In this document: positions 1 to 64,000 of the stretch, one piece after another
How positions within the stretch are numbered: the first letter of the stretch is position 1
Layout: the number at the start of each line of letters is the position of its first letter
Source: Leptolyngbya sp. ERB_1_1
Lineage (GTDB): Bacteria > Cyanobacteriota > Cyanobacteriia > Leptolyngbyales > Leptolyngbyaceae
NCBI GenBank assembly: GCA_040289665.1
Contig: PSLO01000009.1
Location: 3,308 to 67,307 of the forward strand
Direction: 5' to 3'
DNA: 64,000 nucleotides
Notes under the pieces: model-generated
Database searches by the model: none
Told to the model about the DNA's origin: nothing
What the model saw: the letters and a program-made list of their open reading frames with translations, nothing else
Position numbers and translations under genes: made by a program

Positions 1-351
1 ATTCCGTTTTTAGAGAAATATCAGGCAGAGCAAACGGCACTTCAGCAGCAAATTGTAGATGCCCAGGAGCGATTAAAAGGAATTGCGATCGACTACGAAT
101 TGCGAGTAAAAATTTCACAGATGTGTTCTGAACTTGATGTAGACGGATTACGCGGTGACATCGTGACGAATCGGGCGGCAAAAGCGTTAGCGGCATTGGA
201 AGGACGGACTGAGGTAACAGTCGATGAAATTCGTCGGATTGCGCCTCTGTGTCTACGTCACCGTTTGCGGAAAGATCCGATGGAATCGATCGATTCGGGC
301 TACAAGGTTGAGAAGGTCTTCGCTCAAGTGTTTGGCGTTGAAGCTCAGTAA
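1..351 (+). CDS. chlI: Magnesium chelatase subunit I, 3' part (gene starts before the window)
   Basis: Frame is open from base 1. The C-terminus ELDVDGLRGDIVTNRAAKALAALEGR...LRHRLRKDPMESIDSG is the typical ChlI end. Confidence 0.95.
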   Translation: MPFLEKYQAEQTALQQQIVDAQERLKGIAIDYELRVKISQMCSELDVDGLRGDIVTNRAAKALAALEGRTEVTVDEIRRIAPLCLRHRLRKDPMESIDSGYKVEKVFAQVFGVEAQ

Positions 352-356
352 GCAAG

Positions 357-388
357 ATACCGGGTATTTCAAACACCCGGTATTTTAT
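357..388. terminator. Likely bidirectional intrinsic terminator between chlI and the HCP gene
   Basis: 9-bp inverted repeat ATACCGGGT (357-365) / ACCCGGTAT (375-383) followed by TTTATT, between convergent genes. Confidence 0.7.
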
Positions 389-397
389 TAGTTCAGA

Positions 398-964
398 TTA
401 CAAACTCGCCGTTTTTCCGGTCTGTGCTTGGGATTCGATCGGTTTGACATCCGTATGTCCCATCTCGCTTGCCAACTCACGCAACAACGAAATTTGTTGC
501 TCAAATTCAAACGCTTCAAACCGCTTCAGCAAATTGCCGATGGCATCAGATTGCTCATAGTCCGCAGGCATCCCCACAACGGTGTCACCCATGTCAACTG
601 CCCACAGATACCAAACTAACAGCTGATTGTTTTCTTTCAAAGCACCATAATCACGAGAATATTCAGTATCTGCTCGATTGACAATATCGCGCATCACTTG
701 AAGCTGATCTTGATGCGATAAATTATAAAAATTACCCAACAACATCGGTGCTAATTCAGGTTCTGCTGCTTGGGGCGCTGCAGGTGTGATTGAGTCGCCC
801 ATCTTCTTATAAACGTAGTACAGCAGTGCCAACTTATCATCGGCTTGCAATTTGTTGAAATCTTCGATCGTACCCTGAAGCCCTTCTCCTAAATAATCGG
901 AAGGATCGACGTTCTGACTTGCAGACTGGGGCATTGAACTTTCTCCATTGATAACGTCACTCAA
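398..964 (-). CDS. Helical carotenoid protein (stand-alone orange carotenoid protein N-terminal domain)
   Basis: DDKLALLYYVYKKMGDSITPAAP, QLQVMRDIVNRADTEYSRDYGALKENNQLLVWY and EQQISLLR match the OCP N-terminal domain. No NTF2-like C-terminal domain. Confidence 0.88.
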   Translation of the reverse strand: MSDVINGESSMPQSASQNVDPSDYLGEGLQGTIEDFNKLQADDKLALLYYVYKKMGDSITPAAPQAAEPELAPMLLGNFYNLSHQDQLQVMRDIVNRADTEYSRDYGALKENNQLLVWYLWAVDMGDTVVGMPADYEQSDAIGNLLKRFEAFEFEQQISLLRELASEMGHTDVKPIESQAQTGKTASL

Positions 965-1120
965 GACGTATCAAGCTTTACAGTATAAAGTCGCCCTCCT
1001 GAAGACCGACTTGTAATCTAACCTCTGGGAGACTCGCCTAATCTACCTTCAGGGCGTTGAGGCAAACTTTAGAATTTGGTAATGTAGCAGCATTGCAAAA
1101 GCAAGATAGGAGAACTTGTT

Positions 1121-1498
1121 ATGTCTGAAACTAATAGTGAATCTCAAACTCAAGACTCTCAATTAATGTCTGAGGAAATTGCGGCAGGCGATCGTCCCGC
1201 TCCCAAAGTGGATGTCTCCGCAGACTACGAAGCCGCGCAAGAGTTCAGCACCAGCAGCGTTGATAAAACCGGAGAAGGTAAGAAAGCCGCAGAAGCAGCG
1301 ACGGCTCCTCATTTTGAAGTGCATTCGGCTGAAGAAACACAACTTCAAAGCGATCATCTCGCTTCAGAACCGACAGGCGATCCGAATCTGTACAAGGACA
1401 TGGCACACGAAGTCAGCCCCAACGCTGGCAGCGCCGGGAATGTCGATGATGATTTGATGAACAAGGCAATTGAACTTGGACAACCTGGCGAACCTTAG
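1121..1498 (+). CDS. Small acidic hypothetical protein
   Basis: 125-aa ORF rich in E/D/A/S, with GGAGAA RBS-like sequence upstream of the ATG. Confidence 0.75.
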   Translation: MSETNSESQTQDSQLMSEEIAAGDRPAPKVDVSADYEAAQEFSTSSVDKTGEGKKAAEAATAPHFEVHSAEETQLQSDHLASEPTGDPNLYKDMAHEVSPNAGSAGNVDDDLMNKAIELGQPGEP

Positions 1499-1539
1499 AA
1501 GATGTTTGAAGAGTATAGAAAGTCTTTTCACACACCCTC

Positions 1540-2940
1540 TTAGTCCAAGTGCGATCGATCTGGTCGATATTCGTGATTGGGTGCTTGGTGATGAGTGTGT
1601 AAGATACTAGCCCCGATCAACACGCCAAGGAAGATCGCGCAAATTACCCCAACAATCCAATAAATCTGGCGCTGATAGAATCCTGGTGAGTTCTGAGACT
1701 TTACCGGAACAATCAGCGCTTTAATTTGAGCAAGATTGTGTGTGCTAAATGCGATCGCAGTTTGATCGTTCAGGTCTGTTCTTAGTACTAAAGCATCCTG
1801 AAGAGTGTCATAGCCAGCAGTAATTTCTTGCTGACAAACTGCCAGTGTTCCGAGTTGATGCAAAGCCCACGCTTCGATCGCTTCATCTTGTAGCGCTCAC
1901 GCTGCCGCCAAACTCCAGCGCAAAAGCTTCGACCAACTCCCCCACAATTTCGCAATCGCAAAAACCCGTTCAATCGATCGAACAATTTCGATGACTTCTA
2001 ACGATCGGCGTTGATTCGCACTCCATTGCACTGCGACCATGATTAATTCACGCTCTTGAATCAGATCATCAGGCTGAGTCCGAACCCAATCGAGAACATA
2101 GGATAAAACTTTCTCCATCCAAGCTTCTGAAATCTGATAGTTTGTCCAAAACTTATAGCGCTCCTGTTCAACTTGAATTAGATTCAAATCAATCAATCGA
2201 TTCAACTCTGAACTAGGAACATTCGTGATCGCGCTGATTTGCTCTGCTTTTAGCGAAACTCCAACGGTTGCTAACAATCCGAGAACTGCATCTTTTTGTA
2301 CAGATACAACGCCTAAATCAACCTTTGGATCAGAAATCCCGATCGTACAATCCGCTTGAAAAAAACGCGCCTCAATTGATGCGATCGCAAAGGTTGCATT
2401 TGGCAGAAATTGCTTAAGCTGATTCAGTTCTGATGAGATCAAAGTCGGGTGATCTAACAGAATTAAAGCTTGTCGATCGCTTAATCCCGATCGAATCTCT
2501 GCTCTGCTAGGCTTTACGTCCGATGGGACGCGATAAAACTGCTCGAAAATAATCTGTAACAGGTCGTCGCTCGTATCACTTTGATCTATGTACAAAATTC
2601 CGTGTGGGTAGAATTCGCGAAATTCAGCTTGTCTCGCCAACGATCGCAATAGCGCAATTTTCCCAAAGCCCGTTCCGCAAACTTCAATCGATTGCTGTGC
2701 TTGCAAAGCTGTTGAAGCCTGAGACATTACCGCTTCATCTACTAGCTGCTCTGAAAATGACAAAGATGGAACTGAAATTGGTTCAAACGATCTTGTCTCT
2801 GCTGGAATCGCTCGGAGCACAACACCATACTCAGACCCGATCAAAAGCTCACATTCTTCAAGAATTAGTCGAGCCACAACGATATGACTCAGTGCCGTCT
2901 CAATTGTGCTGAAAAAGGCAGAACGAGACATAAACTGCAC
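1540..2940 (-). pseudogene. P-loop (NB-ARC/STAND-like) protein with TPR-like and C-terminal membrane segments, interrupted by an in-frame TGA at 1899-1897
   Basis: ORFs 1897-2940 and 1540-1863 share a frame. Read-through gives SLAAA*ALQDEAIEAWALHQLGTLA. Degenerate Walker A (GTGFGKIA) and Walker B-like ALILLD. May be a sequencing error rather than a true pseudogene. Confidence 0.65.
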
Positions 2941-3029
2941 TGACTAACTCTGCATCCAAAAACACCCTGCAAGGCGAAATTATAATAAGCCAACCGAGTG
3001 AATACTGTCTAGTTTGAGCCAGAAATGAT

Positions 3030-3539
3030 TTAGTTGAGCGATCTCGATTGAACCACTGCAAACTCGCTCGAATTCGACAGGCTTTCCTGATCCGAATTCA
3101 CGCGCTCTAAAGTTGCCAAAAATTCCGGTATATTCTCAAACTCACAGTACGCAGACGCATATCGAATACACGCTGCCTCATTCAACGGCTGCAACTCTCG
3201 TAATACAAGTTCACTGATTTCGCGACTGGAAATTTCTCGATTCGTTCGCTGCTGCAACAGCCCTTCGATCGTACTCACAACCATTTCAACTTGTGGCGGA
3301 GTGATCGGAGTCCGTTTACAAATTCGGGTCAGTGCTCGTACTAACTTTTCTCGATCGAACCCTTCGCGATTTCCGTTCTCCTTCACCACGACCAACGGCG
3401 CAAACTCAACTCGCTCATACGTCGTAAACCGATGATTACATTTGAGACATTCTCGCCGCCGCCGCACACTTTGACCACTCTCAGCAGAGCGCGACTCCAG
3501 CACTCGGTTTTCTAAATTATGGCAAACAGGACAACGCAT
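3030..3539 (-). CDS. nrdR: NrdR-family transcriptional repressor (Zn ribbon plus ATP cone)
   Basis: MRCPVC...RVLESR...SVRRRRECLKCNHRFTTYER followed by an ATP-cone region. Confidence 0.9.
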   Translation of the reverse strand: MRCPVCHNLENRVLESRSAESGQSVRRRRECLKCNHRFTTYERVEFAPLVVVKENGNREGFDREKLVRALTRICKRTPITPPQVEMVVSTIEGLLQQRTNREISSREISELVLRELQPLNEAACIRYASAYCEFENIPEFLATLERVNSDQESLSNSSEFAVVQSRSLN

Positions 3540-3709
3540 AAATTTTGTCGATGATGATCAGACACATAATACAGCTAGTGTAGCAACTCTGATTATTTTT
3601 TTCGTTTGCGCTATAGACAGGGGAAGGAGGATCTTCTTCATCTAAGCTTCATTTTCTCCTGAGCGATTGATCTCTAGCAGACGCAATCTTGATCCAAATC
3701 GCTTCAACT

Positions 3710-3725
3710 TGCGATCGAAATCACA
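3710..3725. promoter_or_regulatory. Candidate CRP (cAMP receptor protein) site in the divergent nrdR/cyaC intergenic region
   Basis: TGCGA-TCGAAA-TCACA is one mismatch from TGTGA-N6-TCACA. It overlaps a HIP1-like core, so chance is possible. Confidence 0.35.
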
Positions 3726-3883
3726 CGAATTCTAAGTATCGCCGTTAGAAATCCTGTGATTCAGGGCAACTTTACTAAAGCGAACCGCGTTACTAAGCTC
3801 CCTGAGCTAGCGATGTTCCAGCCCAAATGCGGTCGATCGACAAACCGCTGGGCACCTCCCACCATAGATTGGCAACTTGGCGC

Positions 3884-6800
3884 ATGAAATCTCGTGATAC
3901 TCAGAAGCAAAAATTGCTGGTCGTCGATGATGAACCGGATAATCTCGACCTCCTCTATAGAACTTTTTATCGAGAGTTTAGAGTGTTGCGGGCGGAAAAC
4001 GGTCCTACGGCACTCGATATTCTTGATAAAGAAGGCGATGTCGCGGTCATCATCTCCGACCAGCGAATGCCCATGATGAGTGGAACAGAATTCCTTAGCC
4101 TAACTGCCTCTAAATATCCCGATATCATCCGGATTATCTTGACAGGCTACACCGATGTTGAAGATCTGGTCGAAGCAATCAATGCGGGTAAAGTGTTCAA
4201 GTACGTCACAAAACCGTGGAGTGATATCGAACTGCGTGACGTGGTAAAAAGCGCGATCGACACCCACACCCTCTTAAGAACCCGTACCGAAGAATTACGC
4301 CGCACCCTCCAACGCGAATCGTTGCTCAATGCAATCACCAGCACGATTCGTAGCGCCCTCAGCTACAACGAAATTCTGCAAACGATCGTCGAAACGATCG
4401 GCAAAAATTTCGATGTCAGCGGTGCGATCGTGTGTCCATTTCGCGATGGCGAGATTCAGGAGCAGACATTTACCTATTGGAAGCCCGCAACACCACATCC
4501 TGATCTCGCTCCGACGATTTGGGAAACATACCAAGTCGAATCGATTCCGGATGTGCAACAGTGCGATCGCATTCAGCACTTTCACGATCGTCAAGCGGCT
4601 TACGCGGTAGCAGATATTCGCTCAACGCTAATGGTTCCACTGATCTGTCAGCAGGAACTGATTGCCATTCTCGCGCTCCACGAATCGGAGAAAAGCCGCA
4701 CTTGGCAACCTGAAGAAATCGATTTAATTCACACAGTTGCGGATCAAGCAGCACTCGCGCTTTCACAAGCACACAATTATGAGCAAGTTCGTGCGCTTGC
4801 AAAACGAGAAGCTTTGATCAATACCATCACTACTGCAATTCGATCGAGCCTTGATCCACAAGAGATTTTTGCAGCGATCACTCAGCAACTTGGACAAGGG
4901 CTACAGGTTGATGGCTGTGCGCTGTCGCTCTGGACAGAAGAAGATGCCTTTGTACAATGTGTGGGATTGCATGATTCAAGCTGGCAAGGACAGAAACCGT
5001 CCGACGCGCTCTTACCACAATCAAGTGTGCCGATCGAAGGCAATCCCGTTTTGCAACAACTGATTGCCACCCAACAGCCGATCGTGCTAAACGATCTGGT
5101 TCAGCATTCAGAATTCAATGTTTCGGAGTTCCACACACCCGCCCGCGCTTTACTCGTCGTTCCATTGATTGCAGATGGCAAGATTATTGGTAGCATTTCG
5201 CTGCGACAGAATTACCAATCACGAAACTGGCAAGCCTCAGAAATTCAACTCGCTCAATCGGTTGCCGCTCAAGCTGCGATCGCAGTACAGCAATCTCGCC
5301 TTTACCAAACGACTCGTCAACAAGCCGAGAAGCTGCTACAACTCGATCGCGCCAAAACTGAATTCTTCCAAAATATCTCACACGAATTCCGAACACCGTT
5401 AACCTTAATGGTTGGACCGCTCGAAGGCGCGGTTTCCTCTAGTCAAGGTCTTTCGTTAGAACAATCGACGATCGCCCTTCGCAACTCTCGCCGTCTGCTT
5501 CGCTTGGTCAATCAACTGCTCGATCTTCAACGCTTAGATGCCGGAAGAATGCAGCCCAAATTTCAACCTTGTAACTTAGCTGAATTTGTCAGCCAAATTG
5601 TTGAGACGTTCCGCCCTTATTGCGAGAAAAAAGGACTTAATCTCATTACTCAGTTGGAACCTTGCTCAGATATCTATCTTGACTTAGAAAAGTTTGACAA
5701 GGTGCTTTATAACCTGCTCTCGAATGCAATGAAGTTCACGCCCGCAGGTCAGATTATCATTGTCGCGCTTGAAGCGATCGACGATCGATGCTGCCTAAAA
5801 GTTCGAGATACCGGAATCGGAATTCGTGCGGATCAATTGCCACATTTATTTGAGCGATTCCGGCAAGCTGAAGGATCTGAAAATCGTAGCTTTGAAGGAA
5901 CAGGTCTCGGATTAGCGCTGGTGAAAGAACTGGTCGAACTGCACAACGGGCAAATTAACGTTGAATCGAGTTATGGGCAAGGAACGACCTTTACGATCGA
6001 TTTGAAATTTGGTGCGGCTCATTTGCCATCTGAACAGGTCGTCGATACGCATTGTGAAGTGCAGACGAACCGAGCCGCAGTCGAACTCGCGGATTTAGAA
6101 GTCGAACTGCAAGACGATCGCGATTCTGAACCTGAATCCCCGATGCCTGCGGCACATGCGAGCGTGACCGAGTTATCTATTCATCAGCATCAAGCGAAAA
6201 TTTTGGTGGTGGATGACAACCCGGATCTACGCTCATACGTTTCTGGCGTTTTGAAGCGACAAGGCTATCTGGTTTGGACGGCTCGTAACGGTGCAGAAGG
6301 CTTTGAGCAAGCAAAAACACATTATCCATCTTTGATCGTGACGGATTTGATGATGCCGATCGTGTCAGGGTTAGACATGATCCGCATGATTCGCGCTCAA
6401 GAAGATCTCAAAGGAACGCCGATCGTCTTACTGACTGCCAAAGCCGACGAAGATACTCGGCTCGAAGGGGTAGAGCGCGGTGCAGATGCCTACTTATCCA
6501 AGCCGTTTAACGATCGAGAGTTACTAGCTGAAGTCCGAAACTTACTTGCACTCAAAGAAAACGAGCAGCGTGTTTCTCGAATTAACACGTATCTCACCGA
6601 ATCTGTTCTCCGTCGATTCTTGCCACCAACGTTGGTAAAGCGTGCGGCTCAAGGCGAACTTACCCTCGATCTTCGCCCCGAACCTCGAATGATCACGGTC
6701 TTGTTTAGCGATATTGTTGGATTCACTCAACTTTCAAATACTTTACGATCGCGGCGAGTCGCTGAACTTCTCAATGAGTATCTGACGGCAATGACGCGCT

Positions 6801-7261
6801 GTGTGTTTGATAACGGCGGTACAGTTGATAAATTTATGGGCGATGCGATTCTTGCCATCTTCGGAGCGCCAGAAGAACTCACCCCAAATGAACAAGTCCG
6901 ACGCGCGATCGCAGCAGCCCGCCAGATGTATCGCACGCTTGATCAACTCAATGCCCAGTGGGAAGCGCAGGGGATCGATCGCGTCTGTTTCCGTTGTGGA
7001 ATTCATCAGGGAACTGCCGTTGTCGGAATGTTTGGGGGCGAAGAGCGAGCAGATTACACGGCAATCGGTCCGAGTGTAAACATTGCGGCTCGTCTGCAAG
7101 AAGCGGCGGCTCCGGGGGTAATTCTCATCTCCGCTGCGGTTGCAGATTATGTCGATGAAAATATTATGAAAGAAAGTCCACTGAAGCTCAAAGGTGTGGA
7201 TGAAACCGTGTTGACGTTCTCAGTGAGTCCCTATCCTGATCGGGTTTCAATGCGGCACTAA
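3884..7261 (+). CDS. cyaC: Hybrid sensor kinase / adenylate cyclase (REC-GAF-GAF-HisKA-HATPase-REC-class III cyclase); alternative start 3827
   Basis: N-terminal LLVVDDEPD receiver, two GAF domains, H-box ISHEFRTPL, GTGLGL, second receiver ILVVDDNPD, cyclase motifs TVLFSDIVGFT, VDKFMGDAILA and DYTAIGPSVNIAARL. This is the CyaC architecture. Confidence 0.92.
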   Translation: MKSRDTQKQKLLVVDDEPDNLDLLYRTFYREFRVLRAENGPTALDILDKEGDVAVIISDQRMPMMSGTEFLSLTASKYPDIIRIILTGYTDVEDLVEAINAGKVFKYVTKPWSDIELRDVVKSAIDTHTLLRTRTEELRRTLQRESLLNAITSTIRSALSYNEILQTIVETIGKNFDVSGAIVCPFRDGEIQEQTFTYWKPATPHPDLAPTIWETYQVESIPDVQQCDRIQHFHDRQAAYAVADIRSTLMVPLICQQELIAILALHESEKSRTWQPEEIDLIHTVADQAALALSQAHNYEQVRALAKREALINTITTAIRSSLDPQEIFAAITQQLGQGLQVDGCALSLWTEEDAFVQCVGLHDSSWQGQKPSDALLPQSSVPIEGNPVLQQLIATQQPIVLNDLVQHSEFNVSEFHTPARALLVVPLIADGKIIGSISLRQNYQSRNWQASEIQLAQSVAAQAAIAVQQSRLYQTTRQQAEKLLQLDRAKTEFFQNISHEFRTPLTLMVGPLEGAVSSSQGLSLEQSTIALRNSRRLLRLVNQLLDLQRLDAGRMQPKFQPCNLAEFVSQIVETFRPYCEKKGLNLITQLEPCSDIYLDLEKFDKVLYNLLSNAMKFTPAGQIIIVALEAIDDRCCLKVRDTGIGIRADQLPHLFERFRQAEGSENRSFEGTGLGLALVKELVELHNGQINVESSYGQGTTFTIDLKFGAAHLPSEQVVDTHCEVQTNRAAVELADLEVELQDDRDSEPESPMPAAHASVTELSIHQHQAKILVVDDNPDLRSYVSGVLKRQGYLVWTARNGAEGFEQAKTHYPSLIVTDLMMPIVSGLDMIRMIRAQEDLKGTPIVLLTAKADEDTRLEGVERGADAYLSKPFNDRELLAEVRNLLALKENEQRVSRINTYLTESVLRRFLPPTLVKRAAQGELTLDLRPEPRMITVLFSDIVGFTQLSNTLRSRRVAELLNEYLTAMTRCVFDNGGTVDKFMGDAILAIFGAPEELTPNEQVRRAIAAARQMYRTLDQLNAQWEAQGIDRVCFRCGIHQGTAVVGMFGGEERADYTAIGPSVNIAARLQEAAAPGVILISAAVADYVDENIMKESPLKLKGVDETVLTFSVSPYPDRVSMRH

Positions 7262-7351
7262 TCTGATGGAACTAAACGAGTGCGATCGCAGACGAGAGAG
7301 CTAGGATAGGAACGGTGTTCCTGTTGCTTTCTGGGTGGGTGAGATTTCAGC

Positions 7352-8558
7352 ATGGCGTTTTCTGCTTCAACCAATCGATCGAGACCCCAAGAGTCTCCGA
7401 TGCTCTGGCTATCCCTGGTCGCTGGATCGCTCGTGGTACATCTAGCAGCGCTTTTGATCGGTCGCTGGTATTTTTCTCAAGCCGCAAGCGCTCCAGCGGG
7501 TATGGCTCAAGCTCCCCTTGATTTTGTGGAAATCGATCCGAATGCGCCTGCCTTAAAGCGCCCGATCGCGCCGACATCCCCTCAGACCGCCCCATCGAAA
7601 ACAATTCCCCCTCAGACCGCCCCGGCTGAACCCACTCAGTCGTCGAGTTTGCTTGAGAGCTTAGCCCGTCAAGCTGAATTAGAGCGAATCCGGAGTGAAG
7701 CGCAGCGATCACAGCCTCGCAACAGTCCCGCTCCTGTCCCTGTTAATCCGGTAAATCCGCCTCGTCGATCGCAGTCCGATCAACTTCCAAAAGCGCAATC
7801 CCACTGCGCCTTTTCCACCTCGATCGACTACCCCTCCCATCCCAACTCCGGGTGGGAGCAATCCGACGCAGCCTTCTACTCCTGGCTCATCTACACCAGG
7901 AACAACAGCGCCCTCACCAGGCTCTTCTACTCCGACTCATACTCCGACTCAACCTCAGCCAGAAACGCCTAATAATCCAAATCCTGGAAATCCTGGTGAT
8001 TCTGCAACCGGAACGCCTAGCAATCCAGCACCCGAAACGCCTAGTAATCCAAATCCTGGAAATCCTGGTGATTCTGCAACCGGAACGTCTAGCAATCCAT
8101 CTACAGGCGATCCGAATTCTCCAGCGACTTCGGGAGATCCTTTATCAATTTCCACCAATGTTCGGGGTGAGATATATGGAAATCTTGCAGAAGTTGGCTT
8201 CAACCCCGGAGAGTTTGCAAAAGGGACGGTCAGCCTTAAGTCTCCTCCGCAGTTTTCCATTAAGTTTGACTATCCCAGTAAGCTCCCGGTCAGTACTCTA
8301 GATTTGCGAGTCGGACTGAAAATTACTAAAGAAGGGCAAGTGGTGTATTCCGAGGTGCTAGATGATAGCCCGTCGTTGCAGCAAGACCCCAAGCTAAAAG
8401 ATTCTAGGGTGAAGCAAGATATTCAGTCGATCGTGCAAAATCTCATCCTCAATGCAAACGCAGATGGTAGTTTGGCATTTAATGTCGATCTCGGTCTCGA
8501 TTCAAGAGGATTGGATGCTTACCGAATTATGAACCTCCGGATCAATATCAATCAGTAA
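7352..8558 (+). pseudogene. TonB-like membrane-anchored proline-rich protein split by a +1 frameshift near 7789-7793
   Basis: N-terminal TM (LWLSLVAGSLVVHLAALL), then a Pro-rich linker. After about 7790 the Pro/Thr/Gly-rich frame continues in frame 3 without a stop into ORF 8304-8558 (LRVGLKITKEGQV, resembling a TonB C-terminal domain). Confidence 0.6.
7962..8099 (+). repeat. 72-bp tandem coding repeat, about 1.9 copies (ETPNNPNPGNPGDSATGTPSNPAP)
   Basis: GAAACGCCTA(A/G)TAATCCAAATCCTGGAAATCCTGGTGATTCTGCAACCGGAACG starts at 7962 and again at 8034. Confidence 0.9.
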
Positions 8559-8600
8559 CTTGAGCAAGCTCCTACGCTTCTAAGCAGGAGCTTGCTCAAG
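8559..8600. terminator. Bidirectional terminator hairpin between convergent genes
   Basis: Perfect 15-bp inverted repeat CTTGAGCAAGCTCCT (8559-8573) / AGGAGCTTGCTCAAG (8586-8600). Confidence 0.8.
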
Positions 8601-8603
8601 CTG

Positions 8604-11168
8604 CTAACCTTTCGCTTTTGCCTCCAGATTTTCGAGGCGGCTCTTTAGATCTTGATTCTCCTTCTTGAGTTGATCAAGTTCTTCACGCAGTTGTTTCACC
8701 GCTTTATCAGCGCCTGCATTCTTCTGCACAGTCTGAATTGATTCTTCAGCCATGCGACGAACGCGACCATCGGGAGTTTGATCCGCGAGAGATTGAAGCA
8801 GCCCGATCGCTTTTATCGTTTCCATCTGTCCTAGAGCCATCGCAACCGCAACTTGAGTTAGAAAGAAGGTTTCGCGAGAAAGGGTTTTCAATCGCTCTAA
8901 AATTCGTTCTAGGTTGATGTTGTTTTGCCCGGTAGAGATTGTGCCGAGTGCGCGAATTGCAGCAAGCCGAAGGGGTTGTGGTACACCGGGCTGCGTGTAT
9001 TCCAGCATCAAATTCAGGGCAGCTTCTGAGGTTTTGAGATGGCTCAATGCCCCAACTGCGCCTGCTCTGACGACTTCGTTCCAACCTTGCCGCTGTTTGA
9101 GAACGGTATCGATCAGTTTCAGGGTTTGTTCTTCAGAGGATTCGCTTAGTCCCGATGCGGCGACTTTTCCAAAACTTCGGAGGGCTGTGGCTTCGACGTA
9201 GTAGCTGGCATCCCCTTTTTCCACGATCGAGCCTAATGCTGCATAGCTCTCTGGTGTTGCAATTTGCGAGAGACTGGCGACGATCGCGCGTCTAACTCGT
9301 GCATCAGAATCGCTTAATCCTGTGATCACAACTTCAACGGCTTGATCGAGTTTAATCGTGGCAAGGCTTTCTGCAACTTCGGCGCGGACTCCCCAGAAGC
9401 GATCGTTTTTCAGCGAGTCAGACAAGACTTTTACGGCTTCGAGTCCGCCTTTCTTGGCGATCGCTTGTGCTGCATAAAGTCGCGAAACTGGATCAGGATC
9501 ATACTGCAATTGGGCTTTGAGTTCGGGGAGCGGATACTCTAACTCAACTGTTTTGAGATGATAGTTATCGACATCAAAGCTAATAAAATCGGGTTTCTTT
9601 TCTAATGGAAAGTAGAAGCTTTGCTCTTTTTCGTGAATTCGCACCGTAAACGTTTTTTGATCAACGTTGCCATCATTCACGAAACTAATTCCGATCGGAA
9701 TCTTGAGGTCAAATAGCTCCGATTGTGATTGCGATACAGTAATTTTCGCAAGATTACTCTCAGAATCCCAAGCATAGCCGAGTTTGTAATCAGGATGTCC
9801 ACCCCGATAGACATATTGATCAAACAAAAATGCGAGATTTCGACCCGTGGTTTTCTCGATCGCTCTCAACAAATCAATCGTCTCTACAGTTCGATGAGCA
9901 TTGTCATGGAGAAAAGTTGCGATCGAGCGATCAAACAAGTCATCGCCCAACTCCGCCCGCATCATGTGATACACACAAGAACCCTTCTCATAAATATGGC
10001 GATCGTAAAGCTCGATCGCTTCTCGATAAACGTGCGTTACTAGCGATCGACGATAGCGGGAAGCATCTTCATCGAGATACTGCCTTGCTTGACCCAATAA
10101 GTAATACAGTGCTTCTTCTCGCCCGTATTCCTCTTCGATCCACAGCACTTCTGCATAAGAAGCCATTCCTTCTTTTACCCAAGCGTGTGACCAATGTTTG
10201 ATCACCACTAAATCTCCGAACCATTGATGCGCTAGTTCGTGAGCGACTAAGACTTCGGTCGTACGATTGTCGATCGCTGCACGTTCATCGAGCAAACAGC
10301 GATCGGTTAACAACGTGGTTGAAGTGTTCTCCATGCCACCGAAAATGAAATCATCAACGCAAACTTGAGCATACTTCGGAAACGCATACGGATAGCCATA
10401 CTTCTGGCTGTAAAACTCAATCATCCGAGGTGTTTTACCCATGCTGAGTCGCGCTTGGTCTTCACGCCCTTTCTCGACATAGTAAGTCACGGATTTGCCC
10501 TGCCATTCGTCGCGCAGTTCGGCAAAATCTCCGATCGCTAATGTCATCAGATAAGTCGGATGAATCTCTCTCTGATACCAGTGATAAATCTGAGTGTCTC
10601 CCCGATCTTCGGTTGCCATCAATTCACCATTCGAGACCGCAATCAACGGTTTAGGAATCTGTACTCGAATTTCTGAAGTGGCTAACTGTCCCGGATAGTC
10701 AAAGCAGGGAAACCAGAAGCGTGAATCTTCATCTTCGCCTTGTGTCCAAACTTGAGTCGGTTTACTTGGATAGTCCTGAGTCGGTGCGATGAAATAGATG
10801 CCGCGTTGTGGCTTCTCGACGTGATACGCGATCGCTAATTCAATCTTTTCACCAATTTTCGTAGGCTGTTTGAGATGAATCTGCAACTGTTCACCGTCAT
10901 AGTCAAACTGCTGCGGAACATCGTCGATCTTAACGGTTTCAATGTTAAGATTCACCGCATCTAACGTTAAGCGATCGATGCCATTGCGAATCGGATTGAG
11001 CCGAATCGTGCAGGTTCCTGTGTAGCTTTGATTAGGAATATCAAGGATTAGATCGAGAAAAATGTGTTCGACTTGTCCCGGACGATCAGGATTGTAGTGA
11101 GGACGTGCGCCCGGTAACTCGAATGATTTGTACTGATTATTCGTATCTATAGAAAATTGGTGAAGCAT
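8604..11168 (-). CDS. pepN: M1-family aminopeptidase N with C-terminal HEAT repeats and coiled coil
   Basis: GGMEN exopeptidase motif, HELAHQW...W.KEG zinc motif, YEKG, then HEAT/PBS-like repeats. Confidence 0.9.
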   Translation of the reverse strand: MLHQFSIDTNNQYKSFELPGARPHYNPDRPGQVEHIFLDLILDIPNQSYTGTCTIRLNPIRNGIDRLTLDAVNLNIETVKIDDVPQQFDYDGEQLQIHLKQPTKIGEKIELAIAYHVEKPQRGIYFIAPTQDYPSKPTQVWTQGEDEDSRFWFPCFDYPGQLATSEIRVQIPKPLIAVSNGELMATEDRGDTQIYHWYQREIHPTYLMTLAIGDFAELRDEWQGKSVTYYVEKGREDQARLSMGKTPRMIEFYSQKYGYPYAFPKYAQVCVDDFIFGGMENTSTTLLTDRCLLDERAAIDNRTTEVLVAHELAHQWFGDLVVIKHWSHAWVKEGMASYAEVLWIEEEYGREEALYYLLGQARQYLDEDASRYRRSLVTHVYREAIELYDRHIYEKGSCVYHMMRAELGDDLFDRSIATFLHDNAHRTVETIDLLRAIEKTTGRNLAFLFDQYVYRGGHPDYKLGYAWDSESNLAKITVSQSQSELFDLKIPIGISFVNDGNVDQKTFTVRIHEKEQSFYFPLEKKPDFISFDVDNYHLKTVELEYPLPELKAQLQYDPDPVSRLYAAQAIAKKGGLEAVKVLSDSLKNDRFWGVRAEVAESLATIKLDQAVEVVITGLSDSDARVRRAIVASLSQIATPESYAALGSIVEKGDASYYVEATALRSFGKVAASGLSESSEEQTLKLIDTVLKQRQGWNEVVRAGAVGALSHLKTSEAALNLMLEYTQPGVPQPLRLAAIRALGTISTGQNNINLERILERLKTLSRETFFLTQVAVAMALGQMETIKAIGLLQSLADQTPDGRVRRMAEESIQTVQKNAGADKAVKQLREELDQLKKENQDLKSRLENLEAKAKG

Positions 11169-11553
11169 ATTGTGGTTCTGACCCTACGATTTTCAAGTTT
11201 AGCGATAGTTCGATCATCTCAACTTTCTGGACGATAACAAAAAACGTTGAATTTGAAATTGCTGAATTTGTGAAGATAACTCGATCACCGCAATTCGCGC
11301 GTATTTGTGGTACATGGCACATTTAGCTGGGCACAATCGATCAGAACACGTCCTTGCGTGCCGTTCGGCAACGCTCCTTGAGACTAATTTACGAACCTTT
11401 GGAACTTTACCGCACCGAGACGGGACAAAAACTGCATCCCTGTTCTACTCAGCGCTTAGCCAGTTTAAAAACTGACACATACTTCGCGTCTATTTACCGA
11501 AGTATGGTCGTTGCGGCGTGTAGCGACTGATGTATCTACCAAGACCGAACCTC

Positions 11554-12762
11554 ATGAAAGCAAAGTCCACCAAAGCGACTCTAGGCGAGTCTGCCCTTCT
11601 CACTGCACCAGGAGCCGACATCGCAGCCGCCCAGATCGAGCGCACTGAGCAACTCGCGCAGCAACTTGTAGCCGAACTCGCAACCGAACTCAACATCACC
11701 GGAACCACGATCGAGCGGGTTGCCCATCGCATTGCTACCGAAGTCGATCGCATTTGCAGCAAGAGCGATCGCATTCAATCTTCTGGGCAGGTGGGTTCTT
11801 GGCGACTGACGCTGGCACGCTACCGTTTACAAAAATGTGTACATTTCTACCAGCTTGGCTCTCAACGCGGACGGGTTGAACTTCATAGCAACCTCAGTAC
11901 AATGGTCTATCGCCCGATCGCGCCCACTCATCTCCAATTGACGTTCCAAGCTCGCTACACCTTAATTGAGGACTTCCTTCAAGGCTTCTACACGGAAGCG
12001 CTCAGAGCTTTTCGGCGTGAAAACGAACTTGCAGAGAACTATCAGCCGCGTACCCGACTAGAACTCGCAGAATACATGGCGTTTACCGAGCAGTATGCGA
12101 AACGGCGCATCACCTTACCCACCCAACACAATCAACAGTTAATTATTCTCCGCGCTCAACGCTTTGCCAGCCGTCAACCACAAGAAATCGCGGTCGATAT
12201 CGAAACAGCAATGGAGACGGCAAAGAGTGATGAAACAGAAACGTATGGGCGGTCTGGAATCATGCAAATGATCCGGGAACAGATGGTTTCAGAAAAAGCT
12301 GATCCGTCGGAATCGGCATTGCGCGATCGAGTAGTCATCGAACTTATGCACTATCTTGAATCCCAAGATCAAAAAGACTGTGCAGACTATCTCACGCTGA
12401 AACTTCAAGATCTTTCTGTTCCAGAGATTGATGAAATCTTAGGCTTGTCTCCTCGTAAACGCGATTATCTGCAACAGCGCTTCAAGTACCATGTCGAGAA
12501 ATTTATTACTTCTGGCAACTGGAAACTAGTGCATGAGTGGTTGGGAGCCGACCTTGATCAGAATTTAGGATTGTCGTCGCATCAGTGGGATGCGTTTATG
12601 GATAAACTATCTGATGAACAACAACAACTACTGAAATTAAAGCGATCGGGAGCGAGTGATCAAGAGATTGTGCAAATTCTCAAATGCACCCCAAAGCAGC
12701 TACAAAAACGATGGGGAACTTTGCTCGATTTGGCACGGCAACAGCGCAATCAAGCGCAGTAA
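11554..12762 (+). CDS. hetZ: HetZ-related protein (alternative start 11530)
   Basis: RIATEVDRIC...RIQSSG, YQLGSQRGRVELHSNLS, LIEDFLQGFY, ELAEYMAFTEQY, LGLSPRKRDYLQQRFKYHVEKF and HEWLGADL recognised as HetZ family. Confidence 0.75.
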   Translation: MKAKSTKATLGESALLTAPGADIAAAQIERTEQLAQQLVAELATELNITGTTIERVAHRIATEVDRICSKSDRIQSSGQVGSWRLTLARYRLQKCVHFYQLGSQRGRVELHSNLSTMVYRPIAPTHLQLTFQARYTLIEDFLQGFYTEALRAFRRENELAENYQPRTRLELAEYMAFTEQYAKRRITLPTQHNQQLIILRAQRFASRQPQEIAVDIETAMETAKSDETETYGRSGIMQMIREQMVSEKADPSESALRDRVVIELMHYLESQDQKDCADYLTLKLQDLSVPEIDEILGLSPRKRDYLQQRFKYHVEKFITSGNWKLVHEWLGADLDQNLGLSSHQWDAFMDKLSDEQQQLLKLKRSGASDQEIVQILKCTPKQLQKRWGTLLDLARQQRNQAQ

Positions 12763-12798
12763 TTCGGAATTCGATTTGGTAGTGCAATTTGGTAGTAT

Positions 12799-12828
12799 AA
12801 CGGGATGGAGCAATCCACCCCGTTTTTT
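12799..12828 (+). terminator. Intrinsic terminator after hetZ
   Basis: AACGGG-A-TGGA-GCAA-TCCA-C-CCCGTT hairpin with a GNRA loop, followed by a T-run. Confidence 0.75.
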
Positions 12829-12859
12829 ATCTATAACTTTATAAGGTCAGTCAGTTGTT

Positions 12860-13084
12860 TCAGACATCCTGAACTTTAGCGTCAGAATTTAGCAGCCAAA
12901 GCTTTTCTAGTCTTTCTCGTCGGCGACGACGTACGGTAGAACGATGTTTTCTGTAGCCTATTATTAGTGCGATCAGGATAACAGGAAACAGAAGTGCCAG
13001 TATTCCTTCTGCGATCGCAGTGGATGAGTGTGTCGAAGCAGGAGTGGTAACTGAAATGCTCCGCTGAGTTGTGCCTCCTTGCAT
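12860..13084 (-). CDS. Small single-pass membrane protein (74 aa)
   Basis: AGGAGG RBS before the ATG at 13084. Hydrophobic GILALLFPVILIALIIGY followed by a basic RKHRSTVRRRRRERLEKLW tail. Confidence 0.7.
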   Translation of the reverse strand: MQGGTTQRSISVTTPASTHSSTAIAEGILALLFPVILIALIIGYRKHRSTVRRRRRERLEKLWLLNSDAKVQDV

Positions 13085-13159
13085 TGATTCCTCCTGTGAT
13101 ATGTGAAGTACTAAACTATATAACGTACGTGCTATACAGATTATGCAGACCAAGATCGA

Positions 13160-16100
13160 TTACGAGCACACAGGAATTGAAATCGTAAACTCTGTTCCTT
13201 CATTAGGCTTCGAGGTGAAGGTTAATGTACCGCTGTGCTTTTCTACTACAATCTGGTAGCAAATGGGTAGCCCTAATCCTGTGCCTTTGCCTGCTGGCTT
13301 GGTGGTAAAAAAGGCTTCAAAGAGACGCTGCTGGACTTCTAGAGGCATCCCTGCACCGTTATCTGAAATTCGTATGACGGCATTGTTCTTTTCTAGACTT
13401 GTTGCGATCGTAATTACATTCGGAGCTTGTTCTAGATCTTTATAAGACTTGCCTTGGTTAGAGTCTTCTAAAGCATCGATCGCATTTGCAAGTAGATTCA
13501 TAAACACTTGATTGAGTTGCGCTACAAAGCAAAAGACTTCAGGTAGTTGCTCATAGTGCTTGATGACTTGAATTGCAGGACGCTCAGAGTTTGCCTTTAA
13601 GCGATGTGCCAAGATCATCAGTGTCGAATCCAATCCTTTATGCAAATCAGCAGCCTGTTTCTCAGTGCTATCAGTGCGCGAGTAGCTGCGAAGAGAGGAC
13701 ATAATATCTTTGATTCGTTCAATGCCTAGCTTCATCGAATCGATCATCTTGGGAAGGTCTTCGATGACAAATTCTAACTCGATGTCATTGATCAAGTCAG
13801 CGATCGTTGCATTGAAATCCGGATAAATCTCTTGATATTTGCGAATTAGCTCGATTAAATCAGCAACATATTGAGCCGCATATTTGAGATTACCGGAGAT
13901 AAAACCGACAGGATTGTTCACTTCATGAGCTACCCCCGCAACGAGCTGACCTAAACTAGAAATTTTCTCTGTTTGAATCAGTTGAGTTTGAGTGTGCTGG
14001 AGTTGATGAAGGGATTGCTCAAGCTGGGATGCGCGATCGCGTTCTTGTGCTTCAGCGATTTGGAGATCTTGATATAGCGAGGCGTTGGAAATTGCGATCG
14101 CAATTTGAGAAGACAACAATGATAGAACTTTCCAGCGATCAGAAGTAAAGGCATGAGTCATCTGGCGATGCTCTAAGTAAAAGATGCCAACGATTTGATT
14201 TTGATACTCGACTGGAAAGCATAGAATTGATTTTGGCTGGTGCTCCAGGATATAAGGATCAGTCTCGAAAGCTGGCTCGATAGTAGCATCGTGGATTAAC
14301 TGTTTTTCTCGCGTTCGAGCGACATAATGAATGAGTGAAATTGGAACTGCTTGATTGAGGGAAGGAGGAAACGATCGCAGCAAGGTAATTTGGTCGCGAT
14401 CGCTAATCCCTTGTGCCACAATGCTCCAAGCATCATCCTCTAGAAGTAAGATTGTTCCAGTTTGCGCTCCGGCATTCTCCATCACCACTCGGATCAGTGT
14501 CTCAAGCAGTTTATCAAGCTGGATTTCTTGCGAGATGATCTGAGATGCTTTCAGAATTGTTGAGAGATCGAGAAGTTCAGAGGTGTTACTGCTGCTAGAA
14601 GAGAGATGAGAAATCGAAAATGTTTGATCCGGCGAGGAGGATTCAGCGCTATGAATGAACCTCGATAGTTGAGGATAGTAGTGTTCTAGTTGTGCAAGTT
14701 TGGCGATTGCTCCCCAAGCCCGATAAAGATAGTAAGCTTCAAGTAAGAAAGCTTGAGCAATGTTTTCTTTACCATCGGCGATCCAGAATCTGGCGGTTTG
14801 CTCGTTGACTAAAGCAATATTCGGTGTAAATTCATTGAGTGTTGCTTGCGTGAGTGCTTGATCATAGAGATCAATTGCGCGTAGGCGATCACCTACCAAT
14901 CGTGCCATTTCTGCTTCAATCAAGTTGTATTGATGCAAAAAGTTTTCTGGACAATGCTCTGCCCAAATTTTCATCTGCTGCTGGTTGCTTGATAGTTGCT
15001 GCCAGAGTTGTTTTTGCTTGTCTGAGTCCGCTTTTGAATAGGAGGCAGCTAAGATCAAAGAATGATAAAAATTAAACTCAGCAAGTGAAATACAGCCTGG
15101 AATGTATTGGCGTAATGGCTCCGCGTCTTCAATGCATCGTAAAGCTTCAGGAATACGATCAAACAAATAGAGAATTTGTGCCTTGAGAATTTGATAGTAG
15201 CAGATTGCTGATAAACTGGAGCGCGATCGACAATCTTCTAAGAATTGGTCCTGCTTTAGGTTTTTGGCAGTACCTTGAAGCTCCTGAATTGCGAAATGAC
15301 AACCCATCAAGTAGTCAAGGACAATTTGATTCTGCGTCTGTTGAGCAAACTTTAAATAATCAAGAATCTTCAGATTTAGACTATCTAAATCGATACCTTG
15401 GTAGAAACAACTAATGATCTGAAGCCCAATATTATAGCCCGCAAACTGAAGTTCTCCCGACTCCAAACCTGCTTGATAGCCTTCCATGTAAGTTGTTGCA
15501 TCCTCTTTCAAAGGGCGCACCCAATGATTGACCGAGCCAGCGATTACAAGGCAAACTTTGCATTTTTCAGCTTGATCATTGAATCTTTCAGCAATCTTTA
15601 AGCTGAGTTGACCAAATTCGTATCCAGCTTGGTATTCTCTCAGCATTGAGCCAAGAATCAGTCCATATTCTGAATAACCGTAGGTCGATTCTGGAAGCTG
15701 ACCATACTGCAAAGAAAGGTTTACCAGGTTCATCACCACAATCATCCAGAGCGTATGATTAGAATAATAAGTGGGTGAACCCAGTGAATTGAGCAGCTTT
15801 ACCGCAAATTTTTGCTCCGGGATGCTGATTTCTGCATCGTTGAGAATCTCAGAGATTTTCCTGCCGCTTAAGAGTTGTTTGGCTTGAGCAAGCTCGATTT
15901 CTAAAACAGCTTCTAAATTAGACTCTGGAAATGAGACTCCTAGAAGTTTCAGCGCAGTCCGTCCAGTCTCGATCGCATCCTGGTACTGAGTTTTCAACGT
16001 GTAAAGAACAATTAGGAGTCTATAGATTTCTGCTTTCTCTAAAACGGTTTCTGCATGAGAAAGACAACAATCGATCAATTGTTGCGCTTGATCAAAGTTT

Positions 16101-18514
16101 GCAAGTAAATACTCGACTTCAGCTTGCTCTTTGTGCAATCTAAACATCAAATCATAATGCTCAGACCAAGCAGTTTCGCTCAAGATCTCTCTGGCACTTG
16201 TGAAATATTTTTGTGCTGCATTGTAAGCCGTTGCTTGCTTTGCTTTGTTTCCTGCCTGTAAGTTTAATTGTGCAAGCTTAAGCTGTTCGGCTGGATCAGT
16301 AACTAAAGATTGTCCAATGTTAAAGTGTTCAGCAAGTTCAAAAATCAGACCATCGCGCTGTTCAGATGTCGTTTTTTCAAGCAGCAATTGCCCAATCTGT
16401 AAATGAACCGATTGCTTCTGACGATCGCTGATCAGTTCATAAGCAGCTTGATGAATTCGATCGTGCAAAAAGCGATAGTTCAAGCAAACTAAGTTTGTCG
16501 TTGCTGGATCAATTTCGGGTGCAGAAGTTGGAACAATCGCGCCGAGATCGATCGCAGCATTCAGAATGTTCGATAGTTCCGCTTGTGAGGTTGAGTGAAT
16601 GAGTGCAAGCGTTTTCAAATCAAATCGATTACCAATACAAGCTGCAAACTGGAGAATCTGTTGAGTGATGTCGGGCAGCTTTTTTAGCTTGCGGAGCATC
16701 AGTTCGACAACGTTATCGGTAATATCGATCGCTACAATTTTCTCAATGTCCCACTGCCACCTTCTACACTCGATATCAAACCAAAGAAGCTTCTCTTGAT
16801 AGAGCATCTTTAGCAATTCATTTACAAAAAATGGATTGCCTTCGGTCTTCTGCATCACTAATTCTGTTAGTGGCTGCACTTCGTCGATCGCACAATGCAA
16901 CGTATCAGCAATCAAATTCGCAACTTGCTCGGCTGCCAATGGAGTCAGCACGATCGGATTCAGTCTCACTTTTGCTGCTTGAAGTTGCTCAAACAACATC
17001 ATTAAAGGATGTGCTGTATCGATTTCATTGGCGCGATAAGCTCCAATCAAAAATAGATGCTGTGTTTTCTCATTGATCAGCATGAGATTGATCAAGCGCA
17101 ATGATGCGGAGTCTGCCCACTGTAAGTCATCGAGAAAAACGACAAACGGATGTGCAGGCTGACAAAACACACGAATGAAAGTCTGAAATAGGAGATCGAA
17201 GCGGTTTTGTGCTTCGGCTGGGGGTAGAACTGCCACCGCAGGCTGAGCGCCGATGATCCATTCAAGTTCAGGAATCACTTCTACAATCACTTGTGCCTGT
17301 GTTCCCAATGCTGCAAGTAGCTGTTCGCGCCAGTGCTGTAGCTGCTCTTCTGATTCGCTCAGTAACTGCCGCATCAGCGATTGAAAAGCAACGACGATCG
17401 CAGAATACGGAATGTTTCGCTGCAACTGATCGAACTTACCTGAGACGAAATAGCCGCGCCGTTGAACAATCGGTTTATAGACCTCCTGCACAAGCGAAGA
17501 TTTTCCGACTCCAGAGTATCCAGTTACCAGGACGAATTCGCTCGATATCGTCTCTGAATTTACAACCCGATCGAAGCTACTCAGCAAAGCTTGAACTTCG
17601 TAGGTGCGTCCATAAAGCTTTGCTGGAATTTGAAAGCGATCGCATAAATCCTGCTGTCCTAACAGAAAGGATTCAATCTTCTCTGATTGTTGATATTGTT
17701 GTTGGCAATGTTCTAAATCATGCTGCAAGCCGATCGCACTTTGATAGCGATCTTCTGCCGTTTTTGCCATCAGTTTCAGCACGATCGCAGATACCCTTTC
17801 AGGAATGTCTGGATTTAGCTCTGTTGGTGCAATCGGCTCCCTTGCAAGATGACAGTAGACTAGTTCTAGCGGATCACGCGATTTAAACGGAAGGCGCTGC
17901 GTCAAAAGTTGGTAGAAGGTAACTCCGAGTGAATAAAAATCAGTGCGATAGTCGATTTCTCGATTCATTCGCCCAGTTTGCTCTGGGGACACATAAGCAA
18001 GCGTTCCTTCTAGCCCGATCGGGCTGATCAAAGACTGTGTTTCTTTTTGTAGAACCGTTGCAATGCTGAAATCAGTAATTTTGACCTGCTGAGTTTTTGG
18101 ATTGATCAAAAGATTCGCAGGTTTAATATCTTTGTGAATGATTCCGTGTTGGTGCAATTGAGCTAGCGTCTGGGCAATTTGAATGGCGATCAAGAAAAAC
18201 TTGCTCAAGCTTAGAGTATGATTCTCGTAGTATTGTTTGAGCGAAACCGCGCCAAAATCCTCTAGCACCAGCGCTAAAGCGGCTCCATAATTCTCAACGC
18301 AATAAGAGCGAACGACTCCAGGTAAATCGAGCGACTCTGACAAGGTGAACTGTCTACGAAATGCTGCCAGTTCTCTCGGTGTCGGATACTGACCTTTGAG
18401 CAGCTTAATCACAACAGGATGCTGGTCATGCGATCGCATTCCCCGATAGACCAAGGTTTTTGTACTTTCGTAGATTTTTTCGGTAAATTGATATCCAGGA
18501 AGTACAGGTAACAT
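13160..18514 (-). CDS. Ser/Thr kinase - AAA ATPase - GAF - histidine kinase fusion (HstK-like)
   Basis: HKDIKPAN and DFS kinase motifs, GYSGVGKS Walker A, FLDDLQWAD Walker B, GAF domain, H-box VAHEVNNP, GKGTGLGL. Confidence 0.92.
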   Translation of the reverse strand: MLPVLPGYQFTEKIYESTKTLVYRGMRSHDQHPVVIKLLKGQYPTPRELAAFRRQFTLSESLDLPGVVRSYCVENYGAALALVLEDFGAVSLKQYYENHTLSLSKFFLIAIQIAQTLAQLHQHGIIHKDIKPANLLINPKTQQVKITDFSIATVLQKETQSLISPIGLEGTLAYVSPEQTGRMNREIDYRTDFYSLGVTFYQLLTQRLPFKSRDPLELVYCHLAREPIAPTELNPDIPERVSAIVLKLMAKTAEDRYQSAIGLQHDLEHCQQQYQQSEKIESFLLGQQDLCDRFQIPAKLYGRTYEVQALLSSFDRVVNSETISSEFVLVTGYSGVGKSSLVQEVYKPIVQRRGYFVSGKFDQLQRNIPYSAIVVAFQSLMRQLLSESEEQLQHWREQLLAALGTQAQVIVEVIPELEWIIGAQPAVAVLPPAEAQNRFDLLFQTFIRVFCQPAHPFVVFLDDLQWADSASLRLINLMLINEKTQHLFLIGAYRANEIDTAHPLMMLFEQLQAAKVRLNPIVLTPLAAEQVANLIADTLHCAIDEVQPLTELVMQKTEGNPFFVNELLKMLYQEKLLWFDIECRRWQWDIEKIVAIDITDNVVELMLRKLKKLPDITQQILQFAACIGNRFDLKTLALIHSTSQAELSNILNAAIDLGAIVPTSAPEIDPATTNLVCLNYRFLHDRIHQAAYELISDRQKQSVHLQIGQLLLEKTTSEQRDGLIFELAEHFNIGQSLVTDPAEQLKLAQLNLQAGNKAKQATAYNAAQKYFTSAREILSETAWSEHYDLMFRLHKEQAEVEYLLANFDQAQQLIDCCLSHAETVLEKAEIYRLLIVLYTLKTQYQDAIETGRTALKLLGVSFPESNLEAVLEIELAQAKQLLSGRKISEILNDAEISIPEQKFAVKLLNSLGSPTYYSNHTLWMIVVMNLVNLSLQYGQLPESTYGYSEYGLILGSMLREYQAGYEFGQLSLKIAERFNDQAEKCKVCLVIAGSVNHWVRPLKEDATTYMEGYQAGLESGELQFAGYNIGLQIISCFYQGIDLDSLNLKILDYLKFAQQTQNQIVLDYLMGCHFAIQELQGTAKNLKQDQFLEDCRSRSSLSAICYYQILKAQILYLFDRIPEALRCIEDAEPLRQYIPGCISLAEFNFYHSLILAASYSKADSDKQKQLWQQLSSNQQQMKIWAEHCPENFLHQYNLIEAEMARLVGDRLRAIDLYDQALTQATLNEFTPNIALVNEQTARFWIADGKENIAQAFLLEAYYLYRAWGAIAKLAQLEHYYPQLSRFIHSAESSSPDQTFSISHLSSSSSNTSELLDLSTILKASQIISQEIQLDKLLETLIRVVMENAGAQTGTILLLEDDAWSIVAQGISDRDQITLLRSFPPSLNQAVPISLIHYVARTREKQLIHDATIEPAFETDPYILEHQPKSILCFPVEYQNQIVGIFYLEHRQMTHAFTSDRWKVLSLLSSQIAIAISNASLYQDLQIAEAQERDRASQLEQSLHQLQHTQTQLIQTEKISSLGQLVAGVAHEVNNPVGFISGNLKYAAQYVADLIELIRKYQEIYPDFNATIADLINDIELEFVIEDLPKMIDSMKLGIERIKDIMSSLRSYSRTDSTEKQAADLHKGLDSTLMILAHRLKANSERPAIQVIKHYEQLPEVFCFVAQLNQVFMNLLANAIDALEDSNQGKSYKDLEQAPNVITIATSLEKNNAVIRISDNGAGMPLEVQQRLFEAFFTTKPAGKGTGLGLPICYQIVVEKHSGTLTFTSKPNEGTEFTISIPVCS

Positions 18515-18612
18515 TTCGCGCTTACTTGAGTGTCAACAGGCTTAGATTGCCCATTGATACAAGTTCAGCAACGATCTAGAAATCGCGAATTGCGAGAATT
18601 AACGCTGCACTG

Positions 18613-19488
18613 TTACCAGTTGCGCCATCCGCCTCTAGCTGCTTCTTTGCCAGACTCTTTTGTTCGGGCATCGATCAAAGATTGATATTCTTGTGAACTT
18701 GCCCAGCGATCGATCTCCCGCGCTCTTAAAACGGGAACCGGATGCGAAAGTTGTGCGGTTTGGAGTTGCTTGAGCATTTCTCCGATCTCGGTCTTGCTAA
18801 TGTCATCGTAGGCACGCGCTTGAGCGATAAAGGCATCGAGATTTAGCTGCTTCGCTAAAGTCGGTGATCCGCCCGTGAGTTTCATCATCACAGACATGGT
18901 AATTTTTGGATCTTGAGTGGCGAGGAGTGCGGCTCGATCGCAGGTAAATTCGGCACAGCGCACCCAGTTGAGAATTTGAGCCTGCAAGCCTTGGGTAATC
19001 ACACCGCCGATCGGAAACGGCAACTGTCCTGCTGCTAGGACTAGCACATTTGCCAAAGTGAGATAAACGCTATGGTCACATTTGAGATGTCCCAATTCGT
19101 GAGCAATCACCGCTTGAATTTCTTCTGGCGTGAGCAATTCGATCAGTGACGTGTGCATCACGATAAAGGGCTGTCTCCCACGCATTGCAAACGTGTAGGC
19201 GTTGGGGACAGGATGCTGACGCACATAAAGCTGAGGTGCTTCGAGATCGAGAATTCGGCTGGCTTCGATCAGGAGCTTGTGTAGCTCTGGAAGCTGTTGG
19301 TCGCTGACAAGAATGCTAGAAGCAATGTTCTCTAAATAGAAAAATTGTTCTGCCACCGGACCTAATAGATTGCGGATCGCGAGATCCAATCCAGGCAACT
19401 GTTTCAATGCGTTTGTTGCCTCTAGATCTAGAGGATGGCGGAATTGGTCGGCTTTTAGCCCGATAAGCGTTGACTTTGAGAAGGACAT
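18613..19488 (-). CDS. M48-family zinc metalloprotease
   Basis: HELGH zinc motif, EFTCDRA, SHP. Likely start MSFSK at 19488; the ORF-track start overlaps the upstream gene. Confidence 0.88.
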   Translation of the reverse strand: MSFSKSTLIGLKADQFRHPLDLEATNALKQLPGLDLAIRNLLGPVAEQFFYLENIASSILVSDQQLPELHKLLIEASRILDLEAPQLYVRQHPVPNAYTFAMRGRQPFIVMHTSLIELLTPEEIQAVIAHELGHLKCDHSVYLTLANVLVLAAGQLPFPIGGVITQGLQAQILNWVRCAEFTCDRAALLATQDPKITMSVMMKLTGGSPTLAKQLNLDAFIAQARAYDDISKTEIGEMLKQLQTAQLSHPVPVLRAREIDRWASSQEYQSLIDARTKESGKEAARGGWRNW

Positions 19489-19523
19489 ACAGCCACCGTG
19501 ATAGTACAGACCGTCGCAGATTT

Positions 19524-20462
19524 TTAGTATAGCGAGTTGCGAGATGACGATCGCAAACAAGCCTCGATCGTTTCCACAACCGATCGCCCTAACGTCTCAT
19601 AGTCATAGCCGCCTTCTAACCCAAACACAATTCGCCGCGTCACTCCCAAACAAGATTCTGTAAACAATCGGTAATCTTCTGGCTTGAGCGAAATTCCTGC
19701 CAGCGGATCGGCATGATTGGCATCATATCCAGCACTGATAATTAGTAAATTTGGCTGAAATTCGCTCAAAAACGGAACGACCTTCTTCTCAAACAGCGGT
19801 TGATAGTCCTCGATCGTACTTCCCGGAGCCATCGGCAGATTTAGTACATTTTGGTACAAACCCGTTTCGGCTGGATGTCCTGTGCCTGGATACTGAGGCG
19901 ACTCGTGCAGCGAACAAAACCGGATTTTAGGATTCGTTTCGACGATCGCTTGTGTTCCATTGCCGTGATGTACATCCCAATCGAGAATGCACACGCGATC
20001 GAGTCCCTGCGCCAAGGCAGCATAAGCGGCGATCGCGGCATTGCTCAATAAACAAAATCCCATTCCCTCATCCGCCACGGCATGATGCCCCGGTGGACGC
20101 GCCAACACAAAACAAGGCTCACCGGCTGCGATCGCGAGATTTACACCATCGATCCACGCATTGACCGCTAGGAGTGCAACTTCAAAGCTACGCGGTGAAA
20201 CGGGCGTATCGCCATCGACATATCCACCACCTCGATTTGCTAATTGCCGGACTTGTTCAAGATAGCGGCGATCGTGAATTGTCTCGATCAGAGATAAAGG
20301 CGAGCGCGTCTCAATCGGGGTGGGCGATCGCCATTCGAGTTGGTTTGCCCAAGGTGCAGATTTGAGGGCGGTTTGAATCGCGGTGAGTCGTCCAGGATTT
20401 TCGGGATGAAAATAGCCTGTGTCATGGAGCAGAAATTCATCGGAATAGATCACCGGAAACAT
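19524..20462 (-). CDS. Histone deacetylase-family (class II-like) amidohydrolase
   Basis: HPENPGR, RPPGHHA, GFCLLSN, DWDVHHGNGTQ, SAGYDA, LEGGY. Confidence 0.92.
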   Translation of the reverse strand: MFPVIYSDEFLLHDTGYFHPENPGRLTAIQTALKSAPWANQLEWRSPTPIETRSPLSLIETIHDRRYLEQVRQLANRGGGYVDGDTPVSPRSFEVALLAVNAWIDGVNLAIAAGEPCFVLARPPGHHAVADEGMGFCLLSNAAIAAYAALAQGLDRVCILDWDVHHGNGTQAIVETNPKIRFCSLHESPQYPGTGHPAETGLYQNVLNLPMAPGSTIEDYQPLFEKKVVPFLSEFQPNLLIISAGYDANHADPLAGISLKPEDYRLFTESCLGVTRRIVFGLEGGYDYETLGRSVVETIEACLRSSSRNSLY

Positions 20463-20511
20463 AATGTCGATCGAGATTTGGAGAGCAAGATTTTACTATA
20501 GCAATGTCGCC

Positions 20512-21963
20512 TTAAACAGCGATACAGCCAGCGCGATCGGGCAATTCGATTTCTAATTCCTGCTCACTCCAATTCAATTCTGCATTGCCATAAATAACGC
20601 GATTCGGCTTGGTTTTGAGTCCAGTTTTTGCCCAATCGATCGAGACTTTACTCGGAACCGTTCCTACGTTGACTGCAACAATTAATTCCTCGTCTTCCAG
20701 AATTCGCGCAAAGACATAGGTTGTTCCTTCGGCACATAGAACCTTGTAATCTCCAACTCTCAAAGCAGGATGGGCATGACGAATCGCAACTAATTGGCGG
20801 TGACATTCATAAATTTTGTAATCCCAATTTGCCTCTAACGGGAAGCCGCGACGGGAATCCGGATCGATCGCGCCCGGTAATCCCACTTCATCACCATAGT
20901 AAATACTAGGCGCACCCGGAAAGGTTATGAGTAATAATGTACAAAGTTCAATGCTGGCACGATCACCACCTGCAATACTCATCAATCGTGCAGTGTCATG
21001 ACTTGCTAACAAATTCAGTTGCGTAAGCTGAATCTCCCAGGGATACAGTTCTAATAGATCCTGCATCTTTTGGGCGTATTCACCTGCAAACATCGGCGGA
21101 TACGGTTGATAATCACGGCTTTGAACTTGTTCCAACACCACACGATCGCCTGCTGCAAATGCGATCGTCGGACCTGCAAACAAATAATTCATCACGCCAT
21201 CGAACTGCGTACCATCGAGCCACTGCCGCGAATCGCCCCAAACTTCTCCTACGATATAAGCTTCGGGATTGGCGGCTTTTACTCGATCGCGAAATTCCTG
21301 CCAAAATCCTGGTGTTTTGATCTCAAACGGCACATCCAACCGCCAGCCATCAATCCCAAACTTGATCCAATACTCCGCAATTTCCATGATGTACTCTCGC
21401 ACTTCTGGATTGTCGTGATTGAATACGGGTAGGGCACGATTGTTATCCCATCCTTCGTACCCTGCGGGAAATTCTCCGGTATAAGGATGCAGCGGAAAAT
21501 CATGAATCCTAAACCAATCGATCCAGGGAGAATGACCGCCATTCTCTAACACATCATGAAAAAAGAAGAACCCTCGACTAGAGTGATTGAACACCCCATC
21601 TAGCACAACTTTGATATCTCGCTCATGCGCCGCTTCGAGCAGATCGCGAAACGCTTCGTTGCCGCCCAACATTGGATCGACTTGGTAATAGTCGTGTGTG
21701 TGATAGCGGTGATTGCTAGCAGACTGAAAGATCGGCGTAAAGTAGATCGCATTCACGCCCAAATCCTGAATGTAATCCAGCTTTTCCATCACGCCCCAGA
21801 GGTCGCCCCCTTTGTATCCCTGTAGAGTTGGGGTCGCGTCCCAATCTTCCCATCGCATCGATTTGAGAAGTTTCTTATGGGGCTGTTTCGCGCGGGCAAA
21901 GCGATCGGGAAAAATTTGATAAAAAACAGCGTGTTTTACCCAGTCTGGCGTTTGAATTTGCAT
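20512..21963 (-). CDS. GH13 neopullulanase / cyclomaltodextrinase-like alpha-amylase
   Basis: YQIFPDRF, NHRYHTHDY, DGVFNH, GWRLDV, GEVW and SHD catalytic regions. Confidence 0.9.
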   Translation of the reverse strand: MQIQTPDWVKHAVFYQIFPDRFARAKQPHKKLLKSMRWEDWDATPTLQGYKGGDLWGVMEKLDYIQDLGVNAIYFTPIFQSASNHRYHTHDYYQVDPMLGGNEAFRDLLEAAHERDIKVVLDGVFNHSSRGFFFFHDVLENGGHSPWIDWFRIHDFPLHPYTGEFPAGYEGWDNNRALPVFNHDNPEVREYIMEIAEYWIKFGIDGWRLDVPFEIKTPGFWQEFRDRVKAANPEAYIVGEVWGDSRQWLDGTQFDGVMNYLFAGPTIAFAAGDRVVLEQVQSRDYQPYPPMFAGEYAQKMQDLLELYPWEIQLTQLNLLASHDTARLMSIAGGDRASIELCTLLLITFPGAPSIYYGDEVGLPGAIDPDSRRGFPLEANWDYKIYECHRQLVAIRHAHPALRVGDYKVLCAEGTTYVFARILEDEELIVAVNVGTVPSKVSIDWAKTGLKTKPNRVIYGNAELNWSEQELEIELPDRAGCIAV

Positions 21964-22063
21964 GAGTCGTATGGATCACATCAATAGTACGGTAATGATC
22001 CCCGGCTCGATCGCTCTCTAACCATTGATAGAATCTTAATTGCGTTCAGAAATTTCTAGAACC

Positions 22064-22077
22064 GTAGTGTATAATAC
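22064..22077 (+). promoter_or_regulatory. NtcA site (GTA-N8-TAC) overlapping a TATAAT -10 box
   Basis: GTAGTGTATAATAC, with TATAAT at 22070-22075, about 12 nt upstream of the riboswitch. Confidence 0.7.
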
Positions 22078-22086
22078 AAATATAGA

Positions 22087-22146
22087 CGTTCATCTCTGGT
22101 ATGCAGCCGGAGACGGAAGTAAGGAGTTCTCCTGAAGGAACGCGCC
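22087..22146 (+). ncRNA. Glutamine riboswitch (glnA RNA motif, type I)
   Basis: P1 CGTTC/GAACG, P2 TCTCTGG/CCGGAGA, conserved CGGAAGTA, P3 AGGA/TCCT, GAAGGAACGCGCC tail. It sits directly upstream of a DUF4278 gene, the established context for this motif. Confidence 0.85.
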
Positions 22147-22181
22147 TCAACTCACTTCATTTTTTACTTTCCGAGGTGACT

Positions 22182-22565
22182 ATGAGACTGATCTATCGTG
22201 GTGTTGAATACGAATACGACCCGACCCAAGGCAGACGTGACGATCGCATTTCGCGATTCCATGCGCCGATTACCCTAACCTATCGCGGCAACCGCTATCA
22301 GATTGATCCGAATCGTCCAGCACGATCGACAGTTGAACCGCAGCCGCGCGAATTGATTTATCGTGGCAATCGGTATTGGGTTGGTTATTCCGATGGTAAG
22401 CCGACCTTGAGCAACGTCAGCAGACCGAGACAGGCGGCAAACTTGAGTGCAATCCATCGTGAGAACCTGCAACGGAATTTGCAGCATCGCATTGAAGTTG
22501 CTCGTCAGAAGGGCGATAACGCTCTGCTTACTCTACTTGAAGCAGAACGTCGCCAGATTGTCTAA
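22182..22565 (+). CDS. DUF4278-family protein with three YRG repeats
   Basis: GAGGTG RBS. LIYRGVEY, LTYRGNRY, LIYRGNRY repeats and C-terminal HRENLQRNLQHRIEVARQKGD..LL..LEAE helix. The ORF-track start at 22101 lies inside the riboswitch. Confidence 0.85.
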   Translation: MRLIYRGVEYEYDPTQGRRDDRISRFHAPITLTYRGNRYQIDPNRPARSTVEPQPRELIYRGNRYWVGYSDGKPTLSNVSRPRQAANLSAIHRENLQRNLQHRIEVARQKGDNALLTLLEAERRQIV

Positions 22566-22593
22566 GCTCATTTTACCTACTCTTCACGCACTG

Positions 22594-22620
22594 GGAGTCT
22601 CGATCGAGACTCCTTTTTTT
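22594..22620 (+). terminator. Intrinsic terminator after the DUF4278 gene
   Basis: GGAGTCTC-GATC-GAGACTCC followed by T7. Confidence 0.85.
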
Positions 22621-22679
22621 ATCAAGAAGCCTACTGGATTTGCTAACATTGCGTGGAGCTTGTTCAAAGGGAATTAGCA

Positions 22680-23303
22680 ATGCAAGAGTATTTGAACGCA
22701 ACTTCTGTAATTGATTGGCAACATCCTGAGATCGTGCAGCTTGCTCATCAGATTGCATCAAACTGTGAAACATCAACCGCGATGCCTACGGCACAGGTTA
22801 ACGTGACCGCCAAAGCTTGTTTTGATTGGGTACGAGACCACATCTATCACAGTTTTGACTATCAGATGAATCCTGTTACGTGTCATGCTTCGGATGTGCT
22901 GAAGTACAAGACAGGCTACTGCTATGCCAAAAGTCATCTGCTTGCTGCATTACTTCGAGCGAACCAAATTCCAGTAGGCTTTTGCTATCAGAGGTTGAGC
23001 GTTAATGATCAGGGCGCGCCTTACAGCTTGCATGGATTTAACGCAGTCTATCTTCCTGAGATTGGATGGTATCGAATTGATGCGAGAGGCAATAAACCAG
23101 GGGTGGATGCTCAGTTTGTTCCGCCTCAAGAGCAATTAGCTTTTCGTCCAAAGCTTCCCGAAGAGGCTGATTTTTCAGCAATCTTAGCAGAGCCGCTTCC
23201 GATGATTGTTAAAGCATTGCAAAGTCAAGCAACTTGGGATGATATGCTTCGCAATCTTCCAGATATTTCATTGGACAGTGCGAAGGAACATTGCTTGGTG
23301 TAG
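22680..23303 (+). CDS. Transglutaminase-like protein
   Basis: GYCYAKSHLLAALLR (Cys), HGFN (His), WYRIDARG (Asp) triad. Confidence 0.85.
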   Translation: MQEYLNATSVIDWQHPEIVQLAHQIASNCETSTAMPTAQVNVTAKACFDWVRDHIYHSFDYQMNPVTCHASDVLKYKTGYCYAKSHLLAALLRANQIPVGFCYQRLSVNDQGAPYSLHGFNAVYLPEIGWYRIDARGNKPGVDAQFVPPQEQLAFRPKLPEEADFSAILAEPLPMIVKALQSQATWDDMLRNLPDISLDSAKEHCLV

Positions 23304-23316
23304 GAGAATTAAGCAT

Positions 23317-23907
23317 TTATTGCATCTCTCTCATGTACTGCGATCGACAAGGCGATCCCCAGCAAACAGTTTGGGGAGGCATTGATCTCAACACTGTACT
23401 GCGTGCTCCGATCACCACATTTGAGCCAATCCGAACTCCAGGAGCAATAAAGCAATCTGTTGCAATCCAAACTCCATGACCGATTGTGATCTCGTTCGTT
23501 TCGAGTCTAAACGCTTGATCGCTAAAGTCATGACTTCCTGTGCAAAGATAACTTTTCTGAGAAATAACACAGTGATCACCGACTGAAATGCGATCGAGAC
23601 TATAAAACACAACGTTATCGCCAATCCAGCTATGAGCACCAATCTCAACCTTCCAGGGATAAGTAAATCGTGCCGTTGGACGAACTAACACTCCTTGACC
23701 GATTTTCGCTCCAAACCACCGTAGAACTGAGCATCGAATTGAATTCATCGGATGAGGCGTGATCGGAAAGACGATCGCTTGCACTAGCCACCATAGTAAA
23801 ACATACCAACCCGGACGACCGCGATCGAACCAAGACTGATCATAGTTCCGTAAATCGACGAGCGAGGGTGCATTGATATCGATCGTAGACTGTTGAATCT
23901 GAGTCAT
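23317..23907 (-). CDS. WcaF-like hexapeptide-repeat polysaccharide O-acetyltransferase
   Basis: RFTYPWKVEIGAHSWIGD, SQKSYLCTGSHD, left-handed beta-helix repeats. Overlaps the upstream GT2 stop by 4 nt. Confidence 0.88.
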   Translation of the reverse strand: MTQIQQSTIDINAPSLVDLRNYDQSWFDRGRPGWYVLLWWLVQAIVFPITPHPMNSIRCSVLRWFGAKIGQGVLVRPTARFTYPWKVEIGAHSWIGDNVVFYSLDRISVGDHCVISQKSYLCTGSHDFSDQAFRLETNEITIGHGVWIATDCFIAPGVRIGSNVVIGARSTVLRSMPPQTVCWGSPCRSQYMREMQ

Positions 23908-24836
23908 GATTCGGGTTGAGTGATAGATTGTACGATCGGTTGAACAACAGGTTGCGGAGTATTCAACATACCACCATGCCGCAATTCAAACAGCTTCACC
24001 CCGATCTGAAACTCATATTGACTGAGCAAACGTGCATAGATATAGCCCGCCTTGCCATCGAGAAATCCGAACCGAAACACATACGCCAATAGAAATCGCA
24101 ATGCTGGCTTAAACGGCAATCTTACCCAAATTCGCTTTAAGAACCGCTTGCGCTGCACCGAATCTCCAAACAAATTTGCCCCGATCGTGCCATCATCACC
24201 CTGACCCGTTAGCAAGTTTAGATAGACCTGTGCTTCCCAGTTTGAGTAGCGATTATGGCGGTCTAACCAGTGATACAAATCCTTGAAGTCGATGTGAAGC
24301 ATATCGTTTTTCAGATAACCCACTTTGCCAGGTAGAACGACGTGTTCATGAACTTCATTATCTCCGGTATTCTGAATCGTCTCAGTACCAAGATTCTCAT
24401 AGCGTCCTTTTTTGTGTTGAAACAGTCTCAGGTTCCAATCCGGATACTTTCCACCGTAGCGAATCCATTGACCCAAAAAGAACACTCTGCGATTGAGATA
24501 GTACCCTTCAAACGCTGGATTTTGAATTGCTACTGCAATCTCATCCCACAATTCTGGTGTGATTCGCTCATCGCAATCTACAATCAACACCCACTCATTC
24601 CGAAACGGCAGATTTTCCAGCGACCAATTTTTCTTTTTGGGCCATCGCCCATTGAAGTGAAACTGTACCACGATCGCTCCATAGCTTTCTGCAATCGCAA
24701 CCGATCGATCGCTACTTTGCGAATCGACCACAAACACTTCATCGGCTCTCGCAACACTTGCGAGACAGGCGGGCAAATTCACTGCTTCGTTTCGCGCGGG
24801 AATTAAAACCGAAACGGGGAGTTTAGAGGAAGACAT
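23904..24836 (-). CDS. Glycosyltransferase family 2
   Basis: VSVLIPARNEA, VVDSQSSD, DCDE motif, VHEH. Likely start MSSSK at 24836. Confidence 0.88.
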   Translation of the reverse strand: MSSSKLPVSVLIPARNEAVNLPACLASVARADEVFVVDSQSSDRSVAIAESYGAIVVQFHFNGRWPKKKNWSLENLPFRNEWVLIVDCDERITPELWDEIAVAIQNPAFEGYYLNRRVFFLGQWIRYGGKYPDWNLRLFQHKKGRYENLGTETIQNTGDNEVHEHVVLPGKVGYLKNDMLHIDFKDLYHWLDRHNRYSNWEAQVYLNLLTGQGDDGTIGANLFGDSVQRKRFLKRIWVRLPFKPALRFLLAYVFRFGFLDGKAGYIYARLLSQYEFQIGVKLFELRHGGMLNTPQPVVQPIVQSITQPES

Positions 24837-24954
24837 AATCTGAGTACGAGGGGGTATGTCACAGCGAACCTTAACGATGACAGCTCCAGTATTCCCATCC
24901 AAGCTTGAGAGAACACCGAAAAAAATCGGAGCCGTTTAGACCCCGATAAATCAC

Positions 24955-26232
24955 TTAGCTACTTGACTTATTGATACTTAGTCGATAAGTAGGCTTTGTG
25001 ATTGGCAGCTTTGCCACGCTCTCAAACAAAGCTTCGTATTGCGTCAAGGCTTGCTCGAATGAATAGCGCTCGATCGCATACTGCCGCCCCTTTTCCCCAA
25101 GTCGAGCGGCAAATTCGGGATGATGATATAGCTTGAGAATTTGATTCGCCAAAGCTTCTGGATCTTCTGGTTCCACCACAATCCCGCCACGACTTTTCTC
25201 GATCGCTTTCGCCGCACTGCCTGTACTTGGAACCGATGCAATCACTGCACGTCCGCTAGCAAGTAGCACCTGAGTTTTCGATGGCATGTTAAACGAAACT
25301 ACATTGCACTTCTGTACAATCAGTCCAACATCTGCCGCCGCTAACATTTCGGGTAATTTTTCTCGCGGTTGGAATGGCAATAATTTCACGTTATCTGCTC
25401 CGTGAATGTCGCAATACTGCTGTAGTTTTGCGATCGCTTTTGGCTCTCCGACGATCGCAAAGGCAATTTCTGGGATGTGTCGCAATTTGGCAGCCGCTTC
25501 GATCACCGTCTCTAAGCCTTGTGTAAGTGCAATGTTCCCTGCATAGAGAACAACAAACTTGCCATTGAGTCCATGTTTGATCCGAAAGGCATTGTTTTCC
25601 TTAGACATGGGGCGAATGAAACCTGTATCAACCCAATTCGGAATGCAGGTTAGCTTATTCGATGGCACACCTTTGCTTTCTAGATTTTCAACGAATCCAT
25701 CTGCGATCACACTGATCGTATGTGCAGTACGGTAAGCAAACTTTTCTAACGCTTCAAACAGCCGAATCATTGTTTTATTCTTCAGCAGTCCAATATGCAC
25801 TGCTGCTTCTGGAAGGATATCCTGCACGTTTAGCACGATCGGGCAATTGTACAACCAACTCAGAAGTGCAGCAGGAACACACACCGGAAGCGGCGGAACT
25901 GTCAGCAAAATCACATCCGGTCGCCAACCTCGAAGCGCTTGAAAGAAACTGGTGAACACGAAACTACCATCGAGCAGAAGTCGATCGAGCAAACCCGGCT
26001 TGGGCTTAACCCACATATAGCTGCGCTGAATAATCACGCCGTTGCGTTCTTCTGTCGCGTAAAGCTTGCCTCGATAGCCCTCATAGATTTGACGTTGAGG
26101 ATAGTTCGGCATTCCGGTGATCACCCTGACTTGATGCCCCCGTCTGACTAATCCCTCAGCGAGTTCTGTCATTAAAGGCGCAATACCGATCGGTTCTGGA
26201 TGATAGTTGTAAGAATAAATCAAAACACGCAT
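24955..26232 (-). CDS. Glycosyltransferase family 4 (WcaI-like)
   Basis: MRVLIYSYNYHPEPIGIAPLMTELAEGL, YAGNIALTQGLE, PSKTQVLLASGR. Confidence 0.88.
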   Translation of the reverse strand: MRVLIYSYNYHPEPIGIAPLMTELAEGLVRRGHQVRVITGMPNYPQRQIYEGYRGKLYATEERNGVIIQRSYMWVKPKPGLLDRLLLDGSFVFTSFFQALRGWRPDVILLTVPPLPVCVPAALLSWLYNCPIVLNVQDILPEAAVHIGLLKNKTMIRLFEALEKFAYRTAHTISVIADGFVENLESKGVPSNKLTCIPNWVDTGFIRPMSKENNAFRIKHGLNGKFVVLYAGNIALTQGLETVIEAAAKLRHIPEIAFAIVGEPKAIAKLQQYCDIHGADNVKLLPFQPREKLPEMLAAADVGLIVQKCNVVSFNMPSKTQVLLASGRAVIASVPSTGSAAKAIEKSRGGIVVEPEDPEALANQILKLYHHPEFAARLGEKGRQYAIERYSFEQALTQYEALFESVAKLPITKPTYRLSINKSSS

Positions 26233-26390
26233 AGCTTAGTGAATCCAAACAGCAATGGTGGCAGTGTGAAAACTTAGGGGAGGCTGGTTTTAGGTTGCCC
26301 AGAAAACGATTGTCTTCACAAGAATGGGTTTGCTCGATTGGGTTGGGATTTGATACAGTGTCATACAAGCGTTCTAGAGGCTTCGGGCTT

Positions 26391-27038
26391 ATGGTTTCCG
26401 ATCTGCAAGAAACCGTCGTTTATCCCGATAGCGACGGTCAGCCGATGTCAGACAACACAAAGCAGTTTCGTTGGATTGTTGAGATTAAACAGAATTTAGA
26501 CTGGCTGTTTGCGAATGATCCGGATGTCTTTGTTGCAGGAGATTTATTGTGGTATCCAATCGAAGGTCGTCCTGACATTCGGACTGCGCCTGATGTGATG
26601 GTGGTATTTGGCAGACCCAAAGGCGACCGTGGCTCTTATCAACAATGGAAAGAAGATAATATTCCACCTCAAGTCGTGTTTGAGATTTTGTCTCCTGGTA
26701 ATACAAAAATCGAGATGGAGAAAAAGCTGCTGTTCTACGATCGCCATCAGATTCAGGAGTATTACATTTACGATCCAGAGACAAACTTGCTCAACGGCTG
26801 GCAGAGAACTGAAGAAGGCTTAGACGCGATCGAAGAAATGGCGAATTGGACAAGTCCTCGGCTCGGTATTCGATTTGATTTGTCAGGCGAAGAATTACAA
26901 ATTTATTATCCTGACGGCGCTCGATTTCGCTCTTTTAATGAAATCAATGACTCGCTAGAGCAAGAGCGCCAACGAGCAGAGGAATTAGAAGCAATGCTGC
27001 AAAAGTATCGCGATCGCTTCGGAGAACTGCCGGATTAA
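26391..27038 (+). CDS. Uma2-family (DUF820) putative endonuclease
   Basis: YPDSDGQPMSDNT, APDVMVVFGRPKG, VFEILSP, EYYIYDP. Confidence 0.9.
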   Translation: MVSDLQETVVYPDSDGQPMSDNTKQFRWIVEIKQNLDWLFANDPDVFVAGDLLWYPIEGRPDIRTAPDVMVVFGRPKGDRGSYQQWKEDNIPPQVVFEILSPGNTKIEMEKKLLFYDRHQIQEYYIYDPETNLLNGWQRTEEGLDAIEEMANWTSPRLGIRFDLSGEELQIYYPDGARFRSFNEINDSLEQERQRAEELEAMLQKYRDRFGELPD

Positions 27039-27889
27039 TGATCCGGACAAACGATCGCGAATAAAGCCGCATAATCGAGGTCAGCTAAATTCTGATCGAT
27101 CGCGCGATTCAAAATTTCTCTCACTCCTTCTACTGAAGCGACATCCAAATTCGACGATCGCGCCGTTTCAATAAACAGACCCATATCTTTTTGTAAATGC
27201 TTCGTGGGAAAGTTGGGATTTTCAAAATCTCGATCGAGCATTCGCTGTAATTTCTTATCAAAAGTCGGCGCATACAAAGCACTCTGGCGCAAAATCTGCA
27301 TGAACGCTTCAACATCCACGTTTTGACGTAGCACTAGTCCAAGGCTGGCAGCAAAGGCACTGGTTAACGAGCCAATTAGTTGATTGAGAGCAAGCTTTAC
27401 GGTTGCAGCAGAACCGACTGATCCAAGCAGAATCGGATTTTCTCCAAACGTTTGAAGTAACGATCGCCATTGCTCAAACTGTTCTGTGTCCGCGCCCACC
27501 ATCACGATTAATTTTCCCGATCGCGCTTCTGGAATGCTACCAAGTACCGGAGCTTCTAAATAACTTCCGCCAGCAGCAACGACTCGATCGCGAATCTCCT
27601 GACTCTCATGGGGCGCGATCGTACTCATTTGAATCACGGTGCGATCGCGTAAAACTGTTTGATCCGAAAAGAGCGTTTCCTGAATGGCTTGAGCATTAGT
27701 CAGCATTAGAATCACACAGTCAGAAGCCGCGATCGCTTCAGAGGCAGAAACGGCAATTTTGGCTCCGGTCAAGGGTTCTAATTTTGCAGCGGTGCGATTG
27801 TATGCGGTGACAGAATGACCTGCGGCAATTAGCCGTTGCGCCATTGGTAAGCCCATCAACCCTGTGCCGATAAATCCAATCTTTGCCAT
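27035..27889 (-). CDS. NAD(P)-dependent beta-hydroxyacid dehydrogenase (3-hydroxyisobutyrate DH / glyoxylate reductase family)
   Basis: IGFIGTGLMG Rossmann motif, EAPVLGS, VKLALNQL, KHLQKD. Confidence 0.9.
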   Translation of the reverse strand: MAKIGFIGTGLMGLPMAQRLIAAGHSVTAYNRTAAKLEPLTGAKIAVSASEAIAASDCVILMLTNAQAIQETLFSDQTVLRDRTVIQMSTIAPHESQEIRDRVVAAGGSYLEAPVLGSIPEARSGKLIVMVGADTEQFEQWRSLLQTFGENPILLGSVGSAATVKLALNQLIGSLTSAFAASLGLVLRQNVDVEAFMQILRQSALYAPTFDKKLQRMLDRDFENPNFPTKHLQKDMGLFIETARSSNLDVASVEGVREILNRAIDQNLADLDYAALFAIVCPDH

Positions 27890-27935
27890 TGCTCAACTCC
27901 AAACTGTTCTATTTCACAGTCTAGAAGCAATTGAA

Positions 27936-28853
27936 CTATTGAATCGTTTTCATAATGAACTCAGCAATTTCGAGCAGTTCCGATTTATTGAACGCTTCTA
28001 CCAGAGAGCGGGCAGCGGCTCTTGGCTCTAGCGGAATCGAAATCTGTGGCTTTGCGGCAGGAGTGGGAGATTTTGCAGGTTGAGCAGGCGGATGCACCAA
28101 ATTTTGCAAAGTCGGACTGACTATGATGCGATTGGCGCTTCCGGTGAGTAAGAGATCACTTGCTTGCTTCAGGTCTTTGATCACCACGGGAGCGAGGGTT
28201 GCATAGTTGTTTCTAGGATTTGCGATCGCGCGTTGAGCCGTTTGCAGCAGTGTCACCCAATTTGGCGTAGTGCTACTAATTTGAATCAAGCGATTGCAAA
28301 GCGCGACTAACTGCTGCCGACCCTTTTGAGAATCTCCCTGCTTGAACAATTGCAGCATCGCCTTGAGAACTGCCATCGTCTGAGTTGTAGCGCCTTGAGG
28401 CAGAGTAGAACCTTTTGAAGTGACACTTTTGCCTGAGATGAGGGTGTTGAGATACGCTTGGAGTTCTCGAAAGGTCGGCTCTGAGGCGGAAACAGCTTGC
28501 TGAGCCTCTTCTTCTCGCAATCCAAACGGGCTTTGAAGGGCTTCGATCAGTTCTTTGAGCGTGTCAAATCCTTTCAGAAACAAATCTTCCAGACGCTGAT
28601 CGATTTTAACCGGATGCTCTTTGAGAATTTTGAAGCAGTCCTCGAAATGGTGAGCAGTTCTATGGATGCCATCAAAGCCGAGCATTGCAGCCCCACCTTT
28701 AACCGAGTGAGCAGCACGAAAAAGCTCATTCACTCGCTCTGAATCTGCCATCGTTGCGGCGAGATCGACCAAGCCCTGTTCGATCGTGTCGAGATGTTCT
28801 TTCGCTTCTTCGATGAAATAGCCGAGAATTTGCTGTTGCTTAACAGTTTGCAC
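27936..28853 (-). CDS. Stand-alone Hpt (CheA P1-like) domain protein
   Basis: ILGYFIEEAKEHLDTIEQGL...LFRAAHSVKGGAAMLG with the phospho-His. GTG start at 28853 with AGGAG RBS. No kinase or CheW domain. Confidence 0.82.
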   Translation of the reverse strand: MQTVKQQQILGYFIEEAKEHLDTIEQGLVDLAATMADSERVNELFRAAHSVKGGAAMLGFDGIHRTAHHFEDCFKILKEHPVKIDQRLEDLFLKGFDTLKELIEALQSPFGLREEEAQQAVSASEPTFRELQAYLNTLISGKSVTSKGSTLPQGATTQTMAVLKAMLQLFKQGDSQKGRQQLVALCNRLIQISSTTPNWVTLLQTAQRAIANPRNNYATLAPVVIKDLKQASDLLLTGSANRIIVSPTLQNLVHPPAQPAKSPTPAAKPQISIPLEPRAAARSLVEAFNKSELLEIAEFIMKTIQ

Positions 28854-29170
28854 CGCTCTGCTCCTAAAGTGACTCATTCACAAAATCTTGAGAAAAGTTT
28901 TTTGGGAAAAGTTGTCCTGATAATTTGAGTGTTCCCCACAGCGGTAAGAATTCACGAGGAAAATAGGCTAAATTGCTGTTAGCACAAATCTTTTCTGCAA
29001 CTTGGTCAAAAGCTGTTAATGTTAATTCCTTAATCGCAGTATTGAGATTTTTCAAATGTTGAGATTTTTCAACGGAAATGATTCTAATCCTGAATGATCG
29101 ATGGATTGAGGGATGATTAGACAGAATCGAGTTTTCGGCGGTAAAGTAAGGCAATTCGCGCCCGTTTAGA

Positions 29171-30115
29171 GTGGAGAATCAAGCAAGTGGGTCTATGGAA
29201 CAGTCGAACCTGTTAGAACTTGCGAAGCAAGGTGAGCCAACTGCGATCGCAGCGTTGATGAATGCGGTGTTGTCCCCCAAAGGCATTACGGCACACGCAG
29301 GAATGGAGCAGGACTGTTTGTGTATCTTGTTAGAGTCTCAAAAGCCGCTCAATCAAGAGACGCTTTTGGCGTTTATTCAGAAAGGATTACAAGAGTTGGG
29401 CAATGACTCAATTCGTTTGGTTCGGACACAAGCTCAGACGATCGGAGAAGAGGGCTTTGCTTGGACACGAGAATTTTCGCTGCGATCGTCTGAGCCTTCT
29501 ACTCGTGTCGCAACGCTAACTCCCCCGGTTGAAGCCGAGGAGGAAGACAGCGAGGACGAGGAAGAAGAACTAGACGACGAATCGCTGTCGTTTCGAGGAT
29601 GGCTGAAAACCCGGTGGCGTGTGTATGCGATTCCGGTTGCGCTGGTGGTGATTGGTGGATTTATTGCGGGTGGAACGACTGCGTTTTGGTCAACTGCGAA
29701 AAGTCAGTCGCAAAATTCTTTAGAAACCGTGCTCAAGCCGCGTCAAGATAGCGCAGAAGCGAAACAGAAAGAGGCAGAAACCTATCTCAAAGCGATGATT
29801 TCAGCCCAGGAGAATTTTTATCAGCAGAAAAAACGTTTTGCCACTAGCTTAGAGGAATTAGAGCGATCGGCAAGCCTGATTTCTCAAAGCTACAGTTATG
29901 CTTACCGCTTGCGAGTGGGAACAGATTCGGTGATTGGTGCGATACCGCGCGAGAGCGATCTAAAAAGCTATATCGGTACTGTAACGATCACCCTATCGGG
30001 GACAGATAGTTTAATCTGTCGCTCTTTGAAGCCATCGGTACAGGCTCCCGAAAAGCCGAAAGCGGTCAAAGGAAGCAAGACACTCGCTTGTCCTGCTCGA
30101 TCGCAAAAAATCTAA
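29171..30115 (+). CDS. Membrane protein with C-terminal type IV pilin-like (G/H family) domain
   Basis: N-terminal [18 protein letters not shown] domain, acidic linker, TM ([17 protein letters not shown]), then [20 protein letters not shown]...RFATSLEEL pilin-like helix and a C-terminal Cys pair. Confidence 0.65.
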
Positions 30116-32043
30116 TTTGATTTTACATTCAATGAGCTTGTCAACCCCTCCGTAGAGCGACGCGCTTGCACTTCAAGATAAACGAGTAGCGCATTCACAT
30201 CCGCGGGGTTGACTCCACCGATTCGGGTTGCTTGCCCGATCGTGAGTGGACGCACCTTAGAGAGCTTTTCGCGGGCTTCTTTTGAGAGCGTTTCAATTTC
30301 GTTGTAGTTTAGCGTTTCTGAAAGTTTGCGATTTTCTTGGCGGCTGATTTGATCAATTTGATGTTGTTGGCGCTGAATATAGCCTGAATATTTGATATCG
30401 ATCTCTGCGCCTTCTTTTTCAGCACTGTTTAAGCTAGTGTTACCTAAACTGTAACGTTCGAGATCAAGATAGTGAAGTCCAGGACGACGTAAAAGTTCAG
30501 CCAGCGTGATCGATCCTTTGATCGCTTGTTGGGTCGTTTGTATGATCGCTTTTCCAATCTCATCGTGTTCTTTAATGCGTGTTTCATGCAGCCGTTCTTT
30601 TTCTGCGGCAATGTTTTCTTGCTTTTGAGTGAACAACGTCCAGCGTCGATCGTCAATTAATCCAATTTCGCGCCCCAATGGTGTAAGGCGTTGATCCGCA
30701 TTATCAGAGCGCAAGATTAATCGGTATTCCGATCGAGAAGTCAACATCCGATAAGGTTCGCGCAGATCCTTCGTGCAAAGATCATCAATTAATGTGCCAA
30801 TATAGCTTTGTTCACGCGGGAAGATCACCATCTCTTGGTTACGGCAGAACCTTGCTGCATTGATTCCAGCTACCAATCCTTGAGCCGCTGCTTCTTCATA
30901 CCCCGTTGTACCATTGATTTGTCCAGCACAAAATAGACCATTGATTTTTTTAGTCATCAAGGTCGGGTAACACTGAGTTGCAGGAAGATAATCGTATTCC
31001 ACAGCATATGCAGGGCGAAGCATTGCACAGTTTTCTAAACCGGGAAGAGATCGCAACATTTGGAGTTGAACTTTTTCGGGTAGTCCGGTTGAGAAGCCTT
31101 GAATGTAAAGCTCTGGAATGTCGCGTCCTTCGGGTTCGATAAAGATCTGATGGCTCTCTTTATCGGCAAACCGCACGATCTTATCTTCGATGCTGGGACA
31201 GTACCGAGGTCCTTTCGCATCGACCCAACCTCCATACACAGGCGATAAATGCAAATTCTCGCGGATAATGCGATGAGTTTCTGCGGTTGTGCGGGTCAAA
31301 TGACAATCCATTGTTTCTCGTTCGACCCAAACTTCTGGATCAAAGCTAAACCAGCGCACTTCCGCATCACTCGACTGACGTTCTAGGACATCAAAATTGA
31401 CCGATCGACGATCAACCCGCGCCGGGGTTCCCGTTTTCAACCGCCCCGTTTCAAATCCGAATCGATTCAGCGTCTCGGTTAACCCGATCGCCGCAAATTC
31501 TCCAGCGCGTCCTGCATCCATCGATTTGTTGCCGACCCAAATCTTCCCGCCGAGAAATGTTCCCGTCGTCAGCACTACCGCTTTGCACTCAAACGCCACC
31601 CCGAAGTAAGTTTCTACTCCAATCACTCGATCGTTTGCATCCAAAACCAGATCCGTTGCCATGCCTTCACGGATCGTCAAGTTTTCCTGATTTTCAACGA
31701 TGTTTTTCATTACCGCTGCGTATTCGCGCTTATCCGTCTGTGCCCGCAATGCCCACACCGCAGGACCGCGAGACGAATTGAGAATTCGCTTTTGCAGATA
31801 AGTTCGATCCGCCATTTTGCCAATCTCACCGCCCAACGCATCCGCTTCGTGTACCAGTTGAGATTTTGCAGGACCTCCAACCGCTGGATTACAAGGTTGC
31901 CAAGCGATTTTGTCGAGATTTAAGGTGAGCAGCAAAGTTCGACAGCCTAAACGAGCGGTTGCGAGCGCTGCCTCACATCCCGCGTGTCCGGCTCCCACGA
32001 CAACCACTTCATACGAATCAAGAAACTCTACAGGCGTGCTCAT
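30112..32043 (-). CDS. mnmG: tRNA uridine-5-carboxymethylaminomethyl modification enzyme MnmG (GidA)
   Basis: [55 protein letters not shown]. Confidence 0.97.
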
Positions 32044-32157
32044 ACTTTATCGGCGATCGGTGCAACTTCTATTTTAGAGGGCAACTTGAAACTCAAGCAG
32101 GATACCGGGAATGTTAAAGAAACCTAGAATTATCAATAAAAATCAGATATTCTAATA

Positions 32158-32171
32158 AGTACAATTGTTCT
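32158..32171 (+). promoter_or_regulatory. Cyanobacterial LexA box upstream of the lexA paralogue
   Basis: AGTAC-AAT-TGTTCT matches the cyanobacterial consensus RGTAC-NNN-DGTWCB exactly and ends 8 nt before the ATG. Confidence 0.75.
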
Positions 32172-32179
32172 AAATCGTT

Positions 32180-32812
32180 ATGACTGAGCTATCGCCCCCC
32201 AAACAAAAGCTTTTAGACTGGCTCGAAGATTATATCGATCGATATCATTCTGTGCCGTCCTACGGTGAGATGGCAGAAGCTTTAGGCTACAAATCCAAGG
32301 ACACGATTCGATTTCATCTCACGGATCTGAGAAATGCGGGGTATGTCGCTTGGAAAGAAGGAGCCGTGAAATCGTTAGTGATTTGTAAACCTCGATCGCG
32401 CAATATCCCGATTCTGGGCGTGATTGCAGCGGGGGGACTAGTGGAAACGTTTGCTGATTCTGATGTGGATGAGTATGTTGATGTTTCAACTCTGCCTCAT
32501 TTTGTTGGAAAACGGCGGCATCAAATGAGCCAGTATTTTGCGCTGCGAGTACGAGGGGATAGCATGATTGGGGCTGCGATCGCGGACGGTGATATTGTGA
32601 TTTTGCGAAAAGAATCACAGCCAAACACGATTAAAAACGGCGAAATTGTTGCGGCACGATTTGAAACTCAAACGACATTGAAGCATTTGTTTTGGAGTGG
32701 CGATCAGATTATCTTGCAGCCTGCAAATCCGAGCTATCCGGTGATTGAGAGACAGGCAGAAGAAGTCGCGATCGAAGGTGTATTCGTTGGGTTGGTGCGG
32801 GGGTTGGTTTGA
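32180..32812 (+). CDS. lexA: LexA-family repressor, divergent paralogue (intact Ala-Gly, Ser, Lys; atypical recognition helix)
   Basis: Winged helix (PSYGEMAEALGYKSKDTIRFHLTDL), PILGVIAAGG cleavage loop, GDSM, TLK. Confidence 0.8.
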   Translation: MTELSPPKQKLLDWLEDYIDRYHSVPSYGEMAEALGYKSKDTIRFHLTDLRNAGYVAWKEGAVKSLVICKPRSRNIPILGVIAAGGLVETFADSDVDEYVDVSTLPHFVGKRRHQMSQYFALRVRGDSMIGAAIADGDIVILRKESQPNTIKNGEIVAARFETQTTLKHLFWSGDQIILQPANPSYPVIERQAEEVAIEGVFVGLVRGLV

Positions 32813-32901
32813 TTGAAATCACCTTTTGTTTAACTCTCAAGACAGAGATTTTACGCGACCGGAACTGAAACAATAGAGCAGCAATTCTCAGAGTTTGTGC
32901 T

Positions 32902-33798
32902 ATGTCTTTCAGTTTTTTGGATTTGCTCTGGATATTCTTCCTTTTTTCTTCGCTGCAACCGCTTTGGCAACGCAGACAAACCGAGATGCGGCGCTACAAC
33001 ACTCTAAAAAACATTGAACGTAAGCGAAATAGCCGCGTGATTCTGCTGATACATCGTCAAGAGTCGATTAGTTTATTGGGCATTCCGCTTTCTCGCTACA
33101 TCACGCTCGAAGACTCTGAACAAATCCTCCGCGCGATTCGCTTCACCCCGCCGGATGTGCCGATCGATCTGATTTTGCACACTCCGGGTGGACTCGTACT
33201 CGCAACCGAACAAATCGCCCGCGCTTTAATTCGCCATCCTGCAAAAGTAACGGTCTATGTTCCGCACTACGCAATGAGTGGTGGCACGATGCTGGCATTA
33301 GCAGCAGATGAAATTGTGATGGATGCGAATGCGGTGTTAGGTCCAGTCGATCCGCAGTTAGGTAACTTCCCCGCAGCGAGTGTTTTGAAAGTTGTAGAAG
33401 ATAAACCAATCGGTGATATTGACGATCAGACTTTGATCATGGCGGACTTGTCGCGCAAAGCGATCGCCCAAGTTCAGCGCTTTGTCCGAACACTACTGAA
33501 CGATACGGTTCCGAAGCCGAAGATTGCACCTGAGAAAGTTGAAGCGATCATTGATGCGCTCACCACTGGAAGAGTTACCCACGATTATCCGATTACTGTC
33601 GAGGAAGCTTCAGAGCTAGGGCTACCGATCACCGTGGGACTCGATCGAGCAATCTATGATCTAATGGAATTGTATCCGCAACCTCAAGGCGGTCGTCCTT
33701 CAGTGCAATATATCCCGCTGCCGTATGAGCGTCGTCCTTCACTGCCAGAGCCGAAAGGCAGACCGTTGCAAGAAGCAGCGCGACCGCAGATGGATTAA
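32902..33798 (+). CDS. SDH-family ClpP-fold serine protease
   Basis: LIHRQE, DLILHTPGG, YAMSGGT (Ser), LGPVDPQ, THDYPI (His). Confidence 0.85.
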   Translation: MSFSFLDLLWIFFLFSSLQPLWQRRQTEMRRYNTLKNIERKRNSRVILLIHRQESISLLGIPLSRYITLEDSEQILRAIRFTPPDVPIDLILHTPGGLVLATEQIARALIRHPAKVTVYVPHYAMSGGTMLALAADEIVMDANAVLGPVDPQLGNFPAASVLKVVEDKPIGDIDDQTLIMADLSRKAIAQVQRFVRTLLNDTVPKPKIAPEKVEAIIDALTTGRVTHDYPITVEEASELGLPITVGLDRAIYDLMELYPQPQGGRPSVQYIPLPYERRPSLPEPKGRPLQEAARPQMD

Positions 33799-33862
33799 GC
33801 TCAGCAGCGTAGGCCGCTGCGTTTGCGAATTCATAAACGTAGCGGAAACCTCACATTCAAAC

Positions 33863-34798
33863 CTACAACACTTTTGATCGCAACCAAGAAATGGGTAACA
33901 GCGTCATTTTCCGCACTCCAGGTACATACGCCCGACGATTAAAATTGTCGTAATTATTCTTCTCGATCGCATTCAAAATTCGGCTATACAGCATTAACGC
34001 CGACCAAACAGGCCAACGTGCATCTTGATTCAGCGCTCCGATTCCCCGTTCTGCCTGGGCATAAAACTTACGCGCCCGCTGAATCTGAAACTGCATCAAC
34101 GCTTTCCAACGATCGTCATTCACGCCCTTAAATAAATCATCTTCGCTATAGCCAAATAGCTCTAAATCCTCAAGCGGCAAATAGATCCGACCCCGCCGCG
34201 CATCTTCACCGACATCGCGCAGAATATTGGTTAACTGCTTCGCGACACCGAGCGCGATCGCATCATCGAGTGGTGAATATCCCGGCTCTGGACGATACCA
34301 AGGCGCAGTTGTATCCGGTTCAGCCAGCCCCATCACATTCGTTGACATTAAACCCACTGTACTGGCAACCCGATAGCAGTACAGGTACAGTTCATCGAAT
34401 GTCTCATAGCGACTGCGATAGAGATCCATGCGCTGTCCGGCAATCATATCGCGGAAGGGTTGGATCTCGATCGGGAACCGTTCTACCGTGTCTACCAAGG
34501 CGACATCGAAATCATCTTCTGGATAGCCTGCAAAGATCTTCTCTAATCGTCTTTCCCACTGATCCAACGTATCATCCGTGGCTTGCTTACCATTAAAGCC
34601 ATCCACTAACTCATCGGTGCGACGACACCAGACATAAATTGCCCAAATCGCCCGTCGCTTTTCAGTAGGAAATAACAAGGTCGCCAAGTAGAAAGACTTG
34701 GTAAAGTGTTTCATTAATTGGCGGCACTGTTCGTAAGCCTCATCGACAGAAGCCAGCGATCGTACACAGGAAGAGGGTTGTTCGGGCAATTGCAGCAT
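33863..34798 (-). CDS. crtB: Phytoene synthase
   Basis: WCRRTDELVD, YCYRVASTVGLM, QLTNILRDVGED, GRIYLP. Immediately downstream of crtP. Confidence 0.95.
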   Translation of the reverse strand: MLQLPEQPSSCVRSLASVDEAYEQCRQLMKHFTKSFYLATLLFPTEKRRAIWAIYVWCRRTDELVDGFNGKQATDDTLDQWERRLEKIFAGYPEDDFDVALVDTVERFPIEIQPFRDMIAGQRMDLYRSRYETFDELYLYCYRVASTVGLMSTNVMGLAEPDTTAPWYRPEPGYSPLDDAIALGVAKQLTNILRDVGEDARRGRIYLPLEDLELFGYSEDDLFKGVNDDRWKALMQFQIQRARKFYAQAERGIGALNQDARWPVWSALMLYSRILNAIEKNNYDNFNRRAYVPGVRKMTLLPISWLRSKVL

Positions 34799-34829
34799 TC
34801 GTAGAACAGATGGAAAGGTTGACAAAGCG

Positions 34830-36248
<1,419 letters not shown>

Positions 36249-36866
36249 CTAGTCTGTTCACCTAACTTGTGATCGACAATTCCGCTCCAATTATACGTTG
36301 CGAACCGTTACATTTTTTGACTTGCTGCGAAAACTTGGACGCAATTTTGGAGCGAAATTGAGATGAACGACGTGCCTATAATCGCCATGCTGTAAAGCTC
36401 GGATTGATCCAAAGACGACACGAGAATTACATCAATTTTTCTACTGAGTTAGGAAAATTACAAAATCTCTAATTATGCAAGATAAATCCTTCGTTCGATT
36501 TAACATCACCAGGCGATTCATCAGAAAGTCAAAAAAAATACTCAAATAATATAAAGTTAGGCTAAGATACGGAGCAGTTTCAATTAGAAACATTACACCT
36601 GCACTACTTAAACGTTTTGACTCACTGTGTAACGCTGAGTGTCAAAGGTTTTCAGAGTATGTCACTGGTTGAATGTAATGGATCGAATGGAATTCGTGTG
36701 CTTCGCTACCTTGACTGATTGAGCTTCTTTGATATGTATGTCCTGAGTAACACGGGTATATTTCCGAAGCTATCCGCCCGCTTGACTCGTTCCTGATCGC
36801 GCAAGATCGTCGCCGTTCCAAGAACCCCGGCAAAGTTTGATGTCGAATGACAGAGGAAATTGAATT

Positions 36867-38954
36867 TTGTTAGACCCGACTCCCAGTTCGCAGCGGGAAA
36901 ACGGCAGCTTTAGCCTGTCTGCAAATCCAACCGCTGCCCTTACCACTTCGCCCGACCCGAATCCTGATAGTTTGTTTCCGTCGCTCAATGTTGTTGCAGC
37001 GGCAAGCTCTACCACTTATGGAGCGATGGGACTGAAAGCGGAATACTTCAATGATGTCAACTTGACTCAGCGATCGATTATCCGCACCGATCCGACAATT
37101 GACTTCAACTGGGGCGCAGGTAGCCCCAATCAAGCGGTCAATCCAGATAATTTTTCAGTCCGCTGGACAGGTCAAATTTCGCCGCTTTATTCCGAGCCTT
37201 ACACGTTTTCAGCGGATGCAAATGATCGCATTCGCGTTTGGATTAATGATCAACTTCTCATCGATCGCTGGGATAAACCCGTTGATCTCAATTCCACCCT
37301 GAATCTTGATGCTGGACAAAACTACAACATCCGAGTGGAATACGCGGAAATTAGTGGAGACGCATCTGCAAAATTGCAGTGGTCGAGTCCCAGCCAAGCG
37401 AAGGAAGTGATTCCCCAAAATCAGCTAAAGTCGCCCTTTATCAGCACCAATACAAATCAAGGTGCAGGCTTATTTAGCGATGTTCGAGACATTAATATTA
37501 ATGATCCGACTCCGATTAACGATTCTTTGAGTCCAAGTAATCTTTCTGATTTTTACCGATTTACCCTGGCTCAATCGACTGCTATTAACGTCAGTGTTGG
37601 AAATCTAGCTGCTAATGCAGATCTAAAACTGCTCAATGAGCGGGGCGATATTATTAGCACTTCTGCCAACGATGGAACCGCGACGGAATCGATCGCCGCA
37701 GTGTTAAGTGCTGGAACATATGTGCTACAAGTGTTTGCAGGTCAGCCAGTAACGACGAACTATGTGCTAACTTCTGCGATCGCGGACACAATCCGGGAGC
37801 GTGCGAAACCTGCGGATACGTTTACTGATTCGATCGGGATTGCGACGCATTTGCGTTATAGCGATACAAGCTATGGACGCTATGAAGATATCGTCGAGCC
37901 GCGTCTACGAGAGTTGGGCATTCGACATATTCGTGATGGTGGAAACAATGAGGATATGTATGCCAAGATGCAACGACTGGCAACCTTTGGCATCAAATCC
38001 ACGCTCGTAATGGACCCGCGTGATGGTATTACTCCGGCAAATGTCGTTGAGCAGATTAAAAAAGCAGGAGCCGCTGCCGAAGCAGTGGAAGGTCCGAATG
38101 AGTGGGATGCCAATGCCGATTCGATGACCTACAAAGGTAAAACCTTTCCGGCGGGGCTACGGGAGTATCAAGCAGATTTGTATCGTGCGGTGAAAGGTGA
38201 TCCGACAACAGCGACTCTTCCTGTTTTAGCACCATCGATGGCACAGCCGGAAAATGGGAAGCAAGTCGGCTCGCTGGCTGAGTTTAGCGATTTCGGCAAT
38301 ATGCACAGCTATGCAGGCGATCGCGCTCCGGGCTATGATTTCGATCGCCGCTGGTTGCCCTTGACTCGGCAGTATGCAGGCGATCGACCCATTATCGCGA
38401 CGGAAACGGGGTATCACACCGGATTCAATCCGTCTTACCAAGGGATGACAGAACAAGTGGCAGCGAAGTACACTCCACGGACATTTCTGGAGTTTTTCAA
38501 TCGTGGTGTGAAGCGGACGTTTCTCTATGAGCTAATGGATCAGCGTTCTGCACCCGACTCGGAAAATAACTTTGGCATCATTCGCGCCGATGGAACTCCG
38601 AAGCCTGCGTTTTATGCGTTGAGGAACATGATTCGCGTGTTGAACGATACGCCTGGAAGTACAGCAAGTGGAGGGCTATCTTACTATTTCAGTGGCGACG
38701 TGAAGGATCTTCACCATACGCTGCTGCAAAAGAGCAATGGTGAGTTCTATTTGGTGATGTGGTTGAATCCTGAAAGCACAGATGCTACCAAAACTCAACG
38801 AGTCACGGTGAACCTGTTAACGCCAACGCAAGAAGCAGCAACTTTCTTACCCAATCGATCGTCTTCTGCGACTGCAACGTTTGCAACTCCGAGCCGTGTA
38901 ACGATGGATGTGCCAGATGCACCGATCATTCTGAAAGTTGTGCCAAAGGCTTAA
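36867..38954 (+). CDS. PA14 + pre-peptidase C-terminal (PPC) + clan-A glycoside hydrolase-like protein
   Basis: GLKAEYFND...NFSVRWTG (PA14), DFYRFTL...ADLKLL...ESI...LSAGTYVLQV (PPC), EGPNEW acid/base and ATETGY nucleophile-like motifs. Start codon uncertain. Confidence 0.75.
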   Translation: MLDPTPSSQRENGSFSLSANPTAALTTSPDPNPDSLFPSLNVVAAASSTTYGAMGLKAEYFNDVNLTQRSIIRTDPTIDFNWGAGSPNQAVNPDNFSVRWTGQISPLYSEPYTFSADANDRIRVWINDQLLIDRWDKPVDLNSTLNLDAGQNYNIRVEYAEISGDASAKLQWSSPSQAKEVIPQNQLKSPFISTNTNQGAGLFSDVRDININDPTPINDSLSPSNLSDFYRFTLAQSTAINVSVGNLAANADLKLLNERGDIISTSANDGTATESIAAVLSAGTYVLQVFAGQPVTTNYVLTSAIADTIRERAKPADTFTDSIGIATHLRYSDTSYGRYEDIVEPRLRELGIRHIRDGGNNEDMYAKMQRLATFGIKSTLVMDPRDGITPANVVEQIKKAGAAAEAVEGPNEWDANADSMTYKGKTFPAGLREYQADLYRAVKGDPTTATLPVLAPSMAQPENGKQVGSLAEFSDFGNMHSYAGDRAPGYDFDRRWLPLTRQYAGDRPIIATETGYHTGFNPSYQGMTEQVAAKYTPRTFLEFFNRGVKRTFLYELMDQRSAPDSENNFGIIRADGTPKPAFYALRNMIRVLNDTPGSTASGGLSYYFSGDVKDLHHTLLQKSNGEFYLVMWLNPESTDATKTQRVTVNLLTPTQEAATFLPNRSSSATATFATPSRVTMDVPDAPIILKVVPKA

Positions 38955-39246
38955 GCTTAGGACTGTACGAGAAATTGGGGCGGTACGATTTGTATCGCCC
39001 CAATTTGAATTTGCAAAAAAACTAGATTAATTTGATCGCGCGGAAGGTAAAGAACAATCCGTAAGCGAGTGCGATCGCGCCACCAACGAGCAAGAAGTAA
39101 GCAATCACTGCCGACATAAATGTTGTCTCCTAAGATTCCTAACAAAACTATACAGAAAAACGCAGTTCGATTGATCGCTTGATCTCGCTCGATCGCTTGA
39201 TAAGATCAACCTCATTCAACCTCTACGCTGTTTTTGAGAGCGCCTC

Positions 39247-40347
39247 ATGCCGTCTGTTATTCCCGTTTCGCTACCCCAAAATTCTTACAACATTGCGATC
39301 GCCTCGATCGATGAAATTGGTGATCAGATGCAAGCACTGACAAAGCTCGGCAAAAAGGCAATGATTGTCTCAAATCCAGTCATTTTTAAGCACTACGGTC
39401 AGCGCGTGCTCGATGCCCTGACGCAAGCGGGATTTACGGTCAGTTCTTGTATTCTGCCTGCGGGAGAGCGCTACAAAACCCCGACCACGCTGCAAAAAAT
39501 CTATGATGCTGCGTTAGAAAATCGACTAGAGCGATCGTCGGTGATGGTGGCATTAGGCGGGGGTGTCGTCGGTGACATGACCGGATTTGCCGCAGCAACC
39601 TGGCTTCGGGGAATTCATGTAGTGCAAGTTCCAACAACGCTGCTGGCAATGGTTGATGCGGCGATCGGTGGAAAAACTGGGGTGAATCATCCGAACGGCA
39701 AGAATTTAATCGGTGCATTTCATCAACCGCGATTGGTTCTGATTGATCCGCAAGTTCTGAAAACGCTGCCTTCGAGAGAATTTCGAGCCGCGATCGCAGA
39801 AGTGATCAAATACGGCATTATCTGGGATGCGGAACTGTTTGAGATGCTAGAACGGGCGAAACGATTGGATCAGATTCGAGCCGTTGGGGATGAACTGGTT
39901 TACGAAATGCTGGTGCGATCGGCGCAAGCAAAAGCCCATGTGGTCAGCAAAGATGAGAAAGAATCGGGACTGCGGGAAATCCTCAACTACGGGCATACAA
40001 TCGGACACGCAATCGAAAGTCTGACGAATTATCGCGTCGTGAATCACGGTGAAGGCGTTGCGATCGGCATGATGGCAGCGGGATTGATTGCGGTTGAGAT
40101 GGGACTGTGGGATCAAGGAGAATGCGATCGGCAAAAAGTTTTGATCGAAAAAGCAGGTTTACCGACTTGCATTCCTGTCGAGTGCGATCGATCTGAAATT
40201 TTGCCGACGCTGCAAGCGGATAAAAAAGTGAGAGATGGAAAAGTTCGATTTGTCCTACCGCGCCAAATTGGGACGGTGATTGTTACCGATCAGGTTGAAC
40301 CGGATGTAATTCAAACGGTGGTCGATCGACTACAGAGCAAATCTTGA
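39247..40347 (+). CDS. aroB: 3-dehydroquinate synthase
   Basis: [44 protein letters not shown]. Confidence 0.97.
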
Positions 40348-40460
40348 TTCAAGATTCGTATATTCTCTACCCGGTTCGCGAGCGCTAAGGATTGCGGATT
40401 CAATCAATTCTGATGATTACCGAGCGAATTCAATTCGCCGGGTTTATTAAATTCACGCTC

Positions 40461-41876
40461 CTACGGCAATAATTCCTGTCGCAATCGATAGATGATCGTT
40501 TTTGCGTCAACTTGATTGAGAATTTCACGAATCACCGTGTTTGCTCCCTGTGCGCCCCAAGTGCAGCCATTTTCTAGATAAACTTGCGCTGCCCGTCCCA
40601 CCGAATACGATCCATATCCTGCAATCCCAGCTTGAACGATCGCCGTTCCCGCCAGTGCCGACATTCCAGCACTGCCATCTACGCCAGTCGCCAATGCCGC
40701 CGCACTTTTTCCCATTCCGAGCAGAATTCCGCTACCAATCTCACCCAGTAGCAAACCGCCTGAACTCAGCAGAATTGTATTCAATAGCTTTCCTGCCTCG
40801 TAGCGCGTCATCGGCAATCCGTACAAATTTGCTAACGCCTGAATCATTGCCAAATCTGAAACTGCACCGCCGATCAAATCGAGAACCGCGATCGGGTTTA
40901 GTGCAATGGCGATCGCTTTATAGCGCGTGAACTTCCAAATCAACGCTTCGGCTTCGGTGTTTCGCAGTTCCATCACTTTTGTCGCGATTTCCGCTTCTGC
41001 GGTTCTGGCTTGTGTTAAAGCGTTGAGAGCTAATAGCGATCGACCTTCTCGATTCAAAATCGTCAGAATTTTCGATTTCAATTCTTCGATCTGCGGCGGT
41101 GGAGTTTCCCATTCGTAACTCACTCGCCCATCTGGATATTCGACTCGCATTTGTAGCGGTGCGGGTTCGGCTGCGACCATCACAATCTCATCCGAAGTTA
41201 GAAGCTGCTCTAGTTGTTCGCCACTAGCTGTTCTACTTCCTAAAGTTTGAAGATTGTGATAGATATCTTGTCGCGATTGATCCGGATAAAGATCCACTTT
41301 GTTAAACACTAAAATCAACGGCTTTTGAGCCTGACGAAGATCACAAAGCGCTTTATATTCAGTTCGCGTGATATCTCCAGAAATGACAAACAAAATCAGA
41401 TCAGCTTGTCGTGCGACATCTTGTGCCATATCTGCCCGCGCCTGCCCATCAATTTCGTCTAATCCAGGCGTATCAATCAATTCAACCCGAATCTTGCTCG
41501 AAGATTCGGGCACGATCGACGAACTTGCTTCAGAGACCAGTCCTCCCGATGGCGACCATGTGACCAACCTTGGTGCTTGTGTCACGCCGTTCAAAGGACC
41601 TGTTTCAAACACCTTCTCACCCATCAGCGCGTTTAGAATTGCCGATTTTCCTCGACTGACTAAACCAAACACTGCAATTCTCAGAACGTATTGATCAAGC
41701 TTTTTCAAATTGCTTGAAATCGTTTCGAGTTCCGATTTCAGGGCAGATTCTAAAGTGGGACTTTTAGCAGATCGTAGAAACTGCGAATAGTTTGTGAACG
41801 CTTGTCGCAAACTTGCCCGCGCTCGATTGAGATGAGATTCCTGTGGATTAGGGCGATTAGAAGAGGCTTGACTCAA
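40461..41876 (-). CDS. Era-like GTP-binding protein with DUF697 C-terminal region
   Basis: GLVSRGKS (G1), DTPG (G3), NKVD (G4), then a Gly/Ala-rich hydrophobic C-terminal region. Confidence 0.85.
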   Translation of the reverse strand: MSQASSNRPNPQESHLNRARASLRQAFTNYSQFLRSAKSPTLESALKSELETISSNLKKLDQYVLRIAVFGLVSRGKSAILNALMGEKVFETGPLNGVTQAPRLVTWSPSGGLVSEASSSIVPESSSKIRVELIDTPGLDEIDGQARADMAQDVARQADLILFVISGDITRTEYKALCDLRQAQKPLILVFNKVDLYPDQSRQDIYHNLQTLGSRTASGEQLEQLLTSDEIVMVAAEPAPLQMRVEYPDGRVSYEWETPPPQIEELKSKILTILNREGRSLLALNALTQARTAEAEIATKVMELRNTEAEALIWKFTRYKAIAIALNPIAVLDLIGGAVSDLAMIQALANLYGLPMTRYEAGKLLNTILLSSGGLLLGEIGSGILLGMGKSAAALATGVDGSAGMSALAGTAIVQAGIAGYGSYSVGRAAQVYLENGCTWGAQGANTVIREILNQVDAKTIIYRLRQELLP

Positions 41877-41962
41877 GGCAATTTAGACCAACGGCATCGT
41901 ATTCCTATTCTCGATCAAATTTGCCAAAGTCGGCAGTGCGGTCAACCCAATCTCGCCGCATC

Positions 41963-42823
41963 TCAATCTCGCCGCATCACTTGAGGAGCCGCGACCCCCA
42001 AGGGAAGCGAAGCTACCGCAAAATTCCCTGCCTCGACCACGTACATTCCTGACCAACTCGCCAACAATCGCTGAGATAACTGCTGAATTTCGGCTTGTTG
42101 TGCCATGATCATGCGCCAGTTTGCCGGAATCCCGATCGTGCTGTTATATGCTCCAGAAATCGCCCCCGTTAACGCTGCAACCCCTGGAACCTGATAGCGC
42201 GTCTGTACCGCTCTCAGAATCGACACGCGAAAATCTCCTGGTGTGCTGAGAAAACAGTACAGCGCCAGCGCGATCGCAGCATCTCCGAGGGTGGCATCGC
42301 TCAGGGTCAAAATTAACTGAGTCGCGTCTTCAAGTCCGATTCCTTGCTGTACCATTGTTTCAACCTGCTGAAGCCGCTGAAGTTTGGGAATGCCTTCGGG
42401 CGGAGCGAGCACCGCCTCAAACATCGAAGCCACAAAACGACGAGGATTCAGCGATTCGCGCAAGGCTTGAGACAGGGTGTAACCGATCGCCAGTAAGTCC
42501 AATTCCGATACCGCAGGATTTTGCCAGAGGTTGAGAACGGTCTGAACATTCTGCCGCAGCTTCGTAAAGTCTTCGTGGAAGAACAGAAATACGGGCAGAA
42601 GAGCGATCGCAGATTCTGCTGTAGTCAGTGGCTCTCGAAAAATTGGATCGTTCGGATCTTCGACGCGACTCGGATCAATCAAAGATTCAGCATAAAACTG
42701 CATCAAACGATCCAGCGAAACGCGATGAGCGGGAACCCGACCGGATGATTGAATTCCGATCGTTTCTCCGACGATCGCTCCGATCATTGCTGCTTGAAAT
42801 CGATAGAGAAGTGCAGACTGCAT
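41963..42823 (-). CDS. ADP-ribosylglycohydrolase-fold protein, catalytically degenerate
   Basis: FQAAMIGAIVGETIG and AALTGAISGAY..GIP..W frame motifs are present; the usual acidic metal ligands are missing. Confidence 0.7.
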   Translation of the reverse strand: MQSALLYRFQAAMIGAIVGETIGIQSSGRVPAHRVSLDRLMQFYAESLIDPSRVEDPNDPIFREPLTTAESAIALLPVFLFFHEDFTKLRQNVQTVLNLWQNPAVSELDLLAIGYTLSQALRESLNPRRFVASMFEAVLAPPEGIPKLQRLQQVETMVQQGIGLEDATQLILTLSDATLGDAAIALALYCFLSTPGDFRVSILRAVQTRYQVPGVAALTGAISGAYNSTIGIPANWRMIMAQQAEIQQLSQRLLASWSGMYVVEAGNFAVASLPLGVAAPQVMRRD

Positions 42824-42951
42824 GATTTTTTCTCAAAACCTAGTGTAAAATTCTCGCTGATTTGTTTCATTTTTGGCAGACTCAAGCCGCTTTGAATGCA
42901 ACCTTACCCCCTAAATAGCGTCACATGATTCGTCTTCAACTTCGTTTTGCT

Positions 42952-43530
42952 ATGCAGCTTTTCCGATCGTTTGTGATTTCAACTGCGCTTGTCATGAGTA
43001 CGATCGCGCCCGGATTCACACAGGCTCCGACTCGAGCCATTGTCAGATTGGGCAGTCAGGGTGCAGATGTGACCGAGCTACAAAGTACGTTGAAACTTTT
43101 AGGGTACTTTGGAGGCTCAGTGAATGGCGTGTTTGAAGAGAGTACCGATCAAGCCGTAAGACGTTTTCAGCAAGCCGCTGGAATTGAGGCAGATGGAGTG
43201 GTTGGAGCCGCTACCTGGAATCGACTGTTTCCCACATCTGAACCCGTTGCCGCGAATGCTGCACCCAAACCAGTCCCGCAGACTGAATCGCGTCCAGTTC
43301 GGTCTGAGCCTGCTGCAACCGGAGAGTTTCCGATTTTGCGTCGAGGAGCGCGAGGCGAAGCAGTGCGAGGATTGCAAAGTCGATTAAGAGCGATCGGGAT
43401 GTATAACGGGGAAGTGGATGGGGTGTTTGGAGCCGGAACCGAAGCGGCAGTGAAAGCAGCGCAAAGCAAGTTCGGATTAGAGGCGGATGGGGTTGTTGGG
43501 GGTGCGACTTGGACAGCGATTTTGCGGTAA
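42952..43530 (+). CDS. Exported protein with two peptidoglycan-binding (PG_binding_1) domains (alternative start 42925)
   Basis: Signal-like N-terminus and two LRxGxxGxxVxxLQxxL...AVxxFQ...DGVVGxATW repeats. Confidence 0.88.
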   Translation: MQLFRSFVISTALVMSTIAPGFTQAPTRAIVRLGSQGADVTELQSTLKLLGYFGGSVNGVFEESTDQAVRRFQQAAGIEADGVVGAATWNRLFPTSEPVAANAAPKPVPQTESRPVRSEPAATGEFPILRRGARGEAVRGLQSRLRAIGMYNGEVDGVFGAGTEAAVKAAQSKFGLEADGVVGGATWTAILR

Positions 43531-44083
43531 GTTTTGGCGATCGTTGCTGTTGGTGAAGTGCTGTGAACTTTGGTAAATCAGGTGGATCTCTCTTAGAAAG
43601 GAATGCTACTTTAAATTCAAGACACAAAAGAAGTTGAAACCCTTCTTCCAAGCCAGATTAAAGCCTGTGTCTCCTGCTTTAGTCGCTCGCAAAATCTGAG
43701 AAACGGGACTACGATCGAACTTCAATTTACTTTACGATTTGTCTCACTCACTTCAGATGATTGGTTCACTTGAGGCAAGTTAAAGTGTAATGAAAACTAC
43801 AGCCTGATTTGGCTGAATCCGTAGTGATTGTTGATTAGAAAATTTGCGATTCTGTCCACTTTATTTGTTGCTTCTTGTTTCAGCTACACATACAACTAAG
43901 TGACTACAGTTTTCAGGGTTTGGCAATTCGCCAGACCCTTCGATCTATGAATTTGGTGTCCGAAGTTTAGAGAATCAAAATATTAGATAAGATCCGAAAC
44001 GACAATTCTTAAACACGCTTTCAAAGACCGTCCCCGAAATGTTCGAGATTTCGAGGACTTGTTCAATCTACAAATTGGTATCT

Positions 44084-44647
44084 CTAGCTGTTTGCTGCTG
44101 CCGTATCGGTTGCCTGTGAATCGGGCTTCGCTCCACCCATTCTCACTTCAGAGCAAAAAGATGCCATGCTAAACCCGCCGAATCGCTTCAAAATGCTGTG
44201 ACGTAGACGCACATTCGGGCTTTCAAACCATAGTCGCTCTTTAGAATACATCGTGTCGTATTCTGTGGTCAGCGTTAGCTCATTATTCTCTGCCATTTCA
44301 TAGCGACCCGCAACAGGAGCCTTCTCCGCGTAACCCATTTCTCGCAGTAATTTACCTTGTGTCGAATTTTCTGAATCCGCGATTGGTACCAACACAGTCG
44401 ATCCTGAGTGCTTCTCTTCATCCCATTCCATTGTGCCATTCCAAGTCACCCGCGCTCCGCACAATGCCGTTGCCGGGTCAACCTCGTACATCTGACAAAG
44501 CTGAATGACTGCCGGATCGGATTTATCTAAAAGTTCGATCTCAAGCGTAGATTTCCCGCCTTCTTGTTGCTTAAACGCGAGATGGTGACTGGTTCGCATC
44601 GACGACCATTTTCCCGCACTTTGTTGAAAAAATTCGACAATATCCAT
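44084..44647 (-). CDS. cpcS: Phycobiliprotein lyase, CpcS/CpeS family
   Basis: [54 protein letters not shown]. Confidence 0.9.
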
Positions 44648-44877
44648 GAAACAATCCTATGACTGGCTGGTTATCACTCCTTTATTGTAAAAGGTTCAGC
44701 CGCATTGAAAAATCAGACAGATGGTAAGTTGAAGATTCGATCGCACATGGATTGCACAAAGTCGGAGCGCACCATGCCAATGCAAGTGAAGCGAGTGACC
44801 CCAAGAATATTTGGAGCTTGAAAGCCAAGCAGAGTTTCGCAGTTCAACAAAACATGAAGCACATCGTTCTTAAAATC

Positions 44878-44914
44878 AAAAATCCCTCGAGCTGGTTGAG
44901 TCGAGGGACTTTTT
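44878..44914. terminator. Terminator hairpin downstream of the small basic protein
   Basis: TCCCTCGA (44883-44890) / TCGAGGGA (44901-44908), flanked by an A-run and a T-run. Confidence 0.7.
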
Positions 44915-44983
44915 CGTGAACTTGTTCATAAGCTAGTGCGAACAGTCTGTAGAGCAACGCTACTGACAAAGCCTCATCCAAGC

Positions 44984-45169
44984 CTACACATCAGCAGCGC
45001 CTTCAGAAACCCGGTTTTCACCTTGATCCCCTTCGTTCTCATCGCGGTTGCCGTCAAATCGTCTGCCACGATTGCCAAACCGACCTGTATTCGTGCGCTT
45101 GCGGAATTTACGCGCGTAAGCTTGGTTACGCAGAGCTTTTTCTTTCTTTTGGTTGCGGCGTTTAGCCAT
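44984..45169 (-). CDS. Small protein, basic N-terminus and acidic C-terminus (61 aa)
   Basis: AGGGG RBS-like sequence upstream; MAKRRNQKKEKALRNQAYARKFRKR; own downstream hairpin. Confidence 0.75.
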   Translation of the reverse strand: MAKRRNQKKEKALRNQAYARKFRKRTNTGRFGNRGRRFDGNRDENEGDQGENRVSEGAADV

Positions 45170-45331
45170 TGTTTACCCCTTACTTGTCACAGTCTTTGCT
45201 GAATCTAGACGCAGTTGACGATTATATTTCATAACTGAAGGTTTTAGCTAGTCCCTTGCAGCGATTCGAGCGATCGTAAACGTAATCCAGATTACAGCTT
45301 AGCTCGATCCTGCCGACGCAAAACTTAAATT

Positions 45332-46633
45332 TCACAGCAGCGATCTCGCAAATTCTACGGCTTCTTCGCGCGTCGAAATTTTTGCTTCGGCTCGTGCCAA
45401 CTGCAACGCTGCCAGAAGCTTGCCAATCTGAGGACTGGGCGGAATTTGTAAGAGGTTGATCAAATCTTGTCCAGTTAAAATTGGATTCGGATGCGCTACC
45501 GGATCGGACGGATCAAGAAATCGATCGATCAGCATCGCCACATCTTCAACTGGAAGCTTGATCGCAAAACCGAGAAGCGCGATCGCTGGAAAAACTGCGC
45601 CCACCGTTTGAAAGAACTGATACTGCTCCGCCAGCGACCAATCGGCGATCGCATGACCCGATTTTAGCTGCGGCAACGCTTTCAAAACCGTACTCACAGC
45701 TTGAATTTCCGCACGACTATATTTCAGTCGCCACAATTGTGCCTCAGCAGTTTGGGGATCATCCGGTAGCAAGCTGGCAAGTTTGGCGATCGTTACCCAA
45801 GTTCGGACTGATCCCTTCGCCTCGGATGCTTTGGGAGTGCCGCGCACCGTCCGGCTCAGTTCTGACCAAAACTCCGTCCAGGTTTCTTGTAAATGCACCG
45901 TGACATGATCGATCGCAGCAATTTGTGCGAGACGATCGGGCGTTGCACTTGGAAACCAGTCATGCAATAAGTCATCTTCCCAAGCTGTTTTAATCCAGCT
46001 TGTTCCGCGTGCGGTTCCCAAAAGATAGTTCAACTCGGATTGCACCCGTTCAGCCGCGATTTTGTTCAGATCAGGCGCGAGTTGGCGAATGGCTTGCTGG
46101 GTTTCGGAGTCTAGCGTAAATCCGAGTTGAGCGGCTTGACGATACGCCCGGAGCAATCGCAGCGGATCTTCTGCCAAATTCTCAACCGAGACCATTCTGA
46201 GGCGTTTTTGCTGCAAATCTTCGTAACCGTGAAGCGGATCGAGCAAATCTTTCGTGTGGGGATTGTAAGCGATCGCATTCACCGTAAAATCACGTCGGCG
46301 CAAGTCATCCTCTAACGTTTCGCCCACTTGAAGCGCAAAATCCGCTGTTCCTTGTTCAAACACCACGCGGGCGATCTGTCGCTCTGCATCGAGCACCACG
46401 AATCCAGCGCGATAATGACGCGCGATCGCCTGTGCGGTTTCTACCGCATCGGTGGGTAAAACGAAATCGAGATCGAGATATTCAGAATGTCGATCGAGCA
46501 ACGCATCTCGCACGGTTCCACCCACCAAACACGCGGATTTTGGCAACCACTTTAGATTAAAGGGCCACGTCTCCGGCGACAGAGCGGACGAAACCAATGC
46601 CACGTTGCGATAATGTTCTAACTGCAAATTCAC
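45332..46633 (-). CDS. Class II tRNA nucleotidyltransferase (probably CC-adding type)
   Basis: LVGGTVRD, DLD, DLRRRDFTVNA, EDPLRLLRAYR, AERV..EL; short loop before motif B. Confidence 0.85.
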   Translation of the reverse strand: MNLQLEHYRNVALVSSALSPETWPFNLKWLPKSACLVGGTVRDALLDRHSEYLDLDFVLPTDAVETAQAIARHYRAGFVVLDAERQIARVVFEQGTADFALQVGETLEDDLRRRDFTVNAIAYNPHTKDLLDPLHGYEDLQQKRLRMVSVENLAEDPLRLLRAYRQAAQLGFTLDSETQQAIRQLAPDLNKIAAERVQSELNYLLGTARGTSWIKTAWEDDLLHDWFPSATPDRLAQIAAIDHVTVHLQETWTEFWSELSRTVRGTPKASEAKGSVRTWVTIAKLASLLPDDPQTAEAQLWRLKYSRAEIQAVSTVLKALPQLKSGHAIADWSLAEQYQFFQTVGAVFPAIALLGFAIKLPVEDVAMLIDRFLDPSDPVAHPNPILTGQDLINLLQIPPSPQIGKLLAALQLARAEAKISTREEAVEFARSLL

Positions 46634-46826
46634 GCGCTTAGCTAACCTAGATCGAAGTCGTACTGTAACAAAAAAATCGAGTCGGAGAAAACCTCTTCAC
46701 GAGTCGATCGCAATATAAATCAACCTAATTTCAGGTGATAAATTGAATGCGCCTGAGCTAGAGTAACAGAAAAGCAAGCTCAAACACCCCTATCCCCTCT
46801 ATTGTGATGCAGAGGAACCGGAAACC

Positions 46827-47075
46827 ATGTGTATTTGCGTAAATTGTCACTATGTCGATCGCTGCACCACTTACAACGCAGTCGAAACTCAGCACGAACA
46901 GGCTCATTTAACTGAAACGCCTGATTTTGAAGCAACCGAACCCACGATCAATGTGAATATTCGCGATCGTGGAGATCACATCGAGATGGAATGGGATGTG
47001 GTTGGCTGTCTCAGCTTCAAGGAAGAAAAAGGCAAGTGGGCGAAGCTTCGACCTGGTGAGTTGATTCCAACTTAA
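46827..47075 (+). CDS. ycf34: Ycf34-family Fe-S protein
   Basis: MCICVNCHYVDRC...EWDVVGC.SF.EE.GKW..LRPGE.IPT. Confidence 0.92.
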   Translation: MCICVNCHYVDRCTTYNAVETQHEQAHLTETPDFEATEPTINVNIRDRGDHIEMEWDVVGCLSFKEEKGKWAKLRPGELIPT

Positions 47076-47166
47076 TACAGATCTCCGTATCAGCCGAATT
47101 GCAAATTGTGGATTGGCACCTGATTTGAGGGAATGTTAAGGGCGTAAAAACCTTGAGAACAAAACC

Positions 47167-48606
47167 TTGAAAACCAGGTTCCAAGCCGTGCGTTTCATTC
47201 GTCGCTCTTCGTGTCATCTCACTGCTGCAATTGTCGCATTTGGGTTTGCTGCTTTTCCCGCGTCTGCTCAAGATGCTAAGGCAAATGTGCCTAAACCGTC
47301 TCCTGAAGTGTTAAATCGGATTCAGGAAGCAAAGAACCTTTTCAATCAAGGCGAAAGTCGGACGCGGGATATCAAATATCGCGAGGCGTTAGAGTCTTAC
47401 AATCGCGCGATTCAACTCAATCCGACGTGGGGCAGTCCTTATATCAGTCGGGGAGCGGTTCGATCGAAGCTTGGAGATTATCAAGGTGCAATTCAAGACC
47501 TCGATCAAGCGGCTCAAATCAATCCCACGGATGCCATGATTTACGCCCATCGAGGCAGTGCGCGGCTTAGTTTGGGAGATAGCACTGCTGCACTCACTGA
47601 TTTAAACCAAGCGATCACCCTCAATCCCAATCTGGCGATCGCTTATGTGAATCGGGGTTATATTCACGCACAATCGCAAAACTGGGATGAAGCGATCGCG
47701 GATTTTGATCAAGCGCTGCGAGTTGAGCCGAAATCTGCGCCTGCTTTGGTCAATCGGGGCTTTGCAAAATTACAGAAAGGCGATCGTCAATCCGCACTTG
47801 CTGATCTCAACGAAGCGATTAAACTTCAACCGAATTCTGCAGAAGCGTTGTTGGCGCGTGGCACGATTCAGAACGAAATCGGAGAATCAGAAAGTGCGAT
47901 CGCAGATTTTTCTCAAGCCATTCGCCTTAAACCGACCTTAGCCGATGGGTATTACAACCGCGCCCAAGTAAATGCAAAATTGGGCAATCTTGAAGCGGCA
48001 GAAGCAGATTTAACCAAACTGGCAACGCTCAACCCTGATCAAGCAACGGTCTTTCACCAACGGGGGATGGTACGCGCTGCACTCGGTAACTCCGAAGGCG
48101 CGATCGCAGATTATAACCAAGCGTTAAAACTAGAGCCGAATTTTGCACCTGCGATCAAAAGTCGAGGGGACTTGCGGGCTGCCGGAGGCGATAGAGAAGG
48201 CGCGATCGCGGATTATAACCAAGCGGTACAAATTCAGCCAAATTATGCAGCGGCACTCTCACAGCGGGCAGAAGTGCGATCGAAATTAGGCGATCAATCA
48301 GGTGCAACGCAAGATTTTAGTGCGGCGGTCGATGCAGACAGCAACAATCCGAATGCTTATGAGAATCGGGGCGAAGCGAGAATGAACAGTGGGGATTTGC
48401 AAGGTGCGATCGAGGATTTTAGCAAAGCGATTAGTCTAGATTCGAGCCGACCGAAAGCGTTCTACTGGCGAGGTATTTTGCTCAAACGCATGGGAAATCG
48501 GCAAAGCGCGATCGTGGATCTTCAGCGAGCAGCGGATTTGTATCTGCAAAAAGGCGATGCAGAAGGGTACCGGAACACGCTGGCTCAAATCAATCAAATT
48601 AACTAG
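47167..48606 (+). CDS. Exported tetratricopeptide-repeat protein
   Basis: Signal-like AAIVAFGFAAFPASAQ followed by about 12 TPR units (AYxNRG...AIADFxQAIxLxP). Confidence 0.88.
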   Translation: MKTRFQAVRFIRRSSCHLTAAIVAFGFAAFPASAQDAKANVPKPSPEVLNRIQEAKNLFNQGESRTRDIKYREALESYNRAIQLNPTWGSPYISRGAVRSKLGDYQGAIQDLDQAAQINPTDAMIYAHRGSARLSLGDSTAALTDLNQAITLNPNLAIAYVNRGYIHAQSQNWDEAIADFDQALRVEPKSAPALVNRGFAKLQKGDRQSALADLNEAIKLQPNSAEALLARGTIQNEIGESESAIADFSQAIRLKPTLADGYYNRAQVNAKLGNLEAAEADLTKLATLNPDQATVFHQRGMVRAALGNSEGAIADYNQALKLEPNFAPAIKSRGDLRAAGGDREGAIADYNQAVQIQPNYAAALSQRAEVRSKLGDQSGATQDFSAAVDADSNNPNAYENRGEARMNSGDLQGAIEDFSKAISLDSSRPKAFYWRGILLKRMGNRQSAIVDLQRAADLYLQKGDAEGYRNTLAQINQIN

Positions 48607-49430
48607 GGATGGCTTCGATCGAGCAATTTTGATCGCACCGCTTCGATTGCTGAATGTTCCCCGTATTGTTCCAACTGATCCAGCAATGTAAGCAAATCTA
48701 CGGTAAGCGGTATTCCAAGCTGCAGCGCTTCGAGTGTTTCTTTCTGAGCAAATACGGTTTCAGGTGTGCCTTCGAGCGCTAATGATCCTTGATTGAGAAC
48801 AATCACCCAATCTGCCCAGCGATACACCCACTCTAGGTCGTGTGTTGCCATGACGATCGTGGTTCCAGTCGCGTGAATCGTTTCTAAAGATTGAGCTAGG
48901 GCGCGGATGTGGAGCGGATCGAGGTAAGCAGTTGGTTCATCGAGTAGGAGTAATTCAGGCTTCAGCACCATGACACCTGCAAGAGAAACGTGCTTTTTTT
49001 GTCCCAAACTTAACTGATGAATCGGACGATTGGCGAGTTCAATCAATCCGAATTCTTTTAGTACCGGGTCGATCGCGGCTTCAATCTGCGATTCCTCCCA
49101 CCCTAAGTTGCACAAGCCGTAAGAAATGTCTTCGATCACCGTTGAGGCGATGACTTGCTGTTCGGGATTTTGGAACACTAATCCAACTTTTTGCCGCAGA
49201 TCGATCAGCGATCGTCGATCGTACTTCAGCCGTTTTCCTTTCCAATAAATTTCGCCGCCCTGAGGTTGATACAGTCCGTTTGCAAGCAGAAATAAAGTCG
49301 TTTTACCGCAGCCGTTCTGACCAATTAAAGCAATCCGTTTCGAGCTTGGAATTTGCAGCGTTAAAGCTCGAATGGCAGATGCCGTTGTTCCCGGATAGGT
49401 GTAGTCAACGTTGCGAAATTCTAGAAGCAT
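48603..49430 (-). CDS. cbiO: ECF transporter ATPase (CbiO-like)
   Basis: GQNGCGKTT, FQNPEQQ, LSLGQKK, LLLDEPT, ATHD. Confidence 0.85.
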   Translation of the reverse strand: MLLEFRNVDYTYPGTTASAIRALTLQIPSSKRIALIGQNGCGKTTLFLLANGLYQPQGGEIYWKGKRLKYDRRSLIDLRQKVGLVFQNPEQQVIASTVIEDISYGLCNLGWEESQIEAAIDPVLKEFGLIELANRPIHQLSLGQKKHVSLAGVMVLKPELLLLDEPTAYLDPLHIRALAQSLETIHATGTTIVMATHDLEWVYRWADWVIVLNQGSLALEGTPETVFAQKETLEALQLGIPLTVDLLTLLDQLEQYGEHSAIEAVRSKLLDRSHP

Positions 49431-50206
49431 AGACTTAGTAAAAGCAGAAAACAGCCGAAACTTGCTTCGATCGTATATCGTTGAGAGGTTTGATACCGTT
49501 GCGGCGACCAAACCCGAAATGTACCGTTGAAGCCCCTTGCAGCCGTTGATAATACGAATTGCTGATAGTTTTCCATTGTCCTCCGAAAAAGCTGGCTCAC
49601 CAAAAGACTCAAGCTATAGAACCAACGTTGCTGTGTTCGATATCCATTACGAGAATGCTGAGCTGTCCAGAATTCGCTTGCAGTAGACAATAAGATAAAA
49701 ATAAAACGATACATTAATAGTAACAACTCTGTTAGTATTTCTGGACATCTCATCTGTCTCATAACTTGTAATACTTCTGAGAACGGAGTCGTCAACAGTA
49801 AAAAATATAGACATGAAACAGTCGCGATCGTGCGCGTAAAAATCAATCCGGCTTGTAAAACGCCCTGCTGACTAAGATAAAAGTAATATGAGCCGATCGA
49901 CCATCCCGATAGAACATCCGCCTGAATGCTCGCCTGTTCAGACAGTGCAACGCCAGCGATTAACAATGCGGGGATGCTCGTCAACCAAAATACGATCGCA
50001 ACACTCAACATCCGCCCGTAGATCTTGCTCGGAATTCCGGCATACTTCACAACCCAAACATTCATCCAGATCGCGATCGCAATTTGGATGATGGGGCGAG
50101 TGACCAACGCAAGAACCAGCACAATTCCTGCAAATAGCACTTTCTGTCGAGGCGGTAAACCTCGCAAGCGATTGTGATAAGAAAATGTATCAATCCATAA
50201 ATGCAT
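49421..50206 (-). CDS. cbiQ: Cobalt/nickel ECF transporter T component (CbiQ-like)
   Basis: Multi-pass TM protein with LLTTPFSEVL, LMYRFIFIL and conserved SRNG and ARGF motifs. Confidence 0.82.
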   Translation of the reverse strand: MHLWIDTFSYHNRLRGLPPRQKVLFAGIVLVLALVTRPIIQIAIAIWMNVWVVKYAGIPSKIYGRMLSVAIVFWLTSIPALLIAGVALSEQASIQADVLSGWSIGSYYFYLSQQGVLQAGLIFTRTIATVSCLYFLLLTTPFSEVLQVMRQMRCPEILTELLLLMYRFIFILLSTASEFWTAQHSRNGYRTQQRWFYSLSLLVSQLFRRTMENYQQFVLSTAARGFNGTFRVWSPQRYQTSQRYTIEASFGCFLLLLSLCF

Positions 50207-50209
50207 TCA

Positions 50210-51124
50210 TTAACACGCTTGAGCAACCAGAGTCCGATGACGCGGAGAGTTACAAGTTAGAGTCGGTTGAGTAAAGCCTGCTTCCACGATCGCACGCTCC
50301 AAATCAAACGTAAAGTACTGATCTAGATAAGGTTCCGTACTTTTGAGCAGCGTCAGAATATACGGCGGCATCTTGGCATGAACTTCAGAACGCGGATTCA
50401 TATCCATAATGGCAAGATGACCCCCCGGACGCAGCAATCTTCGTGCTTCTTGCAGAATCGTGATCGCAGCATCCTGCGGCAACTCATGAAACAATAAGCA
50501 AGCCGAAACCAAATCATACGAAGCAGAAGGTAAACCGGTCGCTTCCGCCGCTGCGTGTCGCCAATTGATATTTTCACGACTGCCCGTTCGATACTCTGCA
50601 ACGGCTAAGAAATGCGGTGAAAGATCCACACCCGTCACCGTTGAATCTGGGAAAGTTTCTTGCAGCGCAACGGTACTCATTCCCACACTGCACCCGAAAT
50701 CTACAATCGCTTTCGGTGCAGTTGAAATTTCGGATTCTAAGACATCGTGATAACTTTGCCGCAATCGTCGATCGCCATCTTTTCCGGCATCTTTCCAAAT
50801 CCGAGCATGAACCGCATAAGCTGCCACTTCAACTTCAGTTGCAGGCTCCCAGGCTAAATTTCCCGCTTCATATGCATGGAATGGGCGCAGATAATATTCG
50901 GGATATTCCAAATCGGGATTGTTCACTTTTTCAAACTCTGCTGACCAATCTCGCGCCTGCAAATCAGCCACAATTTCTGTCCAAGGAACGCCGATCAATT
51001 CTGCGCGTTTGATCATCATGTTGCGAGCGCGAACCCTTGCCAAATTAAACACAGGCGGAATTGATAGAATACCGCTGACGATGCGGGAGGTCAGTCTAGG
51101 CTTGGTTTCGCGAGTCGCTGTCAT
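50210..51124 (-). CDS. Class I SAM-dependent methyltransferase
   Basis: IVDFGCSVG motif I, GVDLSP, YDLVSACLLFHELP, LRPGG. Confidence 0.88.
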   Translation of the reverse strand: MTATRETKPRLTSRIVSGILSIPPVFNLARVRARNMMIKRAELIGVPWTEIVADLQARDWSAEFEKVNNPDLEYPEYYLRPFHAYEAGNLAWEPATEVEVAAYAVHARIWKDAGKDGDRRLRQSYHDVLESEISTAPKAIVDFGCSVGMSTVALQETFPDSTVTGVDLSPHFLAVAEYRTGSRENINWRHAAAEATGLPSASYDLVSACLLFHELPQDAAITILQEARRLLRPGGHLAIMDMNPRSEVHAKMPPYILTLLKSTEPYLDQYFTFDLERAIVEAGFTQPTLTCNSPRHRTLVAQAC

Positions 51125-51196
51125 ATTTAAATTTGGATTTAATCAACACTTCTCATTCTACCGGAGCGCGATCGCTAGACAAATAAAGGAATTAAA

Positions 51197-51266
51197 GATA
51201 CAAATGTTCTGAGAAAGATAAACAAATTTACTAGACGAGCGTGCAAATTTGTGATACAAGTGTTCT
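51197..51266 (+). promoter_or_regulatory. Two variant LexA boxes upstream of lexA
   Basis: GATAC-AAA-TGTTCT (51197-51210) and GATAC-AAG-TGTTCT (51253-51266), each one mismatch from RGTAC-NNN-DGTWCB. Confidence 0.65.
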
Positions 51267-51303
51267 AAAATCCTTTAGTTATTTGTGATCCTGGCAGGCG
51301 TTT

Positions 51304-51924
51304 ATGGAACCTCTTACCGAAGCCCAACAACAACTCTACGATTGGCTGGTTGAATACATCCGTGACCACCAACACGCTCCTTCGATTCGGCAAATGATGA
51401 CCGCGATGAATCTGAAGTCTCCGGCTCCTGTTCAAAGCCGCTTGGAGCATCTCCGCAATAAGGGCTATATCGGCTGGACAGAGGGACAAGCCCGCACGAT
51501 TCGGATTCTCAATCCGTTGCCGCAAGGAGTGCCGATTCGAGGCGCGATCGCGGCAACGAGTTTAGTTGAGACTTTCCCAGATGTGGAAGTCGAATACCTT
51601 GACTTGTCGAATTTGCTGTTGAAGCCGAATCATTTTGCTTTGAAAGTACGCGGTCACAGCATGATCGATGCGCTAATTGATGATGGCGATATTGTGATTT
51701 TGCAGCCTGTGAACGATGCGAGAGCGATTAAGAATGACACGATCGTTGCTGCCCACCATCAAGGCAAAGCGACACTGAAATACTTTGAGCGCAAAGGAAG
51801 TAAGGTAATTCTCAAACCTGGCAACCCGAATCGCGATTTGTATCCGATCACCGAAGTTCCTGCCTCAGAAGTTGAGATTCAAGGGGTTTTGGTTGGGGTT
51901 TGGCGCGGCTACGGCAAGATCTAA
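51304..51924 (+). CDS. lexA: LexA repressor with cyanobacterial-type DNA-binding domain; cleavage site reads Ala-Thr
   Basis: MEPLTEAQQQLYDWL...PSIRQMM..MNLKSPAPVQSRLEHLR...ARTIRIL, then GAIAATS, GHSM, TLK. Confidence 0.92.
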   Translation: MEPLTEAQQQLYDWLVEYIRDHQHAPSIRQMMTAMNLKSPAPVQSRLEHLRNKGYIGWTEGQARTIRILNPLPQGVPIRGAIAATSLVETFPDVEVEYLDLSNLLLKPNHFALKVRGHSMIDALIDDGDIVILQPVNDARAIKNDTIVAAHHQGKATLKYFERKGSKVILKPGNPNRDLYPITEVPASEVEIQGVLVGVWRGYGKI

Positions 51925-52070
51925 GTTGAGCCAAATCGTTGAGCCAAATCTTAGAATAGGGACGTTGTTGATCAGCGCCCCTGTTTTCGCTATCTCAATT
52001 AAGAGTTCTGAAGCGTGGAACAATCGAGCATCGTAAGCGATCGAGAATTTCAAATCGTCGTTACTATGCG

Positions 52071-53444
52071 ATGATGACTAACGTTCTCGCACATCCCGAT
52101 TCCGTGAATATTCAACCGTATCTCAGAGTGTTTCAGAGTCGAAAAATGGCGGCTCTGATCTTACTCGGCTTCTCGTCTGGTCTGCCGTTTTACTTAACCG
52201 GAAAAGATCCGCTTCAGGCTTGGTTAAGTCAAGAAGGTGTCGATTTGAAAGTGATCGCAGCCTTTAGCGTGGCGGCGATTCCGTATTCGCTGAAATTCTT
52301 GTGGTCGCCGTTGCTCGATCGCTTTGTGCCCCCGCTCCTCGGACGCAGACGCGGATGGCTCATCGTGAGTCAGATTATTTTGCTACTCGCGATCGGCTGG
52401 ATGGCATTCCAAGATACTAGCCAGTTGCAGCAAGTTGCGGTAAATTCGGCGGACGCGTGTCGAGATGAAACAGTGTTCAAAGGCTTTTGTAGTTTTTGGC
52501 AAACCATCAAGGCACTTTCGATTAGTCCGTTTTTCATAGCGGCATTGATCGTTGCATTTTTTAGCGCGAGTCAGGATATTGTCGCGGATGCGTATCGAAC
52601 CGAAGTTTTACAAGAATACGAACGGGGTGCGGGAGCTTCGGTCTTTTTGCTCGGTTATCGGTTGGCGATTTTGGTTGCTGGGGCAGTTACGTTTTATTTA
52701 GCGGGAATCATGCCTTGGCGATGGGTGTATGTGATTATGGCGTTGCTAATGTCGATCGGCATTATCAGTTCGTTAATTGCACCAGAACCGACGACGCAAA
52801 TTCGACCCCCTGAAACACTGAGAGAATCAGTCGTAATGCCGTTTCAGGATTTTATCGGGCGGAATGGATTCGGACAGGCGATCGCAATTCTCGCATTCAT
52901 TGTAGTTTATCGTTTAGGCGATTCATTACTGCGGAACGTTGCAACGCCGTTTTTACTCGATAAAGGCTTGAAGTTTAGCCCCGAAGATTTAGCCACACCG
53001 AGAGCATTGAGTATTGTAGCGGTGATCGTTGGAACGCTCGCGGGGGGAGCGATTATGACGCGAATCGGGGTGAATCGATCGCTGTGGTTTTTCGCTGTGC
53101 TGCAAGCGAGTGGAAATCTGCTTTATGTTTTGCTTGCAGAAGTGGGAAAAAGTTTCCCATTAATGGTTCTGGCAATTAATTTAGAAAACTTTTGCGCCGG
53201 ATTAGAGTCAGCGGCATTTGTGGCGTTTTTGATGGGATTGTGCAATCCGGGACTGGCTGCAACTCAGTACGCCTTGCTATCAAGTTTAGCGGCGTTTAGC
53301 CGTGATATTTTGGTTGCACCTTCGGGACAGTGGGCACAGGCAATGGGTTGGACATCATTCTTTTTGCTCACGGCAATTCTGGCGTTACCGGGGTTATTGC
53401 TTCTACCTTTCTTCGCACCGTGGAATGAACGCAAGGCAGGTTAG
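52071..53444 (+). CDS. ampG: AmpG-family muropeptide MFS transporter
   Basis: LGFSSGLP, LKFLWSPLLDR, RRRGW, SASQDIVADAYR, ATQYALLSSL. Confidence 0.9.
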   Translation: MMTNVLAHPDSVNIQPYLRVFQSRKMAALILLGFSSGLPFYLTGKDPLQAWLSQEGVDLKVIAAFSVAAIPYSLKFLWSPLLDRFVPPLLGRRRGWLIVSQIILLLAIGWMAFQDTSQLQQVAVNSADACRDETVFKGFCSFWQTIKALSISPFFIAALIVAFFSASQDIVADAYRTEVLQEYERGAGASVFLLGYRLAILVAGAVTFYLAGIMPWRWVYVIMALLMSIGIISSLIAPEPTTQIRPPETLRESVVMPFQDFIGRNGFGQAIAILAFIVVYRLGDSLLRNVATPFLLDKGLKFSPEDLATPRALSIVAVIVGTLAGGAIMTRIGVNRSLWFFAVLQASGNLLYVLLAEVGKSFPLMVLAINLENFCAGLESAAFVAFLMGLCNPGLAATQYALLSSLAAFSRDILVAPSGQWAQAMGWTSFFLLTAILALPGLLLLPFFAPWNERKAG

Positions 53445-53498
53445 CGATTCCTTTCGATGATTGTTAGGGTGCGATCGCTCATTCAGTCATCTTATGAA

Positions 53499-53607
53499 GA
53501 CTAACGGCAAAACGCAGCGACGGCAGATAACTTCGAGCTTAGGCATCAGTAACTTCGAGCTTAGGCATCAGCGATTTCCGTCCATCCGCTGCCATGAAGT
53601 GTTAGCC
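53499..53607 (-). mobile_element. Integron attC-like recombination site (109 bp)
   Basis: Minus strand: R'' GGCTAAC - ACTTC (5 nt) - L'' ATGGCAGC ... L' GCTGCGT - TTTGCC (6 nt) - R' GTTAGTC. L'' has one extra base relative to L'. Inner arm GACGG/CCGTC. The stop codon of the upstream ORF lies within R''. Confidence 0.75.
53528..53571. repeat. Perfect 22-bp tandem duplication inside the attC-like site
   Basis: TAACTTCGAGCTTAGGCATCAG at 53528-53549 and 53550-53571. Confidence 0.95.
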
Positions 53608-54222
53608 CGGTAGCAAAGACTGCATATCTGATATGTACACTGAGTAGTTTTTCCAGTCGAGAATCTGTATGACATCATAAGCTAAGTTCTCTTGAGGGTG
53701 CAAAGTAAGGGAAAACTGATTACCAAAAGTAGCTGCTAGATTAGCAAAACAATCTTGTATGGGTCTCCTAAAACTACCTTCCTCATAATGCAATGATTGA
53801 TTACGCCCTTGCCAAATTACATTTTTTAATTTCTCAGATCCGACGCTTCTTCCGTCAGAACAATTAGTGAGATTACCATGCACTTTTGATATTCCTTGTT
53901 TAGCAATTTGTAGTAAGGCTCCACATAGAGCATTGATAGAATCTTTCTTAATGTCGATCGATAATTCCAACCGCTTTATCTCTTCTTGTAAATCAGTAAT
54001 CTCTTGCTGCTCTTTAGCCCAGTTTACAAAATAGGATTGTAACTTTATCTCATCAACATCATCGTTCCACTCTGAATCCCTAAATCGCCTGTATAGAAAT
54101 TCTAGTTTGGGTTTCTTAGCTTCACATGCCAACTGAATTTGTGCAATCTGAACTTCCTCAGCAGTAATTAGCTCAACTAATTGATGAACTGCATAATCCG
54201 TATCGATTAAATATTGATTCAT
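53602..54222 (-). CDS. AT-rich cassette-like gene; coiled-coil N-terminus with R-x4-H (HEPN-like) motif
   Basis: 206-aa ORF. Three 60-nt lines counted by hand gave 32-40% GC, and the neighbours appear GC-richer. No full HIP1 site. Motif WQGRNQSLHYEEG. Confidence 0.8.
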   Translation of the reverse strand: MNQYLIDTDYAVHQLVELITAEEVQIAQIQLACEAKKPKLEFLYRRFRDSEWNDDVDEIKLQSYFVNWAKEQQEITDLQEEIKRLELSIDIKKDSINALCGALLQIAKQGISKVHGNLTNCSDGRSVGSEKLKNVIWQGRNQSLHYEEGSFRRPIQDCFANLAATFGNQFSLTLHPQENLAYDVIQILDWKNYSVYISDMQSLLPG

Positions 54223-54323
54223 AGCATCACTCTATCGATTTTCTCAATGATATTAATTTTCAAGAGGGCTTGGAGTATGGGAGATAGCTATGCTGAGTGA
54301 ACTGCCTGCACCAAGAACTTGAG

Positions 54324-54345
54324 GGCTAACTATGAATTAGACGGA
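54324..54345 (-). mobile_element. Core site / att half-site marking the 5' edge of the putative cassette
   Basis: Minus strand TCCGTCTAATTCATA-GTTAGCC. GTTAGCC is the exact complement of the GGCTAAC inverse core at 53601-53607. Confidence 0.5.
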
Positions 54346-54600
54346 TCTGACCTGTCCTACTCTGTTTCGGATTGCTCAAGCCCTCGCTTCACTCTGCCAA
54401 TAATCTGCAAGCACGATCGCACAATGTCCTATTGACTCTGCCTCAAAATCAATTAGTCTCTCAAGCTAAGAAAATTGGTGTCCCACACTGTTTGCCTAAA
54501 GTCCCAAAAATTGAATTCCACCAGCGCTGCCCAAAGTTGCTCGTACCAACGATGAGCAGCTAACAGTCTTGGACGGTTAGCACCAGTCCGGCAGACTACT

Positions 54601-54630
54601 AAAACTCCACACCCTTGAAAGTCTGGAGTT
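54601..54630 (-). terminator. Probable terminator after pdhC
   Basis: AACTCCA / TGGAGTT stem followed by a T-run on the minus strand. Confidence 0.5.
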
Positions 54631-54648
54631 CTACAACCATTCACTGTT

Positions 54649-55947
54649 CTACAAAGTCAACGATTGAGCATCGGTCTCAATCAGTTTTGCTAAATCGCGT
54701 AAGAATGCTGCTGCAACCGCGCCATAAATAATCCGGTGATCGCAAGTGATATTGACCTGCATTTGCCGACGAACGCCTAGCATCCCGTCATCATTCGCGA
54801 CTACATTTGCTCGTGAAGCGCCGATCGCTAAAATCGCTCCCTGTCCGGGCGGCAAAATTGCGTCAAACGAATCCACGCCAAACATTCCTAGATTCGATAG
54901 CGTGAAGGTTCCAGAGCTATACTCATCGGGTTGGAGTTGCTTGGTTCTGGCTCGATCGACTAAATCTTTCCAATTGCGAGACAGTGAGTAGAGATCTTGC
55001 TGATCCGCATTCTGCAATACAGGCGTGATCAAGCCGCCATCTTCCATTGCAACCGCAACCGCAACATTGATCGAAGCATTAAATCGAATGCCATTTTCAA
55101 CGTAGCTTGCATACAGCAAAGGATGTTTTTGTAATGTGACTGCAGCCGCTTTTGCTAATAGCGCAGTCATCGTTACACCTTTCGATTTCACTTGCTTGTA
55201 GAGCTTGTCGAGCGCGTCCGTGGTGATCGTATATCCCACGTGGAATACCGGAACCTCTAAACTTGCCATCATGTTTCGCACAACAGCGGTTTGTAAGGTG
55301 GTCATCGGTTGTACTTGTCCGGGTTGCGCGGGAATCGGAGCAGGCGCGGGGCGCGGAGTCGATGCGATTGTGGCAACCGGAGCGGGAGTGGCGGGAACCG
55401 GGAGTTTTGCGGGCTCGCTTACGAGAGCCGAAGGCACCGTCGCTGTGGGTGTTTTTCCAGCGGCAGCTTCGACATCTTCAGCCACGATCCGACCGTGAGG
55501 ACCGCTACCCACGAGGGTAGAGAGTTCAACTTTGAGATCTTTCGCGAGTTTGCGGGCGCGAGGAGACGCGATCGTTCTGCCATTTTTGGGTGCGGCGGTG
55601 CTACCGTTGGCTGAGGCAACGGCGGTTACAGGTTCTGGGGTTGGGGCAGGAGTGGGTTCAGGAGCGGGAGCCGACACCGCTTGCTGTTTGGCGAGTTCGA
55701 TTTCGGCTTCGGTTTCGGCTAAAAGCGCGATCGCACTGCCGACCGGGGCGGTTTCGCCTGCTGCGGTGACGATCGTGGCAAGATAGCCTTCGTAAAAAGA
55801 CTCGACATCCATATCGGCTTTGTCCGATTCGACCACCACGACGGTTTCGCCTTTTTCAATCTTGTCGCCCGGAGACTTGACCCAGGACACGATTTTTCCT
55901 TCGGTCATCGTGGAGCTGAGAGCGGGCATGAAAATTTCGTGGATCAT
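54649..55947 (-). CDS. pdhC: Pyruvate dehydrogenase E2, dihydrolipoamide acetyltransferase
   Basis: MPALSSTMTEG, lipoyl motif ESDKADM, E3-binding ASPRARKLA, catalytic DHRIIYG. Confidence 0.96.
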   Translation of the reverse strand: MIHEIFMPALSSTMTEGKIVSWVKSPGDKIEKGETVVVVESDKADMDVESFYEGYLATIVTAAGETAPVGSAIALLAETEAEIELAKQQAVSAPAPEPTPAPTPEPVTAVASANGSTAAPKNGRTIASPRARKLAKDLKVELSTLVGSGPHGRIVAEDVEAAAGKTPTATVPSALVSEPAKLPVPATPAPVATIASTPRPAPAPIPAQPGQVQPMTTLQTAVVRNMMASLEVPVFHVGYTITTDALDKLYKQVKSKGVTMTALLAKAAAVTLQKHPLLYASYVENGIRFNASINVAVAVAMEDGGLITPVLQNADQQDLYSLSRNWKDLVDRARTKQLQPDEYSSGTFTLSNLGMFGVDSFDAILPPGQGAILAIGASRANVVANDDGMLGVRRQMQVNITCDHRIIYGAVAAAFLRDLAKLIETDAQSLTL

Positions 55948-56020
55948 GGCGGTTAATCAGGGATAGATCTAAACACAAGCAGTGCAGATCAGATTGTATC
56001 GAATATTGGTCGGAAAACCG

Positions 56021-58084
56021 CTAATTCTGAACTGCTGCTCGGATTGCTTTGAATAATTCCGCTGGCTCGATTGGTTTGGTGACGTGCGCTTGAAATCCTG
56101 CTGCGAGAGCTGCTTGGCGGTCTTGATTGCGAGCATAGGCGGTAACGGCGATCGCGTTAATCGTTCGCCCTTCGGAGCGCAGTTGACGAATCAGTTGAAA
56201 TCCATCAACTCCAGGCATTCCTAGATCACTGATTAAAAGGTCAGACTGAGAATCTGCGAGCTTCGATCGCGCTTCTTCAGCCGAGCTTGCAGCAGTGACG
56301 ATCGCGCCTTGCTGTTCGAGCAAAAAGGCAAGAAGTTCACGCGCGTCCGCTTCGTCATCGACAATGAGAATTCTCAGCCCTGTCAGTTGATCGTCGGTGG
56401 TGTGATCGAGCGGTGCGACCAAAGGTTGTACGGGAGTCGCGAGTCGCGGTAGCGCAATGGTGAAGGTTGCACCTTGGTTTTCACCCGGACTATCGACGCT
56501 GATTCGACCGTTATGGCGCTCAATGATGTGGCGCACGATCGCTAATCCTAATCCCAAACCGCCAAATTGCCGGGTGATGCTGCTATCAGCTTGGCGAAAT
56601 TGCTCAAAGACGTGCGGTAGAAATTCCGGGACGATGCCTTTTCCCGTGTCTTGAATTTTGAGAACGATCGTGGAATCGTGGCTAGAAAGATTGATCGTGA
56701 TTTTGCCATCGTTGGGCGTGAATTTTACGGCATTCGATAAGAGATTCCAGACGACTTGCTGAAGTCGGTTGAAGTCGCCTAAAACGCTAGCAGAAGTGGA
56801 ATTTAAGCGGGTTTGAATCTGGATGTTTTTGGCTTGGGCGGAGAGGCGAACGGTTTCGATCGCGGCTTCGATCACCGCGATTAAATTCACAGGTGCGAGC
56901 GTTAACGCTAATTTTCCGCGCAGAATTCTCGACACATCAAGCAGATCTTCGATCAGTTGCGATTGCAGTTTGGCGTTGCGCTCAATCGTTTCGAGAGCTT
57001 GCTGCGTCTGGGTTTCTCCGAGGTTGCGGGTTCTGAGAAGTCTGATCCAGCCTAAGATTGGATTGAGGGGCGATCGAAGTTCGTGTGAGACGACCGCGAG
57101 AAATTCGTCTTTAATACGATTCGCTTTTTCTTGTTCAAGTCGGGCAGCGCGTTCTCGCTCTAACGCATTGTCGCGCTCTTCGATCAGCAGTTTTTGGTCA
57201 TGAATGTCGGTGCAAGAGCCAAACCATCTGAGGATGTTGCCGTCTTGATCACGCAAGGGAAGTGCCCGTCCGATGTGCCAGCGATATTCTCCTGTTTTGG
57301 CATACCGGAGCCGATATTCAACGTTGTAAGGCTCGCCCGTTTTGAGGCAGTGTTGCCAAGCGACAGCGGCTTTTTCAGCATCTTCACGATTAAAGCAATT
57401 CTGCCACCCTTCACCGTTTGTCTCTCCTAGCTTTGTTCCAGTGTAATCATACCAGCGTTGATTAAAGTAATCATGGTATCCGTCTGGACGTGTGATCCAG
57501 AATATTTGCGGCATCGTATCCGCTAGCATTTTATAAATAAGCTGACTTTCTTCTAAAGCATCTTCTGTTTGTCTGAGTCTCGTAATATCGGTTTGTGATC
57601 CGGTGACTCGAATGGCGCGTCCTGCTTCGTCCCAAACTGCCTGTCCTCGATCGAGTACCCAAATCATCGTTCCATCTCGTCGCAAGATCCGGTACTCATC
57701 GCTGTACTGTCCTGATCCTTGTGTAACATAGCGATGAAAGTTTTCGAGAACGCGATCGCGATCTTCCGGATGTGCGGTTTCATACCAAGCCGCAATGGAG
57801 TCAGTAATACTCTCATCTTCTGAAATTCCGCGTAGTCCTTTCCAGCGATCGGAGACATACCACTGATTTGCAACCACATCCCAATCCCAAAAACCGTCTT
57901 GGCTGCCTCGCACAAATCGCTCAAACCGCGCCTCACTGTTTCGCAAGGCTGCTTCTGCTTGCTGGAGCCGCTCTAGTGCCTGAGAGTAAGTCGGCTTTGT
58001 CTCCGAGGCTTGTGGGCTGCTCTGACCCTCGGCGCAGGGATGCAGATAAATCTCATACAAATCACCAGATCGGGAGTCTTCCAT
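56021..58084 (-). CDS. PAS-PAS hybrid histidine kinase with C-terminal receiver
   Basis: Two PAS/PAC domains (HPEDR, YRILRRDG; EYRLR..TGEYRW), H-box VSHELRSPL, NAVKFT, GGLGLGL, receiver ILIVDDE. Likely start MEDS at 58084. Confidence 0.92.
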   Translation of the reverse strand: MEDSRSGDLYEIYLHPCAEGQSSPQASETKPTYSQALERLQQAEAALRNSEARFERFVRGSQDGFWDWDVVANQWYVSDRWKGLRGISEDESITDSIAAWYETAHPEDRDRVLENFHRYVTQGSGQYSDEYRILRRDGTMIWVLDRGQAVWDEAGRAIRVTGSQTDITRLRQTEDALEESQLIYKMLADTMPQIFWITRPDGYHDYFNQRWYDYTGTKLGETNGEGWQNCFNREDAEKAAVAWQHCLKTGEPYNVEYRLRYAKTGEYRWHIGRALPLRDQDGNILRWFGSCTDIHDQKLLIEERDNALERERAARLEQEKANRIKDEFLAVVSHELRSPLNPILGWIRLLRTRNLGETQTQQALETIERNAKLQSQLIEDLLDVSRILRGKLALTLAPVNLIAVIEAAIETVRLSAQAKNIQIQTRLNSTSASVLGDFNRLQQVVWNLLSNAVKFTPNDGKITINLSSHDSTIVLKIQDTGKGIVPEFLPHVFEQFRQADSSITRQFGGLGLGLAIVRHIIERHNGRISVDSPGENQGATFTIALPRLATPVQPLVAPLDHTTDDQLTGLRILIVDDEADARELLAFLLEQQGAIVTAASSAEEARSKLADSQSDLLISDLGMPGVDGFQLIRQLRSEGRTINAIAVTAYARNQDRQAALAAGFQAHVTKPIEPAELFKAIRAAVQN

Positions 58085-58161
58085 GACAAGCAGATTCAGA
58101 AAAAAGCAAATCCCCTCGACGGGGTATCTTATACCGTAGCTCTGTCCATAGAGAGACACTT

Positions 58162-59427
58162 CTACCCAAAGGAAGAGGCAGATTTTTGCTGCTTGAAGAA
58201 ATCTCCAATCAGATACAGTGAACCACAAAGAACAGTGAGATCAGGCTGATGAATGGTGCTCTCTAATGCGCTAAAAATATCAGGATAAGTCTGGCAAACG
58301 GCTAAGGTCGGACAGATTTCTTGGGCGATCGCTGCTAATTCGTTTAATTCAGCCGAACTATGATCGGGAACTGGAACTAGCAGCAGCGAATCTTGCGATC
58401 GCAATAGTGCTTTAAAGACATCCGCGTGATCCTTAGTAGACAGCATTCCCATCACCCACTGTATCGGAGATTTTCCAATTTGATCAGTGTATTTTCGCAA
58501 TGCTTCAGCGCTTGCGGGATTGTGTGCGCCATCGATTAGAATTCGATGTCCTTTCCAGTCATACCACTGTAATCGTCCTGCCCAGGTTGTGTTTTGAATT
58601 CCATTGACAATCGCGTTGTCGGGGATGTTCCAATTTTGTTGGCGGAGGAATTGAATGGCTGCGATCGCAAGCGCTGAGTTATGTAACTGAATGTCACCTT
58701 GAAGCGAAAGTTGATATTTTAGCGATCCTTGATATGCCCAATCTCCAATTAGCTTAGAAGGTGCGGGATAAACTGCCGGACAGTTGAGATCGGCAATTCG
58801 TCGATCGATGACAGTTTTTGCTTCACTCGGTAATTGTCCGATCACCGCTGGACAGCGAGATTTAAGAATTCCGGCTTTTTCACCTGCAATACTCGCCAAC
58901 GTAAATCCTAATCGCTGCCAATGTTCCCGACTGATCGAAACAATCACACTGACTAACGGATGCTCAATCACATTCGTTGCATCTAATCGTCCTCCTAAAC
59001 CGACTTCGATGACCGCAATTTCGACGTTCTGTTCTGCAAAATAAAGCCACATTGCAGCCGTCAACACTTCAAACTGAGTCGGCGAACAGGTTGGATCAAT
59101 CTTTGACTGCACATTGAGCAACGTTTGATACAGTGCTTCAGGGTCGATTGATTGATTATTAATGCAAATTCGCTCTGTCCAATCGATCAGATGCGGTGAA
59201 GTATAGCGTCCAGTTTTGTAACCTGCTTCAGTCAAAATTGTCGAGAGATATGCACAGACTGAACCTTTTCCATTACTACCTGCGACATGAACGACTGGAA
59301 CTCGTTCTTGTGGATTTCCCAGGTCTGCAAGCAGCTTCAGACTCGCTTCTAGACCAAGATGCACGCCAAAGCGCTCATAAGACTGTAGCAACGCCTCTAT
59401 TTTTTGAATCGTTTCCGAATTTTTCAT
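58162..59427 (-). CDS. folC: Bifunctional folylpolyglutamate synthase / dihydrofolate synthase
   Basis: HVAGSNGKGS, YTSPHL, EVGLGGRLDATN, DGAHN, GSLYLIG. Confidence 0.95.
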   Translation of the reverse strand: MKNSETIQKIEALLQSYERFGVHLGLEASLKLLADLGNPQERVPVVHVAGSNGKGSVCAYLSTILTEAGYKTGRYTSPHLIDWTERICINNQSIDPEALYQTLLNVQSKIDPTCSPTQFEVLTAAMWLYFAEQNVEIAVIEVGLGGRLDATNVIEHPLVSVIVSISREHWQRLGFTLASIAGEKAGILKSRCPAVIGQLPSEAKTVIDRRIADLNCPAVYPAPSKLIGDWAYQGSLKYQLSLQGDIQLHNSALAIAAIQFLRQQNWNIPDNAIVNGIQNTTWAGRLQWYDWKGHRILIDGAHNPASAEALRKYTDQIGKSPIQWVMGMLSTKDHADVFKALLRSQDSLLLVPVPDHSSAELNELAAIAQEICPTLAVCQTYPDIFSALESTIHQPDLTVLCGSLYLIGDFFKQQKSASSFG

Positions 59428-59509
59428 CGCTGAGAATTGAAACCGCTTTTTATTAAACCAGAGCGATCGCTTACCTCTACAATAAAAGACTGAATTGAAA
59501 CCGCTCGTC

Positions 59510-60415
59510 ATGTCTACTGTTACTGTTCGCGTTCCTGCTACAACTGCTAATCTGGGGGCTGGCTTCGACTGTCTCGGAGCCGCGCTGACGCTTTACAACG
59601 AGTTCCAGTTTTCCCCGATCGAAACTGGGTTAGAAATCACGGCAACGGGAGCAGAAGCCGATCGAGTTTCGCTCAATTCGAGTAATTTGGTGTATCGAGC
59701 ATTTGCAAAATTTTACGATCGCATCGATCAATCGGTTCCTGCAATCAAACTCAATATCAAAATGGATGTGCCATTAGCGCGGGGTTTGGGCAGTTCAGCC
59801 ACGGCGATCATCGGTGGATTGGTGGGAGCGAACGAACTCGCTGGAACGCCTCTGACTCAGCTTGAAATTGCAGAACTCGCCACAGAGATCGAAGGACATC
59901 CTGATAATGTGGTGCCTGCATTAATGGGGGGGTGTCGTTTGACAGCATCGGGAGTCGATCGAGCTTGGGAAATTTGTAGTTTGGCTTGGCATTTGAGCAT
60001 TGTTCCGATCGTCGCTATTCCTAATTTTGAACTGTCAACGGTTGAGGCTCGGAGCGTTTTGCCTAAAACTTACAGCCGCGCGGATGCGATCTTTAATACG
60101 GCTCATTTGGGACTGTTGATTCGGGGCTTAGAAACCGGAAATGCAGATTGGTTAAAAGCAGCATTGCACGATCGCATTCATCAACCTTACCGGGAAAAGC
60201 TGATCAAAGGATATGAGGTCGTAAGAGCAGCCGCGATCGATGCTGGAGCTTACGGCATGGTGATTAGTGGAGCCGGATCGACGGTGCTAGCATTGGCGCA
60301 TCAAGAGAAAGCAGAATCGGTGAATGCTGCAATGGAGGAGGCTTGGACAGCGTGTGGTGTGAGAGTGCAGGTGAAAAATTTAGCGATCGAATCTCAAGGA
60401 ACCCGCATTATCTAA
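59510..60415 (+). CDS. thrB: Homoserine kinase
   Basis: [39 protein letters not shown]. Confidence 0.95.
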
Positions 60416-61053
60416 AACTGCTGCATCAACCATGCCATTGTTGCAGATTGATTTTCTTGGCGGCTGCGTTGTAGTGCTTGCTCTAATATCTCTAGCTTTA
60501 AGCCAGGAAGTACGATCGATTCTCGAATCCGCCGAATGCTTCCGTCAGGCGCAAACGAAAACGCAAGAATCTGGGTTTTTTGAACATTGATGCTCCAATA
60601 TTCAGGAATGCCTAGATCTTCGTATTGCAAGCGTTTTTCACCGAGATCATCAGAGAGCGAAGTATCTGAAATCTCGATCACCAAATTCGGTAGTGGGTGA
60701 ATGGTTAAATCTACGACTCGTGTCCCCCACGGAATTGCAGTTGCATTGTCTCCGATGTAACAGGTTAGATCTGGCTGAAACTCTTCTACTCCAGGTCTGC
60801 GATAAGAACAGCAGTCTTTAGCTGTCATCGGGATCTGTCGATGAGCTGCAAAAAACGAGATAGCAAATAGAATAATCGCGTGATCGTTAGAATGATCGGA
60901 ACCAGTGGACATTAACTCAAATCTCATTCTTTTTTGATAGTAATAGCTTTTGAGCTTGCTAGAGGCGGGATCGTCTGCAATCTTGACGAACTCATCCCAC
61001 GTTGCAAACTGCCAGGTGTCGATCGAGATTTGAGTTTCCAATAAAGTCATCAC
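60412..61053 (-). CDS. Uma2-family (DUF820) putative endonuclease
   Basis: [31 protein letters not shown]. Confidence 0.88.
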
Positions 61054-61131
61054 ATTAACTCACAAGCGATCGTTCTCTTCATTTTACACAGTCTGCCTTT
61101 ACACTAGAAGGGAAATTTAACACAGATTCTC

Positions 61132-61635
61132 ATGCTGAAACGTACTGTAGTGTTGTTCTTGATTGGATTACTTTACTGGTTTGGAATTGTTCCAACTGCG
61201 ATTGCACTTCCATTATATTCTCCGATCGCAACTCTGTTTTCATTCTCAGGAACTCGCCCGACAAATTTAGGATTAAACAACGATCGATTTGTCGATTGTC
61301 CCAGTACTCCCAATTGTGTCAATAGTTTCAGCACTGATCCCACTCATGCGATCGCACCGATTCATTATTCTGTCGCTCCCGAAACCGCGATCGCTGCTTT
61401 GAAACAAACGATCGAATCTCTGCCGCGAACTAAGATTATTCAAGCTTCCGGCGATTACCTCTATGCAGAGTTCACGAGCAAAATTATGGGTTTCGTGGAT
61501 GATGTTGAGTTTTACATTGATAAACCTGCAAACGTGATTCAAGTACGATCGGCATCTCGACTCGGAGAATCGGATCTCGGTGTGAATCGGCAACGGATTG
61601 AATCGATTCGCGCTCAACTCAAAACCATTGATTAA
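61132..61635 (+). CDS. DUF1499-family protein
   Basis: CPSTPNCVNS, GFVDDVEF, RSASRLGESDLGVNRQRIE. Confidence 0.9.
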   Translation: MLKRTVVLFLIGLLYWFGIVPTAIALPLYSPIATLFSFSGTRPTNLGLNNDRFVDCPSTPNCVNSFSTDPTHAIAPIHYSVAPETAIAALKQTIESLPRTKIIQASGDYLYAEFTSKIMGFVDDVEFYIDKPANVIQVRSASRLGESDLGVNRQRIESIRAQLKTID

Positions 61636-62221
61636 TCAGATCGGGTGCTTTCCAAACCAGATAAATCATCACTCCACAAATTGCAGTAATCAAGCCCGTC
61701 AGCCCATAAGCGACACACATCAGCAGCCCATCTGATTCGAGCATTGCTACGACTAAGAGCAAAATCCCGATTGTCGGAAATGGATTGATCAACGGAATCG
61801 GCGCAATCAGCAAAATCGCCAACCAAGTAATGCACAGACCATTGAACTGCCAGATCCGTGGATTCGATGCAATCCGACTGAGACGAGGGCGCGTAATTTT
61901 CTCTAAAACGCGCGTCACTCGTCGAATATTTTTGAGTAATTCACGCGCAAAAGCAGTTGGAAATTGAAACTGCGCGACTTTTTTCGGCAACCAGGGCGAT
62001 CGCTTTCCCAATGCCATTTGCATTCCCAATAACACACAACCTGTTCCTGGCACTCCCGTCAATCCAGGCGGAACGGGAAACAGAAACGGGATGACTAAAA
62101 GGGCAATCACGAGGCAAAAGCCACGTTCTGAAGTTTCAGCCAGAATGGATGCGATCGTCAAAGGTTCTTCAGAAAGCCGCTTGAGCAGAGATTCAATGTC
62201 TTGTGAAAAACGAAGGTGCAT
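61619..62221 (-). CDS. exoD: ExoD-family exopolysaccharide biosynthesis membrane protein
   Basis: SERGFCLVIALLVIPF.FP.PPG, SPWLP, PIPLINPFP, LLESDG-like motif. Confidence 0.85.
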   Translation of the reverse strand: MHLRFSQDIESLLKRLSEEPLTIASILAETSERGFCLVIALLVIPFLFPVPPGLTGVPGTGCVLLGMQMALGKRSPWLPKKVAQFQFPTAFARELLKNIRRVTRVLEKITRPRLSRIASNPRIWQFNGLCITWLAILLIAPIPLINPFPTIGILLLVVAMLESDGLLMCVAYGLTGLITAICGVMIYLVWKAPDLINQWF

Positions 62222-62290
62222 AGCGCGATGAATAATCCCGATACAAAAATTCTGACGCAAATTTTTTATATCGGGATCAGCGTTTCCCTA

Positions 62291-62468
62291 AGCTCGACTG
62301 TGTCCATTTAAAATTCAGTGAATTCCTACTGCCGTTTGAGTCCGCCTCAGAGCCTCAAACTTTCCTCCAAGTCTGGAGAAGCAGCGATATTCAAAACGTC
62401 AAAGGGCAAATCTGAGATCCTGGAAGCCGCTTGAGTAGGAGCTTTTGACAAATGGATAAAGTCGAGCT
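62291..62468 (+). ncRNA. ssrS: Long imperfect hairpin RNA, probably 6S RNA (SsrS/SsaA); strand inferred
   Basis: 178-nt intergenic element with nested complementary blocks AGCTCGACT/AGTCGAGCT, TCCATTT/AAATGGA, TCCTACT/AGTAGGA and internal hairpins GTTTGAG/CTCAAAC, CTCCA/TGGAG. Size and shape fit cyanobacterial 6S RNA; not verified by covariance search. Confidence 0.6.
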
Positions 62469-62496
62469 AAAGTTGTCTCTGCTCAATCCACCTAAA

Positions 62497-63294
62497 TTAG
62501 TGATTTGCTGAGCCTGGTTCGGTTAGTTGAGCGTGCATTGCCGCTTTAGCGGGTTCTGGAAGCGTTTGGACGACGGCTGCTTGTACTTTATTCGCCATTC
62601 CGGCAACCACTTCATCTCGACCTGCCATCAACGCCTCAAATCCTTGAATCGCAACCTGAGCCGGATCATCCTTTTTGCTCGCGCCTGCTTTGGTGTCATC
62701 CATGTCCGCCCGCTGGAAAAAGTTTGTATCCGTCGGTCCCGGCAGCAACGCAGTAACAGTTACTCCTGAATCTTTTAATTCTGCGCGGAGTGCTTGTGAG
62801 AAAGACCGCAGAAATGCCTTCGATGCTGCATATACAGCCTCATACGGTCCTGGCATTAATGCCGCGATCGAAGACGTAAACAAAATCCGACCTTGACGAC
62901 GCTGAACCATCGGTTTCACAATCCGCTTCGCAAGATGCACCGAAGAGGTGATGTTAAGGTCAATCAGATTAATTTCTTCTTGCAAATCGGTTTCGATGAA
63001 TTTCCCACCAACTCCAACTCCGGCATTGATCGCGATCGCTTCTACAGGTCGTCCCGTTGCTTCGATCGCCTGATAAAGCTTCTCAACTCCCTCGTATTTT
63101 GCCAAATCTGCTTGCACAGTCTCGACCTTTGCACCGAATTGCTCGAAGGCAGGAGCAGCTTCGTCAATCTTTGAATCTGTTGCTGTAACTAAGAGATCAA
63201 ATCCGTTTTCGGCAAACTGCTTTGCCAGTTCATAACCGATTCCGTTGGAGGCTCCGGTGACGACAGCAAGCGGACGATTGGATGAACTATTCAT
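62497..63294 (-). CDS. Short-chain dehydrogenase/reductase
   Basis: VVTGASNGIG, NAG, YAASK. Confidence 0.92.
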   Translation of the reverse strand: MNSSSNRPLAVVTGASNGIGYELAKQFAENGFDLLVTATDSKIDEAAPAFEQFGAKVETVQADLAKYEGVEKLYQAIEATGRPVEAIAINAGVGVGGKFIETDLQEEINLIDLNITSSVHLAKRIVKPMVQRRQGRILFTSSIAALMPGPYEAVYAASKAFLRSFSQALRAELKDSGVTVTALLPGPTDTNFFQRADMDDTKAGASKKDDPAQVAIQGFEALMAGRDEVVAGMANKVQAAVVQTLPEPAKAAMHAQLTEPGSANH

Positions 63295-63388
63295 GATTGA
63301 AGTTCCTTATTAAAACGCTTTACATTCGTACTTTCAAAGCTAGGAAGGCACTTTTACGATCGCGTCTTTAAAAAGGAATAGTTCGCAT

Positions 63389-64000
63389 CTAAACCAAAGC
63401 CGGAATTGCTTTCAGAATGCTTTCAAACAATGCCCGTCCATCCACACAGCCCAATGCCGGATCAGACGCGCGTTCTGGATGCGGCATCATTCCCAACACA
63501 TTACCCTGACGATTACAAATTCCGGCAATGTGATTAAGTGATCCGTTTTGATTGCTTTCGGGTGTGAGATTTCCAGTCGGATCGCAGTAGCGAAAAACAA
63601 TTTGATTGTTATCTTCGATCGCTTTCAAAGTATCCGAATCTGCGTAATAACTGCCTTCTCCATGCGCGATCGGGAATTCGACAACTTGCCCCTTTTGGTA
63701 ATTTTGCGTCCAAACTACATCATTGCGCTCGACTCGCAGTGAAACGCGATCGCAAATAAAATGCAGATCTCGATTCCGTACTAGCGCACCGGGCAGCAAT
63801 CCTGCTTCGGTTAATACTTGAAACCCATTACAAATGCCTAAAACCAGTTTTCCAGCGTTGGCATGATCGATCGTAGAACGCATCACTGGAGAAAATCGAG
63901 CGATCGCACCGCAGCGCAGATAATCGCCGTAACTAAACCCCCCTGGAACTACAACCACATCAATATCTGACAAATCACTATCTTCATGCCAAATCATTCG
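63389..64000 (-). CDS. purQ: Phosphoribosylformylglycinamidine synthase subunit PurQ (5' end outside the window)
   Basis: [34 protein letters not shown]. Confidence 0.96.

Follow-up and report, generated by a model that had tools for sequence, protein, structure and literature searches.

In the 64-kb window, by which we mean the whole stretch of DNA that was analysed, the gene of interest is lexA2 (32180..32812, forward strand), which encodes a 210-amino-acid LexA paralogue of the class that we call A2. Its divergent neighbour is mnmG (30112..32043, reverse strand; Pfam GIDA, E 4.3e-162), and downstream lies a gene for an SDH-family, ClpP-like serine protease (32902..33798, forward strand; PF01972, E 5e-116). 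The region between mnmG and lexA2 holds a canonical cyanobacterial-type LexA box and an imperfect palindrome, both of which are discussed below. A second lexA gene with the canonical recognition helix, lexA1, is found at 51304..51924 on the forward strand, and the whole genome encodes exactly two S24 proteins, LexA1 and LexA2, both within the window. The first-pass annotation had listed mnmG and a protease as the neighbours and had noted the absence of phage or mobile genes; the gene annotation around lexA2 agrees on each point. A simple sigma-70 promoter and terminator scan of positions 31950-33000 returned neither a full consensus promoter nor a terminator-like site, and this includes the gap between lexA2 and the SDH protease gene.

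LexA2 possesses both domains of a LexA protein. Pfam places LexA_DNA_bind (PF01726) at residues 1-62 (E 1.4e-11) and Peptidase_S24 (PF00717) at residues 77-203 (E 7.6e-23), and the full-length protein passes TIGR00498, the NCBIfam lexA equivalog, with 145.4 bits (cut-off 110.95). Its AlphaFold model, built with 54 homologues (mean pLDDT 84.8), consists of three N-terminal helices with a wing, followed by a C-terminal domain that is rich in beta strands. When this model was used in a fold search, the top matches were the full-length LexA structures 3k2z, 3jso, 1jhh, and 8trg, and the N-terminal LexA-type winged helix-turn-helix matched 1lea and 3jso. In a search of 5.8 billion proteins, its closest relatives were without exception cyanobacterial LexA. 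One other identity, that of a UmuD-type S24 protein, was ruled out by the complete N-terminal DNA-binding domain and by a score of 52 bits in the UmuD-type test NF007621, for which the cut-off is 110.

The protein carries the motifs IAAGGLVETF, GDSM, and TLK, together with a helix 3 that reads KSKDTIRFHL. In an alignment with E. coli LexA, the register of which agrees with that seen against PDB chains, the scissile bond falls at Ala84-Gly85 (codons gcg ggg, 32429..32434), in register with A84-G85 of E. coli. The catalytic serine, Ser128 (agc, 32561..32563), aligns with S119, and the catalytic lysine, Lys168 (aag, 32681..32683), with K156; all of these codons are on the forward strand. Serine and lysine are invariant in all the LexA classes that we distinguish, even where P1' is Thr or His, and the Gly of the Ala-Gly bond is kept in 18 of 19 class-A2 sequences. 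The open reading frame, the motifs, and the alignment of these residues agree with the original description of a second LexA in which the autocleavage machinery is intact and helix 3 is different.

To describe the distribution of LexA2, we used 90 species genomes of the same Leptolyngbya-type family (an order-level search gave the same 90) and accepted as orthologues proteins with >60% identity. Close relatives in this part of the tree include Leptolyngbya sp. AN10, Phormidium tanganyikae FI6-MK23, FACHB-63, and LEGE 13415. Orthologues occur in 11 of the 12 genomes of its own genus (g1), the exception being an assembly that is 60% complete; beyond it they were found in a single g4 genome, in one of the eight g23 genomes, and in both g9 genomes, so that four of the 27 genera of the family carry the gene. 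None turned up outside the family when 401 genomes of the class were sampled. The divergent pairing of mnmG with lexA2 is kept in g1, g4, and g23, and the SDH protease follows lexA2 in g1 alone.

A set of 91 LexA homologues, collected together with the DNA upstream of their genes, was sorted into five classes. Class A1 has the canonical helix and a cleavage site that varies with the genus, either with Gly (AAGG, AAGS, or AAGN) or with Thr (AATS or AATG). Class A2 is the LexA2 clade, with AAGG; classes A3 and A5 have other helices and an Ala-His cleavage site; and class A4 has the helix KSNSPIQHRL with AAGG. In a maximum-likelihood tree with the LexA proteins of E. coli and B. subtilis as outgroups, A2 is monophyletic (SH-aLRT 100) and is grouped with A3 and A5 in a paralogue clade (support 95), which is sister to the A1 proteins of the family and nested inside cyanobacterial LexA. 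LexA2 thus belongs to a larger group of LexA paralogues that is apparently undescribed. The family has at least four LexA paralogue classes, and the two that combine an Ala-His cleavage site with the Ser-Lys dyad could represent a new cleavage specificity.

The recognition helix of LexA2 (KSKDTIRFHL, residues 38-47; codons 32291..32320, forward strand) has diverged. The base-contact positions known from E. coli LexA, 41, 42, 44, and 45, are occupied by D, T, R, and F in LexA2 versus A, P, Q, and S in LexA1, the helix of which has the canonical sequence KSPAPVQSRL; the latter four residues, and helix 3 of A1 as a whole, are identical in all 55 canonical A1 sequences examined. Taking the contacts from E. 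coli, the recognition helix is altered at every position predicted to touch a base. Between g1 and g4 the helix 3 sequences of LexA2 are identical, despite an overall identity of 74%.

The box upstream of lexA2, AGTACAATTGTTCT (32158..32171, forward strand), is an exact match to RGTACNNNDGTWCB and is separated from the ATG at 32180 by 8 nt (aaatcgtt). Both the coordinates and the motif scan bear out the earlier report of a perfect canonical box ending 8 nt before the start codon. It is the sole zero-mismatch match in the 64-kb window; the 4.63-Mb genome holds 24 matches versus 64-83 in shuffled sequence, and the lexA2 box is its only instance of the form RGTAC-N3-TGTTCT. The chance of finding a match at most 60 nt from a given start codon is approximately 3e-4. 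The box is present at 13 of the 15 orthologous lexA2 promoters, across four genera, with eight exact matches and five that carry one mismatch (right half with GATC, GTCC, or GCTC), and its end lies 1-10 nt from the ATG. In genus g9, where lexA2 is found away from mnmG, the box still accompanies lexA2 and therefore belongs to it. In the sister species G038 and G044, a deletion of about 24 bp has taken out the box; lexA2 is still present, so the link between the two is dispensable.

Directly 5' of the box lies a -10-like hexamer, TCTAAT (32151..32156, forward strand), which we take as the putative core promoter. In the other genera, the hexamer that immediately precedes the lexA2 box is TATAGT, TATTAT, TATATT, or TATATA. 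As the hexamer adjoins the box and the box ends only 1-10 nt from the ATG, we infer that the transcription start lies within the box and that a bound repressor would block the lexA2 promoter by occlusion.

The imperfect palindrome TAGAAT-N18-ATTCTA (32125..32154) had also been pointed out in the first-pass annotation. Its position was given correctly, but it is weaker than stated: the perfect arms measure only 6 nt (TAGAAT, 32125-32130; ATTCTA, 32149-32154; 18 nt apart), a weak match given the AT-rich spacer, it is kept in part of genus g1 only, and there it changes without compensation (L006, L010, and L012). For these three reasons it was rejected as an operator of LexA2. Pairs of TAGAAT and ATTCTA with a spacer of 0-40 nt number 18 in the genome versus roughly 10 expected. 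A comparable pair flanks the box of the ssb gene, which is a better fit to -10-like hexamers. The arms are probably just that, the -10-like hexamers of the two divergent promoters of mnmG and lexA2.

LexA1 is 44% identical to LexA2 and differs from it in the scissile region, which reads IAATSLVE versus IAAGGLVE in LexA2; it therefore has Ala-Thr (AATS) at the scissile position, along with GHSM and TLK. Because Gly85 is known not to tolerate replacement (structures of E. coli G85D and P. aeruginosa G91D), cleavage of LexA1 has presumably been lost. Upstream of lexA1 are twin variant boxes, GATACAAATGTTCT (51197-51210) and GATACAAGTGTTCT (51253-51266), both on the forward strand and both of the form GATACAA(A/G)TGTTCT, which are conserved in g1, g4, and g23.

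A position-weight scan of the genome located the same type of box upstream of ssb (TAGTACACGTGCTCTA), dnaG, a UvrD-like helicase gene, and a gene for a HerA-like ATPase, and the ssb box is conserved in genera g21, g17, and g5, which have LexA1 only. Since what appears to be a standard cyanobacterial LexA operator overlaps its core promoter, lexA2 would share a LexA-box regulon with ssb and further genes of replication and repair. LexA1, bearing the invariant canonical helix, would most likely be its repressor, and LexA2 would in turn be a second-tier repressor, cleaved upon damage, with its own putative gene set. We judge the chances to be a little better than even that the circuit is such a cascade, with lexA2 repressed by the canonical LexA1 through the box and LexA2 as the damage-cleavable second tier. 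Control by a LexA of canonical specificity, which had been proposed for lexA2 at the outset, is the best reading of the sequence data because the orthologues retain the box and because boxes of this type occur at ssb in genomes with LexA1 only. In classes A2, A3, and A5, the helices of which differ, an AGTAC-N3-NG(T/C)TCT box occupies one and the same place in the lexA promoter, for which a single conserved binder is the simplest explanation. One should bear in mind that if LexA1, with its Ala-Thr site, is uncleavable, its repression of lexA2 would ignore DNA damage.

The strongest competitor, which we consider possible and clearly the less probable of the two, is that LexA2 itself binds the canonical-type box and autoregulates. 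It would then be the damage-sensitive repressor of the LexA-box genes, with LexA1 a damage-blind regulator or competitor at the same or related sites. LexA proteins generally autoregulate, and the box is the sole element of the lexA2 promoter that is conserved across genera. Genome G011 (95% complete) encodes A2 and A3 proteins and no A1, and the box still precedes its lexA2, so that another LexA may bind such boxes. In this genome, the boxes at lexA2, ssb, and the HerA-like gene are of the AGTAC type, whereas lexA1 itself has the GATAC variants. Within helix 3, the stretch T-I-x-x-H-L of LexA2 resembles T-V-x-x-H-L of B. subtilis LexA. Gram-positive and cyanobacterial LexA proteins read related operators (GAAC/GTAC-N4-GTTC; the similarity was noted in PMC3091678) despite having different helix 3 sequences. 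Finally, LexA2 is the only one of the two proteins with Gly at P1', and its RecA-contact residues are the more E. coli-like.

Against binding by LexA2 itself stand the four replacements at four base-contact positions of a helix that is invariant in canonical LexA1, and the persistence of the AGTAC-type boxes at ssb in genera that have no LexA2, so that these boxes can be explained without it. The similar boxes of the A2, A3, and A5 genes, which differ in their helices, are also better accommodated by a single conserved binder. The upstream regions of ssb in G010 and G011, where one might see if canonical boxes survive without LexA1, were uninformative.

The RecA-contact residues of LexA2 and LexA1 were compared using the positions given by the E. 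coli LexA-RecA* structure (10.1101/2023.10.30.564768). The A2 clade has K135 and E189 as in E. coli, and A1 has P and Q; position 79 is L in A2 and often R or K in A1. Position 153 is T in the A2 clade, and the RecA of this genome has Tyr at the F203 position (GVTYGSPE), a Tyr/Thr pairing that is likewise found in T. thermophilus (10.1101/2023.10.30.564768). LexA2, which keeps the Ala-Gly/Ser/Lys machinery and the residues that touch RecA in E. coli LexA, is predicted to self-cleave, and the comparison weakly suggests that it is the better RecA substrate. The cleavage of Anabaena LexA is reported to be RecA-independent, as cited in PMC5101192, which makes RecA sensing in the cyanobacterial phylum uncertain.

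A division of labour may be envisaged, in which the Ala-Thr LexA1 is a damage-blind repressor and LexA2 the only RecA-responsive LexA, the two acting in series or at shared boxes. Damage sensing and the reading of the canonical operator would then reside in separate proteins. We regard this arrangement as rather unlikely. The presence of an Ala-Thr LexA1 does not correlate cleanly with that of LexA2: Ala-Thr proteins occur alone in g2, g21, and g23, and G010 has LexA2 alongside an Ala-Gly LexA1. Loss of the Gly in LexA1 is, therefore, not tightly linked to LexA2.

It had also been suggested that LexA2 heterodimerizes to provide RecA sensing, such that a cleavable LexA2 subunit confers damage sensitivity on a complex with LexA1 that reads canonical or hybrid operators. 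Within g1, all genomes that are complete enough (11 of 12) have both genes, and the proteins have similar C-terminal domains at 44% identity overall; the canonical box is, moreover, intrinsically asymmetric, with GTAC and GAAC half-sites. In other genomes, however, each is found alone: an Ala-Thr LexA1 is the sole LexA in G001, G053, G054, G058, G061, and G063, and G011 has LexA2 without LexA1. Obligatory heterodimers are unlikely for this reason. Cyanobacteria that have just one LexA use the asymmetric box as well (Nostoc PCC 7120, PMC3091678), and we now consider heterodimers improbable, in a weakening of the initial proposal.

Two further explanations concern the standing of the gene itself. 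That lexA2 is a redundant duplicate drifting towards loss might be suspected from its patchy distribution (four of 27 genera; within g23, a single genome out of eight) and from the disappearance of the box in two species. Within the genus, however, the pairwise dN/dS of lexA2 is 0.046, and the N-terminal (0.049) and C-terminal (0.050) domains are equally constrained; there are no frameshifts or stops in any of the 15 orthologues, and helix 3 has stayed the same between g1 and g4. Both domains of lexA2 are under strong purifying selection, and drift is very improbable. Even less credence is due to a CI-like repressor of a prophage or mobile element, or a recently transferred gene, since, although prophages commonly carry S24 repressors and PHROG families match the S24 domain of LexA2, those matches are partial and LexA1 matches equally well, TIGR00498 is passed, the N-terminal domain is a LexA winged helix and not a Cro/CI HTH, the gene has a fixed site beside mnmG in three genera, and both its relatives and its position in the tree, nested within cyanobacterial LexA, answer the question raised beforehand of a grouping with phage CI-like repressors. 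A prophage origin was accordingly rejected on the full-length LexA model, the tree, the synteny, and the partial PHROG matches. Judged by its sequence and that of its orthologues, lexA2 is a functional, old, and vertically inherited chromosomal LexA paralogue.

Under the favoured cascade, in which LexA1 represses lexA2, LexA2 would have targets of its own. The first-pass annotation had it govern its own regulon; the promoter and genome palindrome searches found no LexA2-specific operator or regulon. No second conserved motif was detected in the lexA2 promoters of the 15 orthologues. Palindromes with 5-nt arms that are enriched in intergenic DNA proved to be repeat elements and canonical TAGTAC-N4-GTACTA boxes, none of them attributable to LexA2, and a search of the genome for a Gram-positive-type GAAC-N4-GTTC regulon gave no enrichment and no repair genes. 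Among the orthologue loci, no conserved partner gene (e.g., a mutagenesis cassette) was found downstream of lexA2. If LexA2 merely shares the sites of LexA1, the pair would be an ordinary duplicated repressor.

The role of LexA in cyanobacteria has long been puzzling, the protein having been seen as an SOS repressor (some species), as a regulator of carbon and motility (Synechocystis), and as RecA-independent (Anabaena). A conserved second LexA under a standard LexA box suggests a two-layer damage-response circuit, and the pair of LexA1 and LexA2 offers a natural comparison that separates operator recognition from damage sensing. The LexA paralogues in which P1' is Thr or His and the Ser-Lys dyad is unchanged would likewise serve as a test of how strict the Ala-Gly rule of S24 self-cleavage is.

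Second copies of LexA that use a different operator occur in Pseudomonas putida, Xanthomonas, and Geobacter. The LexA2 of P. putida stands at the head of an imuA-imuB-dnaE2 mutagenesis cassette, whereas no conserved partner gene follows lexA2 here. Among cyanobacteria, a lexA duplication is listed only for Cyanothece ATCC 51142 (PMC5101192). Our literature search found no account of the LexA2 paralogue group, and none of an Ala-Thr canonical LexA that is accompanied by a cleavable, diverged copy.

Compared with the canonical cyanobacterial LexA, LexA2 has the same fold, the motifs IAAGGL(V/I)E, GDSM, and TLK, and the same type of operator over its gene, the box RGTAC-N3-DGTWCB being that of Nostoc PCC 7120 (Mazon et al. 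2004, as given in PMC3091678). It differs in its helix 3 (KSKDTIRFHL versus KSPAP(I/V)QSRL), in a 9-residue insertion after the cleavage loop (the HFVGKRRHQ region), and in K135- and E189-type residues, which are absent from the canonical protein. In the case of Synechocystis PCC 6803, LexA is uncleavable and acts as a global regulator outside the SOS response (PMC3091678, PMC7567884), which provides a cyanobacterial precedent for loss of the scissile bond that is relevant to LexA1. The Synechocystis protein has, however, lost both the Ala-Gly bond (Gly-Gly) and the catalytic Ser (Asp), whereas LexA1 keeps Ser and Lys; it also has no cleavable partner, whereas here a second, intact LexA is present.

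Two-LexA circuits are already known, and the cyanobacterial pair would add a variant to them. The closest example comes from Leptospira interrogans: both of its LexA proteins occupy the lexA2 promoter, and LexA2 recognises a palindrome of its own (Fonseca et al. 2013, PMC3789691). As in that species, where two full-length and apparently cleavable LexA proteins have divergent DNA-binding specificity (PMC3789691), the second copy here is full length with a diverged helix; the primary LexA, unlike that of Leptospira, is without an Ala-Gly bond. The Leptospira LexA2 palindrome, TTGTA-N10-TACAA, lies in its own promoter, whereas no separate LexA2 palindrome is conserved here. The lexA2 gene of Leptospira was probably acquired laterally; the one described here is, by all appearances, an old chromosomal paralogue that was inherited vertically. 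Where the primary LexA of Leptospira also binds the lexA2 promoter, the present genome offers a conserved candidate site for LexA1, of the same type as the ssb boxes in genera that have LexA1 only.

The fourth of the five LexA classes (A4; loci L059, L065, L081, L083, and L085) carries the recognition helix KSNSPIQHRL and the cleavage site AAGGVVE. The promoters of its genes hold a different motif, ATACA-N3-GAACTA, twice in tandem, showing that some LexA paralogues have gained an operator of their own. Genes for canonical-helix LexA1 proteins with an Ala-Gly scissile bond have one GGTAC-N3-TGTTCT box, at approximately -41. In the subclade with Ala-Thr and GHSM (window 51197-51266, and loci L033-L045, L053-L055, L068, L069, and L091), all lexA1 genes have boxes with GATAC (or AATAC), not GGTAC, and these are mostly twin, ~56 bp apart.

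Elsewhere in the organism's own genome, canonical-type boxes (contig:position C200:7070, C103:13491, C73:32125, C2:3644, and C171:1735) precede ssb, dnaG, a UvrD-like helicase gene, a HerA-like ATPase gene and, possibly, dnaN. The ssb box is kept across several genera; no canonical-type box lies within 250 nt upstream of recA. A cluster of three LexA-box-like sequences occupies 1.5 kb at C175:1445-2985, close to two ORFs, one transposase-like and one zinc-ribbon. An 18-bp palindrome, AGTCTACT-NN-AGTAGACT, occurs in 14-16 copies, all intergenic (e.g., C2:17601, C12:6315, C23:59958, and C209:18087); each is surrounded by a longer common sequence, and together they probably constitute a small repeat-element family.

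The diverged paralogue gene lexA2 (window 32180-32812, + strand) offers a natural test case for what its box (32158-32171) does: in two sister species within the genus (L011 in genome G038 and L013 in genome G044), a deletion of ~24 bp took the box and the adjoining -10-like region, and the gene nevertheless remains intact. lexA2 and the downstream gene for an SDH-type ClpP-like protease (32902-33798, + strand) are syntenic across the whole genus, and no terminator-like structure was found between them (32813-32901); their co-transcription is possible on this arrangement.

In LexA classes A3 and A5 of the related genomes (loci L018-L031, L046, L048-L052, and L092), Ala-His (IAAHSLVE) replaces the Ala-Gly scissile bond, and the catalytic Ser and Lys are present in every one of these proteins. 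Either S24 self-cleavage in these classes would tolerate His at P1', or they would be uncleavable repressors that have kept the dyad. Two complete genomes house their A5 copies on smaller replicons (G040:C2 and G039:C3).

Where E. coli RecA has F203, the RecA of the organism's own genome (C23:4983) carries Tyr (GVTYGSPE), and the V153 pocket position is Thr in most LexA proteins of the Leptolyngbya-type family. The same pairing of RecA Tyr with LexA Thr has been reported in Thermus thermophilus (10.1101/2023.10.30.564768).

Follow-up and report, generated by a model that had tools for sequence, protein, structure and literature searches.

The window (the whole 64-kb stretch of DNA that was analysed) carries two lexA genes. 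One of them is the primary cyanobacterial orthologue and is preceded by two LexA-type boxes, which lie in an intergenic region between this gene and a divergent methyltransferase gene (Table 1). No other LexA genes are present in the 4.63 Mb, 99.6%-complete assembly. The product of the primary gene matches the LexA DNA-binding domain (PF01726, 87.5 bits, residues 1-65) and the S24 peptidase/dimerisation domain (PF00717, 71.1 bits) in profile searches, and scores 184.6 bits against the LexA equivalog TIGR00498, for which the cut-off is 110.95. It can be aligned over its full length with solved LexA structures, and the LexA tree places it inside the clade of single-copy cyanobacterial LexAs, whose recognition helix it carries. 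An earlier note on this DNA had called the protein a canonical-type LexA, and the profiles and the tree agree that it is an orthologous primary LexA. The start at position 51197 given there is that of the first box, and the gene proper begins at 51304.

Table 1. Features of the two lexA loci and of related boxes. Positions are those of the window unless a contig is named.
Feature	Position	Strand	Remarks
Divergent SAM-dependent methyltransferase gene	50210..51124	-	shares its intergenic region with both lexA boxes
Distal LexA-type box, GATACAAATGTTCT	51197..51210	+	conserved in genera g1, g3, g10, g19 and g21; 73 nt from the divergent methyltransferase start codon
Proximal LexA-type box, GATACAAGTGTTCT	51253..51266	+	37 nt between its end and the lexA ATG; adjoins a -10-like hexamer, TAAAAT
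lexA, primary cyanobacterial orthologue	51304..51924	+	206 aa; family profiles, structure alignment, tree
Recognition helix region S39-L50, SPAPVQSRLEHL	51418..51453	+	same as in Ala-Gly LexAs
Ala84-Thr85-Ser86 (GCA ACG AGT)	51553..51561	+	position of the scissile Ala-Gly(-Gly); codons and alignment
Ser119 (AGC), catalytic nucleophile	51658..51660	+	motif G-H-S-M; aligns to E. coli S119
Lys155	51766..51768	+	counterpart of E. coli Glu152; the catalytic Lys follows four residues later
Lys159 (AAA), catalytic general base	51778..51780	+	motif TLK; aligns to E. coli K156
Perfect primary-type LexA box, AGTACAATTGTTCT	32158..32171	+	ends 8 nt before the second lexA ATG
Second lexA (AAGG, GDSM, TLK)	32180..32812	+	different recognition helix, SKDTIRFHLTDL; profile match and comparison
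AGTAC-N4-GTAC[TG] boxes outside the window	C171:1734, C108:8218, C20:5963, C205:20096, C128:12844, C175:1445		overlap target promoters

When the protein is aligned with E. coli LexA (1jhf, which carries G85D) by HMMER, its Ala84-Thr85 coincides with E. coli A84-G85. The codons at this position are GCG for Ala83 (51550-52), GCA for Ala84 (51553-55), ACG for Thr85 (51556-58) and AGT for Ser86 (51559-61), confirming the A-A-T-S reading made previously, and Ala84 is followed by Thr-Ser-Leu-Val. The usual scissile dipeptide of LexA, Ala-Gly or Cys-Gly, was not found anywhere in the 206 residues. The Ser-Lys dyad that characterises LexA (TIGR00498; MEROPS S24) is present, and the alignment to E. coli LexA bears out the earlier statement that the catalytic Ser (GHSM) and Lys (TLK) are intact. 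The change from Gly to Thr does require two base changes (GGN to ACN), and the associated view that a simple error is unlikely is strengthened by the occurrence of Ala-Thr in dozens of separate assemblies and isolates. A sequencing or assembly error, or a gene in decay, is hardly credible here: the same residues recur in dozens of independent assemblies, the reading frame is intact, and the score against the family model is high.

The nearest public proteins, with 96-98% identity, carry the names Leptolyngbya or FACHB cyanobacteria. Ala-Thr is present in 79-80 of the 120 closest public relatives (IAATS in 69, VAATS in 1 and IAATG in 10), the remainder having AAG-x, and all 120 keep G-x-S-M and T-L-K. 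A survey of the order, which covered LexA-family genes above the family score cut-off and seven weaker ones from 76 genomes, located Thr85 in the primary LexA of 44 genomes. Ala-Thr-Ser occurs in 11 genera, with the Leptolyngbya boryana group, Myxacorys, Phormidesmis and Alkalinema as named holders, and Ala-Thr-Gly in two, with Leptothermofonsia as named holder; the other genera have Ala-Gly. Named holders of Ala-Gly are Stenomitos, Kovacikia, Elainellaceae, Chroococcidiopsidaceae, Coleofasciculaceae, Chamaesiphon, Synechococcus, Prochlorococcus and Chloroflexota. All outgroups sampled are Ala-Gly, as are 68 of about 90 full-length representatives of LexA relatives at 50% identity.

In the LexA tree, the Ala-Thr-Ser proteins form one clade (39 rows, SH-aLRT 94) with an internal branch length of 3.24 substitutions per site, and Ala84-Thr85-Ser86 is fixed in 39/39 members. 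Across the 44 genomes with Thr85, its codon is ACG in 19, ACC in 15, ACA in 7 and ACT in 3; in the same genomes Ser119 is encoded by AGC or AGT and Lys159 by AAA or AAG, the amino acids remaining constant. This synonymous codon turnover around fixed residues indicates that both Thr85 and the dyad are under purifying selection. Seven positions are fixed differently in Ala-Thr-Ser and Ala-Gly primaries. Among them are G85T and Q155K, each present in 39/39 of the former and 0/28 of the latter; position 155 is Lys in all Ala-Thr-Ser proteins and Gln in all Ala-Gly and Ala-Thr-Gly primaries. Ser86 is likewise found throughout the clade (39/39), but also in 11/28 Ala-Gly primaries. A general relaxation of the C-terminal domain was considered and rejected, since mean column entropy is similar in the two groups (0.63 versus 0.57). 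The free LexA tree requires three changes at the P1' position; a tree with a single origin of Thr85 passes the AU test (p = 0.31), and because one origin is thus left standing, convergence is not claimed. Judged from these comparisons, Thr85-Ser86 is an old, clade-wide trait that appears to be maintained by selection. A 2020 publication stated that a survey of the distribution of Ala-Gly in cyanobacteria was under way (PMC7567884). No account of an Ala-Thr LexA was found in the literature searched, going by which the variant is apparently new.

The two boxes upstream of the primary gene have the form GATACA-N2-TGTTCT and lie 56 bp apart, centre to centre, in agreement with the earlier description of matching variant boxes. 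GATACAAATGTTCT and GATACAAGTGTTCT are the sole exact matches within the window, and GATACNNNTGTTC occurs 13 times across the 4.63 Mb genome; three of these sites are intergenic, and two of the three are the lexA boxes. In an alignment of ten promoters with a mean identity of 61%, both boxes stand out as invariant islands; their proposed role as operators is supported by this conservation by descent across genera, and the likely reading is that lexA is autoregulated through the boxes in its own promoter. The divergent methyltransferase neighbour is conserved in g1, g3, g19 and g21, and a promoter-like site is present on the minus strand at 51182-51155, on the methyltransferase side.

The box of the primary lexA lies 37-57 nt ahead of the ATG in the majority of genera in the order, and a few genera have none or a farther one. 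The box has the form GGTAC-N3-TGTTCT in Ala-Gly-Gly and Ala-Thr-Gly genera, GGTACA-N2-TGTATC in Ala-Gly-Ser genera, and GATACA-A-R-TGTTCT in most Ala-Thr-Ser genera. Exceptions among the last are Myxacorys, which has AATAC and a second, distal box that reads GATACAAATGTCCT, and g23 and one g22 genome, in which GGTAC is kept; the remaining two genomes of g22 yielded no lexA box. Ala-Thr and Ala-Gly primaries share one recognition helix, SPAP[VI]QSRLxHL, all the way from Prochlorococcus to Leptolyngbya. With the helix unchanged, GATAC would be a copy of the normal operator weakened in cis, and not the mark of a new specificity. A changed DNA specificity of the Ala-Thr LexA was therefore rejected, and the suggestion that the variant boxes constitute a separate specificity does not hold, given that Ala-Gly primaries have the same helix.

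The second LexA is 44% identical to the Ala-Thr LexA and has A-A-G-G at the scissile position, as had been reported for the paralogue at 32180. Each of the 11 genomes of the genus encodes it, and its type is limited to g1, g3, g8 and one g21 genome. The box ahead of it was present in six of the seven same-genus genomes that could be checked with the automatically chosen start codon. A primary-type box ahead of the paralogue suggests that the relation between the two genes is hierarchical rather than parallel. Because only 8 nt separate this box from the ATG, a leader carrying a ribosome-binding site would not fit; the second lexA may be transcribed without a leader, or its true start may be elsewhere. 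A gene for an SDH-type ClpP-like serine proteinase (32902-33798; PF01972, 387 bits) begins 90 nt after the second lexA, and given the common strand and the short gap, the two genes may form an operon.

RRTACA-N2-TGTTC has four sites in the window genome, and the three intergenic ones are all at the two lexA genes. For AGTAC-N4-GTAC, 6/10 sites are intergenic, compared to 14% intergenic sequence in this genome, and the six promoters belong to dnaN, to the genes for a DUF2721 membrane protein, an ALP_N-type actin-like protein and a DUF1257 protein, and to two unknowns. In other genera, boxes recur at the targets of DUF2721, actin-like and C128 type. A second LexA-family match is absent from 13/44 of the Thr85 genomes. 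Six further Ala-Thr-Ser genomes were inspected, of which four had no second match and two had weak extra S24-type matches only. Across these six, 16/22 fetched AGTAC-N4-GTWCT boxes are intergenic, and boxes precede the orthologues of the DUF2721, actin-like and C128-type genes, as well as ssb and sepF. Genome-wide counts of AGTACNNNNGTWCT were not above those of a reversed-pattern control, and the enrichment is in promoter location only. Since AGTAC boxes are located in promoters of Ala-Thr-Ser genomes with a single LexA, the primary LexA is also the likely binder of the paralogue's box, and the Ala-Thr-Ser LexA would be the most economical candidate for binding the AGTAC boxes in general.

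No LexA box was found in the upstream region of recA in the window genome. Across the recA upstream regions at loci L249-L288, LexA-like boxes precede recA in 5/20 Ala-Thr-Ser genomes, all of them in g9, g11 and g22, and none were found at recA in 17 Ala-Gly genomes, in 3 Ala-Thr-Gly genomes or in the window's own genus. The boxes in g9 read AGTAT[AG]TTTGTTCT and lie about 250 nt upstream, and those in g11 and g22 read AGTTCYTTTGTACT. As recA boxes occur only in some Ala-Thr-Ser genera, the cleavage-site change is not tied to a loss of recA control, and a coincidence of the two was rejected. In Alkalinema, Myxacorys and Phormidesmis genomes, AGTACA-N2-TGTTCT also adjoins unrelated LexA-like genes of AAGY type. 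At two loci (G002:C32, 36678-40189; G003:C7, 81000-87202), an AAGY-type gene lies within a few kb of a second, diverged recA copy that is 61-67% identical to the main recA, and at both the box is beside the LexA-like gene. This combination looks like a mobile or prophage-borne recA/repressor pair.

The reading preferred here is that a Leptolyngbya-group cyanobacterium has inherited this protein vertically as its primary LexA and that self-cleavage of the protein is slowed or conditional, such that the switch would be retuned rather than simply broken; we put the probability of this at roughly 45%. The Ala-Thr LexA would still recognise the ordinary cyanobacterial LexA box and would repress its own promoter via a pair of conserved operators, each weakened by one mismatch relative to the normal one. 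It most likely also occupies the perfect box ahead of the second lexA, as well as the small set of AGTAC-N4-GTAC promoters that includes dnaN and the DUF2721, actin-like and DUF1257 genes. Strict purifying selection acts on Ser119 and Lys159, and this, together with the Gln to Lys change coupled to Ala-Thr-Ser, leads us to infer continued use of the protease. Cutting of the Ala84-Thr85 bond may persist in a slowed or differently gated form, e.g., pH-dependent as in Anabaena LexA, and would no longer act as a fast RecA-triggered switch. The dyad does decay in related lineages, as is evident from the loss of Ser in Synechocystis LexA (PMC3091678) and in the fused or diverged relatives P0121, P0122, P0125, P0136 and P0150, whereas Ser119 is retained in every standalone Ala-Thr LexA seen, none of which has the Synechocystis-type loss. 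The residue of E. coli LexA that corresponds to Lys155, Glu152, is one of those mutated to stabilise the cleavable form (bioRxiv 10.1101/2023.10.30.564768).

It is quite possible, however, that Thr85-Ser86 blocks self-cleavage altogether and that the protein is a stable repressor. Its level would then be set by negative autoregulation at the two weakened operators and its activity modulated otherwise, for instance by post-translational modification or abundance, with Ser and Lys kept for stability or for cleavage of another protein in trans. Mo et al. are said to have reported in 2014 that the P1' position favours a flexible Gly. A P1' Gly is near-universal among LexA relatives, and in the window LexA both Gly85 and Gly86 are replaced. 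Furthermore, AATS modules without the dyad exist: the metagenomic fusions P0121 and P0122 have AATS and have lost both Ser and Lys, so that such a module can work without catalysis. The missing box at recA of the window genome points the same way. Published work adds that E. coli G85D and P. aeruginosa G91D are not cleaved (PMC11787620), that Anabaena LexA is uncut at physiological pH even with activated RecA and is not cleaved in vivo under SOS-inducing conditions, and that Synechocystis LexA is regulated without cleavage (PMC7567884). In Anabaena LexA, residues 86-GLI-88 are essential for cleavage according to Kumar et al. 2015, as cited in PMC13416735. The earlier note had taken it as established that loss of Ala-Gly blocks cleavage; this is true of the two Asp mutants, but its extension to Ala-Thr is an extrapolation, and the strict conservation of Ser and Lys speaks for continued use of the protease. 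Ser119 and Lys159 are invariant in 120/120 of the closest public relatives and over 3.24 substitutions per site, while lineages presumed to be non-cleaving lose them. Many single-base changes could inactivate the protein, and yet it is Thr that is fixed, and the Gln to Lys change near the catalytic Lys goes strictly with the Ala-Thr-Ser site. The S119A and K156A forms of E. coli LexA fold and bind normally, and thus no structural need for the dyad is known.

Two other explanations were weighed against slowed or conditional cleavage. The earlier note had proposed a division of labour with the paralogue at 32180; taken as a parallel arrangement, this would have the Ala-Thr LexA act on GATAC only and leave the damage response, via AGTAC, to the cleavable paralogue. 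In its favour, the paralogue retains AAGG, GDSM and TLK and is found in 11/11 genomes of the genus, and in the window genome GATAC-type boxes are confined to the Ala-Thr lexA and the paralogue has an AGTAC box. But 13/44 Thr85 genomes have no second LexA, for which reason a division of labour cannot explain the trait, and the paralogue type is confined to four genera (g1, g3, g8 and one genome of g21). AGTAC boxes also stand at orthologous promoters where the Ala-Thr-Ser LexA is the sole LexA, and AGTACA-N2-TGTTCT occurs near the unrelated AAGY-type genes. Moreover, the primary helix is that of LexAs with AGTAC/GGTAC-N3-TGTTCT operators, from which the paralogue helix differs. The proposal is not a general explanation, and it must be considered decidedly improbable. 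It is also unlikely that Thr85, instead of being a defect, adds a new functional group to the scissile bond, either as part of a phosphorylatable Thr-Ser pair or through the chemistry of its hydroxyl. In the first version, a Ser/Thr kinase may gate self-cleavage or hinge movement via Thr-Ser. In the second, a natural Ala-Thr bond may be the substrate of the dyad, or Ala84-Thr85 may undergo an N-to-O acyl shift, for which the proposed likeness is to GPS, SEA and Nup98 autoproteolysis. If Thr85 were such a group, the protein would be the first S24 member working naturally with a non-Gly P1', and a family of Ala-His paralogues would be the second case.

These Ala-His proteins form a third LexA paralogue family in the Leptolyngbyales, with Ala-His-Ser (also Ala-Arg-Ser and Ser-Ala-His-Ser) at the scissile position and with GDSM and TLK intact. 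Members were found at loci L085, L091, L095, L099, L105, L112 and L117, among others, and include proteins P0124, P0143, P0153 and P0173. The family is a second natural group with a non-Gly P1' and makes up 7 of the roughly 90 full-length representatives at 50% identity. LexA modules are also fused behind other domains in the metagenome proteins P0121, P0122, P0125, P0126 and P0129. One type of fusion has two CBS domains ahead of LexA (P0121), with AATS and with Ser and Lys both changed to Ala, another combines a caspase, an nSTAND1 NTPase and LexA and has lost the dyad, and in further types TPR or TIR is joined to two LexA DNA-binding domains. None of the 76 genomes of the order contains the CBS-LexA fusion, which indicates a side lineage and not a paralogue there.

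An Ala-Gly (or Cys-Gly) bond is regarded as a hallmark of self-cleaving proteins of the LexA, UmuD and lambda-CI type, and mutants at the P1' Gly serve as standard 'uncleavable' controls. In the large natural clade described here, Thr has taken the place of this Gly, with the entire catalytic apparatus still held under selection. One option is that the S24 active site is more tolerant than believed, which would bear on work on LexA inhibitors and SOS tuning; the other is that a master repressor has been made non-cleaving by a route unlike that of Synechocystis. In addition, the apparent hierarchy, with the box of the primary LexA before a second, cleavable LexA, suggests a two-layer circuit. 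Leptolyngbya boryana can be cultivated and transformed, and since the clade includes it, LexA switching in cyanobacteria is directly testable.

Among known systems, the LexA of Synechocystis sp. PCC 6803 (Sll1626) is similar in being a primary cyanobacterial orthologue in which the scissile dipeptide is no longer Ala-Gly. It is a global non-SOS regulator that works without cleavage (PMC3091678, PMC7567884), and the earlier remark that some cyanobacterial LexAs are non-SOS regulators is therefore supported by published work. However, in Synechocystis the P1 Ala is changed to Gly (giving Gly-Gly) and the catalytic Ser to Asp, whereas in the window LexA the P1 Ala is kept and the P1' Gly is changed to Thr. 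Unlike Synechocystis LexA, the window protein keeps both Ser and Lys and has a conserved, canonical-type predicted autoregulatory box. The LexA of Anabaena/Nostoc sp. PCC 7120 resembles it in primary group and operator family (box RGTACNNNDGTWCB); the helix of the primary group is common to all members sampled, the Anabaena sequence itself being outside the sample. Its cleavage is described as pH-dependent and RecA-independent, in the form in which this is cited in PMC7567884 and PMC13416735. It differs in having Ala84-Gly85 followed by 86-GLI-88, where the window LexA has Ala-Thr-Ser-Leu-Val, and the window LexA has GATAC instead of AGTAC in its own boxes.

The Ind- proteins E. coli G85D and P. 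aeruginosa G91D are substituted at the same P1' position as the window LexA. They are non-cleavable laboratory mutants to Asp (PMC11787620), whereas the Thr described here is natural, fixed in a clade, and accompanied by Ser86 and Lys155. Bacteria with two LexAs offer a further comparison, as the window genome likewise encodes two LexAs with different helices, but its ancestral copy is without Ala-Gly. In Pseudomonas putida and Xanthomonas, LexA1 and LexA2 are encoded by two genes and have different DNA-binding helices, and both have Ala-Gly. The second copy in the window genome differs further from these in that it is confined to few genera and stands under the box type of the first copy.

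Follow-up and report, generated by a model that had tools for sequence, protein, structure and literature searches.

A single integron gene cassette beside an attI stump in Leptolyngbya sp. ERB_1_1, a likely relic of a decayed chromosomal integron

The DNA that we analysed (the window, 64,000 nucleotides of contig PSLO01000009.1, positions 3,308 to 67,307 of the forward strand) belongs to the draft genome of Leptolyngbya sp. ERB_1_1 (GCA_040289665.1), which is 99.6% complete and lies in 216 contigs. Between an ampG-like permease gene and pdhC the window carries a gene bounded by two integron-type core sites and followed by an attC, all read on the minus strand. The features of the locus are as follows (positions are those of the window, and a bar within a sequence marks the crossover):

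44875 to 53443, no strand assigned: 8.6-kb segment, inverted by comparison with five same-genus genomes
52071 to 53444, plus strand: flanking gene for an ampG-like MFS permease (ORF list and profile search)
53499 to 53608, minus strand: attC site (structural parse and covariance model)
53505 to 53499, minus strand: R', the distal core, GTTAGTC, one base off the 5' core
53518 to 53512, minus strand: L', GCTGCGT, followed by the spacer TTTGCC
53528 to 53571, no strand assigned: two perfect tandem copies of a 22-nt unit, TAACTTCGAGCTTAGGCATCAG, within the attC's variable loop
53596 to 53589, minus strand: L'', ATGGCAGC, after the spacer ACTTC
53608 to 53602, minus strand: R'', GGCTAAC, followed by the spacer ACTTC
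53505 to 54329, minus strand: gene cassette (825 bp), its limits set by the two cores: it opens with the TT of the 5' core and closes with the G of the 3' core
54222 to 53602, minus strand: cargo ORF of 206 aa (ORF list), its stop codon TAA within R'' GGCTAAC
54323 to 54223, minus strand: leader of 101 nt (read from the sequence)
54324 to 54330, minus strand: 5' core, G|TTAGCC, the left cassette boundary, reverse-complementary at every base to the cassette's own R''
54331 to 54346, minus strand: attI stump, ATCCGTCTAATTCATA, directly 5' of the crossover G|TT
54432 to 54598, no strand assigned: dispersed-repeat copy of about 150 nt, with the attI stump on one side and the stop of pdhC on the other
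54649 to 55947, minus strand: flanking gene pdhC (dihydrolipoamide acetyltransferase), upstream of the cassette and on the same strand

Every element of the layout that had been proposed for this locus from the letters alone (cores, leader, ORF, stop codon within R'', boxes and spacers) is present on the minus strand exactly where the original prediction had placed it; the 5' core is indeed the exact complement of R'', the distal core does differ from it by one base, and the integron-type cassette with an attC, put at about 825 bp, measures 825 bp and is recognized by an independent covariance model at 36.1 bits. Thus, attC anatomy read from sequence alone can be base-exact. The limits of the cassette are backed both by that match and by the ends of homology in other contexts; similarity to two 74-85% identical cassettes (L047 and L049) begins at the 5' core, at ATAGTTAGCCCTCA. 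Within the attC the spacers are 5 and 6 nt long, and a structural parser pairs the L boxes at six of seven positions with one L'' base bulged. R'' and R' are likewise complementary at six of seven positions and keep the invariant AAC and GTT, each being one degenerate position off RYYYAAC / GTTRRRY. The cargo ORF has a GC content of 36-37% as against 46-50% in the flanks, and no promoter was found in a promoter scan; the gene, promoterless as it looks, might owe its expression to read-through from pdhC, which has the same orientation.

The site at 53499-53608 is a true attC because it matches a covariance model, R1, that was built from 11 attCs of intI-linked arrays in other cyanobacteria (eight Myxacorys sites, two Nodosilinea sites and one Leptolyngbya site), all of them unlinked to the cargo gene. 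RNAalifold finds 19 pairs in the R1 alignment, of which 13 show compensatory changes, and it leaves two bases of the '' arm bulged. Searched over the whole window with filters off, R1 matched 53499-53607 of the minus strand from end to end with E 1.3e-6 (E 9.3e-5 for the same site genome-wide); the second-best match in the window reached 9.5 bits (E 4.1), no further attC was found by R1 in the 64 kb, and the model found nothing on the opposite strand at the site. The original prediction had made its case depend in part on a covariance-model score, which is there and on the minus strand only.

The hairpin could also be a chance imperfect palindrome, a transcription terminator or a 3' structure of the gene's mRNA, and a folding energy no better than that of shuffled sequences, together with two cores that are each one base off consensus, would suit such a reading. 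We regard it as scarcely credible, given that a model trained on other sites matches one strand alone, that homology across contexts stops exactly at GTTA, that sibling sites stand in arrays adjoining intI, and that the 5' core is complementary to R'' and is located on an attI junction; the R1 scores here and at the siblings, taken with the attI-type junction, refute it for practical purposes. The attC sequence is unique in the host genome and is therefore not a dispersed repeat, and an IS200/IS605-like or MITE origin of the hairpin was rejected as well (one terminal structure only, genome-unique, and fitting the attC model). A strict regular expression (GCAGCGG..CCGCTG..GTTA), run genome-wide, returned only noise and missed the window's own site, and the covariance model was used in its place.

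True as it is, the attC is degraded, by the 22-nt duplication and by a weakened stem. Minus one of the two 22-nt copies, R'' to R' measures 87 nt, which is the length of the model and of the sibling attCs. The minimum-energy fold of the bottom strand pairs the R and L boxes with a dG of -10.6 kcal/mol (z +0.9), as against -12.7 to -18.8 kcal/mol and mostly z -1 to -4 for the reference attCs, and in comparisons with shuffled sequences the single-sequence fold gave z +0.4 to +1.6, not better than the shuffles. Between spacer and L box the stem has lost pairs that the closest siblings keep; R1 accordingly scores the window attC at 36 bits versus 49-76 bits for the closest homologue-linked siblings (L040, L047 and L049). 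This state is consistent with drift without selection by IntI. Single-sequence folding was dropped as a discriminator of attCs, since several bona fide array attCs also have a z near 0.

The cargo has at least 142 homologues in many phyla. Homologues that are 51-86% identical were compared in cyanobacteria, and in seven or more contexts besides the window (from Pseudanabaenaceae bins, Leptolyngbya, Myxacorys, Nodosilinea and metagenome contigs) they are followed by the same attC architecture, xxCTAAC, GCAGCGG, CCGCTG, spacer and GTTA in this order, with homology breaking off exactly at GTTA; at one of these sites the arms carry a compensatory GCACCGG/CCGGTG change, and R1 gives the homologue-linked attCs 18-76 bits. 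An intI is present in four of the seven genomes (TIGR02249 463-478 bits, the curated cut-off being 265) and fragments of one in two more, and arrays of similar sites, at least eight of them in Myxacorys, adjoin those integrases.

Two complete integrons, in Nodosilinea and Pelomonas, contain the cargo family as a real cassette. The homologue in Nodosilinea (L118) occupies the second cassette: intI lies on the minus strand at 4871-5806, the attI crossover at 6190, the first attC at 6414-6498, the gene at 6636-7256 and its attC at 7290-7375. In Pelomonas baiyunensis (L057) the homologue stands 650 nt from a divergent intI (NF011946 525.6 bits, TIGR02249 455.8 bits); the attC behind it measures 126 nt, and its bottom strand folds with a dG of -51 kcal/mol. 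A further copy, 74% identical, is found on a ParA/ParB plasmid-like Pseudanabaena contig (L038/L049), where a GNAT acetyltransferase cassette joins it in a cluster of two.

The host genome, by comparison, yielded no integron integrase. The original prediction had reported no intI in the window, and none was found in the genome as a whole: the best TIGR02249 match in the 99.6% complete draft of 216 contigs is 33.9 bits against the cut-off of 265, and tblastn with seven cyanobacterial IntI proteins found a generic tyrosine recombinase on contig C159 only and nothing on the cassette contig. An intI in one of the gaps between the contigs is improbable but conceivable. Neither an intI pseudogene nor further attI repeats were found beside the cassette. 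Among 41 relatives, 21 carry an intI above cut-off, including five of the 11 same-genus genomes, and two more carry fragments. By R1, all 12 genomes of the genus contain attCs (3-36 each at E <= 0.001), and in the complete chromosomes of the genus the matches are scattered across the whole replicon. One genome (G001) shows the classical divergent arrangement, with two attCs at a distance of 0.9-1.7 kb from intI. The host genome itself has five R1 attCs at E <= 1e-4 and three weaker, visually convincing ones, each of them single within +-1.5 kb; the window cassette is thus alone in its 64 kb, yet it is not the genome's sole attC.

What sets this cassette apart is the DNA on the other side of its 5' core. 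The 12 nt upstream, GTCTAATTCATA|GTT in the window, agree at 11 of 12 positions with the crossover end that attI sites have in cyanobacteria, and only two of the 167,977 GTT sites in the genome reach at least 11/12 in this comparison, one of them being the cassette junction. The reference set consists of the attI sites of 12 cyanobacterial integrons, six of them from the host's genus or family, which end in ...GTCAGTCTAATAAATAG|TT with the consensus GTC(T/C)AAT(A/N)AATAG|TT; the counterpart in the window is GTCTAATTCATAG|TT. Written out further, the ends are ..TTAGGCGGAAAGAGTCAGTCTAATAAATAG|TT for the 12 sites versus ..GTCAGATCCGTCTAATTCATAG|TTAGCC for the window. An nhmmer profile of attI aligns its last 19 positions (45-63) to the junction with 8.9 bits, the fourth-best match in the genome; with a genome-wide E of 5.7, this match owes its significance solely to its position precisely at the cassette boundary. 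The similarity is short (about 16-30 nt), and the upstream IntI-binding repeats of intact attI sites are missing at the junction. The 5' junction is, then, of the attI type, with the crossover-proximal 16 nt or so remaining. Two other single attCs of the genome have attI-like sites one cassette length upstream (contig C118 with E 3e-6 and contig C19 with E 0.003, nhmmer).

IntI recombines at G|TT, and the circle that it excises carries the attC alone. Because of this the left half of an attI cannot move with a cassette via IntI, and on the simplest reading of the junction, therefore, the locus was formerly an integron platform, which has lost intI and most of its attI. An IntI supplied in trans that placed a cassette into an orphan or attI-like site would yield the same junction.

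The same cassette might instead have been put into an ordinary GTT (an attG) by a trans-acting IntI, for example from a transient plasmid-borne integron, its likeness to attI being a target preference or a coincidence. Single attCs without an integrase are common and insertion by IntI at genomic GWT sites has been shown experimentally (bioRxiv 10.1101/2022.09.11.507474), attC matches are scattered over the complete chromosomes of the genus, the 74%-identical copy on the plasmid-like contig (L038/L049) is a plausible vehicle, and the locus holds no intI remnant. The known attG sites share GWT alone (bioRxiv 10.1101/2022.09.11.507474), however, whereas the junction here matches attI at 11/12, with p about 1e-5 per GTT site; two other single attCs of the genome also have attI-like sites upstream, and no relative has an empty site that would show a clean insertion. 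With an attI-like upstream flank and no ampG|pdhC junction in any relative, we consider an attG insertion unlikely.

The surroundings of the cassette have been rearranged. Five same-genus genomes share the order pdhC, a small Uma2-like gene and then a segment that matches 44875-53443 and ends in ampG; because of this gene order the segment is taken to be inverted in the host genome, and the right-hand breakpoint of the inversion is the interval that contains the cassette. The ampG|pdhC junction in the host's orientation was found in none of the five, the inversion junction at the cassette locus being present in the host genome alone, and the short flanks on the two sides of the cassette are likewise peculiar to it. 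On one side, 54 nt separate the stop codon of the ampG-like gene from R' of the cassette, and similarity of the permease to relatives breaks off at that stop codon; on the other, 318 nt lie between the 5' junction and pdhC, half of them taken up by the dispersed repeat, which has at least eight further genomic copies at 69-80% identity. Neither in these 318 nt nor at the left inversion junction (44843-44875) were remains of intI or attI found, only the dispersed repeat.

We consider it likely, although well short of certain, that the locus is a decayed chromosomal integron, with a genuine cassette still seated at the remains of its attI, intI and most of the attI lost, and the attC decaying. 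The cassette follows immediately on the final 16 nt or so of an attI, which would be the first-cassette layout of a chromosomal integron. On this reading a platform with its cassette would have been present at the locus first; the intI gene and most of the attI would then have been lost from it, in a genome in which no IntI is now found, and the local inversion and the insertion of the repeat may have contributed to the loss. What remains would be a fossil of the integron, presumably immobile in place unless an IntI comes in trans, with an attC that would have decayed by the 22-nt duplication and the weakening of its stem. The original prediction had offered two origins, a remnant of an eroded array and an insertion at a secondary GTT site; the first, as a remnant of an array or integron, fits better, and the second is less likely in view of the 11/12 attI junction. 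Gene capture by an integrase in trans, which it had drawn from the layout, is not the reading that the attI-type 5' junction favours.

A variant would separate the age of the platform from that of the cargo: an attI that had been orphaned by the earlier loss of its integrase could have served as a landing pad, on which the cassette was caught later by an IntI in trans. The junction is of the attI type that this calls for, and the gene looks like a newcomer, with its GC content of 36-37% against 46-50% in the flanks, its absence from the genomes of 40 relatives, and its closest copies in metagenome bins of Pseudanabaenaceae and not in the host's own genus. A stump that lacks the upstream IntI-binding repeats would be a poor substrate, though, and the decay of the attC suggests that it has long been in place free of selection by IntI, which makes an old platform with recent cargo quite improbable to our minds.

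As a kind of element, the presumed decayed integron at this locus is already known: it is a well-documented relic of the class variously described as SALIN (single attC lacking integron-integrase) or decayed chromosomal integron. Cyanobacterial intI genes are on record (Boucher 2007; Nemergut 2008, PMC2426708), IntegronFinder matches have been reported in cyanobacteria (PMC4889954), and a Cyanobacteria-specific attC model has been published (PMC8352920). The description of the phylum as one in which integrons are little studied was fair as far as it went, but both the integrons and an attC model were already in the literature (PMC2426708, PMC4889954, PMC8352920). Single attCs without an integrase have been named and studied (PMC4889954; Loot et al., bioRxiv 10.1101/2022.09.11.507474), and SALINs are described there as arising by insertion at attG (GWT) sites, which are unlike attI (bioRxiv 10.1101/2022.09.11.507474). 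The window resembles these in having one CDS with one attC, a single R1 match in 64 kb, no intI, and several other singles in the genome; formally it would be a SALIN, the attI stump being, strictly, the exception. The same stump is what the locus shares with a complete integron, whose adjoining intI it lacks, and it differs from a SALIN in that this 5' junction points to a decayed platform and not to an attG.

The nearest relatives of the relic are the sedentary cyanobacterial integrons. It shares with them the attC family, of about 87 nt and with the pattern xxxTAAC...GCAGCGG...CCGCTG...GTTA and two bulged bases in the '' arm, a crossover of the form ..TCTAATAAATAG|TT, and a cargo family that occurs in the complete Nodosilinea integron; it differs from them in having no integrase and no array, an attI stump only, and an attC with a 22-nt duplication and a weak stem. 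The simple site of attI1 in class 1 integrons reads ..CCCTAAAACAAAG|TTAGGC, and with the window it has in common the crossover pattern CTAA(A/T)(A/T)CA(A/T)AG|TTAG(G/C)C, although integrase class and host phylum are different and the window lacks the upstream direct repeats of an intact attI.

New here are the attI stump, which tells a decayed platform from capture at an attG, and a cargo family that has no known fold. The locus offers a checkable case of integron decay in cyanobacteria, with the integrase gone, a stump of the attI left and the attC degenerating, in a genus about half of whose species keep intI. It also indicates that not every "single attC" element arose as an attG insertion, and that the 12-20 nt upstream of the 5' crossover can tell relics of a platform from captures at secondary sites.

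In alignments of 96 full-length members of the cargo family and 35 C-terminal domains, Q105, K108, G110, R140, N141 and H145 are invariant, the last three of them forming the motif RNQSxH, which is an Rx4H and fits the Rx4-6H pattern of HEPN domains. AlphaFold2 (AF2) models, with a pLDDT of 96.7 for the whole protein and 96.9 for the C-terminal domain, predict an all-alpha protein in which a long N-terminal helical hairpin precedes a helical domain that bears the motif. One homologue is labelled "HEPN AbiU2-like" in UniRef. Pfam, run on all 96 members, gave no match to a HEPN profile and only coiled-coil noise, as did a profile search of the cargo against the PDB; no match was obtained in NCBIfam, PADLOC or PHROGs, and Foldseek found neither HEPN nor any other match in the PDB, its best E being 0.57 with the full-length model and 1.4 with the model of the C-terminal domain.

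The cargo is probably a defence or toxin gene whose product would act through its RNQSxH motif. Distant homologues lie beside a type I restriction-modification system in a conjugative element (ICE), and in a region resembling a defence island, with genes for WYL, PD-(D/E)XK, reverse transcriptase and recombinase proteins. That it is specifically a HEPN-like RNase we consider slightly less likely than not: it resembles the HEPN RNases that act in abortive infection and in toxin systems, being a single, patchily distributed accessory gene whose all-alpha product carries an invariant R-x4-H, but unlike them it matches no HEPN profile or fold and places a long N-terminal helical hairpin before the motif domain. 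According to a preprint, integron cassettes store phage-defence genes (bioRxiv 10.1101/2024.07.02.601719), and a candidate defence or toxin cargo that has no known profile or fold would agree with what that source describes.

A wider reading, which we advance tentatively and as a whole, would make the cargo the founder of an uncharacterised family of single-gene anti-phage or toxin proteins, with a new all-alpha fold and a catalytic-looking signature QxxKxG...RNQSxH. In Cyanobacteria and Betaproteobacteria the family would travel in integron cassettes, in Bacteroidota, Alphaproteobacteria and Firmicutes as a gene of defence islands or ICEs, and the host genus would carry relics of attI with cassettes scattered across the whole chromosome; if this is true, the genus would be a natural system for the study of chromosomal integron decay. 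The other neighbours of cargo homologues are often recombinases or transposases.

Two further loci in the same genome carry a remnant of attI followed by a cassette and its attC (attI scored with the nhmmer attI-end profile, attC with our covariance model of cyanobacterial array attCs):

L126 1501-2218 (contig C118:11193-11912), minus strand: attI remnant, cassette and attC; attI E 3e-6, attC 36-38 bits
L129 575-1572 (contig C19:36393-37390), plus strand: attI remnant, cassette and attC; attI E 0.003, attC 21 bits

Both of these relics lack intI, and in the C118 relic the crossover GTT is itself mutated (ATAGGCT).

In 12 cyanobacterial integrons (L136-L147, L108, L110, L111, L118), the attI region that separates intI from the crossover spans 300-400 nt and is built from 4-6 repeated modules following the pattern tctaat..N..gggtgttatgc(c/a)ga / ttaggcggaaa, in contrast to the far less repetitive attI of class 1 integrons. 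One such module in the Nodosilinea integron (L118 6002-6071) scores as a weak attC (36 bits). On the other side of the crossover, TTA(G/T)CCCTCA(A)G opens several unrelated first cassettes (e.g., L144 and L108) as well as the window cassette (54316-54329); conservation therefore reaches ~6 nt past the 7-nt R' box.

The genome also carries strong single attC sites:

L122 1501-1586 (contig C167): single attC, 64.8 bits
L123 107-194 (contig C164): single attC, 56.5 bits
L124 367-450 (contig C44): single attC, 48.6 bits

Since two of these three are no more than 450 nt away from a contig end, cassette arrays may have broken the assembly at those points. Contig C167 also has, 2.2 kb from this strongest attC of the genome, a copy of a dispersed repeat found near the window cassette:

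54432-54598: dispersed repeat copy, about 150-170 nt
C183, C215, C19, C161, C66, C50, C82 and C167: other copies

With at least eight other genomic copies at 69-80% identity, this repeat is probably a MITE-like element.

On the ampG side, 36 nt beyond the cassette end, the minus strand at 53459-53469 reads CCCTAACAATC, matching the opening 11 nt, R'' and its spacer, of attCs found in arrays, for example one from Myxacorys (GCCTAACAATC). It could be what is left of a second attC, truncated at the start of the ampG stop codon; taken alone, the match is not significant.

Adjacent to it is an 8.6-kb segment, an in-place inversion when compared with five genomes of the same genus:

44875-53443: inverted segment with cbiQ-like, methyltransferase, lexA-like and ampG genes
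51304-51924: LexA-like repressor gene with an S24 peptidase motif

The left junction is tight (44843/44875). Relatives carry a small Uma2-like gene between pdhC and the segment that is absent from this locus here, and a copy at 76% identity lies on contig C157 of the same genome. LexA control is common among integron integrases (PMC3108266); here, however, nothing connects the LexA-like gene, 2.4 kb from the cassette, with it.

What the first reader, a model, noticed from the sequence alone, without database searches (positions are those of the whole stretch)
53602..54222. Cassette cargo looks like a HEPN-type RNase, a candidate anti-phage or toxin protein
Seen: helical/coiled-coil N-terminal half, then ALCGALLQIAKQGIS and VIWQGRNQSLHYEEG containing R-N-x3-H; low GC and no HIP1 suggest recent acquisition. 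Established: R-x4-6-H is the HEPN RNase signature found in Abi, toxin and CRISPR-associated effectors, and integron cassettes are a known reservoir of toxin and defence genes. Inference: a single-gene, possibly undescribed defence effector. No antitoxin is adjacent, so activity would need a trigger. A six-residue motif alone is weak evidence.
Basis: partly seen in the sequence, partly recalled or inferred. Interest (0 to 1): 0.75.

Follow-up and report, generated by a model that had tools for sequence, protein, structure and literature searches.

The report
Integron cassette with HEPN-like RNase candidate
A recently acquired, single-gene integron cassette in a cyanobacterial chromosome encodes a member of an unannotated, widely scattered protein family whose near-invariant R-N-x3-H motif and restriction-system and mobile-element neighbours make it a plausible new RNase-type anti-phage gene; the HEPN fold itself could not be confirmed.

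Summary
The 206-aa ORF at 53602-54222 (-) is real and carries both quoted motifs. It has no Pfam, NCBIfam, PADLOC or PHROG match.

- **Family:** at least 435 clusters at 50% identity, scattered across Cyanobacteria, Bacteroidota, Proteobacteria and Firmicutes, and absent from all 60 relatives searched.
- **Conservation:** R140, N141 and H145 are kept in about 99% of 262 homologues. dN/dS against the nearest homologues is 0.11-0.15.
- **Cassette:** confirmed. The 114 nt after the stop codon match an attC family that lies in co-oriented arrays beside true integron integrases in other cyanobacteria. This genome has no intI, so the cassette is a lone one. Homologues in four other cyanobacteria are followed by the same attC.
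- **Other contexts:** elsewhere the gene sits inside or beside type I restriction-modification operons (7 of 77 loci) and near TIR, pAgo, BREX and Shedu genes and recombinases. No partner gene is conserved.
- **HEPN fold:** unproven. In the AF2 models (pLDDT 96) the motif lies at the end of a helix, as in HEPN. Foldseek found no HEPN or any other match, and profile comparisons were negative, though a control showed the hhalign comparison had no power.

Verdict: a credible new candidate for a single-gene abortive-infection RNase. It is HEPN-like by motif and topology only.

The parts
53602..54222 (-). CDS, 206 aa (P0001). Member of an unannotated family of about 205-aa stand-alone proteins.
   Evidence: dN/dS is 0.11-0.15 against the 85%-identical homologues.
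53950..54216 (-). N-terminal half, residues 3-91. Two long helices (3-50, 58-91) predicted to form a helical hairpin or coiled coil. The second helix would be helix-1 of a HEPN-like bundle.
   Evidence: AF2 model, pLDDT 95.7. Only coiled-coil noise in Pfam, PDB and Foldseek.
53887..53916 (-). LLQIAKQGIS block (residues 103-112) in helix 93-115. Q105 and G110 are invariant in the 78 aligned sequences (window protein plus 77 loci).
53788..53805 (-). R140-N-Q-S-L-H145, an Rx4H motif at the C-terminal end of helix 132-148, with a helix break at H145 in the domain model. Putative catalytic triad R/N/H.
53496..53609 (-). attC recombination site. R'' is GGGCTAAC (53608-53601, overlapping the TAA stop). 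An 8-nt unpaired spacer follows. L'' is GCAGCGGATGG (53592-53582). L' is CCGTCGCTGC (53523-53514). R' is GTTAGTC (53505-53499).
   Evidence: nhmmer 65.7 bits, E 7e-19, against a model built from 13 cyanobacterial copies. Copies lie beside intI. The L-box stem has one extrahelical base. Sequence read.
53528..53571 (.). Perfect 22-nt tandem duplication (TAACTTCGAGCTTAGGCATCAG, two copies) inside the variable centre of the attC. It is absent from all 13 other copies aligned.
53505..54329 (-). The whole cassette, 825 bp. It runs from the TTAGCC that follows the 5' crossover point to the G of the R' box GTTAGTC.
   Evidence: The 5' end GTTAGCCCTCA is shared with the homologous cassettes L006 and L008, and sequence diverges upstream of it. 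GTTAGCCC is the exact complement of R'' GGGCTAAC.
54223..54329 (-). Cassette 5' leader, 107 nt. It has no sigma-70-like promoter and no small ORF in sense.

Best explanation
The gene is the only cargo of an 825-bp integron gene cassette that was inserted, or has survived, as a lone cassette between ampG and the pyruvate-dehydrogenase E2 gene, in a genome with no integron integrase. This part is shown.

Its product belongs to an undescribed family of about 205-aa stand-alone proteins. The family spreads horizontally as integron cassettes in cyanobacteria and as an accessory gene inside type I restriction-modification operons and defence or mobile islands in many phyla. This part is also shown.

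The rest is inferred. The protein is most likely a metal-independent endoribonuclease of the HEPN kind. The C-terminal domain (about residues 58-206) would carry the catalytic R140-N141-H145 triad at the end of a helix. The long N-terminal helical hairpin would mediate dimerisation, so that two triads form one composite active site. The enzyme would stay latent until phage infection, or failure of the linked restriction system, triggers it. It would then cleave cellular or phage RNA and stop growth. This would be an abortive-infection second line of defence, comparable to PrrC or RloC beside type I R-M systems and to single-gene Abi HEPN proteins.
For: - **Conservation:** R140, N141 and H145 are kept in about 99% of 262 homologues. 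They are the best-conserved positions, together with Q105, K108, G110 and W190.
- **One exception clade:** a vertically inherited, syntenic Nitrosomonadaceae clade (6 loci) has R changed to C, and three of the six also have H changed to F or L, while keeping N141, Q142 and Q105. Domesticated, inactivated enzymes show this pattern.
- **Motif position:** AF2 (pLDDT 95.7 and 96.5) puts the motif at the C-terminal end of helix 132-148, followed by a loop and helix 153-166. A beta-hairpin insert sits between the preceding helix (93-115) and the motif helix. This is the arrangement PMC3710099 describes for HEPN.
- **Context:** the gene lies between hsdR and hsdM/hsdS in two Nostoc species. It is within four genes of type I R-M genes in 7 of 77 loci, co-oriented in about five. 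TIR, Schlafen-AlbA, HEPN_LA2681, AbiEii-like AAA_21, BrxC, pAgo with a TIR partner, SduA and mad2 genes, plus integrases, resolvases and transposases, lie within three genes.
- **Distribution:** 6 plasmids carry it and none of 50,697 phage records does.
- **Recent transfer:** it is absent from 60/60 relatives and has low GC.
- **Selection:** dN/dS is 0.11-0.15.
- **Precedent:** a Vibrio mimicus integron cassette encoding a dimeric HEPN AbiU2-domain protein protects against T4 and T7 (preprint 10.64898/2026.03.17.712381).
- **Soft hint:** UniProt automatic names for two family members are 'HEPN AbiU2-like' and 'Cthe-2314-like HEPN'.
- **Cassette:**
Against: - No HEPN or other Pfam, NCBIfam, PADLOC or PHROG model matches.
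- The UniProt names are not reproduced by hmmscan.
- Profile searches of PDB sequences are negative.
- hhalign against three HEPN families gives probability below 1%. The best local alignment to Cthe_2314 does fall motif on motif, but it is not significant (E 0.3-0.45).
- Foldseek finds no HEPN structure, nor any significant match, in PDB or BFVD with either model.
- An always-active RNase without an antitoxin should be toxic, and no trigger or regulator is known.
- Defence enrichment was judged from aggregated counts, not from a formal background model.
Confidence: 0.5

Rival explanations
1. It is a defence- or mobile-element-associated protein with a new, non-HEPN fold. The R-N-x3-H motif would be convergent. 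R/N/H, Q105 and K108 would form a different active or binding site, for example another nuclease or phosphodiesterase chemistry, a nucleotide-signal sensor, or a modulator of type I R-M complexes.
For: Two very confident models have no structural neighbour at all in PDB or BFVD. No profile links the family to any HEPN family. Q105, G110, N141 and Q142 are invariant even in the clade that lost R and H, so part of the conserved surface does something other than R/H catalysis.
Against: The motif has the HEPN-typical polar N after R and the HEPN-typical position at a helix end before a loop. The context matches that of many HEPN families, in R-M operons and integron cassettes. The Foldseek tests were weakened: the coiled coil dominated the full-model search, and the domain model lacked the putative helix-1. 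Accepted HEPN families are also mutually undetectable by the hhalign test used.
Confidence: 0.25
2. It is a toxin of an addiction or stabilisation module rather than a phage-defence gene. It would help keep cassette arrays, plasmids or R-M operons in place, with an unrecognised antitoxin such as an RNA, a host factor or self-inhibition.
For: Toxin-antitoxin cassettes are common in chromosomal integrons (established knowledge). HEPN toxins of MNT-HEPN pairs use the same motif. The gene occurs on plasmids and beside recombinases. The Nitrosomonadaceae clade has conserved small ORFs on both sides, 74 aa upstream and 86 aa downstream.
Against: No conserved partner gene was found across 77 loci. 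The cassettes in the window and in L012 hold one ORF only. No MNT or other antitoxin family appears among the neighbours. The clade with conserved small neighbours is the one that has lost the putative catalytic residues.
Confidence: 0.12
3. In this genome the cassette is a silent fossil. It would be a stranded, promoterless cassette with a decaying attC and no integrase, and it would contribute nothing to the host whatever the family does elsewhere.
For: There is no intI in the genome. No promoter-like site lies within 53300-54750. The attC carries a 22-nt tandem duplication and two stem positions turned into G-T wobbles relative to the consensus. The cassette sits at a synteny break, where ampG and the E2 gene are 7-8 kb apart in same-genus relatives.
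Against: The reading frame is intact over 206 codons with all conserved residues. dN/dS against the nearest homologues is 0.11-0.15, although this averages over the whole divergence. Read-through transcription from upstream cannot be excluded, and expression was not testable. This rival concerns activity in this host and is compatible with any of the functional readings.
Confidence: 0.3

Closest known systems
Single-gene HEPN abortive-infection proteins (AbiU2 PF18734, Cthe_2314 PF18730, AbiD/AbiF Abi_2) as defined in Anantharaman et al. 2013 (PMC3710099)
   Same: They are stand-alone, all-helical proteins of about 200-250 aa. The R-[N/D]-x3-4-H motif lies about two-thirds along the chain, at a helix end. 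They are found in R-M operons and on mobile elements. Cthe_2314 members read RRNAEIHY against GRNQSLHYE here.
   Different: No model of these families matches and hhalign probability is below 1%. The family has its own second invariant block, LLQIAKQG, and a 90-residue N-terminal helical hairpin. No Foldseek match to any solved HEPN was found.
PrrC and RloC anticodon nucleases embedded in type I R-M loci
   Same: The Nostoc homologues sit between hsdR and hsdM/hsdS in the same orientation, with gaps of 16-275 nt. This suggests a latent RNase guarded by, or backing up, the restriction complex.
   Different: PrrC and RloC are much larger and carry an N-terminal ABC-type ATPase domain. This protein has no NTPase domain. 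Most family members, including the window's copy, have no R-M genes nearby.
Integron-cassette defence genes, for example the V. mimicus HNPBCG_15845 HEPN-AbiU2 dimer cassette (preprint 10.64898/2026.03.17.712381) and the 'integron cassette HEPN' family (PDB 3jrt) listed in PMC3710099
   Same: A single small gene is carried as a cassette with its own attC. In those cases the protein is a HEPN-type Abi effector.
   Different: Those cassettes come from Vibrio and other gammaproteobacterial integrons. No sequence or structural link to them could be shown (PDB searches did not recover 3jrt). The cassette here is cyanobacterial and stranded without an integrase.
Lone attC cassettes lacking an integron integrase (SALIN/CALIN in the IntegronFinder vocabulary)
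   Same: One cassette with one attC sits in a genome without intI. The same attC family occurs in integrase-linked arrays and integrase-less clusters in other cyanobacteria.
   Different: The attC here has an internal 22-nt tandem duplication. The R' side beyond GTTAG no longer complements R'', as expected after recombination into a foreign site.

Membership tests
HEPN superfamily (PMC3710099) | Conserved Rx4-6H motif, usually with a polar residue (N, D or H) after R | tested here: met
   R140 258/260, N141 258/260, H145 255/257 in 262 homologues. In the 78 aligned sequences (window protein plus 77 loci) R is kept in 72 and H in 75; all exceptions are in one clade.
HEPN superfamily (PMC3710099) | [quoted passage not shown] | tested here: met
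   AF2 secondary structure: helix 93-115, insert with a beta-hairpin at 126-131, helix 132-148 with R140..H145 (helix break at H145 in the domain model), loop, helix 153-166. Definition read.
HEPN superfamily (PMC3710099) | Four-helix up-down bundle similar to solved HEPN domains | tested here: inconclusive
   Foldseek against PDB: with the full model only coiled-coil hits with E above 0.5; with the 88-206 model the best hit has E 1.3 and TM 0.27 and is not a HEPN. BFVD gave nothing. The coiled coil dominated the first search and the second model lacked the putative helix-1. Model coordinates could not be inspected.
HEPN superfamily (PMC3710099) | Detectable sequence or profile relationship to an accepted HEPN family | tested here: not met
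   hmmscan of about 45 members found no HEPN family. PDB profile searches were negative. hhalign against AbiU2, PF05168 and Cthe_2314 gave probability 0.1-0.6%. Controls between accepted HEPN families also gave 0-0.3%, so the hhalign test has little power.
HEPN superfamily (PMC3710099) | Metal-independent RNase activity dependent on R and H | not testable with these tools
   Needs biochemistry.
HEPN_AbiU2 (PF18734) | Match to the family model above its cut-off | tested here: not met
   No hit even for P0037, which UniProt names 'HEPN AbiU2-like'. The family was not found in G000. hhalign probability 0.25%.
HEPN_Cthe2314 (PF18730) | Match to the family model above its cut-off | tested here: not met
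   No hit for P0263 or P0068. In seven Firmicutes genomes carrying the family, the model does not match at the family's loci. hhalign aligns only the motif, E 0.3-0.45.
Integron gene cassette | attC site directly downstream of the ORF, in the sense orientation, homologous to sites found in arrays next to an integron integrase | tested here: met
   attC at 53609-53496 (-), 65.7 bits. Copies are co-oriented on the 5' side of TIGR02249 intI (438-488 bits, cut-off 265) in G015, G052, G013, G037 and G029.
Integron gene cassette | attC architecture: R''/R' inverted cores (..AAC / GTT..), unpaired central spacer, L''/L' stem with an extrahelical base, variable centre | tested here: met
   The consensus fold gives a 10-bp L stem with one bulged base in 13 copies. 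CTAAC and GTTAG cores flank 8-nt non-complementary spacers.
Integron gene cassette | 5' boundary at a GTTRRRY-type crossover shared with independent copies of the cassette | tested here: met
   GTTAGCCCTCA at 54330-54320 (-) is shared with L006 and L008, and sequence diverges upstream of it. It complements R'' GGGCTAAC.
Complete integron | intI integrase and attI in the same genome or locus | tested here: not met
   No TIGR02249 match in G000. tblastn with a cyanobacterial IntI finds only a 25%-identical recombinase elsewhere. Only two weak further attC-like sites were found.
Anti-phage defence gene | Recurrent location in defence islands or R-M operons | tested here: met
   Type I R-M genes lie within four genes in 7 of 77 loci, and two loci have the gene between hsdR and hsdM. 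TIR, pAgo, BrxC, SduA, mad2, Schlafen and AAA_21 genes are among the +/-3 neighbours. No formal background statistics were computed.
Anti-phage defence gene | Protection phenotype | not testable with these tools
   Needs phage challenge.
Type II toxin-antitoxin pair | Conserved adjacent antitoxin gene | tested here: not met
   No conserved neighbour across 77 loci. The cassette holds a single ORF.

The most novel reading that the evidence does not exclude
The family is a new single-protein abortive-infection effector whose catalytic domain has a fold not represented in PDB or BFVD. It would be either a very divergent new branch of HEPN or a convergent R-N-H RNase. It would be regulated through its own 90-residue coiled-coil hairpin rather than by a partner protein, and it would move between phyla both as an integron cassette and as a plug-in module of type I R-M operons.
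Probability: 0.25. Interest if true: 0.7.

Novelty: new member of a known kind. Interest (0 to 1): 0.5.

Why it matters
If the prediction holds, this is a compact, 206-aa, single-gene defence or toxin module with no model in Pfam, NCBIfam or PADLOC 2.0, so pipelines that rely on those libraries will not name it. It has hundreds of members across at least four phyla.

Its double lifestyle links two reservoirs of defence genes that are usually studied apart: integron cassettes in cyanobacteria and embedded genes in type I R-M operons elsewhere.

The analysis also documents a conserved attC family of cyanobacterial integrons and a stranded cassette in an integrase-free genome. This bears on how integron cassettes spread outside integrons.

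The confident AF2 model has no structural neighbour, which makes the protein a worthwhile target for structure determination.

Tried and rejected
- **Family libraries:** Pfam, NCBIfam, PADLOC and PHROG scans of the protein and about 45 relatives gave only coiled-coil noise.
- **PDB profile searches:** full-length and C-terminal alignments gave nothing.
- **Foldseek:** the full model against PDB and BFVD, and the C-terminal model against PDB, gave no significant match.
- **hhalign:** comparisons against self-built AbiU2 (6 sequences), PF05168 (13) and Cthe_2314 (28) alignments were negative. Controls between those HEPN families were equally negative, so the test cannot decide.
- **Coevolution:** mean-field DCA on 304 sequences to recover helix packing was dominated by gap artefacts and was discarded.
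- **Fusions:** longer relatives gave no informative domain; the extensions look like miscalled starts.
- **Crude attC detector:** a regular-expression and stem search for non-cyanobacterial loci missed the window's own site and was discarded. It flagged one plausible attC in L025.
- **Empty site:** none could be found, because homology in relatives ends at the ampG stop codon and synteny is broken there.
- **Other readings of the downstream element:** Rfam and tRNA scans were negative. A single-strand fold of the window copy alone is not better than shuffles, probably because of the duplication and wobble changes.
Full report
**1. The observation**

The window holds an ORF at 53602..54222 on the minus strand. 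It is 206 aa long and starts with ATG. RNQSLH is encoded at 53788-53805 and LLQIAKQGIS at 53887-53916.

The coding sequence has 37.1% G+C (GC3 32%), against 47.4% for the window. HIP1 (GCGATCGC) occurs 63 times in the window and not once between 53479 and 55726. For an 830-bp stretch this absence is not significant on its own.

The flanking genes are an AmpG-type MFS permease (52071-53444, +) and a dihydrolipoamide acetyltransferase (54649-55947, -).

**2. The protein family**

The protein matches nothing in Pfam, NCBIfam, PADLOC or PHROGs beyond coiled-coil noise. It nevertheless has many full-length homologues.

- The 5.8-billion-protein index returned 142 homologues.
- An exhaustive phmmer search returned 435 cluster representatives at 50% identity, 285 of them below 1e-10.
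- The homologues come from Cyanobacteria, Bacteroidota, Alpha-, Beta-, Gamma- and Epsilonproteobacteria, Firmicutes and others. Almost all are stand-alone proteins of about 195-215 aa that the sources call 'hypothetical'.
- Longer relatives add no recognisable domain.

The gene is absent from all 60 relatives searched, including 11 of the same genus. Together with the low G+C, this shows recent horizontal acquisition. Against the two closest homologues (85% identity) dN/dS is 0.11-0.15, so the protein is under purifying selection.

**3. Conservation**

In a 30-sequence alignment the invariant residues are Y4, Q105, A107, K108, G110, R140, N141, H145, F159 and W190. Across 262 homologues the counts are as follows:

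| Residue | Conserved |
|---|---|
| R140 | 258/260 |
| N141 | 258/260 |
| H145 | 255/257 |
| Q105 | 255/261 |
| G110 | 253/261 |
| W190 | 252/255 |

The R-N-x3-H motif is therefore the best-conserved feature of the family.

One clade is an exception. Six Nitrosomonadaceae or Nitrosomonadales loci share synteny, including small ORFs of 74 and 86 aa on either side. In all six R140 is C, and in three of them H145 is F or L, while Q105, G110, N141 and Q142 are retained. I read this as a domesticated, probably catalytically dead branch. This pattern is expected if R and H are catalytic and the other conserved residues are structural or involved in binding.

**4. Is it HEPN?**

Evidence in favour:
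- The motif has the HEPN form, Rx4H with N after R.
- AlphaFold2 with the family alignment gives very confident models: pLDDT 95.7 for the full protein and 96.5 for residues 88-206.
- The predicted elements are helix 3-50, helix 58-91, helix 93-115, a short beta-hairpin insert at 126-131, helix 132-148 carrying R140..H145 at its C-terminal end (the helix breaks at H145 in the domain model), a loop, helix 153-166, and two short helices.
- Anantharaman et al. [quoted passage not shown] Taking 58-91, 93-115, 132-148 and 153-166 as helices 1-4 fits that description.

Evidence against, or missing:
- No HEPN Pfam model matches any of about 45 members scanned.
- Profile searches of all PDB sequences are negative.
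- Foldseek finds no HEPN domain and no significant match at all. The full model against PDB gave only coiled-coil proteins with E above 0.5. The C-terminal model against PDB gave a best E of 1.3 and TM 0.27. The full model against BFVD gave E above 0.19.
- I built alignments of true AbiU2 (PF18734), classical HEPN (PF05168) and Cthe_2314 (PF18730) proteins and compared them with the family by hhalign. Probabilities were 0.1-0.6%. The top local alignment to Cthe_2314 falls exactly motif on motif (gRNQSmH~EEG against ~RN~~tH~~~~e) but is not significant.

These negatives have limits. The same hhalign test between accepted HEPN families also gives 0-0.3%, so it has no power. The Foldseek tests were weakened because the 90-residue coiled coil dominated the full-model search, and my domain cut removed the putative helix-1.

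UniProt's automatic names for two members, 'HEPN AbiU2-like' and 'Cthe-2314-like HEPN', are a soft hint. hmmscan does not reproduce them.

My conclusion is that the protein is HEPN-like by motif and topology, and that membership is unproven. I put about 50% on a HEPN-type RNase.

**5. The cassette**

The 114 nt following the stop codon (53609-53496, minus strand) belong to a roughly 90-nt element whose two arms are more than 90% conserved in 28 of 61 cyanobacterial genomes.

Six of the eight other genomes tested that carry the element have true integron integrases. They score 438-488 bits on TIGR02249, whose cut-off is 265, and none of 14 control genomes exceeds the cut-off. A profile of 13 copies finds the element in co-oriented arrays on the 5' side of intI and pointing away from it, as in classical integrons. 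Examples:
- G015: intI at 3103-3918 (-), elements at 5361, 7492 and 13329 (+).
- G013: intI on the + strand, elements at 5957 and 3070 (-).
- The same layout appears in G052, G037 and G029. Integrase-less clusters of 3-5 copies also occur.

The element has attC architecture. CTAAC and GTTAG cores flank 8-nt non-complementary spacers. A 10-bp L-box stem with one bulged base is kept in all 13 copies, and the centre is variable.

In the window, R'' (GGGCTAAC, 53608-53601) overlaps the TAA stop, and R' is GTTAGTC (53505-53499). The 5' cassette boundary GTTAGCCCTCA (54330-54320, minus strand) is shared with the homologous cassettes L006 and L008, and the sequences diverge upstream of it. GTTAGCCC is the exact complement of R'', as expected for the circular cassette form.

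The cassette therefore spans 54329..53505, 825 bp, and holds one ORF and a 107-nt leader.

This genome has no intI and only two weak further attC-like sites, so this is a lone cassette. Its attC carries a perfect 22-nt tandem duplication (53528-53571) that no other copy has, and two stem positions have become G-T wobbles. This suggests relaxed constraint on the site.

An empty site could not be shown. In same-genus relatives homology ends at the ampG stop, and ampG and the E2 gene lie 7-8 kb apart in a different arrangement.

**6. The family in other contexts**

The same attC follows the homologous gene in four other cyanobacteria:
- L012 (Nodosilinea), where the gene lies between two attCs.
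- L009/L004 (Leptolyngbya).
- L008 (Pseudanabaena).
- L010, where the site is 2 kb downstream.

L006 and L007 have a different palindromic site that begins with the same GGGCTAAC.

Across 77 loci no neighbour is conserved. In Nostoc foliaceum and another Nostoc the gene lies between hsdR and hsdM/hsdS, co-oriented, with gaps of 16-275 nt. Type I R-M genes lie within four genes in 7 of 77 loci: L013, L015, L018, L020, L029, L047 and L059. For a random gene I would expect well under 1%; that figure is my own estimate, not a computed background.

Among the three genes on either side in 65 non-redundant loci, Pfam and PADLOC find HsdR, HsdM, HsdS, TIR_2, Schlafen AlbA_2, HEPN_LA2681, AAA_21 (AbiEii-like), T5orf172, BrxC, a class I pAgo with its TIR partner, SduA, mad2, PD-Lambda-5 and Cas12k. 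They also find tyrosine integrases, serine resolvases or recombinases, and rve transposases.

The family is on 6 of 72,556 plasmids and in none of 50,697 phage records. The two plasmid contexts inspected contain only hypothetical genes.

**7. Mechanism**

Shown: a horizontally mobile, single-gene module with near-invariant R/N/H, under purifying selection, recurring in integron cassettes, type I R-M operons and defence or mobile islands, and with no partner gene.

Inferred: a HEPN-type, metal-independent endoribonuclease that dimerises, possibly through the N-terminal helical hairpin, to form a composite active site. It would be latent until triggered by infection or by neutralisation of the neighbouring restriction system. 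It would then cleave RNA to arrest growth. This is abortive infection, by analogy with PrrC or RloC beside type I R-M systems and with single-gene Abi HEPN proteins (PMC3710099).

A 2026 preprint reports a Vibrio mimicus integron cassette encoding a dimeric HEPN-AbiU2 protein that protects against T4 and T7. The general kind, a HEPN defence gene carried as an integron cassette, is therefore already known.

Whether this copy is expressed is unknown.

**8. Verdict**

- The cassette premise is confirmed and extended.
- The defence or toxin inference is reasonable and supported by context.
- The HEPN assignment remains a motif-and-topology argument that fold and profile tests failed to confirm.
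- Novelty: a new, unannotated family of a known kind.
- Interest is moderate. It is a good, cheap experimental target (206 aa, clear point mutants) with a confident model that has no structural neighbour.

Noticed in passing
window 54432-54598: A dispersed non-coding repeat of about 150 nt lies just upstream of the cassette. G000 has at least 7 further copies (C183, C215, C19, C66, C50, C82, C167; 69-80% identity), and same-genus relatives also carry copies. No consistent ORF runs across the copies, so it looks MITE-like.
   Followed up: partly
window 53528-53571: A perfect 22-nt tandem duplication (TAACTTCGAGCTTAGGCATCAG, two copies) sits inside the variable centre of the attC. None of the 13 other attC copies aligned has it.
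   Followed up: yes
L038, L041, L044, L046, L048, L049 (match at about 8001-8636 in each): A Nitrosomonadaceae/Nitrosomonadales clade of the family has R140 changed to C, and three of the six loci have H145 changed to F or L. It keeps Q105, G110, N141 and Q142. It sits in conserved synteny between a 74-aa and an 86-aa ORF. It is probably an inactivated, domesticated branch.
   Followed up: partly
window 52071-55947 versus G001:C28, G009:C1, G004:C1: ampG and the E2 acetyltransferase gene are adjacent only in this genome. In same-genus relatives they lie 7-8 kb apart in another relative order, so the cassette sits at a rearrangement junction.
   Followed up: partly
G015:C1:1362103-1372421, G013:C20, G052:C66, G037:C25, G029:C47/C55/C8, G030:C15 (L119), G037:C23 (L118): Cyanobacterial integrons and integrase-less attC clusters share one highly conserved attC family of about 90 nt, with arms more than 90% identical across genera. 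It is present in 28 of 61 genomes searched. Several intI copies carry in-frame stop codons.
   Followed up: partly
genome.fa C19:37331-37396 and C44:363-453: Two weak attC-like matches (E 2.7e-4 and 2e-3) elsewhere in the window's genome. They may be further decayed cassette remnants.
   Followed up: no
P0004 (176 aa, 99% identical): A near-identical but C-terminally truncated copy with one substitution (L43P) exists in public data on contigs up to 10 kb. It is probably a close strain, or a contig-end fragment.
   Followed up: no
L025:8606-8709 (Ideonella MAG): An attC-like palindrome (GCCGAAC...GTTAGGC, with an internal stem) directly follows the betaproteobacterial homologue. Cassette carriage may not be limited to cyanobacteria.
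   Followed up: no
window 54112-54141 versus 54444-54473: A 30-nt inverted repeat, 77% complementary, links the 5' coding region of the gene with the upstream dispersed repeat. It may be chance.
   Followed up: no
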